DNA from: an uncultured delta proteobacterium
GTDB taxonomy: Bacteria > Myxococcota > Myxococcia > Myxococcales > Myxococcaceae
Length of the DNA stretch: 64,000 bases
Direction: 5' to 3'
NCBI GenBank assembly: GCA_963771175.1
Contig: CAVYSY010000006.1
Span: forward strand, 107,103 to 171,102
In this document: in pieces, positions 1-64,000 of the stretch
How positions within the stretch are numbered: position 1 is the first letter of the stretch
How the letters are laid out: each line of letters starts with the position of its first letter
Made by a program: the position numbers and the translations under genes
The notes under the pieces: generated by a model
The model's input: only the letters and a program-made list of their open reading frames with translations
The model's database searches: none
What the model was told of the DNA's origin: nothing

Positions 1-212
1 AGGCGGTGACCCAGGACGAGGACATCCACAGCATCATCGCGCTGCTGGGCCGCCGCCAGGTGCGTCGCGTCCCGGTGGTGGAGCGCGATGACCGGCTGGT
101 GGGCATCATCTCGATGGCGGACATCGCCACCCGCGCCGACTACGACGAGGAGCTCCAGGAAGCACTGGACCGCATCTCGGCCCGGCGCTCGTTCTGGAGC
201 CGCCTCATCTAG
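1..212 (+). CDS. CBS-domain protein, C-terminal part (5' end outside window)
   Basis: QVRRVPVVERDDRLVGIISMADI is a typical CBS motif. Confidence 0.75.
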   Translation, partial: AVTQDEDIHSIIALLGRRQVRRVPVVERDDRLVGIISMADIATRADYDEELQEALDRISARRSFWSRLI

Positions 213-246
213 GGCACGCCCCCTCTCGTCGAGAGAGGGAACATGC

Positions 247-1048
247 TCACGCGATGGCGACGGTGACGCCCGAGGCGTCGCTCGTCACCGTGAACTTCTT
301 GAGATTCCCTGTCTGGAGCGCGGGCCCTGCCGTCACCTCGCCCGTCTTGGTGAAGCGCGAGTCGTGGCAGGGGCAGAACAGATCGTGCCTGCGCCTCCCT
401 GAATTGGACGGGACACCCCTGGTGGGTGCAGATGGAGTCCACGGCCGAGTACGTCCCGTCCTCGAGCGCGAAGACGAAGAGGAGCTTGCCGTAGCCCTCG
501 GGAACACCCTGCACGAGGCCACCGGCCGTCTTCAGCTCGGGGAACTGCGAGAAGGGGAAGAAGATCTTCCCATCCACGACGGAGGGGAAGCCCTCCTCAC
601 CGGCCGCGAAGTCGATGATCAGCACGCCCGTGTCCGCGTCGTAGCGCGAGGTGAAGGAGCGCAGCGGGGCCTTGGCGGGCGGGTACGTCACCGTGCCGTC
701 CAGGGCGAAGCGCGAGCCGTGGCAGGGGCACACCGCCTCGCCCTGCTCGAAGCCCAGCGGGCAGCCCGAGTGCGTGCAGATGTTGGACGTCACCGCGTAC
801 TGGTTGCCGCCCGGGTGCATGACGAGCAGTTGCTGCTCGCCGGGCACGCGCAGGGTGACGGCGCCGCCGTCGCGCGACAGGTCCGGGTAGCGCTTCACGT
901 CCAGCCGCACGCGCCCGTCCCGCGCTCTTCTCCGCGTCCAGCACCGGCGCGGGAGAGATGTCCGGCGCGCACCCCGACAGCCCCGTCGCCGCCGCGCCCG
1001 CGCCCACACCCACCACCCCCTGAGGAAACCTCGACGACTGGTGCTCAC
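247..1048 (-). CDS. Tat-exported tandem Rieske [2Fe-2S] protein (frameshifted)
   Basis: SRRGFL twin-arginine motif; two Rieske signatures CTHSGC...CPCHGS and CTHQGC...CPCHDS across frames; GTG start overlaps the upstream stop (GTGA). Confidence 0.8.
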
Positions 1049-1635
1049 TTGCCCTCCTCCTTGAGCAGGAACTTCGGCTCCAGTCGAGCGCGTCATTCAC
1101 CTTCACCATCAGCAGGCGAGGGGCGCTCCACCTTGAAGGCCTCCAGGCTCACCTTGAAGTTGCCCTCGGCGCTCACGTCCTTGGCCGAGGTGAAGACCAC
1201 CTTCATGGGCACCTCCACCGGCTGCTTCACGCCGTGGAAGGTGAGCTGCCCCTTGAGCAGCACCGCACTGCTCCGAGGGGAAGGTGGTGGGCAGCTTCAC
1301 GCCGCTGGCCACGCCCTTGAACTCGATGGTGGGGAACTTCGGCGGCCTCGGTGGCCTCCTTCATGTGGGCGTCGCGGTTGGCGTTGCCCGAGTCGAAGTC
1401 GGCCACGTTGCGCGCGCACGGCCACCTGCAGGGTGCCGTCGGGGAGGAGGCGCGCCTTGCCCTCGGTGGGGCGCGCGGTGCCCACCACCTCGTGCAGCTT
1501 GTGGATGAGGTGGTAGCTGAGGGAGCTGTCAGCGGACTTCACCGAGAACAGGCGCGCGGCGTTGGCCGCCTCCTGCGCGAGAGCGGGCGCGGACAGCAGC
1601 AGCGAGGCCAGCACGGCCAGGAACGAGCGTTTCAT
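1045..1635 (-). CDS. YceI-family lipid/polyisoprenoid-binding protein (frameshifted)
   Basis: Signal peptide MKRSFLAVL...ALA; YHLIHKLHEVVG; FDSGNANRDAHM and GQLTFHGV motifs in shifted frames. Confidence 0.75.
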
Positions 1636-1676
1636 GGGAACCTCCAGGTCTCTCAACGAGGATGCTGGAACGAAAT

Positions 1677-2396
1677 TCAGAAGACGATCATCAGGGCACC
1701 CGCGGTCACGGCGCCCATCGTCGCATAGCCCAGCGCCTGATGGGCCGTGGCGAGATCCACCTGCGAGAGCTTGCCTTCCCTGGTGTCCGTCAGGCGAGCC
1801 CAGCACCACCTGGGAGAGCATGCCGGCAGTGGCCAGGGCCATGAAGATTTTGTGGAAGGTGATGGTGTCCCAGCGGAACTCCTTCTCGAAGGGCTGGGGG
1901 CGAGCACGCCGAGCAGGCCCGTCCCCACGAAGAGGGTCGAGGAGGCCACCACCAGCCCCGTGTGCCAGCCCTCGTACTTGCCGGTGTCACCGAAGCCGCG
2001 GTAGCGATCGTTGAAGTTGAGCTGCCCCACCACCACCGTGGCGGCCAGGGTGGCGGCCATGGCGATGCCCAGGCCCTGGTGGATGCTGAGCATGGTGCGG
2101 CGGCGGGCGATGGCCCTCTCCAGCTCCGGGTCCACCTGGACCGGCGCCTCGGCGGCAGTCGTCGAGGGCTCGAGCAGATCGAAGTCCATCGAGGGCTCCT
2201 CCGCCTGCTGCACCGGCGCATCCGCCGGGGGCTTCGTCTCGGCGGGCTTCGTCTCGGCGGCTTCGTCTCGGCGGGTCGACTCGGAGGACTTCCTGGAGGT
2301 CTTCGACGATTCGGCGGCCCGGGTCGCGGCGTGCGCGTGCGTGACGGGTACGGCAAGGAGTGGAATCAACAGGGCGGCAACAACGGAGCGGAACAT
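1677..2396 (-). CDS. Secreted/membrane protein with His-containing TM helices (frameshifted)
   Basis: Signal peptide, low-complexity linker, hydrophobic helices each carrying a His (IHQGLG, WHTGLV, AHQALG). Confidence 0.6.
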   Translation of the reverse strand: MFRSVVAALLIPLLAVPVTHAHAATRAAESSKTSRKSSESTRRDEAAETKPAETKPPADAPVQQAEEPSMDFDLLEPSTTAAEAPVQVDPELERAIARRRTMLSIHQGLGIAMAATLAATVVVGQLNFNDRYRGFGDTGKYEGWHTGLVVASSTLFVGTGLLGVLAPSPSRRSSAGTPSPSTKSSWPWPLPACSPRWCWARLTDTREGKLSQVDLATAHQALGYATMGAVTAGALMIVF

Positions 2397-2567
2397 CACT
2401 TCCCCTCTGGCAGCAAGGAACACTGCCCCCAAGTATGCGCGAACGGGCGCTCGCTCGCATGCCTGGTTCATCACGAGGGGACGGAGCTGGGACTCCCTCG
2501 CCCTTCTTTCAACCTGCTCGAAAAAAGGGTGTGGGACTCGTCATCCCGACAACAGGCGCCGGGGCGC

Positions 2568-2994
2568 TCAGGCCGGCGCGGTGGCCGGGGCCTCCGAGCG
2601 CGGCGCGCGTGCCGTGGGACAGCTCCAGGCCCAGCACGCGCGGATCGAAATACGCGTAGAAGCGCGAGATGCGCTCGCCGTCCCACTCGATGATGGAGAC
2701 GCCCGAGTAGTCCACCGCCGCGCCGTTGTGCGCGGTGCCGCTGGTCTCCCACTCGAGGGCCACGCGGTCTCCGGCTTCGATCATGTTGCGGAAGGTGGAC
2801 CTCACCTGGCCCAGCATGCCCTTGTACTCGCGCCAGAACTGGCGCACCCCGTCCTTGCCCTGGTGGGTGCGGCGGGAGGCCACGTTGCTCACCTGCGCGT
2901 CGTCACTGAAGAGCTCCAGGAGGGGCTCCACGTCTCCGCTCTCCTCCAGCCTGGACAGTGCGTCCACGAACCGCTGCGCTCGCTCCATCGCCAT
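2568..2994 (-). CDS. SnoaL/NTF2-like protein
   Basis: DVEPLLELFSDDA...VRQFWREY...GVSIIEWDGERISRFYAYFD; 3' end approximate. Confidence 0.8.
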
Positions 2995-3146
2995 GGGGGT
3001 TCCTCGCTCCGAGTCCGAGAGGGTCCTTCCGACTCGGAGGGTGCGCATGGCACCGCGGCGCTGCCCGCTCCACGGGCCGCCCGCTCGGGGAGCGGGTGGA
3101 AGGGGGAGTGCCACCAGGCTCGCATCGCACTAGGCTGGGCTCCGTC

Positions 3147-3949
3147 ATGGAACGTGTCCGCGAGGCCCCGCCCTCCTCCGCCGAGGAGAGCCTGCCCTCC
3201 CTCCAGGAAATGCCCCCTGTCGCGCTGGAGGCGAGCACGCTGCTCGCGCGGATGCGGCTCCTCCGCGAGCCCGGGGCGGCGGTCGAGGAGGTGGACGCGT
3301 TCCTGGAGGACCTCTCGGCGCCCCGCCCCCAGGGAGAGCCCCCGCGCGTGCGGGCGGACGTCATGCTGGACCTCCTGGAGGACGCACGGCTGTGCGCGCT
3401 CACCGGCACGGACGGGCGCCGGGTGGGCGTCGTGGCCCTGGAGGCCCTGCTGGGGCTCGGCTACCCCTACGCCCTCGAGCTCACTCCCGAGATGCTGGCC
3501 CTGGCCCGCGGCTCGCGTCGCAGCCGGCCCGCCTCCCCGGCCATGTCCGCGCGGGACTCGGGCTGGCCGTCATCAACGCCCTGCTGCCGGTGGGGACATA
3601 CGCACTGAACACCCTCGACTCCCACCTGCCCTCCGCCGACGTCCTGGCCGGTGCGCCCCCGGGGGAGCTCCCCCACCTCCTGGAGTACAATCTGCCGCTG
3701 CTCGTGCCGCTCCTGCTCGGGCCTCCGCTGTTGTCGGCCCTGGCCGCGTGGCTCGGGTCCCGGCCCCTGCAACGCGTCTTCAACGGCCTGCAGTGGGTGC
3801 TCGGCCTGGGGGGGTTGTTCCTCGGGCTCAACGGGCACTTCGGCAGCCTCCCGGTGGACGCGGGAGATCGCATCCTCTCGCTGGCCATGGGGGTGCTGAC
3901 CCTGGTCACCGCCCTCTGCCTGCGCCCTCGCGAGGAGCCCGAGTCCTGA
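3147..3949 (+). CDS. Hypothetical membrane protein (frameshift near 3540)
   Basis: Helical N-terminus continuing in another frame into four hydrophobic segments. Confidence 0.5.
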
Positions 3950-3956
3950 AAAGACA

Positions 3957-4018
3957 AAGGACCGCGGCGAGGGGGGTGGCCGCGGTCCTTCGGGCCCCCA
4001 GTCAGGAGACGGGGGCCG
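3957..4018. terminator. Two adjacent hairpins between convergent genes (likely terminator)
   Basis: AAGGACCGCGGC...GCCGCGGTCCTT and GGCCCCC...GGGGGCC inverted repeats. Confidence 0.55.
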
Positions 4019-4033
4019 TGTCGAGAGCGTGAA

Positions 4034-5733
4034 TCAGGTGAGCACGTCGAGCGCGCGCGCGTAGTACTTCTCGCGGTCGGCGAGCCCGTTGTAGCCGCCG
4101 TTGATGCGGCGGGTGACTTCCTTGAAGTTGCCCGCGTCGGCGTAGGAGTTGAGGTTGCGGGTGTTCCAGAACCAGGCGGCGGTGCGGAAGCCCACCTCGG
4201 GGGTGGCGGCCTGGGTGGGGTTGTTCACCAGGTCGAGGCCCAGGGCCTTGCCGGCGGCCGCGTAGTTGGCGCGACCGGTGAGCTGGATGGGGCCACGGCC
4301 CTTGAAGCGCTTGCCGTCACCCGGCTGGGTGTTGCCCAGGTCCTTGCGGCCCTCGTAGGCGGCGCCGGAGGCGATCTCCTCCATGTAGCGGAACTCGCCG
4401 CTCTCGTGGGCGAGCTGCGCGATGAAGGCGGCCTGGCGCTTGGGGGTGTTGATGCCGGCCTCGGCCATGGCCTTGTTGAGGTGGGGCAGGTACTGCTCGG
4501 CCTTGGCGGCCGACAGGTTGGGCATGATCTTCCGCAGCTGCGCGAGCGACACGCCGCCCTTGGTGCCGGGCTCGGAGGGGCCGGTGACGGGGCCGGGGCC
4601 GGTGGTGCCAGAGGAGCCGCCCACCTTGGCGCCGAGCTTCTCGAAGGCCGCGCGGGTCAGGGGCCCGTAGTAGCCGGTGTTGGGCACGCCGTGCTTGGCC
4701 TGGAACTCCTTGAGGGCCGCCTGGGTCTTGGGGCCGAAGACGCCCGGGCCGGTGTTCATGTCGGCCTGGGACAGGGTGCCCGCCTTCACCAGCGCGGTCT
4801 GGAGCTGCTTGACCGCCTCGCCCTTGGCGCCCTTCTCCAGGTCCCCCGCGGGCAGGGACACGCCCTTCAGGGAGCCGGCGGAGGCCGCGGGCTTGGTGGC
4901 CACCGGGGTGGTGGTGCCGCCCGCCGGAGCGGTGCCCGGGTTCGGGTTGCCGCCGGAGAAGGTCACCAGCTCGCCGGTGCTCTTGTAGTTCTTCGGGCCG
5001 CCCACGAGCTTGCCACCCTGGAGCTGGAGGGAGATCTCCTTGCCGGTGGCGGGATCGTTCGCGAAGTAGGTGTCGCCCTTGCGGTGGGTGACGGTGATCC
5101 AGTGGTCGGTGCCGTTGGAGCCGCCGTTGGAGCCGGCCTTGTAGTCCACGCCGATGACGACGGGACGGCCCGCGTCGATCTGCTTGTTGATGTTGTTCAG
5201 GCTCCAGCCGGGCTTGGAGGCGCCGAGGCCGGCCATCTTCCCGGCCTGGCTCCAGATGAGGCCGTTACCGGAGTAGCCACCGTTCTTGTCGAGGTAGGCG
5301 TCGAGCTCGCCGGGGTTGATGACCTTGCCGGTGATCTTGCTCATCGCCATGGCGGTGGAGGTCATCGCGCAGCCGGCGGCGCTGAGGGAGGAACCGGTGC
5401 CGAGGGAGCGGCCGCCCCACTGCGCATCGCCCTGACGGAACATGGGGGTGCCGTCGGCGGAGGTGGGGAACTGACGACCGTCGTCATCACGCGCCGGGCC
5501 AGCGGCCTTGCCGGAGCGGTGGCGGGAGCGGAGTCGAACTTGTCGCCCTTGGCGGGAGCGGGCTTGGTGGTGCGGGGACGCTCGAAGCTGTCCGGGATGG
5601 TCAGCTTCTGGCCAACCTGAATCTGGTTGGCGTTCTTGATGTTGTTGGCTTTGGCGAGCTTGTCGACCGAGGTGCTGTACTTCTTCGCGAGGGCCGAGAG
5701 GGTGTCGCCGCTGCGGACGGTATGTACGGACAC
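4034..5733 (-). CDS. Multidomain cell-wall hydrolase: LysM + C39-like peptidase + PG-binding + GH19 (frameshift near 5500)
   Basis: [16 protein letters not shown] (LysM); GCAMTS...DHWITV...NDPATG (C39-like); [15 protein letters not shown] (PG_binding_1); [29 protein letters not shown] (GH19). Confidence 0.85.
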
Positions 5734-5930
5734 GGGGGACTCCAGAAAAAGGGTCGAAAAAACTGCGTTGACCCATTCTCGCGCGGAACGAGAAAAGGTT
5801 GCTTGGGGGGCGAAAGAAAAGTCGCGATTCCCCGCCCCGGGAGTGCGCGAGGGCCCGGGCACGGAGACGGACCCGCACGCAGGGAGTAGGACCTCACTGC
5901 TCCGCGTGTGACCTACAGCCCCCTGGGCCT

Positions 5931-6814
5931 TCAGGTCTCGAAGTCGAACAGGCAGGCCCCACGAGTGCCGTCCCGGCTCCGCTTGCACTTCTCGCCCGGA
6001 CCGCAGGTGCCCGACGCGTCCGGGTCGCAGGCGCGCACGCAGCGATTGCCCAGGCACGAGGAGCCCTCCGGGCAGGGGGCGCCCTCCTTCGAGCAACTGG
6101 ACACGCACCGCATCCAGACCTTCCCCGGCTGCTCCATTCGGGAGCGCGTCTCACAGGTCTGTCCCTCGGGACAGGGGGACTGCTGGCAGTTCGTCCCGCG
6201 AACCGAGGCGCAGACCGAGCCGCCCTCGCGGGAGCGGATGCACTCCTGACCGGCGGGGCAGCCCCGCGCCTCGCACGTCGGAAGGCACGAGGGGCCGCCG
6301 GGGCCACCTTTCCGTGGACAGAAGAACCCCTCGGGGCAGCTCTCGGGTACGTCCGGCCGGCACGGCCGACCGCACCGGCCGTTGCAGAGCAATCCCCGCG
6401 CGCAGGCCTTCGCATACTTCTTCGAGAACCGCACGCAGGCCTCCCCTTCCCGCCGGTTTCCCACCAACGTACAGCGCTTCAGGACCTCACCGTTCCAGGT
6501 GGCCACGGTCCCGCAGACGAAGTCGTCACCGCATTCCGCGTCCGTCTCACAATCGCTGTCCGTGCAGTAAAGCCCCCCCAGATTCACGTCGGCGAAACAG
6601 ACGAGTGGCGAGTCACAATCATCGCTTCGTCGGCAAGGCTGCCGCCACGTCGATAGCTGATGCCGCTGCTCCTGCGAGAGCATCGGCGTGACGTTCCGCT
6701 GCTCCGACTCGGACGACGCAACGACTTGGGCCATGAGGAGCTGACGAAGAGGGCCACGAGCGGCACCGTCAGCAGCAATCCCACGAGGATCGCTGCCAGA
6801 GTCCGCCGCATCAT
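5931..6814 (-). CDS. Membrane-anchored Cys-rich repeat protein (frameshifted)
   Basis: N-terminal TM segment [15 protein letters not shown]; many CPEG/CxxxxxC repeats. Confidence 0.6.
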
Positions 6815-7069
6815 TCCTCCTCCGCCTCGCCCCCATCCCTCTTCGCATCCAGAAGCTCATTGCACTGCTGCTCACACTCCTTGAGCTTCTCCGGAAGGCA
6901 GATCTCTGAAGGGTTGCTGGCCCGCAGTCCCGCAGCTCCAACAGTCTGGCATTATCGAACATGTCCTCGAGCACGGCCCGGTCGATCGTGCCCCCCTTAC
7001 CGAAGGCATGCGGGCAGGCGGTACAGGCAACAGCACCCAAAGCAGAAATGGGGCGCGCCAGCGGCTCAT
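6811..7069 (-). CDS. Small Cys-rich putative lipoprotein (frameshifted)
   Basis: Across frames: ...AVACTACPHAFGKGGTIDRAVLEDM...EICLPEKLKECEQQC. Confidence 0.4.
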
Positions 7070-7156
7070 CGGCACCTCCGGAAGAGAACGGTGCACCTAC
7101 CACTGCTCAGCCCCGCGCGGCGCGCATGGCCGAGGAAACTACCACTCCGCGAGGCC

Positions 7157-10102
7157 TCACCCCGCCCGAGCGCCCATGTCTCCGCGTCCGGCGAGCCGCG
7201 CCACCGCCTCGATGAGCTGCGCCGGTTCAATCGGCTTCGACAGGTGCACCTGGAAGCCCGCGCGGTAGGCCCGACGCGCGTCCTCCGCGCTCGCGTACGC
7301 CGTGAGGGCAATCGCCGGCACCCACTGGTCCCTCGCCTCGGCCCACGCCCGCACCCGCCTCAGCAGCGCGTGCCCGTCCTCCCCCGGCAGGCCGATGTCC
7401 GACACCAGCACGTCCGGCAGTGACGCCTTCAGTCGCTCCATCGCCTCGGTCGCGTTGCTCGCCGTGCTCACCAGCGCTCCCCGCTCGCGCAGCATCAAGG
7501 CAATCAGCTCGCGCGCATCCGGCGCGTCCTCCACCAGCAGCACCGACACCCCGTCCAGCTTCACCGCCGGCACCGCCGGCTCCGCGCCCGGCAGGGCCTC
7601 CGTCTGCGCCTCGGGCAGCACCGCCGGCACCGGCAGCGTCACCGTGAACGTCGAGCCCTTGCCCTCGCCCGCGCTCTCCGCCCGCACCGCGCCCCCGTGC
7701 AGCCCCACCAGGTGGTGGACAATCGCCAGTCCCAGCCCCAGTCCCCCGTGCTCGCGCGTGGCCGAGCCGTCCGCCTGCCAGAAGCGCTCGAAGAGATGCG
7801 GCAGCGACTCGGCGCGAATCCCCTTGCCCGTGTCCGTCACCCGAATCCGCAGCTCCCGCTCGCCGCGGTCCACCCGCACCACCACCCGCCCGCCCGTGGG
7901 AGTGAACTTCACCCCGTTCACCAGCAGGTTCCAGCACACCTGCTGCAACCGCCCCGGGTCTCCCACCAGCATCGCCGTGCCGTTGCCGCCCACGTCCACC
8001 TCGAGCGCCAGCGTCACGTTCTTCTGCTCCGCATGCGGGCGCACCACCTCCACCGCCGCCTGCACCACCCCCACCAGCTCCACGCCCCTGCGGTGCAGCG
8101 TCAGCTTCCCGGTGATGATGCGCGACACGTCCAGCACGTCTTCAATCAGCTGCGCCAGCGTGCGCGCGTTGCGCTCGATGACGGCCAGGCCCTTCTCCAT
8201 CGCCTTCGCGTCGCTCTGCCGGCTGCGCAGCATCTGCGTCCAGCCCAGCACCGCCGTCAGCGGCGTGCGCAGCTCGTGACTCATCACCGCGAGGAACTCG
8301 TCCTTGGCGCGGTTGGCCGCCTGCGTCTCCGCCATCAGCCGCGTGTTCTCAATCGCCACCGAGGCCATGCGCGCGAGCTGCACGAGAATCGCCTCGTCCT
8401 CGGCGCTGAAGTCCCCCTCGTGCCGGTCCGAGAGCTGGATGAGGCCCAGGTTGCGCCCATCCCGCCCCACCAGCGGCGCCGCCAGCCACCCGCGCAGGGG
8501 CGGGTGCTTCGCCTTGTGCCGGCCAAAGCCGCGCCAGGCCGGGTGGGACTCCAGTTCCTCCTGCGTCAGCCGCATGGGCAGGTTCAGCCGGCACACCCAC
8601 GAGTAGATGCCCGCACCCTCCGGCGGCTCGTGCCAGTCCCGCCACGCCGCGTACTTGTCCGACATCGACGTGGCGAGGATGGACTGCGACCAGCGCCCCT
8701 CCACCGTCAGGCTGGTGACGGCCTGGTGCGCCCCAATCACCTCGCGCGCCTGCTCGGTGATGGCCTCGAGCACACGCTCGATGGAGTCCGCCTCGCTGAT
8801 GATGAGCGCCGCGCTGGCCAGCCCCTGGAGCTGCGTGGCGTGGCGCTGCTCCCGGGCGAGCAGCCGCTCCAGCTCGGCCTCGCCCTGGCGCTGGCGCGTC
8901 ACGTCCCGGTGGGCCCCCACCCACTCGCGCACCCGGCCGTCCTTCTCCAGCACCGGCACCGCGCGCGCCAGCATGTGGCGGTAGGCCCCGTCGTAGCACC
9001 GCAGCCGGTGCTCCAGTTGGAACGGCGCGCGCGTGGAGAGCGACTCCTCCCAGGCGCGCGCGGTGCGCCCCCGGTCCTCCGGGTGCACCGCGTCCAGCCA
9101 GCCCCAGCCCGCGCACTCCTCGCGCGACTGCCCGGTGAAGGCGCTCCAGCCCGGCTGCTCCTCGACGAACTCTCCCGAGGGCGGCGTGGCCCAGATGATG
9201 TCCGAGGTGGCCGTCACCAGCGAGCGGAAGCGCTCCTCGCTGTGCCCCAGGTCGCGGGCGAGCGCCTCGGCGGTGCGGCGCGAGCGCACCAGGTCCGTCA
9301 CGTCGTAGGCGAAGATGGCCACGCCCTCCACCCGCCCGGAGGCGTCGCGCTGGGGGTGGTAGACGATGTCGAAGAACATCTCCTCGGCCGGAGCGGCTCC
9401 CGGGCGCGCCACCTTCACTGGCCGGGCGCGGCCCACGTAGGAGTGCCCCGTGGAGAAGACCCGGTCCATCACCTCGAGGACGCCCTGGCCCTCCAGCTCG
9501 GGGATGGCCTCGCGCACCGGCTGGCCCACCACGTCCCGGCTCCCGTAGAAGCGGCGGTGCAGCAGGTTGGAGAAGATGAAGCGGTGCTCGGGGCCGCGGG
9601 TGATGCTGACGGCGGCGGGCGCCAGCATCAGCATCTCCTGGTAGCGGGCGCGCTCGTTCTCCACGCCGGCGCGCGCGAGCTGCTCGGCGGACAGCAGCCG
9701 CACCCGCTCGTTCTCCGCCAGGCGCCGCTCCGTCACGTCCCGGGTGAAGACGACGAGCCCCTCGCCCGAGGGGAAGGCCCGCGTCTCCAGCCACAGGCCC
9801 GCGGGGGCGAAGAAGTCCTCCAGCGAGACGAGGGTGCGCGCCTCCATGGCCCGCCGCCACGCGGGGGCGAAGGCGCTGTCGGCCACCTCGGGCAGCACGG
9901 CCCACAACTCCTGTCCCAGGAGGTGCTCACGCGTGCGGCCCACCTGCCGCTCTCCCACCGCGTTCACCCAGAGGAGCTTCCACTCCCGGTCCATCACGAG
10001 GATGCCGTCGGTGACGCCGTCGAGCAGCGGATCAAACCCCGCTGGGGCCGGGCTCTCCGGCCCCCCGGTCGGAGTTCTTGACGGCTCGTGAGTATCCTTC
10101 AT
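7157..10102 (-). CDS. Hybrid histidine kinase (PAS x3, GAF, HisKA, HATPase, REC)
   Basis: AVMSHELRTPL H-box, NLLVNGVKFT, DTGKGI, GLGLGL, C-terminal LLVED...SDIGLP receiver. Confidence 0.92.
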   Translation of the reverse strand: MKDTHEPSRTPTGGPESPAPAGFDPLLDGVTDGILVMDREWKLLWVNAVGERQVGRTREHLLGQELWAVLPEVADSAFAPAWRRAMEARTLVSLEDFFAPAGLWLETRAFPSGEGLVVFTRDVTERRLAENERVRLLSAEQLARAGVENERARYQEMLMLAPAAVSITRGPEHRFIFSNLLHRRFYGSRDVVGQPVREAIPELEGQGVLEVMDRVFSTGHSYVGRARPVKVARPGAAPAEEMFFDIVYHPQRDASGRVEGVAIFAYDVTDLVRSRRTAEALARDLGHSEERFRSLVTATSDIIWATPPSGEFVEEQPGWSAFTGQSREECAGWGWLDAVHPEDRGRTARAWEESLSTRAPFQLEHRLRCYDGAYRHMLARAVPVLEKDGRVREWVGAHRDVTRQRQGEAELERLLAREQRHATQLQGLASAALIISEADSIERVLEAITEQAREVIGAHQAVTSLTVEGRWSQSILATSMSDKYAAWRDWHEPPEGAGIYSWVCRLNLPMRLTQEELESHPAWRGFGRHKAKHPPLRGWLAAPLVGRDGRNLGLIQLSDRHEGDFSAEDEAILVQLARMASVAIENTRLMAETQAANRAKDEFLAVMSHELRTPLTAVLGWTQMLRSRQSDAKAMEKGLAVIERNARTLAQLIEDVLDVSRIITGKLTLHRRGVELVGVVQAAVEVVRPHAEQKNVTLALEVDVGGNGTAMLVGDPGRLQQVCWNLLVNGVKFTPTGGRVVVRVDRGERELRIRVTDTGKGIRAESLPHLFERFWQADGSATREHGGLGLGLAIVHHLVGLHGGAVRAESAGEGKGSTFTVTLPVPAVLPEAQTEALPGAEPAVPAVKLDGVSVLLVEDAPDARELIALMLRERGALVSTASNATEAMERLKASLPDVLVSDIGLPGEDGHALLRRVRAWAEARDQWVPAIALTAYASAEDARRAYRAGFQVHLSKPIEPAQLIEAVARLAGRGDMGARAG

Positions 10103-10316
10103 GGGCGCGGGGCTCAGGCCCATCAGAACACGGCAACGTCCGCTCGTGCACCCGGATAGGACCCGGGACTGTTGGAAGGAGGCCGGAGGAGCAGCCCGAG
10201 GTGGGAGTAGCGGACACCCAGGGCGCGTGAAGCCCGGCCGGTGAGGGAGGAGGCGGCCCGGGGCCTTCCGGCCTTGTGTGTCCCGGACGCATCCGTTAGC
10301 AGTCGGGCCACACCCC

Positions 10317-10970
10317 ATGTCCACCGACGCCTCGACTCCCCCTGGGCCCCCGCCGCGCTCCGCCAACCGTTTCCTCTGGGTGGCGCTGGCCTCCGCCGCG
10401 TGCCTCGTGGTGCTCGCGGTGGGCCTGCTGCGCACGCGCGAGCAGCCGCCCCTGGAGCGCTATGGCCGGCTCCCGGCCTTCACCTTCACCCGCCAGGACG
10501 GCCAGCCCTTCGGGCTCCAGCAGCTCCAGGGCCGTCCCTGGGTGGCCAACTTCATCTTCACCCGCTGCCCCACCATCTGCCCCGTCTTCACCCAGAAGAT
10601 GGCGCGCTTCCAGAAGCAGACGACGGGCCTGGGCGGACAGCTCGCGCTCGTCTCCTTCTCGGTGGACCCCGAGTACGACACCCCCGAGCGCCTCACCGCC
10701 TACGCCGCCAAATACGGCGCGGACCCGGCCCGCTGGAGCTTCCTCACCGGAGACTACAACCAGCTCAAGGACATCATCGTCGGCGGCTTCAAGATGGCCA
10801 TGGGCCGCGATGACGCGAACGCGCAGGAGCTCGCGAGCATCTTCCACGGCAGCCACTTCGTGCTGGTGGACCGCACCGGGGAGATTCGCGGCTACTACAA
10901 CAGCGAGCACGACGACGCGGTGGAGCGGCTGCTGCGCGACACCGAGCAGCTCGTGCGCAGCGGCGAGTAG
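10317..10970 (+). CDS. SCO1/SenC copper chaperone
   Basis: FTRCPTICP (CxxxC), SVDPEYDTPE, conserved His in FHGSHFVLVD. Confidence 0.9.
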   Translation: MSTDASTPPGPPPRSANRFLWVALASAACLVVLAVGLLRTREQPPLERYGRLPAFTFTRQDGQPFGLQQLQGRPWVANFIFTRCPTICPVFTQKMARFQKQTTGLGGQLALVSFSVDPEYDTPERLTAYAAKYGADPARWSFLTGDYNQLKDIIVGGFKMAMGRDDANAQELASIFHGSHFVLVDRTGEIRGYYNSEHDDAVERLLRDTEQLVRSGE

Positions 10971-10994
10971 CGCCCGCGGCCCTTCCGGTGCGCG

Positions 10995-11543
<549 letters not shown>

Positions 11544-11692
11544 ACGCTCCTGGGAGAGGGGGGAGGCCGAGGGGACGAGCGGGCGGAGCCTCGTCTGACC
11601 GCCCACCCGGAGCCGGGTTCATGACGCGGTGCTTCCAAGCCCCCTCCGCGTGCATACCTTGGCCGGAAAGGGACCTCTGGAGAGGAAGGGAC

Positions 11693-12235
11693 ATGCCGAT
11701 GAGCACGACGGGCCTGGTGGAGAGGCTGAAGGGGGCGGCGGTGAAGGTGGGCACCGAGGGGGTACGCAGGGTCGTGGAGGGCACCGTCGTGGCGGTGAAG
11801 ATGATGGACCGCCTCCAGGAGTTGCTGCCCGACCGGGAGCGGGTGATGCGGGTGACGCGCGAGCCGGCCCCGGGTGCCGGACAGCTCCGGGTGGAGGGGC
11901 CCGACCTGGAGCGCCCCATCCCCGCCCGCCCCGTCAGTGCCCGTCCCGTCACCACCCGCCGCCCGGCGAAGGTGTCGCGAGTCGAGGCGAAAGCCACGGC
12001 GGAGCGCGTGCTGGCGGAGGTCGAGGCCGTGCGGGAGCGCATCAAGGAAGCCCGCCCCGCGCGGCGCCCCCTGAAGGTCCGGTCCGACGTGGAGCTGCCG
12101 GAGGACACGCCGAAGCAGCGCAAGACGGCCCGGACGACGGGTCGCAAGACGAGTCCCCTGGCGGCCTCGGCCCCCAAGCGTGTCACGGCGAAGGCGGGCC
12201 TCAAGGCGAAGCGCGGACAGAAGCTCCGCCACTGA
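11693..12235 (+). CDS. Hypothetical basic protein
   Basis: GC3-biased ORF with SD-like GAGGAAGGG upstream; K/R-rich tail. Confidence 0.55.
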   Translation: MPMSTTGLVERLKGAAVKVGTEGVRRVVEGTVVAVKMMDRLQELLPDRERVMRVTREPAPGAGQLRVEGPDLERPIPARPVSARPVTTRRPAKVSRVEAKATAERVLAEVEAVRERIKEARPARRPLKVRSDVELPEDTPKQRKTARTTGRKTSPLAASAPKRVTAKAGLKAKRGQKLRH

Positions 12236-12249
12236 GCCGCCGGCCCGAG

Positions 12250-12831
12250 CTACCTGCGCGTCACCTTCGGCGAGGCGGTGGCGCGCGGAACCACCTTGCT
12301 GCGCATCCGCGAGCTCTTCATGGAAATGCCCGAGGCCTTCATCTGCGCGGCCTTCTCGGCGGCGAGCCGCTCGGCCTCGGCCTTGCGAGCGGTCTCGTCG
12401 GCGGCGAGCCGGGCGCGGTACTGGACGAGCGTCTCGCGCATTCCCTCGGCGGTGAGGTCCACCCGGGCCAGGTGCAGCCGGTAGAGCAGGTCCTCGCGGA
12501 GGGTGCCCTTGCCGCGCGCCTGCTCCACGGCGCCCGAGAGGCCGACGACGACCTTGGGCCGCTCCTCCTGCGTCTGCAGGCAGCGGACGATGAGCCCCTG
12601 GACCTGGGGATTGAGCTTGGACACGTCGGGGATGAACACCACCCCCCGGGGCTTGCGCAGCGCCTCGCTCACCAGCTCGGGCTGGCGGACCTCCACCAAC
12701 GGCCCCTCGTGGGAAAAGCTCCTCGCGGCGGCCGCCGCCCAGGTGCGCCGCTCGTCTTCCGTTCCCCCGGTCAACAGCACCGAGGCCCGGTTCGCCACGA
12801 GCTCCTCTTCGCGATAACCCCGCGGTGTCAA
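12250..12831 (-). CDS. Degenerate sigma54-activator/AAA-like ('Fis family') protein
   Basis: SVLLTG...VVFIPDVSKL...QGLIVRCL...GTLREDLLYRL resembles an NtrC AAA core lacking Walker A and GAFTGA. Confidence 0.55.
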   Translation of the reverse strand: MTPRGYREEELVANRASVLLTGGTEDERRTWAAAAARSFSHEGPLVEVRQPELVSEALRKPRGVVFIPDVSKLNPQVQGLIVRCLQTQEERPKVVVGLSGAVEQARGKGTLREDLLYRLHLARVDLTAEGMRETLVQYRARLAADETARKAEAERLAAEKAAQMKASGISMKSSRMRSKVVPRATASPKVTRR

Positions 12832-12923
12832 AGGCAGACCTCCCCCGTCATTGACTGCGTTGACAAAGCCTAACGCAAATCGGGTTTCTCGTCGAATCCC
12901 CCCAAGCACGCCAGGGCCGATAC

Positions 12924-14283
12924 TCAGGCGTGGAGGACCATGACGGGCCGCCGGCACTTCGCCACCAGGGCCCGGGCCACCGACTCGCTGAAGAAACCGG
13001 AATGACCCGGTGCGTCGGAAGTCCCCAGGCACACCAGGTCCACGCCCTCGCGCTCGGTGGCCTGGCAGATGGCGCGGGCCACGTCGTCGCCGGTGACGCC
13101 CTCCATCGTCCAGTGCACCTCCCGGGCCCCCTCCTCCCGGGGCACCAGCGAGCGCAGCCGCTCCATCACCCCCGAGCGCTCCGCCGGGGGCTCGGGCACC
13201 ACGCCGTATTGGTCCATCACCCACGCGCGCTCCGAGCCCCGACGCCGGTGCACGTGCAGCAGGTGCACCCGCCCCCCGGGACGCACCAGCGAGCGGGCCT
13301 GGGCGATGGCGCGAGCACTGGCCTCGGAGAAGTCCACCGGCACCAGCACGGCGCGCGGCGGCACGGCCTTGCGGGCCAGCGGCTGGGTGGGAGGCACGCA
13401 CGCCACGGACTGCTCGGCATGGCGCAGCACGCCCGCGGACACCGAGCCATGCCACAGCCGCGCCATCCCCCCGCGCTGGTGCGTCCCCACCACGACGAGG
13501 TCCACCCGCGCGCGCGTGCGCCACGTGCAGCAGGTGGTCCGCGGGGCGACCGAAGCCGGGCTCCAGGTGCAGCTCCAACCGGCCCTCGCCGGGGAGCTCT
13601 CCCACCCGCTCGGCCAGCTCGCGCAGCAGCACGCGCTCCACCTCGGGGTCCAACACCTCGATGCGGCGAACCCCCGGGTCGAGCAGCTCCAGGTGCACGG
13701 GGGTGTGGATGCCCAGCCGCTCGCGCTCCTCCACGGGCGAGCACACGGAGACGGCCACCACGTCACAGGGGCCCACGCGGCGCAGCTCGTGCAGCCAGGC
13801 GAGGGCGGCGGCGGCGGTGGGCGAGTCATCCGCCCCGACGAGCGTCAGCAACCGGCGCCGGCCTCGCGCCCAGTCGAGGAGCGACTCCCCATCGCGGCGC
13901 ACCACCAGCACCGGCCCATGGGCATGCTGCGCGACGCGCTCGTACACGGGGGCGCGACGCCAGGAGACGGGGCTCCAGCCCTCGGCGGCGAGGAGGAGCA
14001 GCCGGGCACCGCGGACGAGCTCGTCCTCGAGAAGCACGGTGCCAGGAGGGCCCTCCAGCAGCCGCACGTCCACCTGGAGACCCGGGGTGCGCAGCCGGGC
14101 GGCCTCGGCCTGGAGACGTCCGCGCGCCTCCTCCTGGGTGACGGGGGCCTCGGGAGCGGGGCGCTCCCGGTCGAGCACGCCGAGGAGCCACAGCGACTCC
14201 CCCAGCCGGGCGGCGATGGCCGCCGAGGCGGTGGCGGCGCGGGCCGCCGGTTCCGACAGATTCGTGACGCAGACCACCGGCAT
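12924..14283 (-). CDS. Tandem universal stress protein (frameshift near 13515)
   Basis: VVCVTNLSE, DLVVVGTH..GSVSAGVLRHA, VLVPVDFSEAS, SVARALVAKCRRPVMV. Confidence 0.85.
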
Positions 14284-14464
14284 GACGGCCTCCCACAGCG
14301 GGCGGACCCTTCACAGGGAAAACCCGCGCCGCAAGGATGACCATCGAGGGATGGCGGTGGAGCCCCCCCTCCCCGTGTCCTCGCGAGCACGTCCCTCCCC
14401 CCTCCCACCGGGAGCGGAGAAGAGAGGGAGGGAGGCTCGGGTGCCGGGAATACGGGGCGCGGAG

Positions 14465-14851
14465 CTACTTCGGCAGCAGCACCGAGTGCCCGTCGTATTG
14501 GGTGTGGTCCTGGTTGACCCCGTTGCCGCCGCGCAACCCATCCTGCCCGTTGTCCTGCAGGAAGGGCCGCTGCCCGTCGCTGGCATAGAGGTACGGGCGA
14601 CCCCAGGGGTTCTGCGGCACGGCCGGGAGGTACTTGGGCACGAGGAAGGAGAGGTCTCCCTCCTCGGGCAGGGAGCCGTGCTCGGCGCGGTAGGCCTCGA
14701 GGGCCGCGAGCACCCGGGTGAAGTCCGCGTGCACCTGGACCGCGGCGGGGTCGTGCTTGCCGCGGAGGCCGAGCACCACGATGACGCCGAGGAGCAGCAA
14801 GGCGATCGGCACGACAAAGAGCATCAGGTGGGGGCGGCGGCGTGGCGTCAC
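14465..14851 (-). CDS. GspG/T2SS pseudopilin-like protein
   Basis: TM helix then ALEAYRAEHGSLP, PQNPWGRPYLY, GQDGLRGGNG. Confidence 0.7.
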   Translation of the reverse strand: MTPRRRPHLMLFVVPIALLLLGVIVVLGLRGKHDPAAVQVHADFTRVLAALEAYRAEHGSLPEEGDLSFLVPKYLPAVPQNPWGRPYLYASDGQRPFLQDNGQDGLRGGNGVNQDHTQYDGHSVLLPK

Positions 14852-14871
14852 GGAGACCTCTCGGCCCACGC

Positions 14872-16431
14872 CTACCACAGCGCGCGGAAGAGCGGCACCG
14901 GATGTGGCTTGCCCTTGAGGCGCACGGGGGGCAGCTCCTCGAAGCCCGCCTCGTGACCGGCCAGCAGGGCGACGGTGCGCTCGCCCACCAGGATTTCACC
15001 CGGCCCGGCCAGGGCGCACAGGCGCGCGGCCACGTTCACCGCGTCGCCGATGCAGGTGTACTCGGTGCGCATGGCGCCGCCGATGTTGCCGGCCACCACC
15101 ATGCCCGAGTTGATGCCGATGCCCAGCTCGAGCGTGAGGGGCGGCCCTCGCGGGTGGCGGCCCACTCGGCCCGGGCGCGCTCCTTCAGCTCGACCTGAGG
15201 CCATCATCATCTTCGCGGACTGCAGCGCGCGCAGCGGGTCGTCCGCGCGGCCCACCGGGCGCGCCGAAGACGGCCATCAGCCCGTCGCCGAGGAACTTGT
15301 CCAGCGTGCCGCCGCAGGTCGAGCACCGCGTCGGACAGCCCGCCCAGCACCTGGTTGAGCACGCCGCACCACCTGCTCTGGCGGGAGGCTGCTCGGCGAG
15401 CCCGGTGAAGTTGCGGATGTCGGCGAAGAGGACGGTCACCTCGCGCTTCTCGCCGGTGAGCACCACCGCGTCGGGGCTCTTGAGAATCTCCTCCACCACC
15501 GCGTCGGAGGTGTAGCGGGCGAAGAGCTTGCGCATCCGCTCCGTCTCGCCGGTGCGGCGCATGACGCTCTCAATGCGCGCGGCGAGCTCGTCCATGGAGG
15601 CGCACTTGTTGACGTAGTCGTCGGCGCCGGCGCGCAGGCCCTTCACCCGCTCGGTGTCGGTGTCGTTGGCGGTGAGGATGATGACGGGCACCGCGCCGGG
15701 TGGGGCCTTCCTTGAGGCGCCGGCACAGCTCCATGCCGTCGAGGCCGGGCATGTCCAGGTCGGTCAGGACGATGGCCGGCTGCACCTTGCCCACGCTGCT
15801 CCAGGGCCTCGTAGGGGTCCTGGAAGCACACCACCTCGTAGCCGAGCGACACGAGGCCCTCCTGCACGAAGGCGCAGGCCAGGGGGCTGTCGTCCACCAC
15901 CATGACGCGGTGGTGGCCCCCCTCCTGCGCCGGCACGCTCGGGGTGGCCTCCTGACGGCCGGCGAGGCGGCCCTGGAGGCTGAGGCCCTCGTAGAGCTGC
16001 TTGTAGGAGCAGAACCCGTTCTGCACGAGGATTTCGCCCAGCTTGCGGCCGGTGCGGCGCTGGAGGGCGAGCGCCTCGTCGAGCTGCGACTCGGTGAGGT
16101 ACTTGAGGCCCACGAGCAGCTCGCCCAGCGGGGGATGGTCGGGGGCGGAGCCCTGGGGCGCGTGGTGCAGGCCGAGCGCCTCGCCGAGGGCGTCCTGAAT
16201 CTGCTGGCGGGTGACGTAGCCGAGCGAGATGAGGGCCTCGCCGAGCCGCTGGCCATTGAGGGACTGAAGGGCGAGGGCCTCCTCAATCTGATTGGGCGTG
16301 ACGATGCCGAGCTTGAGCAGGAGCTCGCCGAAGAGAGGGCTGTCCGCGCGAACCGCGGGGCGGTTGCCGCCATCGGCGCGCGCAGCGGGCGCCAGGGGCT
16401 CCAGGACAGGACGGGTCAACGGGCTCTCCAC
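14872..16431 (-). CDS. MshEN-repeat + receiver + class III adenylate/guanylate cyclase (frameshifted)
   Basis: Four LGExL..xG/xK..T..Q...AL motifs; VMVVDDS...LTDLDMP (REC); [33 protein letters not shown] (cyclase). Confidence 0.85.
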
Positions 16432-16574
16432 CTTCCGAAAAGGGTGACTCCGGGGTCACAGCGTACCCCAGCCTCCCGGGTGGAGAAATCCGCAGTCACA
16501 CTCCCCCGCCCGGTCTCCAGGCGAGCATCGGAAACCTCGCGAACCCCGCCCTCTCCGGATAAGGGCCCCGTGCC

Positions 16575-19439
16575 CTACCCCCGAGGCAGCTCCACGGTGA
16601 AGGTGGAGCCCTCGCCCGGAGCGCTCCGCACGAGGATGTGGCCGCCGTGGGACTCGATGATTTCGCGCGAAATCCACAGCCCCAGGCCGAGCCCCTGGAA
16701 CTCCTTGCTCGTCACCGCGCGCTCGAAGCGGTCGAAGATGCGGGACTGGTCCTCGGGGGCGATGCCAATCCCGGAGTCCTTCACCACCAGCCGGACGAGC
16801 CCCTCGCCCGCGGACTCCACACGCACCTCCACCGGCTGGCCGCGCCCGTACTTGGCCGCGTTGGACAGCAGGTTGCCCACCACCTGCTCCAGCCGCACCC
16901 GGTCCCAGCGCCCCACCACCTGCGCGTCCGCCACCAGCTTCACCTCGCTGCCCGCGCGGGCGAGCGCCTCGGACATGCGCCCCACCGCGTCGCGAGTGAG
17001 CGCCGCCAGGTCCACCTCCTCGCGCTCCAGCTTCATCCGCCCCGCGGTGATGCGGCCCGCGTCCAGCAACTCGTCGATGAGCGCGCCGAGCCGCTCGCTG
17101 GTGCGCTCGGCCTTCTCCACGCGCTGGGCCAGCCCCGGCGTGGTGGCCACGTCCCGCGCCACGCGCGCCAGCATCTGGATTTGCAGCCGCAGCGCGCTCA
17201 GCGGCGTCTTCAGCTCGTGTCCCGCCACCGAGAGGAAGTCGTCGCGCAACCGCACCGCCTCGGTGGCCGCGCCGTACAGCCGCGCGTCCTCGATGGCCAG
17301 CGCCGCCCGCTCCGCCAGACTCTGGAGGAGCATCTGGTCCTCCTCGTTGAAGGGGCGGCCCCCGGCCACGTCCCGCACCACGCCCAGGGTGCCGAACACC
17401 CGCCCCTTGGCCGCCAGCGGCACCACCAGCAGGCTCTGCGGGCCGTAGCGCTCCAGATAGGGCAGGTACTCCGGCAGCGAGCCCATGGAGCGCGCATCGT
17501 CCATATCCACGTCCGGCAGCAGCACCGCGCGCCCCTGGGACACGACGGTGCCGTGGAGCCCCTCGCCCAGCCCCTGCCGGCGCGCGTGCACCGTGCCGGC
17601 CAGCAACCAGCGCGCCTCCGGGTCCGGGTGGTGGATGGTGACGGGCTCCAGGAAGGCCCCGTCCTCGGCCATGAGCTGCAACACGCACCCGTCGCCGATG
17701 ACCTCGGACACCTTGCGCGCAATCACATCCAGCACCGCGGGCAGGTCCAACCCCGCCTCGGCCAGCAGCCGATCCACCTCCACGAGGATGCGCAGGCGCG
17801 CGGCGTTCCACCGGGACTCGGCCTCCGCGGCCCGGGCCTTGCGCAGCAGGCGCGCGTTGTCGATGGCCATCCCCGCGCGCGCCGCCAGGTCCTCCGCCAG
17901 CGAGCGGTCCGCATCGGTGAAGGGCTCTCGCGCCGGCCCGCGCACGAAGGACATGGCCCCCAGGGTGCGCTGGCGCGCCATCAGCGGCACGATGATGAAC
18001 GAGCCCCCCGCTGGCTTCTCCCCGGACCGGTCCTCCTCCTTCCGCGTGAAGGGAGGCACCAGCCCGGTGACGAGCTGCGAGCGTCCGGTGCGCACCACGT
18101 CCGTGATGGCCGAGGGCCTCGCGCGCTCCGGGGAGTAGCCTTCAATCTCGTCATGCAGCAGCCCGCGCTCGGGCCGCGAGTGCTGCACGGTGAGCCGCCG
18201 CAGGGCGCCGCGGTCGTCGAGGAAGTCCACCGCGCACCAGTCCGAGAAGCCCCCCACCGCGAGCCGAGCCACCCCGGCCACCGTCGTCTCCCACTCCAGC
18301 GAGCCGGACAGCAGCACGCCCGCGTCCGCCAGCAGTTGCAGCCGCTGCCCGGCGGCCTCGGCCTGGAGCCGCGCCTCGCGCTCGTTCTCGTACAGGCGCG
18401 CCCGCTCCAGGGCCTGCGCGCACTGGCGGGCCAGCCCCAGCATGAGGGTGCGCTCCAGCTCGGTGAAGCGCCGCGCCTGCGCGAAGCCGAAGGCCAGCAC
18501 GCCCAGGCAGCGGTGCTCCACCATCAACGGTAGGAAGGCGAAGGCCTGCCGGGACAGGAGCGTCATGAGCGGGGCGAAGCCGGGGTAGCGCGCGCGCGCG
18601 TCCTCCGGCGACTCCACCCACACCGGCAGGCCGCGCGTCGCCTCGTCGAAGCCGGGCACGTCCGAGCGCAGGGGCATCTTCCGGAAGGGGGCCACCTCCT
18701 CCTCGCCGCAGCCCACCACGGCGATCAGCTCCACCGACTTCCCATCCGCCGAGGCCTGGTGCACGGTGCCGCCCACCGCGCCCACGGCGGGCACGCCCAG
18801 CTCCAGCACGGCGCGCCCCACGTCCTCGCGGGTGAGGGCGCGACCGAAGGCCTCCGTCACCGCCTGGATGCTGGTGAGGCGCAGCAGCTCGGCCTGCTCG
18901 GCCTCGGCACGGGCCTGCAGCGCGGCGGTGCGCCCGGACTCCACCAGCCGACCGCGCTCGATGGCCAGCCCCGCGAGCTGCGCGTACAGGGTGAAGCGCC
19001 GCGTCTCCTCCGGGCAGAAGACGCGCGGCACGGGCGACACCCCCAGCAGCGTGCCCACGCAGCTCCCATTCGAGGCCAGCACCGGCAGGGCCAGCAGCGA
19101 CGAGGCCCCCAGCCGCTCCACCGTGGCGGCGAACGCGTGCTCCATCCTCGACTCGCCCAGGTGGAACTCCAACGGGGTGGACTCCAGACGCCCCTGCTCC
19201 AGCAGCCACCGCGCACACGCGGCCACCGCCTCGGGCGGCAGCCCGGGCGAGGCTTGGGTCAACAACGCCCCGGCTGGCTCCCTCCAGGCGATGGCCGCGC
19301 GCTCCAGGCCGAGAGAGGCCGCGGAGCACCGCGCCACCTCCGCCAGCACGGCCGTCGCCGATGAAGCGGACGCGAGCTGCTCCAGCGCGCGCGAGATGCG
19401 CTCCACCGCCGCGACCAGACTGCCTCCGGGCATGTGCAT
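16575..19439 (-). CDS. Multi-GAF sensor histidine kinase
   Basis: Four GAF-like segments, AGHELKTPL, NLLSNAAKY, DSGIGI, GLGLGL. Confidence 0.9.
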   Translation of the reverse strand: MHMPGGSLVAAVERISRALEQLASASSATAVLAEVARCSAASLGLERAAIAWREPAGALLTQASPGLPPEAVAACARWLLEQGRLESTPLEFHLGESRMEHAFAATVERLGASSLLALPVLASNGSCVGTLLGVSPVPRVFCPEETRRFTLYAQLAGLAIERGRLVESGRTAALQARAEAEQAELLRLTSIQAVTEAFGRALTREDVGRAVLELGVPAVGAVGGTVHQASADGKSVELIAVVGCGEEEVAPFRKMPLRSDVPGFDEATRGLPVWVESPEDARARYPGFAPLMTLLSRQAFAFLPLMVEHRCLGVLAFGFAQARRFTELERTLMLGLARQCAQALERARLYENEREARLQAEAAGQRLQLLADAGVLLSGSLEWETTVAGVARLAVGGFSDWCAVDFLDDRGALRRLTVQHSRPERGLLHDEIEGYSPERARPSAITDVVRTGRSQLVTGLVPPFTRKEEDRSGEKPAGGSFIIVPLMARQRTLGAMSFVRGPAREPFTDADRSLAEDLAARAGMAIDNARLLRKARAAEAESRWNAARLRILVEVDRLLAEAGLDLPAVLDVIARKVSEVIGDGCVLQLMAEDGAFLEPVTIHHPDPEARWLLAGTVHARRQGLGEGLHGTVVSQGRAVLLPDVDMDDARSMGSLPEYLPYLERYGPQSLLVVPLAAKGRVFGTLGVVRDVAGGRPFNEEDQMLLQSLAERAALAIEDARLYGAATEAVRLRDDFLSVAGHELKTPLSALRLQIQMLARVARDVATTPGLAQRVEKAERTSERLGALIDELLDAGRITAGRMKLEREEVDLAALTRDAVGRMSEALARAGSEVKLVADAQVVGRWDRVRLEQVVGNLLSNAAKYGRGQPVEVRVESAGEGLVRLVVKDSGIGIAPEDQSRIFDRFERAVTSKEFQGLGLGLWISREIIESHGGHILVRSAPGEGSTFTVELPRG

Positions 19440-19585
19440 GCCCCACCCCCCAGCCCGATCCACACCAGCACCGGGCGTGAAGAGGAGTTTTCCATGATTT
19501 CCCGCCGTCGCCCACCCGCGCCCGAGCGGAGCGTCCGCTACAGGATGAACGGAAACCTCCGTTCTGTCCGGGCGTCCACCACCGC

Positions 19586-20707
19586 TCAGTGCTCTACGAC
19601 ACTGAGGAGGGCGAAGACGATCTCCAGGACGATGAGGAGCACGACGGTGAGCTCGAGGGTGTGGCTTCTATCCGTGTCCACCTCGCCCTTGAGCAGCCCG
19701 TAGGTCTGGGCGAGGAGCTGCTGCTTGCGCGTCACCGAGGCCTGCCAGGCGGGGATGCGCATGCGCTTGACGGCGGCCTCGTACACCTTGGCCAGGTAGA
19801 AATCGCCGATGATTTTGAGGCTGTTCTCCACGCGCTCGATGAACTCGTTGAGGTCCACCAGGGTGGCGAGCGTCTCGCGGGCCAGGGCGCGGTAGGGGCT
19901 GCGGAACAGGGCCCGGAAGCCATGGCGTCGAGCCTGCACCTGGTCATGGGTGCGGCCGATGTGGGCATCCAGCAGGTAGTCGTAGTAGCGGAACTCCAGG
20001 AGCTGGGCGTTGGCCACCTCCAACAAGTCCGGGATGTCGCTGGAGCCGGAGGGCTCGTAGACGAAGGCGCTGTTCCAGTCCACGACGACCAGGTCATCCA
20101 CGGTGTAGCTGAAGCGGGACTGGGTGACGGACTCGCGCTCGCGCGCCGAGAGCGGCTTGTCGTCGACCTCCCCCAGCAGCACCCGGGCGAGGTCCGCGCG
20201 GGCCATCAGCTCCTCGGCGGAGGGGTTGCCCTGAATCCGCTCGACGAAGAGGACGGTGTAGCTCTCGTTCTGCTCCCACAGGTGCGGCCCCTGCACGGCG
20301 GGAGCAATCATCATCCGCACCGACTCGATGAGCTCCAGGGCGAGCTCCTCCAGGGCCACGCTGTCGTACAGCTCATCGGCGAGCGCGGTGAGCGCCTCGA
20401 AGGAGGTGCCCGAGGGGACGGGGACGCGGAGGATGATGGAGGCGGCGCCGTGGTCGAAGAGGCGCGCCGTCACGTCCACGGTGACGGGCCCGTGGCGCAG
20501 GGCGAGGGGGCGCCGCCCCAGCTCGAAGGCCAGGGGCGGGTTGGGGAGCTGGAGGTACTGGCTGTTCTCCCGGCCGAGCTTGAGGCGGCGGGTGTCCGAG
20601 GTGAGGACGCGGCGGGCCTGCTCGAGGTTGAGCTCCTCGGCGATGTCAAAGGTGCGGTAACAGAGGACGTGAGCCTTCTCGAAGACGAGCGGAGCCGCGG
20701 ACATCAT
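19586..20707 (-). CDS. Conserved membrane-anchored protein (RMD1/DUF155-like)
   Basis: ANAQLLEFRYYD; C-terminal LELTVVLLIVLEI. Confidence 0.6.
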   Translation of the reverse strand: MMSAAPLVFEKAHVLCYRTFDIAEELNLEQARRVLTSDTRRLKLGRENSQYLQLPNPPLAFELGRRPLALRHGPVTVDVTARLFDHGAASIILRVPVPSGTSFEALTALADELYDSVALEELALELIESVRMMIAPAVQGPHLWEQNESYTVLFVERIQGNPSAEELMARADLARVLLGEVDDKPLSARERESVTQSRFSYTVDDLVVVDWNSAFVYEPSGSSDIPDLLEVANAQLLEFRYYDYLLDAHIGRTHDQVQARRHGFRALFRSPYRALARETLATLVDLNEFIERVENSLKIIGDFYLAKVYEAAVKRMRIPAWQASVTRKQQLLAQTYGLLKGEVDTDRSHTLELTVVLLIVLEIVFALLSVVEH

Positions 20708-20728
20708 AAGAGGCCACAGCTTAGCCCC

Positions 20729-21283
20729 TCACTCGGCCCACAGGAGGCGCAACGGCAGCTCCAGCGCGCTGAAAGGTTCGGCACGAACGGTCTCCGAGCC
20801 CGAGTGCAGCTCACGCAGCGCGTAGCGACGGCCGTCGAGCTCGAGCTCCTCCAGGGTGCGGACCTCGGGGTCCACCAGCCACACGTGGCGGATGCCCTCG
20901 CGGGCGTAGAGGGGGAGGAGCTGGGCGCGCTCCTCGGGGTGGGAGAGCACCTCGCAGACCCAGTCCGGGGCGAGCGCGATGCCGGAGGAGCCCCGGGGCA
21001 TGCGGGGGAGGTGCTCGCGCCGCCAGCCCATCAGGTCCGGGGCGAGGACGCTCTGGCCGAGGTGGATTTCCAACCCGGAGAGCAGGAGCCAGGAGCCGGA
21101 GACGCCGCGGCCGGCGCCGTAGGTGGAGATGAGCTCGGCGCTGAGCTGGGAGGCGGCGTAGGCATGGAGCGCGGCGGCCCGGGGGTTGAAGGGACGCACG
21201 GCCCTCGGGAGGGCCCCCGGCCGGCGGGAGGGGTAGGCCTCGAGGTGGGCGGTGACAGGGCTTCCGAGCATCAGGGCGTTCAT
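20729..21283 (-). CDS. Uma2-family PD-(D/E)xK endonuclease-like protein
   Basis: PDLMGWRRE, APDWVCEVLS, GIRHVWLVDP. Confidence 0.85.
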   Translation of the reverse strand: MNALMLGSPVTAHLEAYPSRRPGALPRAVRPFNPRAAALHAYAASQLSAELISTYGAGRGVSGSWLLLSGLEIHLGQSVLAPDLMGWRREHLPRMPRGSSGIALAPDWVCEVLSHPEERAQLLPLYAREGIRHVWLVDPEVRTLEELELDGRRYALRELHSGSETVRAEPFSALELPLRLLWAE

Positions 21284-21327
21284 GGGGCGCCACCATGCCG
21301 GAGGGGTCTGACATGCCCGGGGGGAGG

Positions 21328-22079
21328 CTAGTCCCCGCCCTCGGGGCGGGAGAGGGCGTCGGAGAAATCCAGCTGGGTGGAGAGGCTGTCGGCGAAGCGC
21401 TGGGCGCAGTCCGGGGAGGGGCTGGGGACGAGGGCGCACTGGCGGCGGGCGAGGGCCTCGGGGCCGGAGGCGGCGCGCTCCAGCCGCTCGTTGTAGGGCT
21501 TCCAGTCGTCCTGGGAGAGCGGGCGCACGGGGAGGTCGGACTCCTCGACGTGGACGGGGGCGCGGGCGGCGGCCTGCTGGGCGCGGGTGCGGTAGGACTG
21601 GAGGGACTCGCGGGCCTTGCGAGCCGGCTCGGCGAAGCCCTGGAGGGCCTGTCGAAGGGCCCTCCAGTCGTTGCGCGCCCAGGCATCGGCGAAGAAGCCG
21701 CGCCAGGCGAACTGCCGCTGCAGGCAGCCGCTCTCGGTGAAACCATAGCCGGTGCCCATGGAGCGCTCACCGGTGGAGAGGTCGACCCAGTGGCCTCCTC
21801 GACGGCGGCGCAGGCCTCGGCCACCCAGCGGTTGTAGTCGGCCTGCAAGGCCATCCACTCCGCAGACGGACGGGCTTCTGCTTCTTGAGGGGGAGGAGCG
21901 ATCTTGTCCAGCGCCTTGTTCATGGACCTGCGCAGGCACTCGGCGCGCTGCTGCTCCACGAACTTCACTCGATATTGGAATCGGCGGCCTGCTTCGGCGG
22001 AGGGCAGGCCTTCTTCGCCCAGGCCTCGACGGGACTCGGGATTGGCGGCGAGCACGGCGGCGAGGGTGAACGCGAGCAT
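21328..22079 (-). CDS. Hypothetical secreted Cys-containing helical protein (frameshifted)
   Basis: Short signal [12 protein letters not shown]; reads on across frames ([12 protein letters not shown]...ESGCLQRQ). Confidence 0.5.
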
Positions 22080-22399
22080 GGCCCCGCTCTAGCACGGGGA
22101 GGAGGGAGCCCCGAGCACCCTCCGCCAGGAGTGAACAGTCAGTCTCGCGGCTCGTGCGGGGGATAGGCGATCGGCTTGCCGGGGCCGGGGGCGTCATCCG
22201 GCAGGTTGCCGATGTGCCCGGGCGTGGGCACGGGGCCGCTCTCCCGCCTGCGCGCTTGAGCTCCTCCTCGTCGTCGGGAAGCCGGGGCTCGTGCTTCGGC
22301 CTGCTCGTGCTCACCCATGGTGCGTCCTCCCTTGTCCTGCTCAACGCTAGGGAGCACTCCGACAGCATGGCGCGCGGCAGGCCCGGGACGGCGCGCCCA

Positions 22400-23267
22400 G
22401 GACCTGCGCGGCCTGGGGGCGGCGCCAGCTCGGTGCGCACGTCCCACAGCTCCGGGAAGAAGCGCAGGTCCAACGCCTTGCGCAGGAAGCCCACGCCCGA
22501 GGAGCCGCCCGTGCCCTGCTTGAAGCCGATGATGCGCTGCACCGTCATCATGTGGCGGTAGCGCCAGAGCTGGAAGCGCTCCTCGACGTCCACCAGCTTC
22601 TCGGCCATCTCGTAGGCGTCCCAGTGCTGCTCGGTGTTCTCGTAGATGCGGCGGAACACCTCCATCACCTGCGGCGCTCTTCTCGTAGGGCTGGCGCCAG
22701 TCGCGCTCCACGCGGTCGGCGGGCACCGGCGTGGCCCTTGCGCGCCAGGTAGCGCAGGAACTCGTCGTACACGCTGGGCGAGCTCCAGGCAGCCGCTCCA
22801 GCTCCGCGTGCACGCGCGGGCATGTGCTTGAAGGGCGCGAGCGCCTGCTCGTCCTTGTTGCCCAGCAGGAACTCCACCGCGCGGTACTGGTAGCTCTGGA
22901 AGCCCGAGGCCGGCCCCAGCGCGTCGCGGAACTCGAGGTACTCGTTGGGCGTGAGCGTCTCCAGCACGCTCCACTGCTCGAAGAGCATCCGCTGGATGTG
23001 CCCCACGCGCGCGAAAATCTTGAACGAGGGCTCCAGCTTGTCCGCCTGGATGTAGCGGATGCACGGCGGCGTCAGCTCGTGGATGAGCAGCTTCATCCAC
23101 AGCTCGCTCGTCTGGTGCTGGATGATGAAGAGCAGCTCGTCGTGGTGCGGCGGCTGCGAGCGCGGCACCTGCGCGGCCAGCAGCCGGTCCAGCTGCAGGT
23201 AGTCGCCGTACGTGGTCCGTCCGGCCAGCTCGGTGTGGATGCCGGGTTCCAGCTCGCGCTTGTTCAT
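22400..23267 (-). CDS. kynA: Tryptophan 2,3-dioxygenase (frameshifted; 3' end approximate)
   Basis: [59 protein letters not shown]. Confidence 0.92.
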
Positions 23268-23398
23268 GCGGCATCATGACCGGAATGCACGGAGCACGCA
23301 CCGCCGGGCCGCACGACACCGGCGTCCCGTCCGCAGCGGCGGAGCGAGGGCCCGCACGCCCGGACTCCCACCGCGAGCCGGGGAGGGTGCGAGCGCGG

Positions 23399-23928
23399 CT
23401 ACCCCAGCGTCGCGCTGCGTCTGCCCGGCCTCGGCCAGCGCCTTGGACGGCGGCGCGGCCGCGCGGCAGCTTCAGGTCCTCCACGCTGTTGGGCTGCGGC
23501 GTAGTCCTTCCACGCGGCCGGGCGGCGGTCCGTCTTCTCCAGCATGCGCAGCTTCTGGTAGTGCGCCGCGCAGTAGCCCTTGGTGCGGCTGGGCTTGCCG
23601 CAGTCCATGATGGCGCACTCGCGCGCCCCGCCCTCGGCCGCCGGCTTGCGGCCGCGCCGCTTGCCACCCGCCGCCGCCGCGGGAGCCGGAGCCGCGGCCG
23701 CGGGCCGGACGGCCCGGGCCCCGCCGGACCGGCGCGCGCCGCCGCGCACGCGCCGACCGGCGCCCGCCGAACGCATCGGCCAGCGGCGCCAGCCGCTCCG
23801 CCACGTTGCGCAGGCTGTCGAGGTCCGCCGTGCCCGCCTCCAGGCGCGACACCACGTCGCGCAGCGGCTTGAGCTGCGACCTCGATTTCGTTGCGAATCA
23901 TCTCACGAAACGCTTTGTCCACGGACAT
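23399..23928 (-). CDS. vegA: Vegetative protein VegA orthologue (frameshifted)
   Basis: [17 protein letters not shown]...[21 protein letters not shown]...[24 protein letters not shown] matches Myxococcus VegA as I recall it. Confidence 0.8.
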
Positions 23929-24191
23929 GCTCGTCATCCTCTCTGCCGTCAGCGCTCCGAAGGGGCCGTCCCGCTCCGGGACGGAGCATCTGAAGGGTTG
24001 GGCAGATGGGGCTGCTTACAAGCACAGGCCCTCCATAACTCCACAGATACACGACTTGTCGATGAAAATTAATAAAAGGATGCGTACTACGCAGCCTTGG
24101 TCGAGCGGCCCCACCTATGGACATGGCGTTCAGCGCGCGGAGCCCCCCGCGCATTTCCAACGACAAAGCCTCGCGGGTGCGCCGCCAGCGC

Positions 24192-24588
24192 CTACGAGGT
24201 CCAGGGCCTCCTGCTCATCCAGCGCGGCGGCCGAGGCGGGGGAAGACGTGCACCTCCACGCCCTGCACGTGCGCCACCACCACGTCCTCCAGCGCCATGA
24301 GCCGCGCGAGCCACTCCAGGCTCCCGCCGGGGAGCAGCTCCAGCTCGGCCATCAGCTCGCGCATGGCGAGGTGGTCCTCGGCCTCCTGCAGGGCCCGCGC
24401 GCGCCCCTCCACCCGCACGACCAGCGGGTAGCAGGTGACGCTCCTCGCAGCCGCGCGTGCAGCCGCAGCGCCTCGAGCAGCTCCCGCTACCCGCTCCGCC
24501 AACGGCGCCGTGCCCTGCACCGCCTCCAGCGACTCGAAGCACTCCTCCAGCTCCCGTTGCTTCCCGACAGGATGTCGAATGGCCCCAT
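24192..24588 (-). CDS. Small helical hemerythrin-like protein (frameshifted)
   Basis: Spaced H/E pattern (YPL...EDH...AHVQGVEVHVFP). Confidence 0.5.
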
Positions 24589-24791
24589 GGCCCCTCAACC
24601 ATCGGCACCCCACCCGGGGCGGACAACCACCAGGCGGGGCCACCTCCAGCGCGCCGCGCTCCCCCGCCTCCCTGGCAGGCGTTGAACGGGCAAGGCCATA
24701 CAACTCTCTCGGTTGACGAGAAGGTGGCGGGCAGGCGAGCGGGCGCGGGTGTGTCATCCGAGCGGGGCATCGCCATCTTCAGACCCCGTGG

Positions 24792-25516
24792 ATGCCTGCC
24801 CAGAGCCTCGCGCAACGCGCCGTGTTCCGCTTCGCCGAGACGGGCGCGGCGCTCTCCGCCCGCTACCACCGCGCCCGGCTGCTGGGCGCCGAGCACCTGC
24901 CCGCCCGACGGGCCGGTGCTGCTGGTGGGCAACCACGGCCTGTGGGGTTACGAGACGCCCGCCTTCTTCCACCTGATACACCGGGCCACCGGCCGCTACC
25001 CGCTGGGGCTCGCCGAGCGCGGCTTCTTCCGCATCCCGCTGGTGCGCACGGTGCTGCCGTGGCTGGGCGGGCGTGGAGGGCACGCGGGAGAACGCGTTGG
25101 CACCGCTGAGGCAGGGACACCTCGTCGTCTGCTACCCGGGCGGCGCGCGGGAGACCTTCAAGAAGCCCGCAGCACCACTACACGCTGCGCTGGGAGAGGA
25201 CGCTGGGCTTCGTGCGGCTCGCCGCCGCAGGCCGGCGTGCCGATCGTCCCCTTCGCGGGCTTCGGCGTGGACGACACCTTCCTCTGCCCCGGGCGACGAG
25301 CGGCTGTGCGTGCCGCTCGCGCCCGGGGAGAAGTACCGGATGCCGCTGGTGCATCGGCCTGGGTCCGCTGCCCCTGCCGGTGCAGCTCACCTTCGCGGTG
25401 GGCGAGCCACTGCAGCCGCCCCCCGCGGACGCCCCCGAGTCCCGACTGCCATCACTTCCGCGACCGCGTGGCCGCACACCGTGCGGCGCCTGCTCGACCG
25501 AGCCTGCCATGCTTGA
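24792..25516 (+). CDS. Lysophospholipid/diacylglycerol acyltransferase (frameshifted)
   Basis: GPVLLVGNH, YPGGARE, GVPIVPF. Confidence 0.8.
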
Positions 25517-26402
25517 GGATACCCTTCCCGCCATGCGCCCCCCTTCCGCCAGGCACCGGCTCGTCCCCGCGCCCGAGGACATCCAGCAGGGCTACGAGCT
25601 GCCCTGCGAGCAGCGGCTGGTGCGCGGGGCCGCACGGTGCGCCTCTTCACCTTCCCGGATGGCAGCCAGGACGCAGGCGCGCACCGTGCTGTGCCTGCCG
25701 GGACTGGGCGCCTCGGGCCGCTCGTTCGCGCCCATGCGCCGCTGGCGCCCGAATGCGCGCTTCCTCCTGTGGACGCCGCCGCTGCGCACGCCCATGACGC
25801 ACACGCCGCTCCAGTGGAACCTCGCCGTCGCTGGCGGCACCCGGAGGCGCGGCTGCCCGAGCGCTTCGCGCTGGTGGGCTCCTCCTTCGGCAGCCTGGTG
25901 TCGCTCGCCTTCGCGCTGGCGCACCCCGAGCGGGTGAAGGCGCTGGTGCTGGTGTCACCGGTGGCCAGCGTGCACCGCGTGCGGCGCTGGGCGCTGGCGC
26001 CTGTCCACGCTGGTGCGCATGCCCAAGCCCCTCGCCTACCTGTTCGCCCCCACGGTGGCGCGGCGTGCTGGGCGGGCGCGCACCTGCCGCCCGAGGGCCG
26101 CGCGGAAATCGTCCGCGAGGCGCGCCGGCTCTCCCCGCTGGAGCTGCTGCGGCGGCTGCGAGGACATGCTCGCGCGCGGACTACCTGGAGGACCTCGAGC
26201 AGCCTGCGCGTGCCCACGCTCATCCTCCAGGGCGCCCGGGACCTGCTGGTGCCGCTGTCGGCACGCGCGGGACGTGGCCGCGCGGATTCCGGGCGCGCGC
26301 CTGGAGGTGCTCCGCGAGGCGAGCCACCTGCCGTACATGAGCCACCCGCAGGCCTTCAATGCCTTCGTGGACGACTTCCTCTCCCGACACGCCTCGGGCT
26401 AG
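25509..26402 (+). CDS. Alpha/beta hydrolase (frameshifted)
   Basis: LPGLGASG, GSSFG nucleophile elbow, QGARDLLV, SHLPY. Confidence 0.8.
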
Positions 26403-26797
26403 GGCCGCAGCGCCTTCTTCACCGCTCCGGCGACGCGGAGGACGAGCTCCAGCCCCGAGTGGGCGAGCACCCAGAAGGTGGTCGTCGCGACCTTGAGCCG
26501 CACCTTCCACTTCGGCGCGCCCTCGCGGACCAGCTTGTGCATGTGCTCGAGCGCGTCACCCACCTGCTCGTTGGAGATCCGCGCGGGCACGTACGTGCAG
26601 AGCACGTCGAAGGTGCGCTGCGCGCGAACGATGACCGAGGGTGGCTCGGGAGGAGGAATCGGGGGACGGCTCTTCTGGACGGGAACGAGCGCCTCGGTGA
26701 ACACGGAGCGGCGCGAGCTCGTCAACCCATCCTCGTAGTCCCCATCCAGGGAGAACGCATCCAACACGGGCAACTTCGGGCGATGGTCATCATCCAT
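26399..26797 (-). CDS. Hypothetical protein abutting PadR
   Basis: ATG immediately follows the PadR stop codon. Confidence 0.55.
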   Translation of the reverse strand: MDDDHRPKLPVLDAFSLDGDYEDGLTSSRRSVFTEALVPVQKSRPPIPPPEPPSVIVRAQRTFDVLCTYVPARISNEQVGDALEHMHKLVREGAPKWKVRLKVATTTFWVLAHSGLELVLRVAGAVKKALRP

Positions 26798-27109
26798 TCA
26801 GATTGCCTCCGCGGGTTGCAACAGGTTGAGCAAGGCCGTCCGCTGTTCCCTGGCCACACGCCGCCCTTCCCCCGTCAGCTCGTAGTACCGCCTGGGTCGC
26901 CCCCCTCGCTCGGGAAGGGGCTCGCCGTCGTAGCTGCGCAGGAACCCGTCCCGCTCCAGCGCCTTGAGCGCCGGATACACCGACCCCTCGTTCAGGAGAA
27001 TCTTCCCCTGCGTCCTCTCCCGGACCCGCTCGATGATCTCCAGCCCGAACCCCCTCCCCCCGATCAGCGACATCAGGATGGCTGTCCTAGCGGAAATCGG
27101 AGTGTCCAT
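26798..27109 (-). CDS. PadR-family transcriptional regulator
   Basis: GFGLEII, EGSVYPALKALERDG, RRYYELTGEG. Confidence 0.9.
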   Translation of the reverse strand: MDTPISARTAILMSLIGGRGFGLEIIERVRERTQGKILLNEGSVYPALKALERDGFLRSYDGEPLPERGGRPRRYYELTGEGRRVAREQRTALLNLLQPAEAI

Positions 27110-27177
27110 GGACCGCAAGGGTAACCGGAAAAACGTGGAGCGCAACCTAGAAACTTGAGGTTGCTCCCCTTGAAGGC

Positions 27178-27489
27178 TCAAGCCGAGAGCGCGAGGCGCG
27201 AGCACGGCCGGAGGGACTCCTCCTCCCGGGGAGGATTGGGGGGGCGAGGCCCGCGGGGGCTCGCGGGCAGCCGACTCGGAACCAGCACGGCCCGGCGCGA
27301 CGAGGTGATTCCGTCCTCCAGGTCGTCCCACAGGTCCGCGCCAGGCCCTCCCGGCGGGAGCTTCTCGGCCCATGGGCTCTTCGGCGTCATCTCAACCACC
27401 TGAACACCTCCCTGGGCTGCGGCGTTGATGGCCAACACCGTATCCTCAAGCCTTGAGGATTGCATTTTTCCACTCGTGCTGTCCTTCAT
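27178..27489 (-). CDS. Hypothetical protein sharing an EDG(I/L)TSSRR motif with 26399-26797
   Basis: SD-like GGAAGG upstream; shared motif. Confidence 0.4.
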   Translation of the reverse strand: MKDSTSGKMQSSRLEDTVLAINAAAQGGVQVVEMTPKSPWAEKLPPGGPGADLWDDLEDGITSSRRAVLVPSRLPASPRGPRPPNPPREEESLRPCSRLALSA

Positions 27490-27697
27490 CGGCCTTCCCC
27501 CTTGCGGTGTATACGGACCAGTGGCGCTGAACGGTTTTTCCTATTCAGAATCCAACACGTCCCGGCGAGTCCTGGCCGAGCCGAGGAGTCCTCGGGGCCG
27601 GCAAGGACGGTTGAAGACCAGACAACCTGACCGGAGCGCCCGCCCCCTCCCGAGGCTTGTCGCCGCCCCCGAATGGGGATACCCCTGACGCCCGCCC

Positions 27698-28033
27698 ATG
27701 CACCGCGCCCCGCCCATGCTGCTCGCGCTCGCCCTCGTCCTGCTGCTGGGCGGGACAGGGGCGCTCGTGCCGCGGGGCGACTGCGAGGAAGCCTGCGCGG
27801 ATTGCCGTGAAGACACCGGAACCACGCAGGAGGGTGTACCCGATGGGGGTGACACCTCCTGCGCTCCCTCGTGCCTGACCTGCCCCTGTGGCCGCATGGT
27901 GTCCCCCCTGCTCGTGGAAGCGCCCTCGCTCCCCCTGGTCCTGCCTCGACTCGTGCGCGGCGGGTGGACGGAACCCTTGCCTCCACCCGCCAATCCCCAC
28001 GCGCGAGCTGTATTTCAGCCTCCCCGAGGCTGA
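27698..28033 (+). CDS. Cys-rich leader-type small protein (DUF2946-like)
   Basis: Signal-like N-terminus, CEEACADC and CAPSCLTCPC, Pro-rich tail ending FQPPRG. Confidence 0.6.
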   Translation: MHRAPPMLLALALVLLLGGTGALVPRGDCEEACADCREDTGTTQEGVPDGGDTSCAPSCLTCPCGRMVSPLLVEAPSLPLVLPRLVRGGWTEPLPPPANPHARAVFQPPRG

Positions 28034-28146
28034 CTTTCAAGATTCCGACTCATCTGGTTTTGCGGACTTTGAACTCCACGGATGTTTCCAGTGGGTTCGT
28101 CCCTCTCCCCCTTTTCTTTCGCCAGGGCGCGAGCCCTCGCGGAGGG

Positions 28147-28785
28147 ATGACCATGCGTTTGATGAAGACCCTGAGCCTCCTGGGTGGCCTCGCCGCCGCC
28201 GGGTGTGCCAGCACCTCGCCCCACGGCAACCTCAGCGCCCTCAGCGTCGCCTCCTCCCAGGACGCGGCCTTCTGCCAGCACCGCGTCCCCCAGGAGAACT
28301 GCACCCGCTGCCACCCCGAGCTCGTCCCCCGCTTCCAGGCCGCGAGGGACTGGTGCGGCGAGCACGGCGTGCCCGAGTCCCAGTGCTTCACCTGCCACCC
28401 GGACCTCTCCTTCGAGCCGCTCCCCGCGCTCGCCCCCGACGCGGACTTGAAGAAGCTCTCCCAGGAAGGAGAGGACGTCCCCGAGCTCGCCCCCCACGCC
28501 GTCCCCGGCAAGGTGACCGTCTTCGACTTCTACGCGGACTGGTGCCCGCCCTGCCGCAAGGTGGATGCCCACATGTTCGGCCTGCTCAACACACGCGGGG
28601 ACATCGCCTACCGCAAGCTCAACGTCGTCTCGTGGGACTCGCCGCTGGCCAGGCGCCACCTCGGGCAGGTGGAGAACCTGCCCTACCTCATCATCTATGG
28701 GAGGGACGGGAAGCTCGTGCGCGCCATCAACGGCTTCGACCTGGGCGCGCTGGATGCGGCCATCACCGAGGGGAGCGCGCGATGA
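28147..28785 (+). CDS. Lipoprotein with two CxxCH motifs and a thioredoxin domain
   Basis: Lipobox AAGC; CTRCH and CFTCH; FDFYADWCPPC. Confidence 0.8.
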   Translation: MTMRLMKTLSLLGGLAAAGCASTSPHGNLSALSVASSQDAAFCQHRVPQENCTRCHPELVPRFQAARDWCGEHGVPESQCFTCHPDLSFEPLPALAPDADLKKLSQEGEDVPELAPHAVPGKVTVFDFYADWCPPCRKVDAHMFGLLNTRGDIAYRKLNVVSWDSPLARRHLGQVENLPYLIIYGRDGKLVRAINGFDLGALDAAITEGSAR

Positions 28786-29795
28786 GATGGGTGGCCGTGG
28801 CCGTGGGGCTGCTCGGGCTCGCCATTCCCAACCGCGCCGCCGCCTGCGCGGGTTGAAGCAATCCCAACCTCCCGGTCGGGAGGGACACCGTTTCCATGCT
28901 ACGCGCCGGAGAGACCGGCGTGTCCCTGTCCACCCTCGTCACCGACGTGCGCGTGGTGCACCCGTCCGCATGCCCGGACATCGGCCCCATCTGCCAGGTG
29001 CGCGACGAGCCCCCGCAGCTCCATGACCAGCGCTTCACCATCGCCGAGCTGCGCGCCACCCTGGAGCACGCCCTCACCGATACCTTCGGTCTAGAGGTAC
29101 AGCTGCCCCTGCGCAGCCAGCGCACCACCGTGCGCTTCACCGCGTTGGATGGCACGCCCCTGGCGCTCGACTACGAGAACATCCACCACCGGAACGAGAC
29201 GCTCTTCGGCCTTGGAGACCCGTGGGTGCTGGGGCGCTACGCGGGGCGGCTCGGTGGCGTGGGGCTGGCGGCCCGGGCGGGCTTCACCGTGCCGCTCGGG
29301 AGCACCGTGGAGGACCCCTTCGCCCTCGGCGCCGCCGGACTCCCCCACCAGCACGTGCAGTTCGGCACCGGCACCGTGCAACCCCTGCTCGGGCTGGAGG
29401 CCTCGCGCACCTGGGGGAAGTGGGGCGCCCGCGCCTGGGGCCAGGCCCAGCTCTCACTCGTGGAGAACCGCTTCGGCTATCGCGCCGGCCACCGCTTCGC
29501 CGCGGGCCTCGCCGCCGAGGGTCCCCTCGTGGGCGCCCTGCGCTTCTCCGTGGGCGCGGACGTCGCCAACGAGCAGCCCGAGCGCTGGAGCGGGCTCGTC
29601 CAGCAGGATGGCAACCTCGGCCGCACCGACGTGCTCGCGGGGACGGGGCTGGCATACCCGCTCGGACCCGTGCGGCTCGGGCTCCACCTGCGCGTGCCCG
29701 TGTACCAGCGCATCATCGGACACCACGGGCAGCTCACCTACCCGGGCATCCTCCAGCTCAACGCGGGCACCACCTTCGGCGGCACGCGACGCTGA
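28782..29795 (+). CDS. Putative selenoprotein: signal peptide, CxxU, outer-membrane beta-barrel/transporter-like body
   Basis: ATG 28782 overlaps the upstream stop; in-frame TGA 28854-28856 after C-A-G; the same frame stays open to 29795; GLGDP and QFGTGT motifs plus amphipathic strands. Confidence 0.7.
28868..28883 (+). promoter_or_regulatory. Bacterial SECIS-like hairpin
   Basis: CCUCCC-GGUC-GGGAGG, with 17 nt between the UGA and the loop. Confidence 0.65.
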
Positions 29796-29970
29796 GGCCC
29801 TCCACGGCGCGCACCGGGGAAGGTCCCAGCAGACCAGCCTTCTCCGGGGCCCTCACCCACCGAGGGCCCATCGAAACGCCCTCGCGCCCGTCACCCCTGG
29901 CTTGCGAGCGCCGCGGGCCCCGCTCCACCTTCGCGGGAGGGAAGTCGTCCCGGAGTCGGAGGAGGCAACC

Positions 29971-30360
29971 ATGTGGGCTCGCGCGTCGAACATCGTCCTG
30001 GGCATCTGGCTCATCTTCGCCCCCCTCGTGCTCGGGTATGACGCGCCGGCGGCCCGGTCCAACGACATCGTCGTGGGCCTCTTCCTGGCCACGTTCGCCC
30101 TCGTCGGCGCCATCGTGGGCAAGACGCGCTATCTCATCGTGCTCGCCATCTGGCTCATCGTGGCGCCCTTCGCCCTCGGGTACGGGAACGAGCTCGCCCC
30201 CGTCCTCAATGACGTCCTCGTGGGCATCGCCTCGCTCGGCCTGTCCCTCGTGCCCCCGCACCGGCGCGAGCGGGTGACCGCGCTCCAGCGGGAACCCGCG
30301 AGCACCGAGGAGAGGTGGGGGCGGCTGGGCGTGTCGCGGCGGACCCCCACGGGGGCGTAG
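29971..30360 (+). CDS. SPW-repeat membrane protein
   Basis: LGIWLIFAPLVLGY, WLIVAPFALGY, NDxxVG repeats. Confidence 0.8.
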   Translation: MWARASNIVLGIWLIFAPLVLGYDAPAARSNDIVVGLFLATFALVGAIVGKTRYLIVLAIWLIVAPFALGYGNELAPVLNDVLVGIASLGLSLVPPHRRERVTALQREPASTEERWGRLGVSRRTPTGA

Positions 30361-30377
30361 CTCCCGGGCGAGCGGGT

Positions 30378-31784
30378 TCACTGCCGCCGGGCATCGTGGC
30401 CCAGCTCGCGGGCCGAGTCCTCCACGGGGTCCGGGCGCTTGTCGCGCATCGTCACGAACTCCTCGGCCGCGGTGGGATGGATGCCCACCGTCGAATCGAG
30501 CTGCTTCTTGGTGACGCCACACTTCAGCGCCACCGACAGGCCCTGGATGATTTCGGGCGCGTCCGCCCCCACCATGTGGAAGCCCAGCACCCGGCCGCTC
30601 TCGCGCTCCGCAATCACCTTCATCATCGTGCGCTCGTCCCGCCCGCTCAGCGTGTGCTTCATGGGCCGGAAGTTGGACACGTATACGTCCACGTTGCCGT
30701 AACGCTCGCGCGCCTCGGACTCGGTGCACCCCACCGTCCCCACCGGTGGCTGGCTGAACACCGCCGAGGCCACCCCCGTGTGGTCCATCTTCGTGGGGTT
30801 GTCGTGGAAGAGGGTCTCCGCCAGGGCCCGCCCCTCGGCGATGGCCACGGGCGTGAGGTTGATGCGGTCCGTCACGTCCCCCACCGCGTAGAGGCTCTCC
30901 ACGCTGGAGCGAGACCACTCGTCCACCTCCACCGCGCCGCGCTCGTCCAGCCGGACGCCCACCGCCTCCAGCCCGAGCCCCCGCGTGTTGGGTACCCGCC
31001 CCGTGGCGTACAGCACCACGTCCACCTCGAGCGTGTCGCCCATGCGCGTCAGCAGGCTCAGCGTGCCGTCCGGGCGCTTCTCGATGTCTCGGATGAAGGT
31101 CTCCGGCCGCAGGTCGATGCCCTTCTTGCGCAACTCCTGGGTGAGCATCGCGCGGATGTCCTCATCGAAGCCGCGCAACACCGTGTCGCCGCGGAGGAGC
31201 ATCGTCACCTTCGAGCCCAACGCGTTGAAGATGCCCGCGAACTCCACCCCGATGTAGCCCCCTCCCACGATGGCCACCCGGCGCGGCAGCTCCGGCAGGT
31301 CGAGCGCCCCGTCCGAGGAGATGGCGTGCTCGATGCCCGGTATCTCGGGGAAGAACGGACGCGAGCCCGTGGCCACCAGGATGCGCTCCGTCGTGTAGCG
31401 CTGGCCGCCCACCTCCACCGTGTGCGCGTCGACGATGCGACCCCGGCCTTCAATCAGCTGCACCCCCGTGTCCCGCAGCAGGCGCCTGTACACGCCATCG
31501 AGCCGCGCCAGCTCCTTGTCCTTCGCCGCCTGGAGCTTCTTCCAGTCGAACGTCGGCTCCGGCACCGACCAGCCGTAGCCCGCCGCATCCTCGAAGTCCG
31601 CGTGGAAGTGGGCGCCGTAGACGAGCAGCTTCTTGGGCACGCACCCCCGGTGCACGCAGGTGCCACCAATGCGGTTGTCCTCGCAGATGGCCACGCGCGC
31701 GCCGTACGAGCCCGCGCGGCGGCTCGAGGCCACACCGCCCGAGCCCGCGCCAATGGTGAACAGGTCGAAATCGTATGGGGGCAT
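30378..31784 (-). CDS. gor: Glutathione-disulfide reductase
   Basis: IGAGSGG, GGTCVHRGCVPKK, GGGYIGVEF, GIHPTAAEE. Confidence 0.92.
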   Translation of the reverse strand: MPPYDFDLFTIGAGSGGVASSRRAGSYGARVAICEDNRIGGTCVHRGCVPKKLLVYGAHFHADFEDAAGYGWSVPEPTFDWKKLQAAKDKELARLDGVYRRLLRDTGVQLIEGRGRIVDAHTVEVGGQRYTTERILVATGSRPFFPEIPGIEHAISSDGALDLPELPRRVAIVGGGYIGVEFAGIFNALGSKVTMLLRGDTVLRGFDEDIRAMLTQELRKKGIDLRPETFIRDIEKRPDGTLSLLTRMGDTLEVDVVLYATGRVPNTRGLGLEAVGVRLDERGAVEVDEWSRSSVESLYAVGDVTDRINLTPVAIAEGRALAETLFHDNPTKMDHTGVASAVFSQPPVGTVGCTESEARERYGNVDVYVSNFRPMKHTLSGRDERTMMKVIAERESGRVLGFHMVGADAPEIIQGLSVALKCGVTKKQLDSTVGIHPTAAEEFVTMRDKRPDPVEDSARELGHDARRQ

Positions 31785-31984
31785 GAGATGGGTTTTCCCA
31801 GAACGTCGGAGTCAGACGGCAACCTCAAAATAGGAAGCCGCCCCTGCAATCGAGTGGGAGGGCTCCCGCGATACGACGGATGCGCAACACTCCACCACGT
31901 TCCCGTCCCATGCTCCGAGCATGATCGGACTCAACCTCCGAAGAGAGCCCGTGCAGGACGGGGCCGCCGGGCGCGCGCTCCCGC

Positions 31985-32126
31985 AACGGGTCCGCGGGTC
32001 GGACCCGTTCGTGAAGAGCGCGACCGGGAGGCAGGGGACCGCAGCGCACAGGAGGACCCTCCGGGCTCGGTCCGGAGAAACCTGTCCGACTGTCGGACAG
32101 GTTTTTCAAGAGCGCGACCGGGAGGC
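31985..32126. repeat. Hairpin, 27-bp palindrome and 19-bp direct repeats
   Basis: AACGGGTCCG/CGGACCCGTT; AAACCTGTCCGAC-T-GTCGGACAGGTTT at 32078-32104; AAGAGCGCGACCGGGAGGC at 32014 and 32108. Confidence 0.75.
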
Positions 32127-32345
32127 CGGCGGGTCCTCGCCCGGGTCCACCGCCTTGGTGCCCTCGGCGCCCTTCAGGCTCCCGGCCACCTCCCGCAGCG
32201 CCTCGTCCTGCAGGGCCTCCACTGGCGGGCGGGGAGTCCCCTGGTGGGTCGCCTGCCGGGAGGCGTGGGGCCCGCGCTTGCGCCCACCGAGTCCCCCACC
32301 CCACCTTGAACTCGTGAACGAAACAAGCGTCCGGAGGAGCGGCCT

Positions 32346-32681
32346 ATGTGGGCTCGCTGGTTGAACGTCATCCTCGGCTTCTGGTTGGTGTCCGCGCCCT
32401 TCGTGCTCGATTACCGCATCAACCAGGCCCAGTTGAATGACCTGTGTGTGGGGCTCGGCATCATCCTGTTCGAGCTGGGCACCATCGCCGTCCGGAAGCT
32501 GCGCTACGCGAATACCCTGCTCGCGGTGTGGCTCATCGTGTCCCCCTTCGTCTTGGGTTACGGCGGCTACCGCACCGCCACCCGCAACGACATCATCGTG
32601 GGCCTGCTCGTCGGCGCCCTCTCGCTCGTCTGGGATCACCGCGCGTGGACGCCCCACCGCAGGCCCCTCGCCGAGATGTAG
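32346..32681 (+). CDS. SPW-repeat membrane protein
   Basis: MWARWLNVILGFWL...SAPFVL, WLIVSPFVLGY; paralog of 29971. Confidence 0.8.
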   Translation: MWARWLNVILGFWLVSAPFVLDYRINQAQLNDLCVGLGIILFELGTIAVRKLRYANTLLAVWLIVSPFVLGYGGYRTATRNDIIVGLLVGALSLVWDHRAWTPHRRPLAEM

Positions 32682-32778
32682 CGCATCGTCCGTTGTCTGA
32701 CGCCCGCGCACCGAGCATCGGCGCCCGGCACCCGCGTGGGTGTACTGCAAGGGGCTCCAACCCAGAAGGAGGCCCCTC

Positions 32779-33288
32779 ATGCGGACATCCGCTCCCCGCC
32801 GTCTCGCCAGACTCGCGCTCGTGAAGCGCTGCCTCGCCGTGGGAGCCTTCGCGCTCTCGGCCTGCACCTATCCCAAAGAGAAGCCCGCCGGGGCCCGCAT
32901 GACGTGCGCGCCGGAGACCGTGGAGCTCATGAAGAAGCTGGGCGTGGAGCCGGGCCACCAGGGCACCCTCGTCCTCGACGCCCAGCAACCGGGCGGTGCG
33001 AATGACTACGGCACCTACCACCCGGGCCCCATCACGAGCCGGCTGGAGAGCGCCCTGGGCGACCTGCCCGCGGGCACGCTCGTCGAGGGGGTGCTCTGGA
33101 TGGACCCTGAAAAAAAGGTGCGGGCCCACTACACCCAGGCCCGCACGCCCGACGGGCAGAGCCATCCGGTGTGCCTCGTGCTCGGCTCCTCGGCGCCCGG
33201 TGGCATGTATGCCGAGGCGGGCACCACGCCCCAGGTCCTCACCCTGCCCAAGAGCGCTCCCTTCATCGTCGTGACGCAATTCGAGTGA
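32779..33288 (+). CDS. Lipoprotein resembling the C-terminal domain of myxobacterial Ser/Thr kinases
   Basis: Lipobox LSAC; C...MKKLG, GDLPAGTL, HYTQA, HPVC. Confidence 0.6.
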   Translation: MRTSAPRRLARLALVKRCLAVGAFALSACTYPKEKPAGARMTCAPETVELMKKLGVEPGHQGTLVLDAQQPGGANDYGTYHPGPITSRLESALGDLPAGTLVEGVLWMDPEKKVRAHYTQARTPDGQSHPVCLVLGSSAPGGMYAEAGTTPQVLTLPKSAPFIVVTQFE

Positions 33289-33403
33289 GCCCGCCACGGA
33301 GTGGGCCGAGCGCCTCCCCCGCGGGCCAGGGGCCTGCCCGCTCCCGGAGGGGAAGGGGGCGTTCCTACCTTGGAGGACAGTGCCGACGTCCCCCGGGAGA
33401 CGC

Positions 33404-35194
33404 ATGCCCCTGCGCATCGAAGACTACGCCCTCATCGGCGACACCCAGAGCGCCGCCCTCGTCGGCCGGGACGGCTCCATCGACTGGCTCTGCCTCCCGC
33501 GCTTCGACTCGGACTCCTGCTTCGCCGCCCTCCTCGGCTCCGAGAAGCATGGACGCTGGCTGCTCGCCCCCGCCGGAGGCGTCCGCCGCGTCCAGCGCCG
33601 CTACCGCCCCGGCACCCTCGTGCTGGAGACGGACTTCGAGACGGAGGACGGCACCCTGCGCCTCATCGACTGCATGCCCCCTCGCGGCCGGGAGCCGGAC
33701 CTCGTCCGCGAGGTGGTGTGCCTGAGCGGCCACGTCCCGGTGCACCTGGAGCTCGCCATCCGCTTCGGCTACGGCAGCCGCACTCCGTGGGTGCACTGCA
33801 TCAACGGCCGCGCCACCGCCATGGCCGGCCCCGATGCCCTCACCCTCTGCGCCGACGTGCCCTTCCGCGTGGAGGACACCTCGCTGCGCGCCGGCTTCAC
33901 CCTCTCCGCCGGCCAGTGCGCCCGCTTCCTCCTCACCTGGCACCCCTCGCACGAGCCCCCGCCCGCCCCATCGACGTCTCCACCGCCGTGGAGCACACCG
34001 ACGGCGTGGTGGCGCGAGTGGTCCCAGCGCTGCACGCACGAGGGCCCCTGGCGCGACGAGGTGCTGCGCTCGCTCATCGTCCTCAAGGCCCTCACCTACT
34101 CGCCCACCGGGGGCATCGTCGCGGCGCCCACCACCTCGCTGCCCGAGGCCCTCGGCGGCGTACGCAACTGGGACTACCGCTACTGCTGGCTGCGCGACGC
34201 CACCTTCACCCTGCTCGCCCTGCTCGACGCGGGCTACCTGGAGGAGGCCCAGGCCTGGCGCGACTGGCTGTTGCGCGCCGTGGCCGGCGAGCCCGCGGAG
34301 ACGCAGATCATGTATGGCGTCGCCGGCGAGCGCCGCCTCACCGAGTTGGAGTTGCCCTGGCTCCCCGGCTACCAGGGAGCCTCGCCCGTGCGGATGGGCA
34401 ACGCGGCCGTGTGCCAGTTCCAGCTCGACGTGTTCGGCGAGGTGCTCGACTGCTTCCACCAGGCCCAGCGCGCCGGAGTGCCCAACCGCGAGGAGGAGTG
34501 GGGCCTGCAGTGCCACCTGCTCGACTTCCTGGAGTCCAACTGGGAGCGCCCCGACGAGGGCATCTGGGAGGTGCGCGGCGCGCCCCAGCACTTCACCTAC
34601 TCGAAGGTGATGGCCTGGGTGGCGGTGGATCGGGCCATCCACAGTTGCGAGCGCGTCAGGATGCAGGGAACGTTGGAGCGCTGGAACGCGCTGCGCGCGC
34701 GCATCCACGCCCAGGTGTGTGAGCGGGGCTATGACGCCGGGCGAGGCAGCTTCGTGCAGGCCTATGGGAGCCGGGAGCTGGACGCGGCGCTGCTGCTGAT
34801 TCCGCAGGTGGGCTTCCTCCCGCCGAGCGACCCACGCGTGGTGGGCACGGTGGAGGCGATTCAACGCGAGCTGTGCGAGGACGGCTTCGTGCACCGCTAC
34901 GACTCGGAGCGGACGAAGGACGGGCTGCCCCCGGGAGAGGGGACGTTCCTGGCGTGCTCATTCTGGCTGGCGGACGCGCTGACGATGCTGTGCCGGTTGG
35001 ACGAGGCGCAGGCCCTCTTCGAGCGGCTGCGCTCGCTGTGCAACGACGTGGGCCTGCTCGCCGAGGAGTACGACCCCCGCTCACGCCGACAGCTGGGCAA
35101 CTTCCCCCAGGCCTTCAGCCACGTGGCCCTCATCAACACCGCGCAGAACCTCACCTCCCCGAGCTGCCCGGTGATGGAGCGCTCGCGGGAGTAG
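33404..35194 (+). CDS. GH15 glycoside hydrolase (trehalase/glucoamylase-like)
   Basis: IEDYALIGD, RNWDYRYCWLRDA, GIWEVRG, GLLAEE, GNFPQAFSH. Confidence 0.92.
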   Translation: MPLRIEDYALIGDTQSAALVGRDGSIDWLCLPRFDSDSCFAALLGSEKHGRWLLAPAGGVRRVQRRYRPGTLVLETDFETEDGTLRLIDCMPPRGREPDLVREVVCLSGHVPVHLELAIRFGYGSRTPWVHCINGRATAMAGPDALTLCADVPFRVEDTSLRAGFTLSAGQCARFLLTWHPSHEPPPAPSTSPPPWSTPTAWWREWSQRCTHEGPWRDEVLRSLIVLKALTYSPTGGIVAAPTTSLPEALGGVRNWDYRYCWLRDATFTLLALLDAGYLEEAQAWRDWLLRAVAGEPAETQIMYGVAGERRLTELELPWLPGYQGASPVRMGNAAVCQFQLDVFGEVLDCFHQAQRAGVPNREEEWGLQCHLLDFLESNWERPDEGIWEVRGAPQHFTYSKVMAWVAVDRAIHSCERVRMQGTLERWNALRARIHAQVCERGYDAGRGSFVQAYGSRELDAALLLIPQVGFLPPSDPRVVGTVEAIQRELCEDGFVHRYDSERTKDGLPPGEGTFLACSFWLADALTMLCRLDEAQALFERLRSLCNDVGLLAEEYDPRSRRQLGNFPQAFSHVALINTAQNLTSPSCPVMERSRE

Positions 35195-35238
35195 GCGGGG
35201 CGTGACGCCACGGGGCTACATTGGAGTTGATGACGCGC

Positions 35239-35387
35239 ATGACCGACCCCGAGCACACTCCGAACAGGCTGAGACCCCGGAAGAACAGCTCGCCGAGCTC
35301 GAACAGCGGATCACGGAGCTGGACGAGAACCCCGAGGCCGGTGAGCCCTGGGAGGAAGTCAGGGCGCGTATTCTCGATTCGCTGTGA
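35239..35387 (+). pseudogene. Addiction-module antitoxin fragment
   Basis: EQLAELEQRI...ENPEAGEPWEEVRARI; no downstream toxin. Confidence 0.5.
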
Positions 35388-35456
35388 ACCGCCGCCGTTC
35401 CTCCAGGAGCGTCGCTTCTGGTCGCTCACGACCTGTTCTGTTAGGTTGTGCCCGCC

Positions 35457-36385
35457 ATGCGGAACATCTTACTTTTCCGGTCTACCCTGCTCCTTGCCCT
35501 CGTGGCATCCGTGGCTGGGGCCAGCGAGCGCGAGCCCAACGAACGGAACATCTACCTCTCGGAGCCATCCGAGCCAGGAAGCGCCGGACGTGTACGTCGT
35601 CGGCGGTATCGGAACCCTCCTCCGCATGGAGCAGCCCTGTGATGCGGCGCGCACGAGGATGTTGGACTGGGAAGGCCGCTTCGAGCCCGTGGCGTGTGTC
35701 GGCAACTCGGTGCTCGTGGTGCCACTGCGCGACATCAGGCCCGAAGACCGCTTCATGCTGCTGGTCACGCTCGCGGACGGGACGGAGCTTCCCTTCACCG
35801 TGACCTCACGGCAGAAGAACCTCAGTCGACCGGACGGGGGATCAGCAGGTCAACGTGTTCCGGGACCACGAGGCTCCGCACGCGGTGCTCGCGTCCCTGT
35901 ACGACTCGCTCGGAAGGGAGCGGGAGCTGCGAGCCAAGGTCGAGCGGCTCACGAAAGAGGACTCCGTCGACCACGCGCTCGCCGCGCTCCTGCTGAAGGG
36001 CGCCAGGGCACAGACGCCCTTCGTCGAGACCCAGAGGCGACTGGTTCGGGAAGAGAATGCGGAAGTGCTCGTCCGCCTCTTCGCGGGAAGAACGAAGGCG
36101 GCCGTCGTCTTCGACATCAAGAACCAGGATCCGAAGTACGACTGGACCTTGATGCAGGCCCGCCTGTCGAACCCGCGCACAGGGCAGTTGCGCTCCTTTG
36201 CCCTGCGCACGAATCGGGACGAAATCCCCCCGGGCGGTTCCGGGCTCGTTGTCATCGTCGCGGACAAGAACGCCTTCACCTCGACGAAGAAGGGCCTTGA
36301 GCCCCTCGTGCTCGAGCTCTTCCGCCAGGAAGACGGACTCCGGCAGGTCGCCGTTGTCCTGGATCCTCGACTGCTGCTCAAGTAG
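35457..36385 (+). CDS. DUF2381-family protein (frameshifted)
   Basis: LLRMEQPCD, EDRFMLLVTLADGTELPF, DQQVNVF, EIPPGGSG..VIVAD. Confidence 0.75.
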
Positions 36386-36397
36386 GAGCACCCAACC

Positions 36398-36886
36398 ATG
36401 CCCTCGAACAGAGCGTTGCCGCTGCCCTTCCTGGCCCTGCTCCTCGCGACCGTTGGCTGCCCGCCGGGGGGCGTGCCTTTGCGAGCGGACGGCACACCCG
36501 GACCGCAGAAGTGCCCGGAAGAAGCACTCAAGACGATGAAGCTTCTGGGGATGGTGGTGGGTGACGCAGCGGGAGTGGAGCTCGATGCGAACCAGGTCGA
36601 CGCAAGACCCATCACGCTCTATGACGGGCCTGTCGAGAGCTTCCTGGAAGATTCACTGGGCAACCTCGACCCTGGCTCACGTCTGTACGGACAGATATGG
36701 ACAGGTGGGCCACAGGTGGTCGTCCGCTACTACGAGGCACGGCCACCGCGCGGGGACATCGTGCCCATCTGTGCGGTGGCGCGGCTCGGGGGGGGGCAGA
36801 TGAGGAAGCGGCCCGAGTCCAAGCCGGGAACGGCCATCATTGAGTTCTCGAGAGCGGGGGTCTACGTCGTGGACTCGTTCCGGTGA
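36398..36886 (+). CDS. Lipoprotein resembling the kinase C-terminal domain, coupled to DUF2381
   Basis: Lipobox TVGC; CPEEALKTM, LYGQIWTGG, VPICAVAR. Confidence 0.65.
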   Translation: MPSNRALPLPFLALLLATVGCPPGGVPLRADGTPGPQKCPEEALKTMKLLGMVVGDAAGVELDANQVDARPITLYDGPVESFLEDSLGNLDPGSRLYGQIWTGGPQVVVRYYEARPPRGDIVPICAVARLGGGQMRKRPESKPGTAIIEFSRAGVYVVDSFR

Positions 36887-36961
36887 ACGGGACGCGTTCA
36901 CCGCGGCCCCCAGCCGCGCGGCGGAGTGCGTGGCAGCATTTGGAAGAGTTCCTGAGTTCCT

Positions 36962-39900
36962 CTACAGCCCCCACTTGAGTTGGATGGCCTGAATCTGCGC
37001 GGCTTCGGGGAGTCGGAGGGATTCCGCCGCGCTTCGCGCCAGATGAAGCAGGTTGGCGGCCAGATCGCGGTCTCCAGGTTGACTGCGCTGCAAGTAGAGC
37101 AGCGCCAGATGGGCGCGGCCCACCAGCAACGACCGCACGTCGCCCAGCCTCTCGTAGACGGGCAACTCCTCCTCCCTGCGAATCCTCAGCGCCTCGTCCA
37201 GCTCGCCTCGCGCCTGGAGGATGTCCGCCACCTTCCCCATCGTCACCGCCCGCGACCGCACGTCGCCCAGCCGCTCGTAGACGGGCAACTCCTCCTCCCT
37301 GCGAATCCGCAGCGCCTCGTCCAGCTCGCCTCTCGCCTGGAGGATGTCGGCCACCTTCCCCATCGTCACCGCCCGCGACCGCACGTCGCCCAGCCGCTCG
37401 AAGACGGGCAACTGCTCCTCCCTGCGAATGCGCAGCGCCTCGTCCAGCTCGCCTCGCGCCTGGAGGATGTCCGCCACCTTCCCCATCGTCACCGCCCGCG
37501 ACGCGCACGTCGCCCAGCCGCTCGTAGACGGGCAGCTCCTCCTCCCTGCGAATGCGCAGGGCCTCGTCCAGCTCGCCTCGCGCCTGGAGGATGTCGGCCA
37601 CCTTCCCCATCGTCACCGCCCGCTCGCGCACGTCGCCCAGGCGCTCGTAGACGGGCAACTCCTCCTCCCTGCGAATGCGCAGGGCCTCGTCCAGCTGCGC
37701 CTCGCGCCTGGAGGATGTCGGCCACCTTCCCCATCGTCACCGCCCGCTCGCGCACGTCGCCCAGGCGCTCGTAGACGGGCAACTCCTCCTCCCTGGCGAA
37801 TGCGCAGCGCCTCGTCCAGCTCGCCTCGCGCCTGGAGGATGTCCGCCACCTTCCCCATCGTCACCGCCCGCGCCCGCACGTCGCCCAGCCGCTCGAAGAC
37901 GGGCAACTCCTCCTCCCTGCGAATGCGCAGCGCCTCGTCCAGCTCGCCTCGCGCCTGCGAGGATGTCCGCCACCTTCCCCATCGTCACCGCCCGCGACGC
38001 GCACGTCGCCCAGCCGCTCGTAGACGGGCAACTCCTCCTCCCTGCGAATCCTCAGCGCCTCGTCCAGCTCGCCTCTCGCCTGCGAGGATGTCCGCATGCA
38101 CTCCCGCCGCCAGCGCAGCCTCCGCGGTCAGCCTGGCGACTCTGGTCCAATGTTTTCTTTTCTCGCGCTGCGGAAAGCGCTCGGTCCAGTGCTCCGCACC
38201 GCATGGCCACATTGGCGAGCGTCCAGAGAAAATTTGAACGCTGCTCCGGCTTGAGCGGAGTCCTCAGGACCCGCTCGCAGTAGCCCATCCACACTTGGAA
38301 CGGGCCACTGGTGATGGCAAACCGCGACCCGGCGCTCTCTACTCGGACCTGATCCTCTTCTGGGACTCTCGGCAGCCAGTCCACCAATGCGGCGCTGCTC
38401 TCGCGGTGGAGTCTCCCTCCAGCGCTCGCCCTGTAACCTGCTCCTGTCCCGCTGGTAACGCGGGCAATCTCTCGACGAACCACTCCGTCATCCGGGTCAG
38501 GCCCGCCGCCGACTCCGGGGACTCGCGGAGCAGTTCCGCCAGGAGGGGATGGACGCGCCAGGCATCGTCGGTCCGCTCCGTCCCGGGCACCCGGGACAGG
38601 AGCGAGAGCGAGGTCGCGGACGACAGCCAGGTCCCCGAACTCCGGTTCCGAAAGCCCCGCGATAGCTGCACCGAGGCCACGGCCAAAACCGGACAGCGGG
38701 GCATGCCCGAGCGCGGCCAGCCCCGACAGCAACTTCTCCGCGCGGGCGCCGGTGCCGAGCTGGCGGCGCAGCTCCTCCCTCGACAGCTCGAAGGTCTTGC
38801 GGATGATGGCGCGTGCCTCGTCCTTCAGAACAGCCGTGGATCGGCGGAGCTGACGGGCTCCAACTCGAAACGGCTCTCCCTCAGCTTCGCCAGGAAGCTG
38901 TCCACGGAGTGCCCAGACCTCAGGTAGCCCGCCGCCAGATGGAGGGCCAGCGGCAGGCTGCCCAGCGCGCGTACCAGCCGCATGTGGTCCTCCCGCTCTC
39001 GCTCATCCACCGGAGGACGGAACTCCCGCCGCGAGCAGCTCCAGGGCGCTCGCCTCATCGAACGTCTTCACCTCGATTCGCGTCCACCCGTCCTCGTTCC
39101 AGAATCCCTGGTAGCGGCCCGTCACGAGGGTCGGACATCCCGGAAGCGCGGTGACGAGCCGCCCCACCACCTCGGCGGCCTCGGGTGAATCGACGTTCTC
39201 CACCAGCAACAAGGAGAGCGGGCGCAGCAGTCGCTCCCGACACCGCTCCGCCATCCGCCCCCCCGCCGGAAGCTCGAGCTGGTCGCCCAGTTCACCCAGG
39301 AGCAGCTCCGTGCTGGGAAGCGCGCCGGGGTTGAGCACCAGCCGAGCAACGCCTCCCGGGAAGCTCTCCTGGTGGAGCCGCGCGAAGTGCTCGGCGAGGT
39401 ACGACTTCCCCACTCCCGGCATGCCGTTCACCGCACAGAGCGCCACGGGCCGCCGGGCATCGGGCAGGAGCGCCGCCCTCAACGCATCCAGTTCCTCGGT
39501 GCGTCCCACGAACCTCCCGGTGGGCATGGGCGGAGGTGAAACAGGGCGAGCGCCAATCCACCACGTGAGCCGCCCATCCTTCGTGCCCGCGTAGAGGCTG
39601 TTGTCATCGTGCCAATGGCCACGCTTGGACCAACCCCGGAATCGTAGGTCGTAGCGAACCGGGTGCCCCGCCCCATCGAGCCGTGCCTCGATGACATGGC
39701 AGGCGTTGGGCCACTGGTCGGCGTGATGCCCCTCATAGAGACACCCCGCGGCGAGCTGGCGCGAGGTCCGGTCCGGGTCATTCCAGGTCTCGACCGCCTC
39801 CTCATGCAGGTGACCGCGCAGCAGGAGGTCCACATGTGTCCGCGAGCATCCGCTGGCAGTCGCCCCCGTCGGCGAGGTCGCTCAGGGGATGGTGGACGAG

Positions 39901-40611
39901 AGCAAGACGGAAGCCCGACAAGGGCTCGCCCCCCTCCGTGGTCAGTCGCCCCACCTGGTCCGTGGTGAGGAGCAGCTTCCCGCTGTCATCTGTCAGCGCC
40001 CGCGAGCCACGCGGAGTCGAGGCCCACGACATGGATGTCGAACGGCTGGCCTGGGAGTCGGATCGTCTGGCGATAGCCCAGGAAGGGGTGGGGCGCCTTC
40101 TCCGCTGGAACGAGTTCCTTCCGCCCCAACTTCGTGGTCACCCACTCTCGATAGGCCCCCTGCCGGGAGAGCAACTCGTCCCGCGGCACTCCTCCAACCC
40201 GAGCGGCGGCTCGCCCCCGGCCATCCAGCGAGACAGGTCGAGCGGAGACACCCGGAAGAGCTTGCCCTTCTTGTCCTTGCTTCCCCGCAGCTCCGCCCAG
40301 GCGCTCTCGCCCTTCTTGCGGTCGATGTCGTGGTTGCCCGGGACGAGGAAGAGGCGCTCGCTGAGAAGGGAGAGCCGCTTCAGGAGCGCCTCGATGAAGT
40401 CGGTGACAGGCCCGTATTCCTCGGGCTTGCCCCAGTCGGCCACGTCGCCCGTGAAGCAGACCAGGTCGATGGGCCCGTCCTCCATCAGCGCATCGAGGTT
40501 CCGCTCCCAGGCAGTCCCCAGGACCCGCCGTCTGCGGAAGGACTCGCTCTCACGCGGTCCCCGCTCGTGCAGGTCGGAGATGTGCAGGATCCGCAGCTTC
40601 CACTCGTCCAT
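36962..40611 (-). CDS. NLR-like protein: calcineurin-like metallophosphoesterase + STAND/NB-ARC NTPase + TPRs (frameshifted)
   Basis: HISDLH, TGDVA, PGNHD, VHHP, RGHLH; FVGR, GMPGVGKS, LLLVENVD, GSLPLAL; 41-aa TPRs. Confidence 0.85.
37130..38100 (-). repeat. Eight tandem 123-bp repeats encoding TPRs
   Basis: The unit AVTMGKVADILQARGELDEALRIRREEELPVYERLGDVRSR recurs with about 123-bp period. Confidence 0.92.
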
Positions 40612-40687
40612 GAAGCCTCCGCGCCGACAGGCTCAATCTACCGGCGAACGGAGCACTTCGTCAGGGAACAGGCACGGCCCCCAATGC

Positions 40688-41276
40688 TCAAGGCCCGGGT
40701 GCTGGAGTGGACCCGGGAGCCCAGAGGAGCCCCAGCTCCAGCGGCTCGGCGTCGAACGGCTCGGCGCGGACCACTTCCTCGCCCCTGTGGCGCGCGGTGA
40801 GCTGCCAGCCCCGCGACCCCTCGGCGGTAGACCTCCAGGGAGTGGGCGCGCGGGTCCACCAGCCATGCGTGGCTCACGCCCTCCTGGTGGTAGAGGGACA
40901 GCTTGCGCCCCCGGTCCAACGTGGCAGTGGAGGGCGACAGCACCTCGCAGACCCAGTCGGGCGCGAGGTCGAAGAAAGGCTCATCCCGCTCGAGCAGCCC
41001 CGGTGCCCGATCCCGGCGCCAGCCCGCGAGGTCCGGCACCAGCACTTGCCGGCCGAAGTGCAGCTCCGGCTTGAACACGATCCACCAGCCGCCCTGCCCT
41101 CCATGTCCGACACAGAAGGCTCTCCCCAGCTTCGCCGTGAGCACCGAAGCCGCCCACGCGTGCCAGCTCGTCGGTCCTGGGAACGCCCACAGCTCGTCGT
41201 CGATGAGCTCCCCCACCCACCCCGGCGGTAATGCCTCGATGTCCTCGTAGGTGGCTGGACGCTTTCCCCGACCCAT
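40688..41276 (-). CDS. Uma2-family endonuclease-like protein
   Basis: ATYEDI, PDLAGWRR, APDWVCEVLSPST, HAWLVDP. Confidence 0.88.
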
Positions 41277-41359
41277 TTCCGCTCCTCTCCCAGGCCTTCC
41301 CGCCTGACTGCTCACATTCTACAGGACGGTCTGACGGGAAAGGTAGGGTCTGGTCCGCT

Positions 41360-42345
41360 TCAGCGCACCGCTCGCGCCAGTCCGGCCACGCCGAACACCA
41401 GTCCGCCCATGAGCGCCACGAGGCCCGCCGTCGCCGAGTAGCGCTTCCACCTCGGCGTGGGGGGCACCGGGCCCTCGGGGCCCACTCCCTCGGACATCGC
41501 GTGGAAGAGGTTGCCCTCGGTCCGGTCAACGGGCTCGTCCCTCATCTGCATCCGCGCTCCCCAGTGGCCCATGATGAACTTGCCCACCCAGGGGAGGAAC
41601 TCGTTCACCCACAGCAACAGCCGGCCCTGGAGGAACACCGGCACCACTGTCTTCCCCGGGCGCCTCGCGCACCGCACCGCCGCTCGCGCCACCAGCGTCC
41701 GTGTCGTACGTGGGCGGCACCGGCTTGGGTGCCAGGCCAAACATCGTGGGCGCGTGCGCGAACATGTTGCTCGATACCGAGGGCACCAGGATGTTCGACA
41801 CCTGGATTCCCGTCCCCATCAACTCCATCTCCAGGCTCTTCGCCCACCCCAGCGTGGCGTGCTTGCTCGCGCTGTACGCAGACAGCAGCGGCGCCGCGCC
41901 CTTCGACAGCATCGACTGGATGTTGAGGAGGTGCCCACTGCCCTGATGCCGGAAGTGCGGCAGCACCGCCCGCGCGAAGCGCATGAAGCCAAAGCAGTTG
42001 ATGTCGAAGATGCGCGTGATGTGCTCCCACGGCAGCTCGTCGAAGAGGCCAAAGGACTGCACTCCCGCGTCGTTCACCAGAGATGTCCACCCGGCCGTAG
42101 TGCGCCAGGCACTCGCGCACCACCTGCTCCACGTCCGCCTGCACCGTCACGTCCCCGGGCACCGCGATGCACTCCACTCCCCGCTCCTCCAGCTGGTGAC
42201 GCAGCTTCTCCAGCGCCTCCACCCGCCGCGCGGTGACGCACAGCTTCACCCCCTCCTCCCCCAGCCTCACCGCCGTCTGCCAGCCCACCCCGCTCGACGC
42301 CCCCGTCACGATGGCGACCTTCCCCTTCAGGTCCTGGCGAGCCAT
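41360..42345 (-). CDS. SDR oxidoreductase (frameshifted)
   Basis: VTGASSGVG, YSASK. Confidence 0.88.
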
Positions 42346-42533
42346 GTCCCCTCCCCCGCGTGAACGCCCGCCCCGCAGGATGGCAATGCCTGCCATCCCC
42401 GCCCACCTCGCCCCTCGGCCAGCCCCCGCCTGCCCGCTCGGGTCCCGTGGCGCCGGACGACTCCGGACGTCCACTGGTGAACGCCACTCGGTGGCATCTT
42501 CCTCGTGGACCCGTCAGGTCGGGTGAAAATCCA

Positions 42534-43973
42534 ATGCCTATGAGCTCGGTGCTCGATGCGGTCGTGGTGGGCGCGGGCCCCAATGGGCTCGCCGCCGCCA
42601 TCTCCCTCGCGCGCGCGGGCCGCTCGGTGCGGGTGCTCGAGGCCGGCCCCACTCCCGGTGGCGGCGCGCGCTCGGCCGAGCTCACCCTCCCCGGCTTCGT
42701 CCACGACGTCTGCTCCGCCATCCACCCGCTCGCCGCCGCCTCCCCCTTCTTCCGGCAGCTCCCGCTCGACGCCCACGGGCTGGAGTGGGTGCAGCCGGAC
42801 GCCCCGCTCGCTCACCCGCTGGACAATGGCACCGCCGCCCTCCTGGAGCGCGGCATCGAGGCCACCGCCCAGGGACTCGGGCCCGACGCCGAGCGCTATG
42901 TGACGTGGATGCGCCCCATGGTGCGCGCCTTCGACGACGTGATGGCGCAGCTCGGCGACCCGCTGCACGTGCCCCACCGCCCGATTCGACTCGCCCGCTT
43001 CGGCCTGCGCGCGATGCGCCCCGCGCGCTCGCTCGCCGAGGGTATCTTCCGCGGCCCCCTGGCACGCGCCCTCTTCGCCGGCTGCGCCGCCCACTCCTTC
43101 TCCGCCCTCGAGCGCCCCTTCACCTCCGCCTCCGGCATCCTCCTGCTCGCCTCGGGCCACGCCGTGGGCTGGCCGTTTCCCCGCGGGGGCACGCAGAAGC
43201 TCACCGATGCGCTCGTCAGCTACCTGCGCGCGCTCGGCGGCGAGGTGGTGACGGGGCACCGCGTGCACAACGTGGACGAGTTACCACGCTCGCGCGCCGT
43301 ACTGCTCGACGTGACGCCCGCGCAGGTGGTGAAGCTCGCCGGCCACCGGCTGCCCCCGGACTACGTGGAGAAGCTCCGGCGCTTCCGCTACGGGCCCGGC
43401 GTCTTCAAGGTGGACTGGGCCCTCTCCGGCCCCATTCCGTGGCGCGCCGCCGGGTGCGCCCGCGCCGGCACCGTGCACCTCGGAGGCTCGCTGGAGGAGA
43501 TTTCCGCCAGCGAGGCCGCGATTGCCCGCGGCGAGGCCCCCGAGCGTCCGTATGTCCTCCTGGCCCAGCACACGCTGTTCGATGACAGCCGCGCCCCCTC
43601 GGGCCAGCACACCGGGTGGGCCTACTGCCATGTGCCCAATGGCTCCACCGTGGACATGACGGAGCGGATTGAAGCCCAGGTCGAGCGCTACGCCCCCGGC
43701 TTCCGCGAGCGCATCCTCGCCCGGCACACGCGCTCGCCCGAGCAGTACGAGGCCTACAACGCCAACTGCATCGGCGGGGACATCTCCGGCGGCTCGATGG
43801 AAGGGCTGCAATTGCTGGCACGCCCCGTGGCGCGCCTTGTCCCATACGCCACGCCGGACCCACGCCTCTACCTCTGCTCCTCCTCCACCCCGCCCATGCC
43901 CGGGGTGCATGGGCTGTGTGGCTTCCTCGCCGCGCGGGCCCTGCTCGCCAGCGAGGTGTGGCGCAAGGGCTGA
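42534..43973 (+). CDS. Phytoene desaturase-like FAD-dependent oxidoreductase
   Basis: VVGAGPNGL, HDVCSAIHP, CSSSTPPMPGVHG. Confidence 0.88.
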   Translation: MPMSSVLDAVVVGAGPNGLAAAISLARAGRSVRVLEAGPTPGGGARSAELTLPGFVHDVCSAIHPLAAASPFFRQLPLDAHGLEWVQPDAPLAHPLDNGTAALLERGIEATAQGLGPDAERYVTWMRPMVRAFDDVMAQLGDPLHVPHRPIRLARFGLRAMRPARSLAEGIFRGPLARALFAGCAAHSFSALERPFTSASGILLLASGHAVGWPFPRGGTQKLTDALVSYLRALGGEVVTGHRVHNVDELPRSRAVLLDVTPAQVVKLAGHRLPPDYVEKLRRFRYGPGVFKVDWALSGPIPWRAAGCARAGTVHLGGSLEEISASEAAIARGEAPERPYVLLAQHTLFDDSRAPSGQHTGWAYCHVPNGSTVDMTERIEAQVERYAPGFRERILARHTRSPEQYEAYNANCIGGDISGGSMEGLQLLARPVARLVPYATPDPRLYLCSSSTPPMPGVHGLCGFLAARALLASEVWRKG

Positions 43974-44107
43974 GTCCTGTCAGGAAATCCCTCGGTCCTC
44001 GTCATCGCCACGTGGGACTCGAGGGAATGGATGCGGCTCGCGCGGATGCCCTGATGGATAAAGAAGCTCGAGCTGACGAGCATAGGGGAGCTCGATGCGT
44101 GGGTGGG

Positions 44108-46297
44108 TCACGGTCCGTAGGTGATGAGGTCTCCCCGGAGGTGCGCTGACTTGAGGCGCTCGCGGATGCCCGCCGAGGAGGTGCCCTTGCTGGCCTCCTT
44201 CACGATGAGCCAGTACATGCCGTGCGGGTACAGCTCGAGGGCCTGCCCCGGGGCGAGGCTGCCGGAGAGCTCCTGCATCAGGGAGGCGGTGGAGCCCTTC
44301 GCCTTCTCTGGAGCGACTCCACCGAGGGTCACCGCTTCGCCCTCCACGGCCAGCAGCACACGCGTCAGGTCCTTGATGTTGCGGGCCGTGAAGGAGGGAG
44401 GCAGCCGCGGCTCCTTTGGGACAAGGGCCGCCACCTCGGCCTTCGGGCGCTCGGCCGCCACCAGCTCGAACGCGACCTGCGTCTCCTTGCCACCCGTCAC
44501 CTGCACGTCGCGCGTCTGAGGGACGTACCCCTCCGCGCTGACGCGTACCTCGTGCCTGCCCTCCGCGAGCGAGCGGAGCTGCACCGGCGTCCGTCCCACG
44601 CTCCGCTCGTCGACGAAGGCTTCGCCCTCGGGCAGCGAGGTGAGGGTGAGGCTTCCCTCACGCGCCTGCTCGGCGGGCTTCTCCGGTGGCTTCTCCGCCT
44701 CGGCGGGTGTGGCCGCGGGGGGGCTCGTCCGCGAGCCGTGCCTGGGCGGCTCCGCTGACTTCCGCTCGCGAAGGCTGGCTTCGCGCGCCCGGGTGATGAG
44801 CGCCTGTGCCTCGGCGTCGTCCGGGTTGACGTCCAGCGCTTCCTTCGCGGCCTGGATGGCGCCGCGGGTGTCCCCGGCCTTGAGCAGCGCCTGCGCCCGC
44901 TGGAGCGCGAGGTCGCGGGTGAGGCGGTCCTCCAGCCTCGTGATGAGGATGTCCAGGTTGGCATCCCTGACACCTGCGCTCTTCGCCTTGGCCACCAGCT
45001 CGAGCGCGTGCTTGAAGCGGTTCTCACCTGCCATGCGCTCAGCCTCGGCGAGGTAGGTTCGGGCCGCGTCGGCCGCCTGGGCGGACTCTTCCCGCGGCGG
45101 GCGCACCGGCAGGGTGAGCGTGGGCGGAGTCGGCCGCAGGGGAAGGGGCTGCTCGGTGTGTCCGGACAGGAGGTAGGCCACGGCGGCGAGGGCCAGCAGG
45201 AGGAGTACCGCCATTGCGCCCAGCGCCACCTTGAGCCCGGGGCTCAGGAGGGCCGTTTCCCTCGCGGGCCCGTCCAAGGGAGAGGCCGGCGAGGCCGGCG
45301 GCCGCTGGAGCGTGGCCGAGAGGCCGGAGGCCTCATGGGCCCGAGGGACCGCGGAGTCAGCCTCGAAGTCGGGCAGCAGCTCGCGGATCCACGCGGCCAG
45401 GGCCTTGGTGCTCGAGGCGTACGGCCCCTGCGCGGCGAAGGCCTCGAGCGCCTCCTGGAGCGCCTGGCAGTCCGGGCAGCGCTTCTCGAGGTCCTGCTCC
45501 ATCGCCCACAGGACGATGCGCTCGAGCTCGGGCGGGTAGCCGGGGAGCAGCTCGCTCGGCCTGGGGAACCGGCCTTCCAGGACCGCGGCGAGGACCTGGA
45601 CCTCGGACTCGCCATCGAAAGGGAGGACGCCGGTGGTGGCGGCATAGAGACAGACACCCACCGCGTAGACATCCGCCCGGCGGTCGAGGGTGCCGTCCTG
45701 GGCCCGTATCTGCTCCGGCGCCATGTACCGCAACTTGCCCTTGAGGGTCCCCGTGGCCGTGGTGCTCAGCCGCCCTCGGGCCTTGGCCACGCCGAAGTCG
45801 AGCAGCTTGGGCATGCCGTCGAGCGTGACCACCACGTTCTGCGGGCTGACGTCCCGGTGCACGATGCCCAGCGGCTGACCCTGGGCGTCGACCGCGTCGT
45901 GCGCGTAGGCGAGCCCCGCGCACACGCCCGCGTATGCCTTCGCGAAGTGCCCCCACGCGGGCGCGAGCCGCTCGCGTCCTTGCACCCTGTCCATCAACAG
46001 CGAGACCGGGGGGCCGCGCACATACTCCATCGCGATGAAGGGCACGCCGTCTGCTTGGTCAATCTCGTAGATCTGGACGATGTTCGGGTGGTTGAGATTG
46101 GCGGCGATGCGCGCCTCGTCCAGGAACATCTTCACGAAGCTCGGATCGCCCGCCAGGTGAGGGAGGATCCGTTTGACGACGACCACCTTGTCGAACCCGC
46201 CGATGCCCGAGAGGCGGCACTTGAAGACCTCCGCCATGCCGCCCGCGCCCACGCGCTGCAGCACGGTGTATTTCCCTATTCTGGCGGCGGTGCTCAA
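44108..46297 (-). CDS. Ser/Thr protein kinase with TM, TPR-like and PEGA domains
   Basis: GAGGMAEV, HRDVSPQN, DFG, YMAPE; SLTLTSLPEG..VGRTP (PEGA). Confidence 0.92.
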   Translation of the reverse strand: MSTAARIGKYTVLQRVGAGGMAEVFKCRLSGIGGFDKVVVVKRILPHLAGDPSFVKMFLDEARIAANLNHPNIVQIYEIDQADGVPFIAMEYVRGPPVSLLMDRVQGRERLAPAWGHFAKAYAGVCAGLAYAHDAVDAQGQPLGIVHRDVSPQNVVVTLDGMPKLLDFGVAKARGRLSTTATGTLKGKLRYMAPEQIRAQDGTLDRRADVYAVGVCLYAATTGVLPFDGESEVQVLAAVLEGRFPRPSELLPGYPPELERIVLWAMEQDLEKRCPDCQALQEALEAFAAQGPYASSTKALAAWIRELLPDFEADSAVPRAHEASGLSATLQRPPASPASPLDGPARETALLSPGLKVALGAMAVLLLLALAAVAYLLSGHTEQPLPLRPTPPTLTLPVRPPREESAQAADAARTYLAEAERMAGENRFKHALELVAKAKSAGVRDANLDILITRLEDRLTRDLALQRAQALLKAGDTRGAIQAAKEALDVNPDDAEAQALITRAREASLRERKSAEPPRHGSRTSPPAATPAEAEKPPEKPAEQAREGSLTLTSLPEGEAFVDERSVGRTPVQLRSLAEGRHEVRVSAEGYVPQTRDVQVTGGKETQVAFELVAAERPKAEVAALVPKEPRLPPSFTARNIKDLTRVLLAVEGEAVTLGGVAPEKAKGSTASLMQELSGSLAPGQALELYPHGMYWLIVKEASKGTSSAGIRERLKSAHLRGDLITYGP

Positions 46298-46324
46298 AGT
46301 CGGTTTCCCATCGGTCGGTGCGCG

Positions 46325-47545
46325 TCAGAAGGAGACGGCCACCATGACCTCGAAGGCGGGGGGGGCGCTCTCTTCGGCCGGGTTGAGCGGCTGGGCCACC
46401 TCGGCGCGGAGGTTCCACAGGCTGGAGGGCGCGTAGCCGACCGAGCCGACGAGCTGCCGCCGGGTGGACGGGGCGCCGCTGGCGGGACGGGTCTGTGCCC
46501 AGTCCCAGCGGGCCGCGACGTTGAAGCGCCCGAACCGATACGTCGCCTGCGCGTAGAGGCCCCGCTCGAAGAGGGACTCGAAGGGCGCCTCGTCCGGGCC
46601 GAAAAAGGACTGGCCCGCCTCGCCGCGCAGCAGCAGGGCCCCCAGCTTCAGGGAGGCGTCCACCACCACCATCGAGAGCCGCTCACGCCCCGCCGCGTCC
46701 ACCGCGCCTGTATAGCCAGACAGCCCGAAGCTGGCGGCGCCATACTCCCGGTCGCGCAGGAGCCCGAGCCCGACGCGCCCGCCGAAGGCCTTGTCCAGGT
46801 TGTTGTCATTCAACTGGGTGCGCATGCCGCGGACGACCTCGGGCTCGGACCCAAAGTCCGGCCCGCCGGCCAGGCCATTGACCACATAGACGGCGTACTC
46901 GAGCGTCATCCCCGGGCGGGGGAACATGCTGCCTCGGAGCTGGAGGCCGGTGTCGCTCCAAACGGAAGGGATGACCTCGCGGAACATCAACGGCCGGGTG
47001 GCCATGTTCCAGCGGAAGGAGGGGTGCAGTACCTCGTTGAACTGGCCGATGGGCATCAGGAACCGGCCCACGCGGAGCGTCAGCGCGCGGCTGAGCTCGA
47101 AGTCGACGATCAGGTACTCGGCCAGGAAGGACCCCGGCTCGAACTCCAGCTCCAGCTCCGCGGAGAGGTGCTCGCCGAAGCGCGCCAGCAGGATGGGATT
47201 GAAGTGCGAGGCACTGAAGGTCGCCGACCTTCCGCCTTCGACGTGGAACAGGATGTCGCCATAACCGGACCAGAGGGTCTCCAGGCCCAGGGCCGAGAGC
47301 GCCTCGCCGAAGCTGTCCGGCTGCTCGAGCAGATTCTTCCCCTCGGGCGCGGGGGGCTCGGCCTCAGACTCGTTCGCTCCGCCCTCCGGCTCACCCGGGA
47401 GATCCTCCTCCAGATTGGCTGCCGCGGGCGCGGTGCGGGCCTCCTGGCTCCCCGGCGGTGGCTCCTCCGCCCCTGCTGGCTGGGCAAGGAGGAGGAGATA
47501 GACCGCCCCGAGCGGAAGGAGCCGGCATGGGAGTTGTCGCTTCAT
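46325..47545 (-). CDS. Outer-membrane porin-like beta-barrel
   Basis: Signal peptide, ELELEFE, LRVGRF..PIG, DNN.DKAFGGRVG, C-terminal Phe. Confidence 0.7.
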   Translation of the reverse strand: MKRQLPCRLLPLGAVYLLLLAQPAGAEEPPPGSQEARTAPAAANLEEDLPGEPEGGANESEAEPPAPEGKNLLEQPDSFGEALSALGLETLWSGYGDILFHVEGGRSATFSASHFNPILLARFGEHLSAELELEFEPGSFLAEYLIVDFELSRALTLRVGRFLMPIGQFNEVLHPSFRWNMATRPLMFREVIPSVWSDTGLQLRGSMFPRPGMTLEYAVYVVNGLAGGPDFGSEPEVVRGMRTQLNDNNLDKAFGGRVGLGLLRDREYGAASFGLSGYTGAVDAAGRERLSMVVVDASLKLGALLLRGEAGQSFFGPDEAPFESLFERGLYAQATYRFGRFNVAARWDWAQTRPASGAPSTRRQLVGSVGYAPSSLWNLRAEVAQPLNPAEESAPPAFEVMVAVSF

Positions 47546-47685
47546 GGATGAAGAGTCCCGGAGCAGCTCCGCCTTCCCGGTGGCGTGGGATTCTACTGGC
47601 GCGGGGAGAAATAGGAAGGACGAGTGCCTCGCACGGGTGCCCTCGGAGGGCGCGCCGCCCCCGGGCAGGATGTCCGGGCTCCGAT

Positions 47686-47893
47686 CAGGGTGTCAGACGA
47701 CTCGTAGGGGGCGAGGTGTCCGGGCAGGGTGTCGGGCAGGGTGTCCGGGCAGGGTGTCAGACGACTCGTAGGGGGCGAGGTGTCCGGGCAGGGTGTCAGA
47801 CGACTCGTAGGGGGCGAGGTGTCGGAACGAGTCCTTTGACACCTTCCCGGAGGACACCTTCCCGGAGAACGAGTCCTTTGACACCTTCCCAGG
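47686..47893. repeat. Intergenic direct plus inverted repeat array (REP/BIME-like)
   Basis: Three ~39-bp CAGGGTGTCAGACGACTCGTAGGGGGCGAGGTGTCCGGG units with partial copies, then two inverted AACGAGTCCTTTGACACCTTCCC units. Confidence 0.85.
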
Positions 47894-48087
47894 CGGCGAA
47901 GAGCACCCCGGGGACCGCACGTTCCCACCGGGAGGGAACCTCTGCGTCGTCCGTCACAAATGATGGCTCCAAGGCCTCGGAATCCCTGGGTTTTCCCGGT
48001 GCTGCGTCTTTTGCTGGATGGAGGGACGTGGCGCCCGCGGCTACTCCAGATGGCGAAGTGAAAAGAAAAAGGAAAAGGAGACCCGCC

Positions 48088-48603
48088 ATGTCGAACCTCC
48101 CCCTACATCCCGCCCTGGTCCATCTGCCGCTGGGGCTCGCTTTCATCCTCCCCCTGCTGGCGCTGGGGCTCACCATCGCCGCGCTGCGCGGCAAGTGGTC
48201 CCCCGGTGGCTGGGCCGTGGTGGTGGCCTTGTTGCTCTCGGTCGTGGGCGGCGGACTGGCCTCCATCCAGACGGGCGAGCGGGAGGAGGAGCGCGTGGAG
48301 CGCATCGTCCCCGAGTCCGCCATCGAGCGGCACGAGGAGCTCGCGGAGGCCTTCGTCTGGACCTCGGGTGCCGTGCTGGCGCTCGCGCTCGGGGCGCTCG
48401 TCTTGAAGAAGGAGGGCATTCGCCGGGGGCTCGCCGTGGGCGTGACGGCCGGCTCGCTGGCCATGGTGGTCCTGGCGGTGCTGACCGGCGAGGCGGGGGG
48501 TGAGCTGGTGTACAGGCACGGTGCCGCCTCGGCCTACGTCTCCGCGCAGCCCGGCGCGGGCCCTTCCGCTGGCGCCCCCGCTGGAAGCGTCGACGACGAC
48601 TGA
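48088..48603 (+). CDS. DUF2231-like four-TM protein (possible heme binder)
   Basis: PLHPALVHLP, IERHE, GGELVYRHG. Confidence 0.7.
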   Translation: MSNLPLHPALVHLPLGLAFILPLLALGLTIAALRGKWSPGGWAVVVALLLSVVGGGLASIQTGEREEERVERIVPESAIERHEELAEAFVWTSGAVLALALGALVLKKEGIRRGLAVGVTAGSLAMVVLAVLTGEAGGELVYRHGAASAYVSAQPGAGPSAGAPAGSVDDD

Positions 48604-48639
48604 CCCCCACAACCCCGCATTCATCCGAAGGAGACCGCT

Positions 48640-49149
48640 ATGTCGAAGCGTGGTGCACTCATCCTGTCCGCCCTCCTCACGGCCTTCATCCTGGTGCTCG
48701 CCGGAGGCGTGATGACGCGAGTCGTTTCCGCCAGCGCCCCCCCGGCCGAGCCCACGCCTCCTCCTCTCCCCACCCAGGAGGCCCGGCCTTCCTCCGCGAG
48801 CGAGCGGGAGCCAGTGCGGCCCGCCCCTTCGCCCGGTGCGGCCCTGACGCCGGAGCAGGCCCTGGCCATCGCCTCGAGCTTCCTCCCGGGAGCCACCGCG
48901 GCTGGCACTCCGGAGCTGGTCTCCCTCAAGGGGACGCTCGCCTACGAGGTCCGGCTGGACCGTGGCCCCGTGTACCTCGACGCGAGCAATGGCCGGCTGC
49001 TCCAGGACGGCACGCGCCGGACCGCGTCACCCGGGAAGCGCTGGGAGGACGACGATGACGACGAGGAGGAGCACGAGCACCCGGAGCATTCCCGGCACCG
49101 GGAGCACCGGGAGCATGCCTCCGAGCGTCGTGAACACGAGGATGTCTGA
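48640..49149 (+). CDS. PepSY-domain protein with acidic, His-rich tail
   Basis: LTPEQALAIA, AYEV..VYLDASNGRLL; DDDDDEEEHEHPEH. Confidence 0.75.
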   Translation: MSKRGALILSALLTAFILVLAGGVMTRVVSASAPPAEPTPPPLPTQEARPSSASEREPVRPAPSPGAALTPEQALAIASSFLPGATAAGTPELVSLKGTLAYEVRLDRGPVYLDASNGRLLQDGTRRTASPGKRWEDDDDDEEEHEHPEHSRHREHREHASERREHEDV

Positions 49150-49167
49150 GCGGCGGGAGGAATCCCC

Positions 49168-49446
49168 ATGAAACCGTCCACCCCATCGCGAGCGCCGGAC
49201 CGCTCGCTTCTCGAGGTGAAGGTGCTGCTCACCGTCGCATCCGTGGCGGCGATGGTGGGCGGCTGGGCCTGGCTGACGCTCGGTGAGGAGCGCGGACTGC
49301 CCGCGGCCGAGGTGCGTCCGGTGAGCACCCCGTCCGAGCCCATTCCGGTTGCCGTCACCGGTGCGTCCCCGCCTCCTCCCAGCGTGCGCGCCGTCCGTGC
49401 CGTGCGGCGCCCTCGCCCGGTGACGTTCACTCGCTCGTCGCGCTGA
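49168..49446 (+). CDS. Small single-TM protein (candidate flavinylation target)
   Basis: TM helix, VAVTGAS, C-terminal VTFTRSSR. Confidence 0.55.
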   Translation: MKPSTPSRAPDRSLLEVKVLLTVASVAAMVGGWAWLTLGEERGLPAAEVRPVSTPSEPIPVAVTGASPPPPSVRAVRAVRRPRPVTFTRSSR

Positions 49447-49456
49447 GGTGCGGGCC

Positions 49457-50355
49457 ATGAAGCGGATCCACTTTCGCGCGATGGGCAGCGAGGTGATGGG
49501 GGCCATCGACTCGGACTCGGTGGCCGCGGCCCGGCGGCTGGAGCTGTTGCCAGAGTGGTTCCGCGAGCGCGAGCTGCGGTTGAGCCGCTTCCTCCCGGAC
49601 AGCGAGCTGAGCCAGCTCAACGCCGCCGCGGGCCGTCCGTATCGCGCCGGCCCGGTGCTGTGGGACGCGGTCGGCGCGGCCCTGGAGGCGGCGCGCTGGA
49701 GCGAGGGGCTCGTCACTCCGACCGTGCTCGACGCGCTGGAGCGCGCGGGCTACGACCGGAGCTTCGAGCGGTTGGCCGGCACGGGCGGGCAGGGGACTGG
49801 CGCGGGGTGGAGAGGGATGAGCCGACGCGGTCCATCCGGCTCCCCGTTGGCGTGCGGCTCGACCTGGGCGGCACGGCCAAGGGAGGAACGGCGGATGCCG
49901 CGGCGAGGTGGCTCTCCGAGGAGGGTCCCGCCCTGGTGGATGCGGGAGGGGACGTGGCGGTGAGTGGCCCTCTCGGCGATGGACAGCCCTGGGCCATTGG
50001 AGTGGCGGACCCGCGCCCTCCGGAGCGTGAGCTCGCGCTGCTGCTGCTCGACGGGGGAGGGGTGGCCACGTCGGGGAGGGACCATCGCCGCTGGCTCCAC
50101 GGCGGGCAGTGGAATCACCACCTCATTGAGCCACGCACCGGACAGCCGGCCCGGACGGACGTGCTCGCCGCCACCGTCATCGCGGGCTCCGCGAGCCAGG
50201 CGGAGATTGCCGCCAAGGTGGCCCTGCTTCGGGGCTCTCGCGAGGGGCTGGCCTGGTTGGAGTCACGGCCCGGATTGGCGGGCCTGCTGGTGCTCGACGA
50301 CGGCACGGTGCTCCGGAGCCGCGGACTCGAACGCTTCCTATGGGAGGAACCATGA
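49457..50355 (+). CDS. apbE: FAD:protein FMN transferase (frameshifted)
   Basis: FRAMGS, LSRF.PDSELS, DLGGTAKG, VATSG, HHLIEPRTG. Confidence 0.88.
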
Positions 50356-51059
50356 ACGCTCAGCGACACCCGAATCCCGCCGGGGAGGCGCTTCCGCCTC
50401 CTCTGCCACTCTCCACCCTCGTGCTCCTGCTGGCCGCCATTGGCCTCGGCGCGGGCGCGGCGCTCCTGGTGCTCCCCACGTGGGTGCCCGGGCTCGGCGC
50501 GTCGCTCGCCGGACCGGAGCCGCGGGCCTTCTGGTATCTCTCGCGAGCCAGCGCCTTCGTGGCCCTGGGCCTGTCGTGGCTCTCGATGGTGCTCGGCCTG
50601 CTGATGACCAACAAGCTGGCGCGCGTATGGCCCGGGGGTCCGGCGGCCTTCGAGCTGCACGAGTACGCCAGCCTCCTGGGGCTCGTCTTCTCGCTCTTCC
50701 ACGCGCTGGTGCTGCTGGGGGACCGGTACATGGAGCTCACGCTGGCGCGGCTGCTGCTGCCTTTCGCCAGCTCCGACTACCGGCCGGTCTGGGTTGGCCT
50801 GGGCCAGGTGTGCCTCTACCTGCTGGCGCTGGTGGCGTTCAGCTTCCAGCTCCGCAAGGAGATCGGCCACCGGGCCTGGCGGCTCATCCACTTCGCCAGC
50901 TTCGCGGTGTTCGTGCTCGCGCTGGTGCACGGGTTCTCCAGCGGGACGGACAGTGGAGGGCCCTGGGCGCGCGGGTTCTACCTGGCCGCCGGGGGCAGCG
51001 TGGTGTTCCTCAGTCTGTATCGGCTTCTCACCGCGCGAGGCTCCCCCAAGGCGCGTTGA
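50352..51059 (+). CDS. Ferric reductase-like transmembrane (MsrQ-like) protein
   Basis: WYLSRAS, ELHE..FHAL, WRLIHF..LVHG..GTD. Confidence 0.82.
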   Translation: MNAQRHPNPAGEALPPPLPLSTLVLLLAAIGLGAGAALLVLPTWVPGLGASLAGPEPRAFWYLSRASAFVALGLSWLSMVLGLLMTNKLARVWPGGPAAFELHEYASLLGLVFSLFHALVLLGDRYMELTLARLLLPFASSDYRPVWVGLGQVCLYLLALVAFSFQLRKEIGHRAWRLIHFASFAVFVLALVHGFSSGTDSGGPWARGFYLAAGGSVVFLSLYRLLTARGSPKAR

Positions 51060-51548
51060 CCGGGGGACCCCACTGGCCCCCAAGTCATTCCGAGGACTTG
51101 AGGGTGATGGAGGAAGAAACCCGCCGCGGCGGGCGTTGTCCCAGAGGATGGCGATGAGGACCGCTCATCGTCGTGAACCGAGGATCGCCGAGATGCGCAC
51201 GTTGCCACTCCCAGCCCCCGACAGGAATGAGACGTCCCGGGCCGGGCTGCGTCGGCGCTCGTGCGTGCGCCACAGGGCCGCGGCCTGGCTCCTCTTCCGC
51301 ACCGCGGCGCCTCTCGTCTAGAGGCATCAGCGGTCGTTGAGCGACGAAGAGTCCTCGTCTGGCACGCCCTCGATGCCGGTCCATGTCGGGACCCGCATTC
51401 CCCTCTTCCCCATGTTCCCCTCGCGCGCCCACGGGCCGGAGTTCTGGCCTGTCCCGCCGGTCTCCGCGCGGAGCGCACGCGGGAGACGTGGGGCCCGGGC
51501 GCCGCCGGATGAGCCGAGCCGGATTCCAACGGTGGAAAGGAGGTTGTC

Positions 51549-51989
51549 ATGCGGGTGCGAGACGTGATGGTGCGAGGTGTGGCCGTGGTCCGGCCAGAGA
51601 CGGGCTTCCGCGAGGCGGTGGCGCGGATGAGGCAGTCCCAGTGCCCTCTCCTCGTCGTGGGGGACGGGCACTCCGTCCACGGCCTCGTGACGACGCGAGA
51701 GCTGGTGCTGGGTGCCGAGGCGTGGGCTCAGGGCTACCCCATCCATGGAGTGGGGGACGTCGTGAGCCTCAACTTCATCTTCACCCACGAAGGCGAGGCG
51801 GTGGCGGAGTTGGTGCGGCGAATGGTTCACGCGGGAGCGCGGCGGGCCATCGTCGTCGACGGGGAGATGCGCGCGGTGGGCGTGGTCTCGCCCCGGGAAC
51901 TGGCGAGGCCCGATGAGGTCGGTCGGGCCTCGGAGGACTCCTTCCCCGCCAGTGAGGCCCCGTCCTGGACGGGCGCCACGGAGGGGTGA
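51549..51989 (+). CDS. CBS-domain protein
   Basis: MRVRDVM, GLVTTREL, VGVVS. Confidence 0.75.
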   Translation: MRVRDVMVRGVAVVRPETGFREAVARMRQSQCPLLVVGDGHSVHGLVTTRELVLGAEAWAQGYPIHGVGDVVSLNFIFTHEGEAVAELVRRMVHAGARRAIVVDGEMRAVGVVSPRELARPDEVGRASEDSFPASEAPSWTGATEG

Positions 51990-52236
51990 CGCGTGGCCCG
52001 AAGACGAGCGGACGTGGCTCTTCCACCTCTGGCACGGGGACTACTCGCGTTGCATCCGGCACGTCCTCCGGGACACGAGCTGGCCCGCGAGGTTTCCACC
52101 ATCGAGCACCGCTACGAGCTACCCGCGGTGGACAGCCGCCAGCGGGTCCGTGGCGCCATCGCCCATCGGTACGCGCTCCCGGCCTGAGGCGAGGAGGCCC
52201 GCGGCCAGGTGGGCCTCCTCCTGGGAGTGTCTTGAA

Positions 52237-53499
52237 ATGACTGGGATTGCACTCGTTCTGGCCGTCGTGCTCATCGCCATCGTCCTCTTCTCCATCGAGA
52301 GGATTCCCCTCGAGGTGACGGCGCTCGCCGTCGTCTGCCTGCTGGCACTGACGGGAGTCCTCACGCCGGCCGAGGCGTTCGCCGGGTTCTCCAACGAGAC
52401 GGTCATCTTCATCTTCGCGCTCCTGGCGATGACGGAGGGGCTGTCGGCGACCGGGGTGATGCACCGGGCCGGGAACTGGCTGGCGCGACTGGGCCGGCGA
52501 GGCCCCCGAGGCTTCCTCCTGGGGATGATGGTGCTCGTGGCGGCGTTCTCGGCCTTCGTCCCCAACACCGTCACCACGGCGGCCTTCCTCCCGGTGGCCC
52601 TCCGAGGCGCGAGGGACTCCGGCCTGCGCAGGAGCCGGGTGCTCATGCCGCTCGCCTTCGCCTCCATGCTGGGGGGAATGGGCTTCCTGTATGGGACGTC
52701 GACGAACCTGGTGGTCTCCGCGAGCCTGGATGACCTCGGGTTGGGCCCCATCGGCCTCGTCGAGCTCACCCCGGTGGGGCTGCCCCTGGCGCTGCTGGGC
52801 ATCGCCCTCATCCTCCTGCTGGCGCCGAGGGTCCTGCCCACCCGGAGGGGCGTCGGCGAGGAGCCTCCCCGCGAGCCGCTCGCGCCCGCGCGTCACACCA
52901 AGGCGTGGCTCGCCCTCGGCATCTTCGTCACCGCACTCGTGCTCGGCGCGGTGGGGCTCGTGCCCCTGTCGGTGGCGGGCGTGGCGGGCGTCCTCCTCAT
53001 GGTCCTCACCGGCTGCCTGGACCCGAGGCACGCGCTCCGCATCGACTGGCGGGTGGTGCTGCTGATTGGCTCGATGATGGCGCTCGGCCTCGCCATGGAG
53101 AAGAGCGGGGCAGGACGGCTCCTCGGAGGTCTCGCGACCGGGCTCTCCGGCGTGGGCGGCCCGCGCCTGGTGCTGCTCTGCCTCATGCTGATGACCGTCG
53201 TCCTGTCCATTCCGATGAGCAACCAGGCCGCCGCGCTCGTGGTGTTGCCCATCGCGTTGAGCGCCGCCGCGAGCCTGGGCATCAACCCCCGCTCGTTCGC
53301 CATGGGGATCGCCCTCGCCGCCTCGTGCTCGTTCATCACCCCGCTCGAGCCGAGCTGCCTGCTGGTGTACGGCCCCGGGCGCTACCGCTTCAGCGACTTC
53401 TTCCGGCTCGGAGGTCCGCTCACCGTGCTGATGCTCGCCGCGCTCCTGGTGCTCGTCCCGTGGGCCTGGCCGATGGAGGCACACGGCCCGTTGGATTGA
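52237..53499 (+). CDS. SLC13/CitMHS-type permease
   Basis: EAFAGFSN, LYGTSTNLV, MSNQAAA, SFITP, GRYRFSDF. Confidence 0.85.
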   Translation: MTGIALVLAVVLIAIVLFSIERIPLEVTALAVVCLLALTGVLTPAEAFAGFSNETVIFIFALLAMTEGLSATGVMHRAGNWLARLGRRGPRGFLLGMMVLVAAFSAFVPNTVTTAAFLPVALRGARDSGLRRSRVLMPLAFASMLGGMGFLYGTSTNLVVSASLDDLGLGPIGLVELTPVGLPLALLGIALILLLAPRVLPTRRGVGEEPPREPLAPARHTKAWLALGIFVTALVLGAVGLVPLSVAGVAGVLLMVLTGCLDPRHALRIDWRVVLLIGSMMALGLAMEKSGAGRLLGGLATGLSGVGGPRLVLLCLMLMTVVLSIPMSNQAAALVVLPIALSAAASLGINPRSFAMGIALAASCSFITPLEPSCLLVYGPGRYRFSDFFRLGGPLTVLMLAALLVLVPWAWPMEAHGPLD

Positions 53500-53671
53500 G
53501 GAGCGCCGGTCTCGGACTGGAAGCGCGCGTCCTCGCGAACTGAGTTTCAGGTCAGCACCCTCAAACCGTGGGAAGCACAGGGGCCCCGTACCGTCACCCT
53601 CGGGAACGTCACCTTCCCGGAGAGCCAGCAGGCGGGGCCCTGAGCACGGCCAGCGCGAGCCGTGCCGAGTC

Positions 53672-54428
53672 TCAAGGGGCTGCGCGCCCGCCAATCTCCG
53701 GAAGCGCTCGTAGGCCCGTTGAGCGCGTCCAGGTGAGCCGGGTTGTCGAGGTCGAGCGGCGCATCGGTGAGCGTAACAACCCACCCGCCCGTCGCGGTAC
53801 GCCGTGAGCGCGAAAGCAGCTCCGCATCGCGGGCCGGGTCGGGGAAGCCGATGGCCCGTGCGGCGGCAGCCGACCAGTAGTTCAGCCATCCGAGGCGAGC
53901 CGGAAGCTCAGGCGAGCGGATTTTCTCTGGGAGCTTGAGTGGCGGCAGCCCCCGGGGAGGAACCCCTGGCTTATGCACCGGATCGAATTGTTTGCCGTGC
54001 GATCTCCACCCCCGCGCGGAACGGTGTCGCATGCCCCCACAGCGCGCGCGCGCCCTCTGCCATGGCTTCAAGCACATCCGCCGCCGCTGCGAGGCCAACG
54101 GCATCCAGCGGCAGCTCTGCGTGGACATCGAGCAGCGGCTGACCGCCCGGGGCGTGGCGGGCGGATGTTTGCAACCCATAAACCGTCACGGGGAAGCTCT
54201 CATCGCCGTTGCACACAAGGGGGAATGCCCCGTCCTCTGGTCCCCTCGATCGCGCCATGTATCGCGCTCCGGCAATGCGTTGAGCCGCCCATCTTCGGAA
54301 ACCTCCCACTCCATGCGCAAACCGGGGAGCGCCCGTTCCATCCCCTGGACAATAGCGAGCGTGCGTCGGTCGTTGCCCACCAGTGCAGGCGCATAAACGA
54401 TAATGCCGAGTCTCTTTCGCGTAGTCAT
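53672..54428 (-). CDS. DUF5953-like protein (putative immunity partner; frameshifted)
   Basis: IVYAPALVG, GMERALPG, LWGHATP, GWLNYWSAAAA, TDAPLDLDNP. Confidence 0.7.
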
Positions 54429-54930
54429 CGTTTGCACCGTTACGACGATCGTGAGTTCGGGCGCCTGGCAACTCCAGCGCTTCTTTGTGTTCTTCGGTGC
54501 TAACCCCAACGACGAAGCCATATCCACATGCCGCCGCAGCGTCGTGCTGCTTGCGCAATTGCTTGAGTTCCTTCTCAATCTCCCGCTTTTGGATAAAATC
54601 AGGGTATGTGTCAAATCGATGGGTCTTGATTTCCCACAGCACACGCACGCCGACTTGCAGTGCATCGAAGCTCACACCGCCCACGAGCACATCCATTCCG
54701 GGATAACGGTTGGGCGGAAACTTATCGGCGCACTGATGGCGAATCCCGCCACCACCACGCCCACGACGATTACCGCTCCCACGACGATCTCCGGCGCCGC
54801 CAAGACACAGAGTCCGACGCCCACTGCCGCACCTGCGGAGGCGACGGCGCATCTGCCCGTGATGTCCCGAAACCGAACCCGGTCATGGTCGAGGACATAA
54901 AAGCACCGCTCCGCCAGCACGGGCCAGGCT
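54425..54930 (-). pseudogene. Truncated DUF6310-like PD-(D/E)xK toxin
   Basis: CVLAAPEIVVGAV TM segment joined out of frame to HQCADK..FDALQ..LWEIKT; no clear N-terminus. Confidence 0.6.
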
Positions 54931-55107
54931 CACCGGAGACGAGGTGTCGGAACGAGCCTCCGAGCGCCCCCCTTGCGTGCGCACGGGCGGCCTGAAGGCA
55001 AGGAGCGCGCGCCGAGGCCCCCAGGCAAGCGGGCCGCTTCCCAGGTCCGGACGTCGTGCACACGGTTCGCCAATGAGCCCGCACACGGGCTTACCGGAGG
55101 GACTCAT

Positions 55108-55680
55108 ATGGCGCGCTACAAGGTCGGCTACTTCATCGGCAGTCTTGCCAAGGCCTCCATCAATCGCACGCTCTCCAAGGCGCTGATCCGCGTGGCGCCT
55201 CCGGAGCTGGAGTTCACCGAAATCCCAATCAAGGACCTCCCGCTCTACAGCTACGACTACGATGCGGATTACCCGCCCGAGGGCCGCGCCCTGAAGGACG
55301 CCATCGCCGCGGTGCAGGCCATCCTCTTCGTCTCGCCGGAGTACAACCGCTCGATTCCCGGCGCGCTCAAGAACGCGATCGACTGGGCCAGCCGACCGTG
55401 GGGAACGAACTCCTTCGCGCACAAGCCCTCGGGCATCATCGGCGCGTCCCCTGGCTCCATCGGCACCGCGGTGGGACAACAGAGCCTCCGGGCCGTGCTG
55501 GCCTTCTGCAACTCCCCGCTCTTCAACGAGATCGAGGCCTACATCACGTACAAGCCCGAGGTCTTCGGAGCGAACGGCGAGCTCCACGACGCGAGAACCG
55601 AGACCTTCCTCCGCCGCTACATGGCCGGCTACAAGGACTTCATCGCCCGGGTGACCTCCGTGCTCCCGCCGCAGAAATGA
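55108..55680 (+). CDS. NADPH-dependent FMN reductase (ChrR-like)
   Basis: IGSLAKASIN, SPEYNRSIPGALKNAIDWASRP. Confidence 0.9.
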   Translation: MARYKVGYFIGSLAKASINRTLSKALIRVAPPELEFTEIPIKDLPLYSYDYDADYPPEGRALKDAIAAVQAILFVSPEYNRSIPGALKNAIDWASRPWGTNSFAHKPSGIIGASPGSIGTAVGQQSLRAVLAFCNSPLFNEIEAYITYKPEVFGANGELHDARTETFLRRYMAGYKDFIARVTSVLPPQK

Positions 55681-55896
55681 CGTTTTCCATATTGGCGGGC
55701 CGTCCAGCCACGGGTGAATCCCCCGTTCTCGCGCGGAGCGAACGTGGTTCCCGCGCTGCCCAGCAGGTAGAATGGGAGGCCGGTTGAAGGCGAGGCCCAG
55801 GCCGAGGCCTGCCCAGTCCACTCCCGACGTCCTCTCCGTCATCGGCTCCTTCCTGGTCGCTGCCTCAAGCGCCACTCTCGCCTCCTCCGCACCTGC

Positions 55897-56213
55897 TTGG
55901 GGGACCAGAAATCCCTCTTCACCGGCCAGGACACGCGGCGCTGGAGCGACGTGGCGCTGCGCCACCTCGAGTGTACCAAGGAGATGATGGCCCTCATGCT
56001 GTATGCCTGCCTGAGCACCCTCGGCACGAAGCTCTTCGGCTCGTCACCCGCGAGGACTTCTACCTGGTGCAGACCACGCTCGGCGGGCGCGTGTGGCTGC
56101 GCCCCCCCTCATCAATCCCCTACCACCGACGCGGACCTGGACGCCCTCCTCGCGCCGTCAGCAACGACCGGCTCTTCGTGCGCAGGGTGGAAGTGCTCAC
56201 CTGGGCGGAGTGA
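55897..56213 (+). CDS. Hypothetical small protein (frameshifted)
   Basis: Protein-like reading across frames ending RRVEVLTWAE. Confidence 0.3.
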
Positions 56214-56409
56214 CGCACCTCGGAGGTTGCGCAGGACGCGCGCGTTCCTGAAGTCCGACGTCGCCGGGTGCCCCTGCCCTGGAAAGGGGTGGGGCACTCT
56301 CGGGTTTCTCGGGTTTATCAGCTACTTCCATTTTCTCACAAAATGGCGTATCAACCCAGAATCCATTCCTTCCGGAATGGTTTCTGGAGCCGACCCGAGA
56401 GGACCGACA

Positions 56410-56934
56410 ATGCGTGACACCCTGAAGATGACCCTGGCGGCGCTGGCATCGCTGACGCTCCTCCCGATGGCCTCGACCGCGCACGAGGTCCGGTCGCCCT
56501 TCCCCGGAAACATCACCGCCACCACCTACTACCCGAGCGGTGGGTACCATGGCGCGATCGACGTCTCCTCCGGTCGCTGCAACTACTGGGGCGCCGAGAC
56601 GGCCGTGGTGGGCTCCGTCTTCTGGGACGTGACCATCAACACCACTGGCATCGTCTGCAACGGCAACGGCTACGAGAACGCGAACACCGCGGTGCACACC
56701 TGGTTGGACGGCTGGAAGTTCCACCAGAAGCACTTCATCAAGACCAGCGACTCGTATGACCGCACCTGCGACCGCTGCCAGGTCGGCAACGAGGGCGGCA
56801 CCGGCCAGGCCACCGGCCCTCACGCCCACCTCATGCAGGAGAAGGCCGGCACCAAGGATACCTCCTGGTACTCGGGCTACACCGTCCAGGGTGAGTACGT
56901 GGACCGCAGCGAGACCCTCGGCTACCTCGACTGA
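56410..56934 (+). CDS. Small secreted M23-like metallopeptidase (paralog 1)
   Basis: Signal peptide; HGAID (HxxxD), GGTG.ATGPHAH (HxH). Confidence 0.72.
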   Translation: MRDTLKMTLAALASLTLLPMASTAHEVRSPFPGNITATTYYPSGGYHGAIDVSSGRCNYWGAETAVVGSVFWDVTINTTGIVCNGNGYENANTAVHTWLDGWKFHQKHFIKTSDSYDRTCDRCQVGNEGGTGQATGPHAHLMQEKAGTKDTSWYSGYTVQGEYVDRSETLGYLD

Positions 56935-57012
56935 GCGCCCCCGGGCCATGCGCCCGCGCCAGCTCCGAGACCCCGCCCGAGGCCCCCCTCCGCACCCCAA
57001 GCCCGACCCCCC

Positions 57013-58233
57013 ATGCCCCCAGACGACCCTCCTCGCCCCTCTTCTCCCCCGGCAGGCTCCTCGAATCAGCGCAAGACGCTGCTCGTGGCCGGGGTTGGCC
57101 TCGCCGCCCTGCTCGCCGGAGTGGGGCTGCTCTCCCGCGGCGGTGCCGAGGAGTCCTCGAGCGAGGGGGCCCAGGCCGCCGCGTCCAAGGGCTCCAAGCA
57201 GGGCCCCTCGCGCAGGGAGGCACCCCCGGCCAGGCCGGGTCTCAGGCCGCGGGCGGGGAGGCCAAGGCCCCGAGATTCGACACCACCCTCTGCTGGCAGG
57301 AGCTGGAGCGCTTCAACGAGGCGGTGACGATCGAGAACTTCCGCCAGTGGGCCGAGCCCCTGCTCGCCTCGAAGGATGCGCTCGTGCGGAGCTATCTCAA
57401 GGATCGCCTCACGGAGCTCATCGGGAAGGACCCGGCCCACGCGCTCGAGGTGTTCGGAGTGGACCCGCGACACCCAGGGCAAGTCGTTCGGGATGTTCCT
57501 CGATGGCCGTGAGGGACTCCGAGGCCGTCCACCAGCCCCAGGTCGCCGCGAAGCTCACGGAGATGGGCCTGGACGACAGCATCCCGTCCGAGCGGCGCGC
57601 CAGCATCCTCTCGGCCCTGGACACGCAGAAGCGCTTCGAGCCGGCGGCACTCGACCGGCTCACCACCTTCGCCAAGGACGCCGACCTCCGGTCGAGGCGG
57701 GCTGGGCCGCCACGCGCACCATCGCCCGGGTCATGAAGCGCGACTTCAAGCAGGGCGGCGACATCGCGCCCTACATGGACAAGCTGCTCACCATCGGCGC
57801 CGAGTCCCCCGACGAGCAGATCCGCTACCTGGGGCAGATGATGCCCATGCACGCCGCGCCCCTGCTCGACGCGGACGCCACCGAGCGGTACGCGAAGCTC
57901 CTCACCACCGAGGGCAACGAGGACGGCCGGGGTGCGGCGGCGCACAACCTCTCCCTCTCCCAGGACAAGGAGAAGGTGCTGGAGCTGTTCTCCCAGAGCT
58001 TCGTGACCGAGCAGTCCGAGTGCGTGCGGTGGGCCCTCTTCCGCTTCTCCGCCCGCGTGGCCGGCAAGGACGCCCTGCCCGTCATGGCGAACATGGCCGT
58101 GGTCGACCCGCGCTTCCAGCCGCTCTACCGGGACTTCGAGCGACTCTACGCGAGCGGCACGCTCGACTTCGTGCGGGTGTGGAACAGCCTGCCCAACCAG
58201 GACCCCTTCAACTGCCTCGACCGCCACGAGTGA
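57013..58233 (+). CDS. Membrane-anchored HEAT-like helical protein (frameshifted)
   Basis: TM segment TLLVAGVGLAALL; helical repeats (EQIRYL, GAAAHNL, CVRWAL). Confidence 0.55.
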
Positions 58234-58248
58234 GCCCGGAAGCCCCCC

Positions 58249-59245
58249 ATGACACGCACCGCTCCCTTCCGCACGCCCCCTCCTGCTCGCGCTCACGCTC
58301 TGCCCCCTGCTGCTCCACTCCGGCCGCCGCGCAGCCGAGCCACCCCTGGCCCCGCGCTCCAGGCGCGAGAGCTGCTCCGTCGAGGGCCTGATGGACTCCA
58401 TCCGCCGCGGGCTCGGCTCGAAGTCCGAGGCCTACAAGAAGTACCTGCGCACGCTGCTGCGCGAGTCCGCCGTCACCCTGCCCGACAGCGAGCTCCGCGC
58501 GGCCTTCGAGCGGGAGACGGACCCCGTCATGCTCGAGCACCTGGCGGCCGCCATGGTCGCGCGCACCGAGCGCGGCGCGGACCCCGAGGCGATGAAGGCC
58601 GTCGCCAAGCGGGCCCTGGAGGAGCGCGACCCGGCCGTCCGCGCCGCCACCTTGCGCGCGCTGCGCCGCACCAGCGCCCTGGAGAACACGGGCGACATGT
58701 ACGAGCGCCTGGTGAGGGACCCCTCGCCCGAGGTGCGCCAGGAGGCCGCGACGAACATCGTCGAGGACATCCAGAACGTCTACTCGGGCTTCCACGGCCC
58801 GGCCTCCGACTCCGCGGTGTCGGCCGCGGTCGCCTCCTCGGACCCGAAGGTGACCGCGAAGATTCTCGGCAACCTCGACACCGAGAAGATCGGCGCCGAG
58901 TCGGCGCAGCAAGCTCCAGTCGCTGCTGCGCAGCGAGGATGCCGGGGTGCGCCAGGCGGCGGCCACCGCGCTCGGCGGAGTGCCCGCGGCGGAGATGGCC
59001 AGCGCCCGCGCAGTCCCTGCTCTCCATGTACCGCGACGAGAGGGATTCCGGGGTGCGCAAGGCCCTCCTCCAGAGCATCGCCCAGCTGGGCTTCTCCGGC
59101 GCGGTGCCCGACCTGCCAGCGGCTCCGGAGCGTCGACCCCAGCCTGGCGCCCGAGATCGACACGTGGATTCGAGTCCTCAGCATGGACCTTCAGGAGTGG
59201 AACCTGATCCTGAGGGAGAAGCAGCGGCTGCAACAGGTTCCGTGA
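58249..59245 (+). CDS. HEAT-repeat protein (frameshifted)
   Basis: DPAVRAATLRAL, DPSPEVRQEAA, DAGVRQAAATALG, DSGVRKALL. Confidence 0.7.
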
Positions 59246-59294
59246 AGTCCCCCCCGAGCACGAGCCGAGGAACCGGCTCGAAAGGAACACAACG

Positions 59295-59816
59295 ATGCGT
59301 AACACCCTGAAGATGACCCTGGCGGCACTGGCGCTCATCCCCGCGGCCGTGGCCGCGCACGAAGTGCCGGCTCCCCGCACCCCGGCACGGTGACGGCCCT
59401 CACGTACTACTCGAGCGGCACGTTCCACGGCGCGATCGACATCGCCAGCGGCTCCGGCTGCAACTACTGGGGCGTGGAGACGGGCGTGGTGGGCTCGGTC
59501 TCCTGGAACGTGACCATCCGGACCACCGGCAGCGTCTGCTACGGCAACGGCAGCGGCAACCAGAACGAGGCGAAGCACGTCTTGGACGAACGGCTACAGC
59601 ATCCGCCAGTGGCACTTCATCAAGACCGCCAACTCGTACGACCGCACGTGCGACCGCTGCCAGGTCGGCGACGAGGGCGGCACGGGCAACGCCACCGGTC
59701 CCCACACCCACATCCAGTACGACCTGAACGGCACCAACGACACGTCCTGGTACTCGGGCTACACCACCAGCGGTGAGTACGTCGACCGCACCGAGACCCT
59801 CGGCTACACCGACTGA
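59295..59816 (+). CDS. Small secreted M23-like metallopeptidase (paralog 2; frameshifted)
   Basis: MRNTLKMTLAAL; FHGAID, GGTGNATGPHTH; high identity to 56410. Confidence 0.72.
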
Positions 59817-59919
59817 GTCGCGCTGAAGCGCGGCACCGGCCAGGGAGCGGGTCCACCCGGGCTCCGCTCTCCGGCCAGCAGGGCGACACCCGCGAGGGTG
59901 AGGCCCCCGTCAGGAACTC

Positions 59920-60507
59920 CTACTGACCGTGCGCGGCCTCACCCTCCTGGGCCTGTGCGGCCTGCCCGAGCTTCCGCGTCTCGGCTCGAGCGACGGTGTC
60001 GAGGTTGGCGAGGCCCTGCTCGAAGTCCTTGCCCACCATCGCGTCCATGTCCATGAAGGCCGAGATCGCCTTGCCCATCAAGCTGTTCTTCCCTTCCATG
60101 ATCCAGCTCACCCGGGTCCCCGTCTCGGACGCCGCGAACGTGAAGGTCGTCAGGTTCGTGGCTTCAAAGGGCTTGGTGAACTCGAGCTTGAGGGTGATGA
60201 GCTCGCCGGGCCTGCTCTCCAGAATCGTCATGCGACCCGCTCCGGCCTTGCCGGTTCCGCTCCAGGAATAGCTGGCACCCGGGCCCGCGGACGGTCCTTC
60301 GAAGCTCTTCGTCATGCTCGGGTCGATCTTCTCGTACGGTGACCACTGACCCCACTGGTGGAAGTCGTTGATCATCGCGAAGACGACCTCAGCGGGCGCG
60401 CCAATCTGGGCGCTCCGCTCGACGCGGAAGCTCTCCGGACGCGTGCTGATGAAGGCGATCGCCCCGACGATGAGGACGAGGACGACGATTCCAATCATTT
60501 TTGCCAC
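59920..60507 (-). CDS. SRPBCC/polyketide cyclase-family protein
   Basis: FRVERS, WSPY, GASYSWSG, GKDFEQGLANL. Confidence 0.85.
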   Translation of the reverse strand: MAKMIGIVVLVLIVGAIAFISTRPESFRVERSAQIGAPAEVVFAMINDFHQWGQWSPYEKIDPSMTKSFEGPSAGPGASYSWSGTGKAGAGRMTILESRPGELITLKLEFTKPFEATNLTTFTFAASETGTRVSWIMEGKNSLMGKAISAFMDMDAMVGKDFEQGLANLDTVARAETRKLGQAAQAQEGEAAHGQ

Positions 60508-60558
60508 GAAAACAACTCCTCTTTGGGTTGAAGAACCTGAGACAGTTGTACGCTGGGA

Positions 60559-60990
60559 TTACTGGCGTCGCGACTCGAGGACCTCGCGAAGCCGCGCCTC
60601 CTGCTCCTGGAGCTCGGGCGTGAACTCGGAACCGAAGTCCGACGCCTCGAAGACCTGGCGAAGCTCGAGCTCGACCTCCCCGTCACCGTCGAGAGCGGGC
60701 CAGCGCTTGAGCCATTCGAGCGCCTCTTCCCTCGACTTCACCTGGATCATCGTGAAGCCGGCGATCAGCTCCTTCGTCTCGGCGAAGGGCCCGTCGATCA
60801 CCGTCGGCTTCCCTCCCGAGAACTTCACGCGCGCGCCCTTCGCGCTCGGTTGAAGCCCCTCGCCCGCGAGCATCACGCCGGCCTTCACCAGCTCCTCGTT
60901 GTACTGCCCCATCGCCTCGAGGAGTTCCTTGCTCGGGAGGACGCTCGCCTCGGTGTTCTTGTCTGCCTTGCGGATGATCATGAATCGCAT
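60559..60990 (-). CDS. YciI/DGPF-domain protein
   Basis: GEGLQPS, DGPFAETKELIAGF. Confidence 0.9.
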   Translation of the reverse strand: MRFMIIRKADKNTEASVLPSKELLEAMGQYNEELVKAGVMLAGEGLQPSAKGARVKFSGGKPTVIDGPFAETKELIAGFTMIQVKSREEALEWLKRWPALDGDGEVELELRQVFEASDFGSEFTPELQEQEARLREVLESRRQ

Positions 60991-61279
60991 CGTCGTGTCT
61001 CCTTCTCCGGGTTGGAGCCCGGGCTCTATGACACGTCGAATGAGCACCCGCGAGATCGACACGCCGGATACGTTTTTTTCACAGCGCGCCAAGTGCTTGA
61101 AATGATGGGCCTTTTTCCGCGCCCACCCGCGCGTGGAGCGATGGAGGAAGCCTTCCTCCCCGGAGAGAGAGGGAAAGGTGTTCCCGCCGCTGGACTCGCT
61201 CGTCCCTCCGCGCGGCTCGGGGCCCCACCTTGAGTGGGTGCGCACGCCCTGCTTCCCCGTGCGCCGTGAGGTGAGGCAC

Positions 61280-61672
61280 ATGGATGACCGGATTCAGCCC
61301 CCCTACCGTGATGAGTCCACCCTGGAGCTCGCCGCCCAGGTGCTCGACCAGGCCCGGAGGCTCGTGCGCACCGAGCTCCGGAATACCACCTACGAGCTGC
61401 GCCGCGAGCTGAAGCATGTCCTCACCGGCGGCGTGCTCCTGGTCTCGGGCGCCTGGGTGGGGCTGGGTGCCCTGGCCGCCTTCTCGGTCACCTTCGTGCG
61501 CCGGCTCCAGGGTCGCCCTCCGGGTGGGGCCCTCCTCACGGGGGTGGCGCTCTCGGGAGGAGCCGCCGCGCTGGCGTTCGCCGGCCTGCGAGCCATTCCC
61601 CGCCACCCGTTCGCCGCCCCCATTCAGCAGGTCCGGCAGGACCTGGCGACCCTGCGCTCGCGGCTCTCGTGA
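61280..61672 (+). CDS. Two-TM phage-holin-like/YqjE-type membrane protein
   Basis: LVRTEL..ELRRE coil, two TM helices, QQVRQD. Confidence 0.55.
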   Translation: MDDRIQPPYRDESTLELAAQVLDQARRLVRTELRNTTYELRRELKHVLTGGVLLVSGAWVGLGALAAFSVTFVRRLQGRPPGGALLTGVALSGGAAALAFAGLRAIPRHPFAAPIQQVRQDLATLRSRLS

Positions 61673-61680
61673 GCCGGGGC

Positions 61681-61926
61681 TCACCCGCTCGGCGCGTCCA
61701 CGCCCGCGATGTGCCGCAGGGTCTCGTCATGCGCATCCATCATCTTGTCGGTGGCCTCGCGGACACGCGAACGCCGGTCCTCCCCACGCACGGGACGGAT
61801 GATGAGCGACTCGCCATCCGTCTCCACCTCCAGCGGCGTGTCACTGTCGATGCGCAACTTCTCGAGGAGGGGTTTGTCGAGGATGAGTCCCAGGCTGTCC
61901 CCGATGACGGTCAGCGTCCTGGTCAT
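61681..61926 (-). CDS. AbrB/MazE-family antitoxin
   Basis: LTVIGDSLGLILDKPLL..LEVETDG.SLIIRP. Confidence 0.8.
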   Translation of the reverse strand: MTRTLTVIGDSLGLILDKPLLEKLRIDSDTPLEVETDGESLIIRPVRGEDRRSRVREATDKMMDAHDETLRHIAGVDAPSG

Positions 61927-62167
61927 GGCGTTCCGCTCCGACGGACCACCGTGCGGACGGTGCTCCCATGTCGATACCTACCCGTCAACTTCCTTCCACC
62001 GACCCGACTTTTACAGTAAGCCTGGGGCTCAATCCAACTCCGAGCAGGGAGTGGCCCCGCGCCCTCGCATGCCTGCCTGTCGGGGTAGCTGGAACGCGAG
62101 ATCGAGGACCATGGGCGCCCGGGAACATGAACTGCCCGGGACAGGAACGCCATGGTAGGCAAGCGCC

Positions 62168-64000
62168 ATGGTTGCACTGAGGGACATCAAGGGAGAGGCG
62201 CTCGTCCAGTGGGCCGAGCGCATTGACGCGTCGTCCACGCTGCCCGAGTTGGTTCGGAGACTGCTGCTGGCGAGTGCGCCCCTCCAGTCCATCAGCATGC
62301 CCGCCGACAGCGGCGTGCGGCTGGAGGGCTGGGATGGTGTCGTGAACGCGGCCAAGGCGGGCCCGTTCTGGCCGGCAGGTCCTTCGGTCTGGGAGCTCTC
62401 GGTCGACAAGCGGGTCCGGACAAAGCTGGACAAGGACTTCGACAAGCGCACCGCGCAGGCGCCCTCCTCCATTGACGCGTCTCGGACGACCTACGTCGCG
62501 GTCACCGCGCGACGTTTCGGACAGACGGAGAAGGCGGAGTGGGTCGCCGAGAAGCGACGTCTGGGCACCTGGGCCGACGTGCGTGTCTACGACGCGGATG
62601 ACCTCGCGGCCTGGTTGGCGATGGCTCCTGCCGTGGCGTGCTGGTTCGCCACTTCCGTCCTGGAGCAACCCGCGGAGGACCTCACGGACGTGGAAGCCTT
62701 CCTCCGCCGCTGGAGCAATCGCGGCAAGCTGCGGCCCCTGCCCTCCGAGCTGGCCGTGGCCGGACGGGAGCGCCAGAAGTCAGCGGAACTCGTACGGGCC
62801 TGGGTCGCGGGACCCCGTCCCCAACCGCTCCACGTGCGAGGCGAAACACGGGACGAGGCCCTGGTCTTCACGGCTGCGGCACTGGCCACGGCACCGCGAG
62901 CCGAGCGGGAGCAGTGGCTGGCACGGGCCCTCGTCGTGGAGAGCCGGGAGGCGTGGCGGTGGGCCGTGCGCGCGCATCAGGCCCAGCCCCTCATCCTTCT
63001 TCCTGGCTTCGAGGATTTCGACCCCGGCGAGGCGGTCACGAGCAACGCGTTCGTCGTGGTGCCGGAGGACGCCTCGGAAAGCGGACCCCCCAACGTCCTG
63101 CTCGAGCCCATCCCCTTCAAGTCCTTCGCCGAGGCGCTCGTCCACGCGGGGGTTCGAGCGTCAGACGCCGAGCGGCTGGCCCGGGAGGCGGGAGGCAGGG
63201 TGTCCGCCTACCAGACCCTGGCCGGCCATCGAGCGCAATCCCGTGCGGACCGGGAGAACGAAGGCCCCGAGCTCGCCATGCTCCTCGTAGGTGCATGGGT
63301 GCCGTCGAACGAGGATGACCGAGAAGTGCTCCGAAAGCTCGGAGCGGACCCGGAGCAGGTGGAGCAGCTCTGTGCCTCCAAGAGCCGCGAGCCTGGAATG
63401 CCCATCGTGGCCGATGCCGAGCGCTGGGGGCACAAGTCCTGGCGATGGGCCTCCTCCGCCGAGGCATGGAAACGGCTGGCGGGGAAGCTCACGGACAAGC
63501 ACCTGCGAACCTTCACCCGGGTGGTTCTCGACGTATTGGGGGAACCAGACCCCCGGTACGACATGCCCAGGCAGGAGCGTGTCTACGCGGCCCTGGAGGG
63601 CAAGTCTCTGCGCCGGTCGACAGCACTCCGCGAGGGAATGGCCGAATCCATCGTCCGACTGGCATTGAGCGATGAGGAGCTCAAGGCCACCCACGGACTC
63701 GCTCTTGGAAGCAGGTGGGCGGAATCCATCATCCGGGAGTTGCTGGTTCCCGAATGGAGGCGTTGGGCGTCGCTCTCGGAAGTGCTGCCCTCTCTGGCTG
63801 AGGCGGCCCCCAGGGCATTCATGAACGCCATCGAGCGAAGCCTCGACCAGGGGGACGAGGGCGTCGCGCACCTGCTGGCGGAAGAGAGTGGGTTCATGGG
63901 AGGCAACAGCCCGCATACGGGCCTGTTGTGGGCGCTCGAGACGCTGGGTTGGAGCGAGGAGCTGATGCCCCGCGTCGCCGATGCACTCGCACGGCTGGCG
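62168..64000 (+). CDS. Large protein with restriction-endonuclease-like N-terminus (partial, runs off window; not in ORF track)
   Basis: Hand translation: MVALRDIKGEALVQWA...LPELVRRL...GWDG...WELS...DADDLAAWL; the last codons (HTGLLWALETLGW) are in the same frame. Confidence 0.75.
   Translation, partial: MVALRDIKGEALVQWAERIDASSTLPELVRRLLLASAPLQSISMPADSGVRLEGWDGVVNAAKAGPFWPAGPSVWELSVDKRVRTKLDKDFDKRTAQAPSSIDASRTTYVAVTARRFGQTEKAEWVAEKRRLGTWADVRVYDADDLAAWLAMAPAVACWFATSVLEQPAEDLTDVEAFLRRWSNRGKLRPLPSELAVAGRERQKSAELVRAWVAGPRPQPLHVRGETRDEALVFTAAALATAPRAEREQWLARALVVESREAWRWAVRAHQAQPLILLPGFEDFDPGEAVTSNAFVVVPEDASESGPPNVLLEPIPFKSFAEALVHAGVRASDAERLAREAGGRVSAYQTLAGHRAQSRADRENEGPELAMLLVGAWVPSNEDDREVLRKLGADPEQVEQLCASKSREPGMPIVADAERWGHKSWRWASSAEAWKRLAGKLTDKHLRTFTRVVLDVLGEPDPRYDMPRQERVYAALEGKSLRRSTALREGMAESIVRLALSDEELKATHGLALGSRWAESIIRELLVPEWRRWASLSEVLPSLAEAAPRAFMNAIERSLDQGDEGVAHLLAEESGFMGGNSPHTGLLWALETLGWSEELMPRVADALARLA

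Follow-up and report, generated by a model that had tools for sequence, protein, structure and literature searches.

A UGA-interrupted gene of an uncultured myxobacterium most likely encodes an exported outer-membrane barrel selenoprotein with selenocysteine just past the signal peptide

A stretch of 64,000 nucleotides from an uncultured member of the Myxococcaceae (hereafter, the window) was used for the analysis. The list of open reading frames splits one gene of this window in two: an ATG at 28782 opens a frame that meets a TGA at 28854-28856, and the remainder is listed as a separate ORF from ATG 28896. The locus thus raises the question of whether this TGA is a stop, an error or a codon for selenocysteine (Sec). 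A sequence-only reading had proposed a hidden selenoprotein here, and the ATG, the TGA and the downstream ORF were all found where it had placed them. Our analysis suggests that the UGA-interrupted gene most likely encodes an exported barrel selenoprotein with Sec just past the signal peptide; that the product of the full frame is a real selenoprotein is, on sequence comparison, almost certain. The features of the locus are listed in Table 1.

Table 1. Positions of the selenoprotein gene, its predicted parts and the partner gene in the window.
Feature	Position	Strand	Basis or remark
Full selenoprotein gene	28782..29795	+	337 codons plus stop; read-through translation with UGA 28854-28856 as Sec
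Signal peptide, 21 codons ending A-A-A	28782..28844	+	Sequence; putative cleavage site
C-A-G-U motif, codons TGC GCG GGT TGA	28845..28856	+	Sec codon 28854-28856
SECIS-type hairpin	28868..28883	+	Within the N-L-P-V-G-R codons
Barrel domain, residues about 45-332, twelve predicted beta-strands	28914..29777	+	AlphaFold2 model
Partner thioredoxin-fold lipoprotein gene, 212 aa	28147..28785	+	Pfam matches, sequence

The ATG of the selenoprotein gene (28782-28784) overlaps the TGA (28783-28785) of the thioredoxin-like ORF in the form ATGA. Codons 1-21 read MRWVAVAVGLLGLAIPNRAAA and are followed by the first motif cysteine (TGC, 28845-28847), by GCG and GGT, and by the TGA. Downstream of the UGA the same frame continues as SNPNLPVGRDTVS, runs into the ORF listed from ATG 28896 and terminates at TGA 29793-29795. 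In the read-through translation the motif is followed by SNPNLPVGR and then by the barrel domain. Homologues carry a hydrophobic N-terminal stretch, mostly with a small last residue (Ala, Gly), directly before the first C/U, and the signal peptide is probably cleaved directly ahead of C-A-G-U.

In all ten full-length orthologues from congeners (82-89% identity), a single in-frame TGA was found, always in one and the same column. A wider family survey, which drew on a sample of 401 genomes, gave 64 related loci in 63 Myxococcota genomes, with UGA present in 55 of them. Three motif states were found: UxxU in 33 loci, CxxU in 22 and CxxC in nine. Cysteine is the sole alternative residue at the UGA column in orthologues and tryptophan was never seen; full-length Cys-form proteins also occur in databases. 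In the family alignment, with U counted as C, positions C22 and C25 are invariant, as are S26, N27, P28 and L30, all of them encoded upstream of 28896. The selenoprotein proposal is thus borne out by the retained UGA and by Sec/Cys exchange at the exact column. The proposed CxxU motif fits the 22 loci of that state and does not hold as the family motif, the first residue being itself Sec in 33 of the 64 loci; on the alignment, the family motif is read as U/C-x-x-U/C, with Sec and Cys alternating at each of the two positions. Within the family, UxxU may have come first, with Cys arising later at one or both positions. The hidden Sec design, as predicted from these alignments, recurs in dozens of related soil bacteria.

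These results bear on another explanation, in which translation does end at the TGA, or the TGA stems from a sequencing error or from a recent nonsense mutation that made a pseudogene, and the protein starts at ATG 28896. The draft assembly does contain frame errors (selA is split across several frames) at a completeness of 81.66%, and public records begin these proteins past the TGA: 'hypothetical proteins' of Archangium, Pyxidicoccus and Hyalangium are given as 279-299 aa, without the signal peptide or the motif. Such records are what the sequence-only reading had expected of standard annotation, namely truncation. An error in one assembly does not account for the presence of the TGA, column for column, in 55 loci of other species. 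The TGA and the hairpin are, moreover, identical to the window in contigs from two independent public runs, one 99+% alike at depth 35 and possibly from the source sample, the other a 95-99% relative. No RNA data set was among the public runs listed for the sequence. Conservation extends to the signal peptide and to the 13 codons separating the TGA from ATG 28896, which include the invariant S26, N27, P28 and L30, and an ORF starting at 28896 would be an outer-membrane barrel without a signal peptide. An error or a true stop is therefore extremely improbable. The earlier argument against artefact, that the other apparent errors in the window are indels, is unneeded and proves nothing by itself.

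The proposed 6-bp stem with its GGUC loop was found as described: the arms CCTCCC (28868-28873) and GGGAGG (28878-28883) enclose GGTC (28874-28877), the stem beginning 11 nt past the UGA and the loop 17 nt past it. In the SECIS of Escherichia coli fdhF the stem also starts 11 nt after the UGA and GGUC stands in the apical loop. The two hairpins are alike in lying within the coding sequence, in the 11-nt stem spacing and in the apical GGUC; unlike the fdhF element, the present stem is shorter (6-7 bp) and has no bulged U, and one hairpin would serve two UGAs in UxxU forms. Folding of the single sequence (61 nt) gave z = -0.79, and 41 of 200 shuffles folded equally well; the hairpin of one sequence alone is therefore not beyond chance. 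An Rfam scan of 28780-28960 at E <= 10 returned four chance-level matches and no SECIS family.

Comparison across loci gave a different picture. Among 54 Sec-form loci, UGA, loop and pairing show conservation and covariation, and the hairpin is perfect in 49/49 Sec forms having LPVG, with a loop that is always GGUC and seven stem variants. Compensatory support comes from two stem pairs (CG 32, GC 11 and UA 4 in one; CG 42, UA 3 and GC 2 in another) and from a seventh pair. Pairing at stem positions reaches 91.5%, against 82.0% in shuffles (none of 500 as high as the observed value), and does not exceed 63.5% after the partners are slid; covariation scores 0.275 vs 0.126 shuffled (0/500 as high). 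The hairpin is broken in all eight Cys forms examined, where 0-5 of the six positions pair and GGUC never occurs. The arginine codon in the stem is AGG in 19/19 Sec forms with Arg there and CGN in 7/7 Cys forms. AGG accounts for 9 of 254 Arg codons and GTC for 31 of 205 Val codons in five window genes, and this comparison indicates that rare codons (Arg as AGG, Val as GUC) maintain the hairpin. As judged from the alignments, the comparative data on the UGA and the hairpin beat chance. In UxxU forms the UGAs lie 11 and 20 nt ahead of a single hairpin, which must therefore serve two UGAs 9 nt apart.

Search for the Sec machinery, which had been proposed as a check, revealed tRNA-Sec, selA, the wing domain of SelB and selD in the source genome; selD is there a selenoprotein gene itself, with an in-frame TGA. 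Of the 52 Sec-form genomes covered, 48 yielded SelA; the four genomes in which it was not found are 74-96% complete. None of the outcomes that the sequence-only reading had named as refuting was observed. The inserted residue is identified here by sequence comparison, and an alternative is that read-through or suppression with an ordinary tRNA puts Cys or Trp at the UGA. Such decoding does not explain why a GGUC hairpin at 11-nt spacing is kept by compensatory changes only in UGA-bearing forms, nor the Sec machinery in the genome, nor an orthologue alternative that is Cys and never Trp; we consider it very improbable. Recoding of UGA 28854-28856 as Sec by a SelB-type SECIS located 11 nt downstream would account for these observations, and the mature protein would then start with C-A-G-U-S-N-P-N-L-P, or with U-A-G-U in most relatives.

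The body of the selenoprotein is predicted to be a 12-stranded outer-membrane barrel (AlphaFold2 model, pLDDT 85.1, pTM 0.82), a count that takes the pieces 139-144 and 148-157 as one strand. The best Foldseek match is 4RL8, a COG4313 channel (E 5e-11, TM 0.75 on target, 15% identity). The proposal of an exported outer-membrane barrel therefore agrees with both the signal peptide and the predicted fold. The window protein itself has no Pfam or NCBIfam match at E <= 1, so membership in PF13557 is remote; PF13557 is matched by 3 of 49 aligned homologues (best E 1e-9), and the nearest Atlas clusters carry it in 16-83% of their members. The family profile matched no PDB sequence at E <= 1. Invariant residues of the barrel include C64-x6-C71 (28971-28994), six histidines (60, 81, 135, 136, 189 and 191), and Glu and Asp residues. 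Residues 12-44 of the model are of low confidence (means of 10-residue blocks 42-68); a position of the N-terminus in the barrel lumen is therefore suggested by analogy alone.

The sequence at the signal peptide end, A-A-A-C, looks like a weak lipobox, and a Melittangium homologue is labelled 'Lipoprotein' by one source. The first motif Cys/Sec could thus be a lipidated +1 residue, making the barrel protein a lipoprotein in which only the second Sec is free. Comparison of the cleavage regions does not favor this: the +1 residue would be Sec in the 33 UxxU loci, the -2 residue is often E, H, D or Y (AEA/C, AHA/C, ADA/U, AYA/U, with the slash at the cleavage site), the usual Leu at -3 is absent in all, and the body is a predicted integral beta-barrel. 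Lipidation of the barrel protein is improbable.

The gene ahead of the selenoprotein encodes a protein with a signal peptide and a lipobox-like LAAAG/C, a Cys/His-rich region of two C-x-H...C-x-x-C/H-H-P knuckles, and a thioredoxin-fold domain with WCPPC. Pfam matches of this partner are above cut-off for Thioredoxin (PF00085, 28.7 bits, cut-off 23.5) and Redoxin (29.6, cut-off 26.6), and similarity to TlpA (E 0.02) and DsbE (E 0.015) in NCBIfam is weak and far below cut-offs. Among 39 aligned partners, C24, H26, C33, C51, H54, C61, C64 and H65 as well as W113, C114 and C117 are invariant. Of 62 loci, 49 have the partner gene immediately upstream and nine have it fused to the C-terminus of the barrel; it was not seen in four, two of which are records that end inside the barrel gene or within about 180 nt beyond it. 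Since thioredoxin is fused at the barrel C-terminus in some lineages, it would be periplasmic, beside the N-terminal motif. It is highly probable that the barrel works with this partner. A complex prediction for the Cys-form barrel and the partner of a congener gave a score of 0.06, which speaks neither for nor against binding.

Accessory modules of the partner differ by lineage and comprise HMBD, HMA-like domains and Cys/His knuckles. HMBD (PF19335) is above cut-off at the C-terminus of two fusions (L076 and L080; 36.7 and 45.6 bits vs 23.6), and HMA (PF00403) is below cut-off in three distant partners (23.0, 20.5 and 16.7 bits vs 24.8). The partner in the window has no Pfam metal domain and only a similar C-x2-H...C-x2-C spacing, seen by eye. 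Its second CxxCH motif (C61-x-x-C64-H65) is invariant in the family, and the first varies (CTRHH, CVLHH, CTRCN). A dihaem cytochrome reading of the two CxxCH motifs was rejected because the first is not conserved; matches to cytochrome families are far below cut-offs (NrfH E 7e-4, Cytochrome_C7 E 0.012). The invariant C-x-x-C-H could be a single haem c site. As a group, the accessory modules point to a thiophilic metal.

Analysis of the surroundings revealed no conserved neighbors past the two genes: clustering of the flanks of 62 loci gave only their shadow frames. In Pfam scans, flanking ORFs in the window, and 76 hand-picked of the 221 of at least 130 aa at 18 loci, were unrelated, changing genes and pointed to no metal pathway. 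A cation-efflux gene occurs near one locus (L077), and an MMPL/RND gene is directly upstream in two others (L091 and L092).

Overall, the data are probably best explained by a two-gene module of a barrel selenoprotein and a thioredoxin lipoprotein. The first gene product would be a periplasmic lipoprotein that combines a WCxxC thioredoxin-fold domain with a metal-binding accessory module. About 20 residues past its motif, the chain of the second would enter a 12-stranded barrel of the COG4313 / Phenol_MetA_deg type. In the crystal structure of a COG4313 channel, as described in PMC4493636, about 14 N-terminal residues fold into the lumen from the periplasmic side. By analogy, the N-terminal (seleno)cysteine pair may lie within or at the periplasmic opening of the barrel, where it would be the working site and would be held reduced by the thioredoxin partner. 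At the outer membrane, a thiophilic metal or metalloid resembling Cu(I), Ag(I) or Hg(II) might then be bound or passed on by this pair together with the conserved His-rich loops of the barrel. That the module serves in metal handling is a tentative assignment, slightly less likely than not. The sequence-only reading had proposed 'metal binding or redox'; this stays conditional and has gained from the fused or adjacent thioredoxin partner with its metal-binding modules.

The same selenoprotein might carry out purely redox chemistry and carry no metal, either as a thioredoxin-recycled catalytic pair (a peroxide, disulfide or chalcogen-oxyanion reductase) or as a redox-operated plug that gates a channel admitting hydrophobic molecules, as has been put forward for other COG4313 proteins. 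Consistent with such a role are the canonical reducing motifs of the partners (WCGPC / WCPPC / WCAPC) and the above-cut-off Thioredoxin match. Known bacterial selenoproteins, as presented in PMC13188914, are mostly redox proteins with UxxC or CxxU, and PMC4493636 ties COG4313 channels to the import of hydrophobic molecules. On the opposite strand, 600 nt downstream, is a glutathione-reductase-like gene, but it is not conserved with the module. Three distinct metal-binding modules on the thioredoxin domain across lineages are hard to explain without a metal, and the six invariant His plus the invariant Glu and Asp of the barrel also speak against chemistry of this kind alone. We regard a purely redox role as possible rather than probable.

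A more specific and rather unlikely form of the proposal is a selenium-bearing gate of the outer membrane. In it, U/C-A-G-U would thread into the barrel and form a selectivity or transfer site with a ring of the invariant histidines, and the thioredoxin with its metal module would reset the selenol pair in each cycle.

Comparison with known systems revealed partial likenesses. The COG4313/PF13557 channel Pput2725 of Pseudomonas putida F1 (4RL8) and the present family, as predicted, are both 12-stranded monomer-type barrels of about 300 residues with a short segment ahead of strand 1. Unlike the COG4313 channels described in PMC4493636, the present family has an invariant N-terminal U/C-x-x-U/C, a second invariant Cys pair, six invariant His and a thioredoxin partner. 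Selenocysteine-containing outer-membrane beta-barrels, one of them with CxxU, are already listed in Table 1 of PMC13188914. Their models were included in the NCBIfam search, in which the window protein gave no match at E <= 1. The Sec pair of the present family, unlike theirs, would stand at the very start of the mature chain. We take the listed barrels to be other families, namely 22-strand receptors and large MtrB-type barrels.

Proteins with Sec for Cys in metal sites are also in that table: a UxxU metal-binding protein (NF041115), a MerT-like transporter, a P-type ATPase with UxxC and the SO_0444 Cu/Zn efflux transporter (PMC13188914, Table 1). They share the U/C-x-x-U/C pair with the present family, whose tie to heavy metals runs through the HMBD/HMA-like modules of the partner. 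In contrast to them, and with no sequence relation, the motif here is on an outer-membrane barrel and would bind metal only by implication. Periplasmic thioredoxin-like reductases maintain the reduced form of Cys pairs in copper proteins, as TlpA does with ScoI/CoxB, and likewise the Scs system. The likeness to these lies in a periplasmic WCxxC thioredoxin-fold protein dedicated to one Cys-pair client; the differences are that the client would be an outer-membrane Sec barrel and that the thioredoxin, in some cases fused to this client, brings a metal-binding module of its own.

No entry for the present family was found in Table 1 of PMC13188914, an inventory from 2026 that covers 119 families of prokaryotic selenoproteins, and other recent lists might include it. 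NCBIfam release 20 gave no match to the window protein, and a full-text search found no literature linking selenoproteins with myxobacteria or with COG4313. It is likely that the family is an unlisted selenoprotein family.

The finding points to a systematic annotation error, by which this gene is mis-stated in dozens of genomes. Selenocysteine would be unusually placed in its product, at the extreme N-terminus of an outer-membrane barrel and often as UxxU by means of one hairpin. The hosts are mostly aerobic soil predators, which to our knowledge are not known for large selenoproteomes. Fusion of the thioredoxin, with its swappable metal modules, leads to the testable idea that it services a redox- or metal-active site at the outer membrane. 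If the gate form of the proposal were true, selenocysteine would here serve a transport pathway, not a soluble redox enzyme.

Re-reading of the window sequence recovered every element of the split gene that the sequence-only reading had described, as listed in the table below. The stem of the hairpin begins 11 nt past the UGA.

Elements of the barrel gene located in the window
Feature	Position	Strand	Remark
Start codon ATG	28782	+	shares ATGA with the stop (TGA) of the thioredoxin-like ORF before it
Signal peptide, 21 codons, MRWVAVAVGLLGLAIPNRAAA	from 28782	+	sequence
TGC GCG GGT TGA after the signal-peptide codons	TGA 28854-28856	+	sequence
Same-frame continuation past the TGA, SNPNLPVGRDTVS	into ORF at ATG 28896	+	read-through translation
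ORF by mechanical listing, 299 aa	ATG 28896 to TGA 29793-29795	+	
Hairpin stem CCTCCC / GGGAGG	28868-28873 / 28878-28883	+	loop GGTC

A six-frame search of 41 related genomes (E <= 1e-65) found the gene in 17, the window's own genome included. All 10 other full-length matches from the same genus (82-89% identity) contain exactly one in-frame TGA, and its column is identical in the translated congeners (C-A-G-U-S-N-P-N-L-P-V-G-R). Two orthologues (61% and 52% identity) read C-A-G-C and four from other families (~40% identity) read U-A-G-U. When 401 sampled genomes of the phylum were searched with a profile, 91 matched at E <= 0.001; these, with fetched flanks, gave 64 distinct loci from 63 genomes: 22 CxxU, 33 UxxU and 9 CxxC (U, selenocysteine; C, cysteine). 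The weak match L093, a remote CxxC-like paralogue, was excluded from these loci. One genome (G225) carries two paralogues: L039, a CxxC form that is unfused and has its partner upstream, and L076, a UxxU form fused to a thioredoxin domain and an HMBD. The residues invariant in a 49-sequence alignment include C22, G24, C25 (the U position), S26, N27, P28 and L30, and the stretch upstream of 28896 is thus among the best-conserved parts of the protein. The homologues therefore conserve both UGA or Cys at this column and the sequence before the mechanically listed start. Contigs of two public sequencing runs, one 99+% alike (depth 35, possibly the source sample) and the other from a 95-99% relative, match the window at the TGA and throughout the hairpin, and the TGA is thus kept in independent data. 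The 99+% identical contig of run X1 differs inside the partner gene at 28735 (T>C) and 28758 (G>C), reflecting either strain variation or assembly errors. Database entries for the Cys forms cover the whole protein (340-364 aa), with a signal peptide and then A|CAGCSNPNLP; the entries from Archangium, Pyxidicoccus and Hyalangium are 279-299-aa 'hypothetical proteins' with starts past the UGA.

Folded alone, the hairpin stretch is ordinary (z = -0.79; 41 of 200 shuffles fold equally well), so a single sequence could not settle its nature, and no Rfam model matches the region. Comparison across loci showed that every one of the 49 Sec-form loci encoding L-P-V-G keeps a complete six-pair stem around a GGUC loop, with no shift in register. 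Seven stem variants were found among them: CCUCCC/GGGAGG, CCUCCC/GGGGGG, GCUCCC/GGGGGC, CCUGCC/GGCGGG, CCUUCC/GGAGGG, GCUUCC/GGAGGC and UCUCCC/GGGGGA. In an alignment of 54 Sec forms, paired cells amount to 91.5%; column shuffles give 82.0% (0/500 as high) and sliding the 3' partners gives no more than 63.5%. The covariation score is 0.275 versus 0.126 in shuffles (0/500 as high); the shuffle figures are not probabilities, the sequences being related, and the slid controls preserve that relatedness. Exchanges are visible at stem pairs 24/39 (CG 32, GC 11, UA 4) and 27/36 (CG 42, UA 3, GC 2) and at a seventh pair, 23/40 (AU 19, CG 11). Five distant L-P-G-G Sec forms (a sixth, L089, was left out of the comparison) have only four of six pairs in that register; by eye they have a 5-6-bp stem one base off, with a CGGGY loop. 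Among the eight Cys forms examined, 0-5 of the six positions are paired and GGUC is absent (0/8); in seven of them the encoded peptide is nonetheless identical or almost so. For Arg in the stem, all 19 Sec forms that have it use AGG and all 7 Cys forms use CGN, and the Val codon is GUC in 49 of 49 L-P-V-G Sec forms; background use in five window genes is 9 AGG among 254 Arg codons and 31 GTC among 205 Val codons. Codon choice maintains the stem. The UGAs of UxxU forms lie 9 nt apart without space for a second hairpin, so a single element, 20 nt from one and 11 nt from the other, must act on both. Conserved and covarying across Sec forms and broken in the eight Cys forms, the hairpin, first noted as SECIS-like, behaves by comparative evidence as a SECIS.

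The search for the selenium machinery found tRNA-Sec (anticodon UCA), selA, the SelB-specific wing domain and selD in the window's genome (9.83 Mb, 58 contigs, 81.66% complete). Its selA scores above the cut-off in six pieces in several frames (L001-L006, contig C39:363984-365067) and is intact in every congener as one 1-366 match; indel errors of the draft explain this better than a dead gene. Its selD (L008, contig C26:42756-43685, minus strand) has an in-frame TGA and is itself a predicted selenoprotein, with the active site H-C-A-G-U-A-A-K sharing the C-A-G-U tetrapeptide of the barrel protein; the selD hairpin, with a GUU loop in CAGGUUCUG, begins ~28 nt past the UGA, further downstream than that of the barrel gene. 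SelA occurs in 297 of the 401 sampled genomes, a tally that includes G224, a genome flagged as unpublished and without the barrel gene. It was found in 48 of 52 sampled Sec-form genomes, the four without it being 74%, 78%, 89% and 96% complete, and in four of seven having the Cys form only. This gene complement equips the organism for selenoprotein synthesis.

The maximum-likelihood tree computed for 62 barrel domains (motif removed from the data; L085 and L089 left out) requires at least six motif-state changes, versus a shuffled mean of 24.8 (0/200 as low). Seven CxxC rows group in a single starred clade that branches from within UxxU rows, and the CxxU clade of the window comprises 21 rows with one UxxU within. 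UxxU lies on both sides of the midpoint root, and long branches join at the base. With midpoint rooting only, this fits an old UxxU state and a later replacement of Sec by Cys.

The body described earlier as barrel-like was modelled by AlphaFold2 from the 49-row alignment (pLDDT 85.1, pTM 0.82) as an outer-membrane barrel of twelve beta-strands between residues 45 and 332, with low confidence at residues 12-44. Foldseek against the PDB ranked first 4RL8, a COG4313 channel of Pseudomonas putida (E 5e-11, TM 0.75, target), followed by FapF and then FadL/TodX and autotransporter barrels. Sequence similarity is weak: the window's barrel protein had no match at E <= 1 in Pfam or NCBIfam, the family profile found no solved structure, three of 49 aligned members reached PF13557 (best E 1e-9), and the language-model clusters nearest a Cys homologue are PF13557 clusters. 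The fold match and the PF13557 links thus place the family, on the predicted model, as a remote branch of the COG4313 / Phenol_MetA_deg barrels. Excerpts of the report on a solved COG4313 member describe how ~14 residues before strand 1 fold into its lumen at the periplasmic side (PMC4493636), a segment corresponding here to the U/C-A-G-U-S-N-P-N-L-P stretch. The 49-sequence alignment also contains a second invariant Cys pair (C64-x6-C71), invariant His 60, 81, 135, 136, 189 and 191, and several invariant Glu, Asp and Arg; by strand order, most of these would lie in or near outer-side loops.

In the thioredoxin-fold partner (28147-28785), a signal peptide of lipoprotein type is followed by a region rich in Cys and His, and the thioredoxin-fold domain contains WCPPC (Thioredoxin, 28.7 bits, cut-off 23.5). 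The partner is a near-obligatory companion of the barrel gene: in 49 of 62 loci a homologue terminates ~60-90 nt ahead of that gene's motif, and in nine the domain is fused to the barrel C-terminus. Four loci have no adjacent or fused thioredoxin; two of them sit on records that stop within the barrel gene or no more than ~180 nt past it. Both termini of a 12-stranded barrel face the periplasm, so fusion puts the thioredoxin active site on the side of the N-terminal motif. Nothing else is conserved in the flanks of the 62 loci, which makes the barrel gene and its partner the unit. In the window, a glutathione-reductase-like pyridine nucleotide-disulfide oxidoreductase (30378-31784, -) lies just downstream, flanked by two SPW-repeat membrane proteins (29972-30280 and 32346-32681, +); by flank clustering these genes do not accompany the module elsewhere, in other genera. 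A PadR-family regulator (26798-27373, -) lies upstream in the opposite direction. Fragments of a tryptophan 2,3-dioxygenase (22668-23273, -; profile positions 12-145 of 346) and a DUF2381 protein (35804-36382, +; positions 115-285 of 288) are probably further frame breaks of the assembly.

The recoding signals at the UGA, the barrel fold prediction and the thioredoxin partnership come directly from this analysis; the working of the module is proposed as follows. Signal peptidase I would cleave between the first C/U and the small residue before it (mostly Ala or Gly), leaving a (seleno)cysteine pair at a free N-terminus, and by analogy this segment would be positioned at the barrel's periplasmic mouth or within it. 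The thioredoxin domain would reduce its selenenylsulfide or diselenide. A purely redox role, as a thioredoxin-recycled reductase or a redox-operated plug, is possible, and somewhat less likely than metal handling. Metal handling is a plausible, still tentative function, suggested mainly because three unrelated soft-metal modules occur on the same scaffold. The accessory part of the partner varies among lineages. Partners of the window's relatives carry two knuckles (invariant C24, H26, C33 and C51, H54, C61, C64, H65). In five distant lineages the accessory part is an HMA-like ferredoxin-fold CxxC domain (PF00403 in three of the five at 23.0, 20.5 and 16.7 bits, just below the 24.8 cut-off), and two fused proteins have an appended HMBD (PF19335, 36.7 and 45.6 bits, cut-off 23.6). 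For metal handling, the reduced pair and the His-rich interior or loops would bind an ion resembling Cu(I), Ag(I) or Hg(II), or pass it on, and the partner's metal module would deliver or receive that ion. Such handling might serve uptake, export or sequestration. The window's partner also has two CxxCH motifs, of which the second alone is conserved; a dihaem cytochrome is unlikely, the first not being conserved, and a single haem site is conceivable. The HMA-like-thioredoxin gene of two related low-GC genomes is immediately preceded, on the same strand, by a gene for an MMPL/RND-type transporter (L091:3275-4993 and L092:4353-6065, both -), which may hint at an envelope-spanning export route there.

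A 2026 review listing 119 prokaryotic selenoprotein families (Table 1) has no entry for this barrel family; it includes other outer-membrane barrel selenoproteins (a TonB-dependent receptor and the GSU2204 MtrB/PioB barrel) and several metal-site selenoproteins (PMC13188914). The accessible portions of the deep-Sep paper, the Haft 2022 preprint and the 2006 survey mention no myxobacterial barrel, and the full-text literature searched, covering main texts and part of the newest lists, yielded nothing linking selenoproteins with myxobacteria or COG4313. The proposal of a hidden selenoprotein truncated by standard annotation is upheld by the conserved UGA/Cys, the SECIS, the Sec machinery and the truncated database entries. 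The comparative evidence indicates that this barrel selenoprotein family is real, widespread and systematically mis-annotated, and it is apparently unlisted so far. Its recoding mechanism is ordinary; a Sec pair on an outer-membrane barrel with a dedicated thioredoxin partner is unusual.
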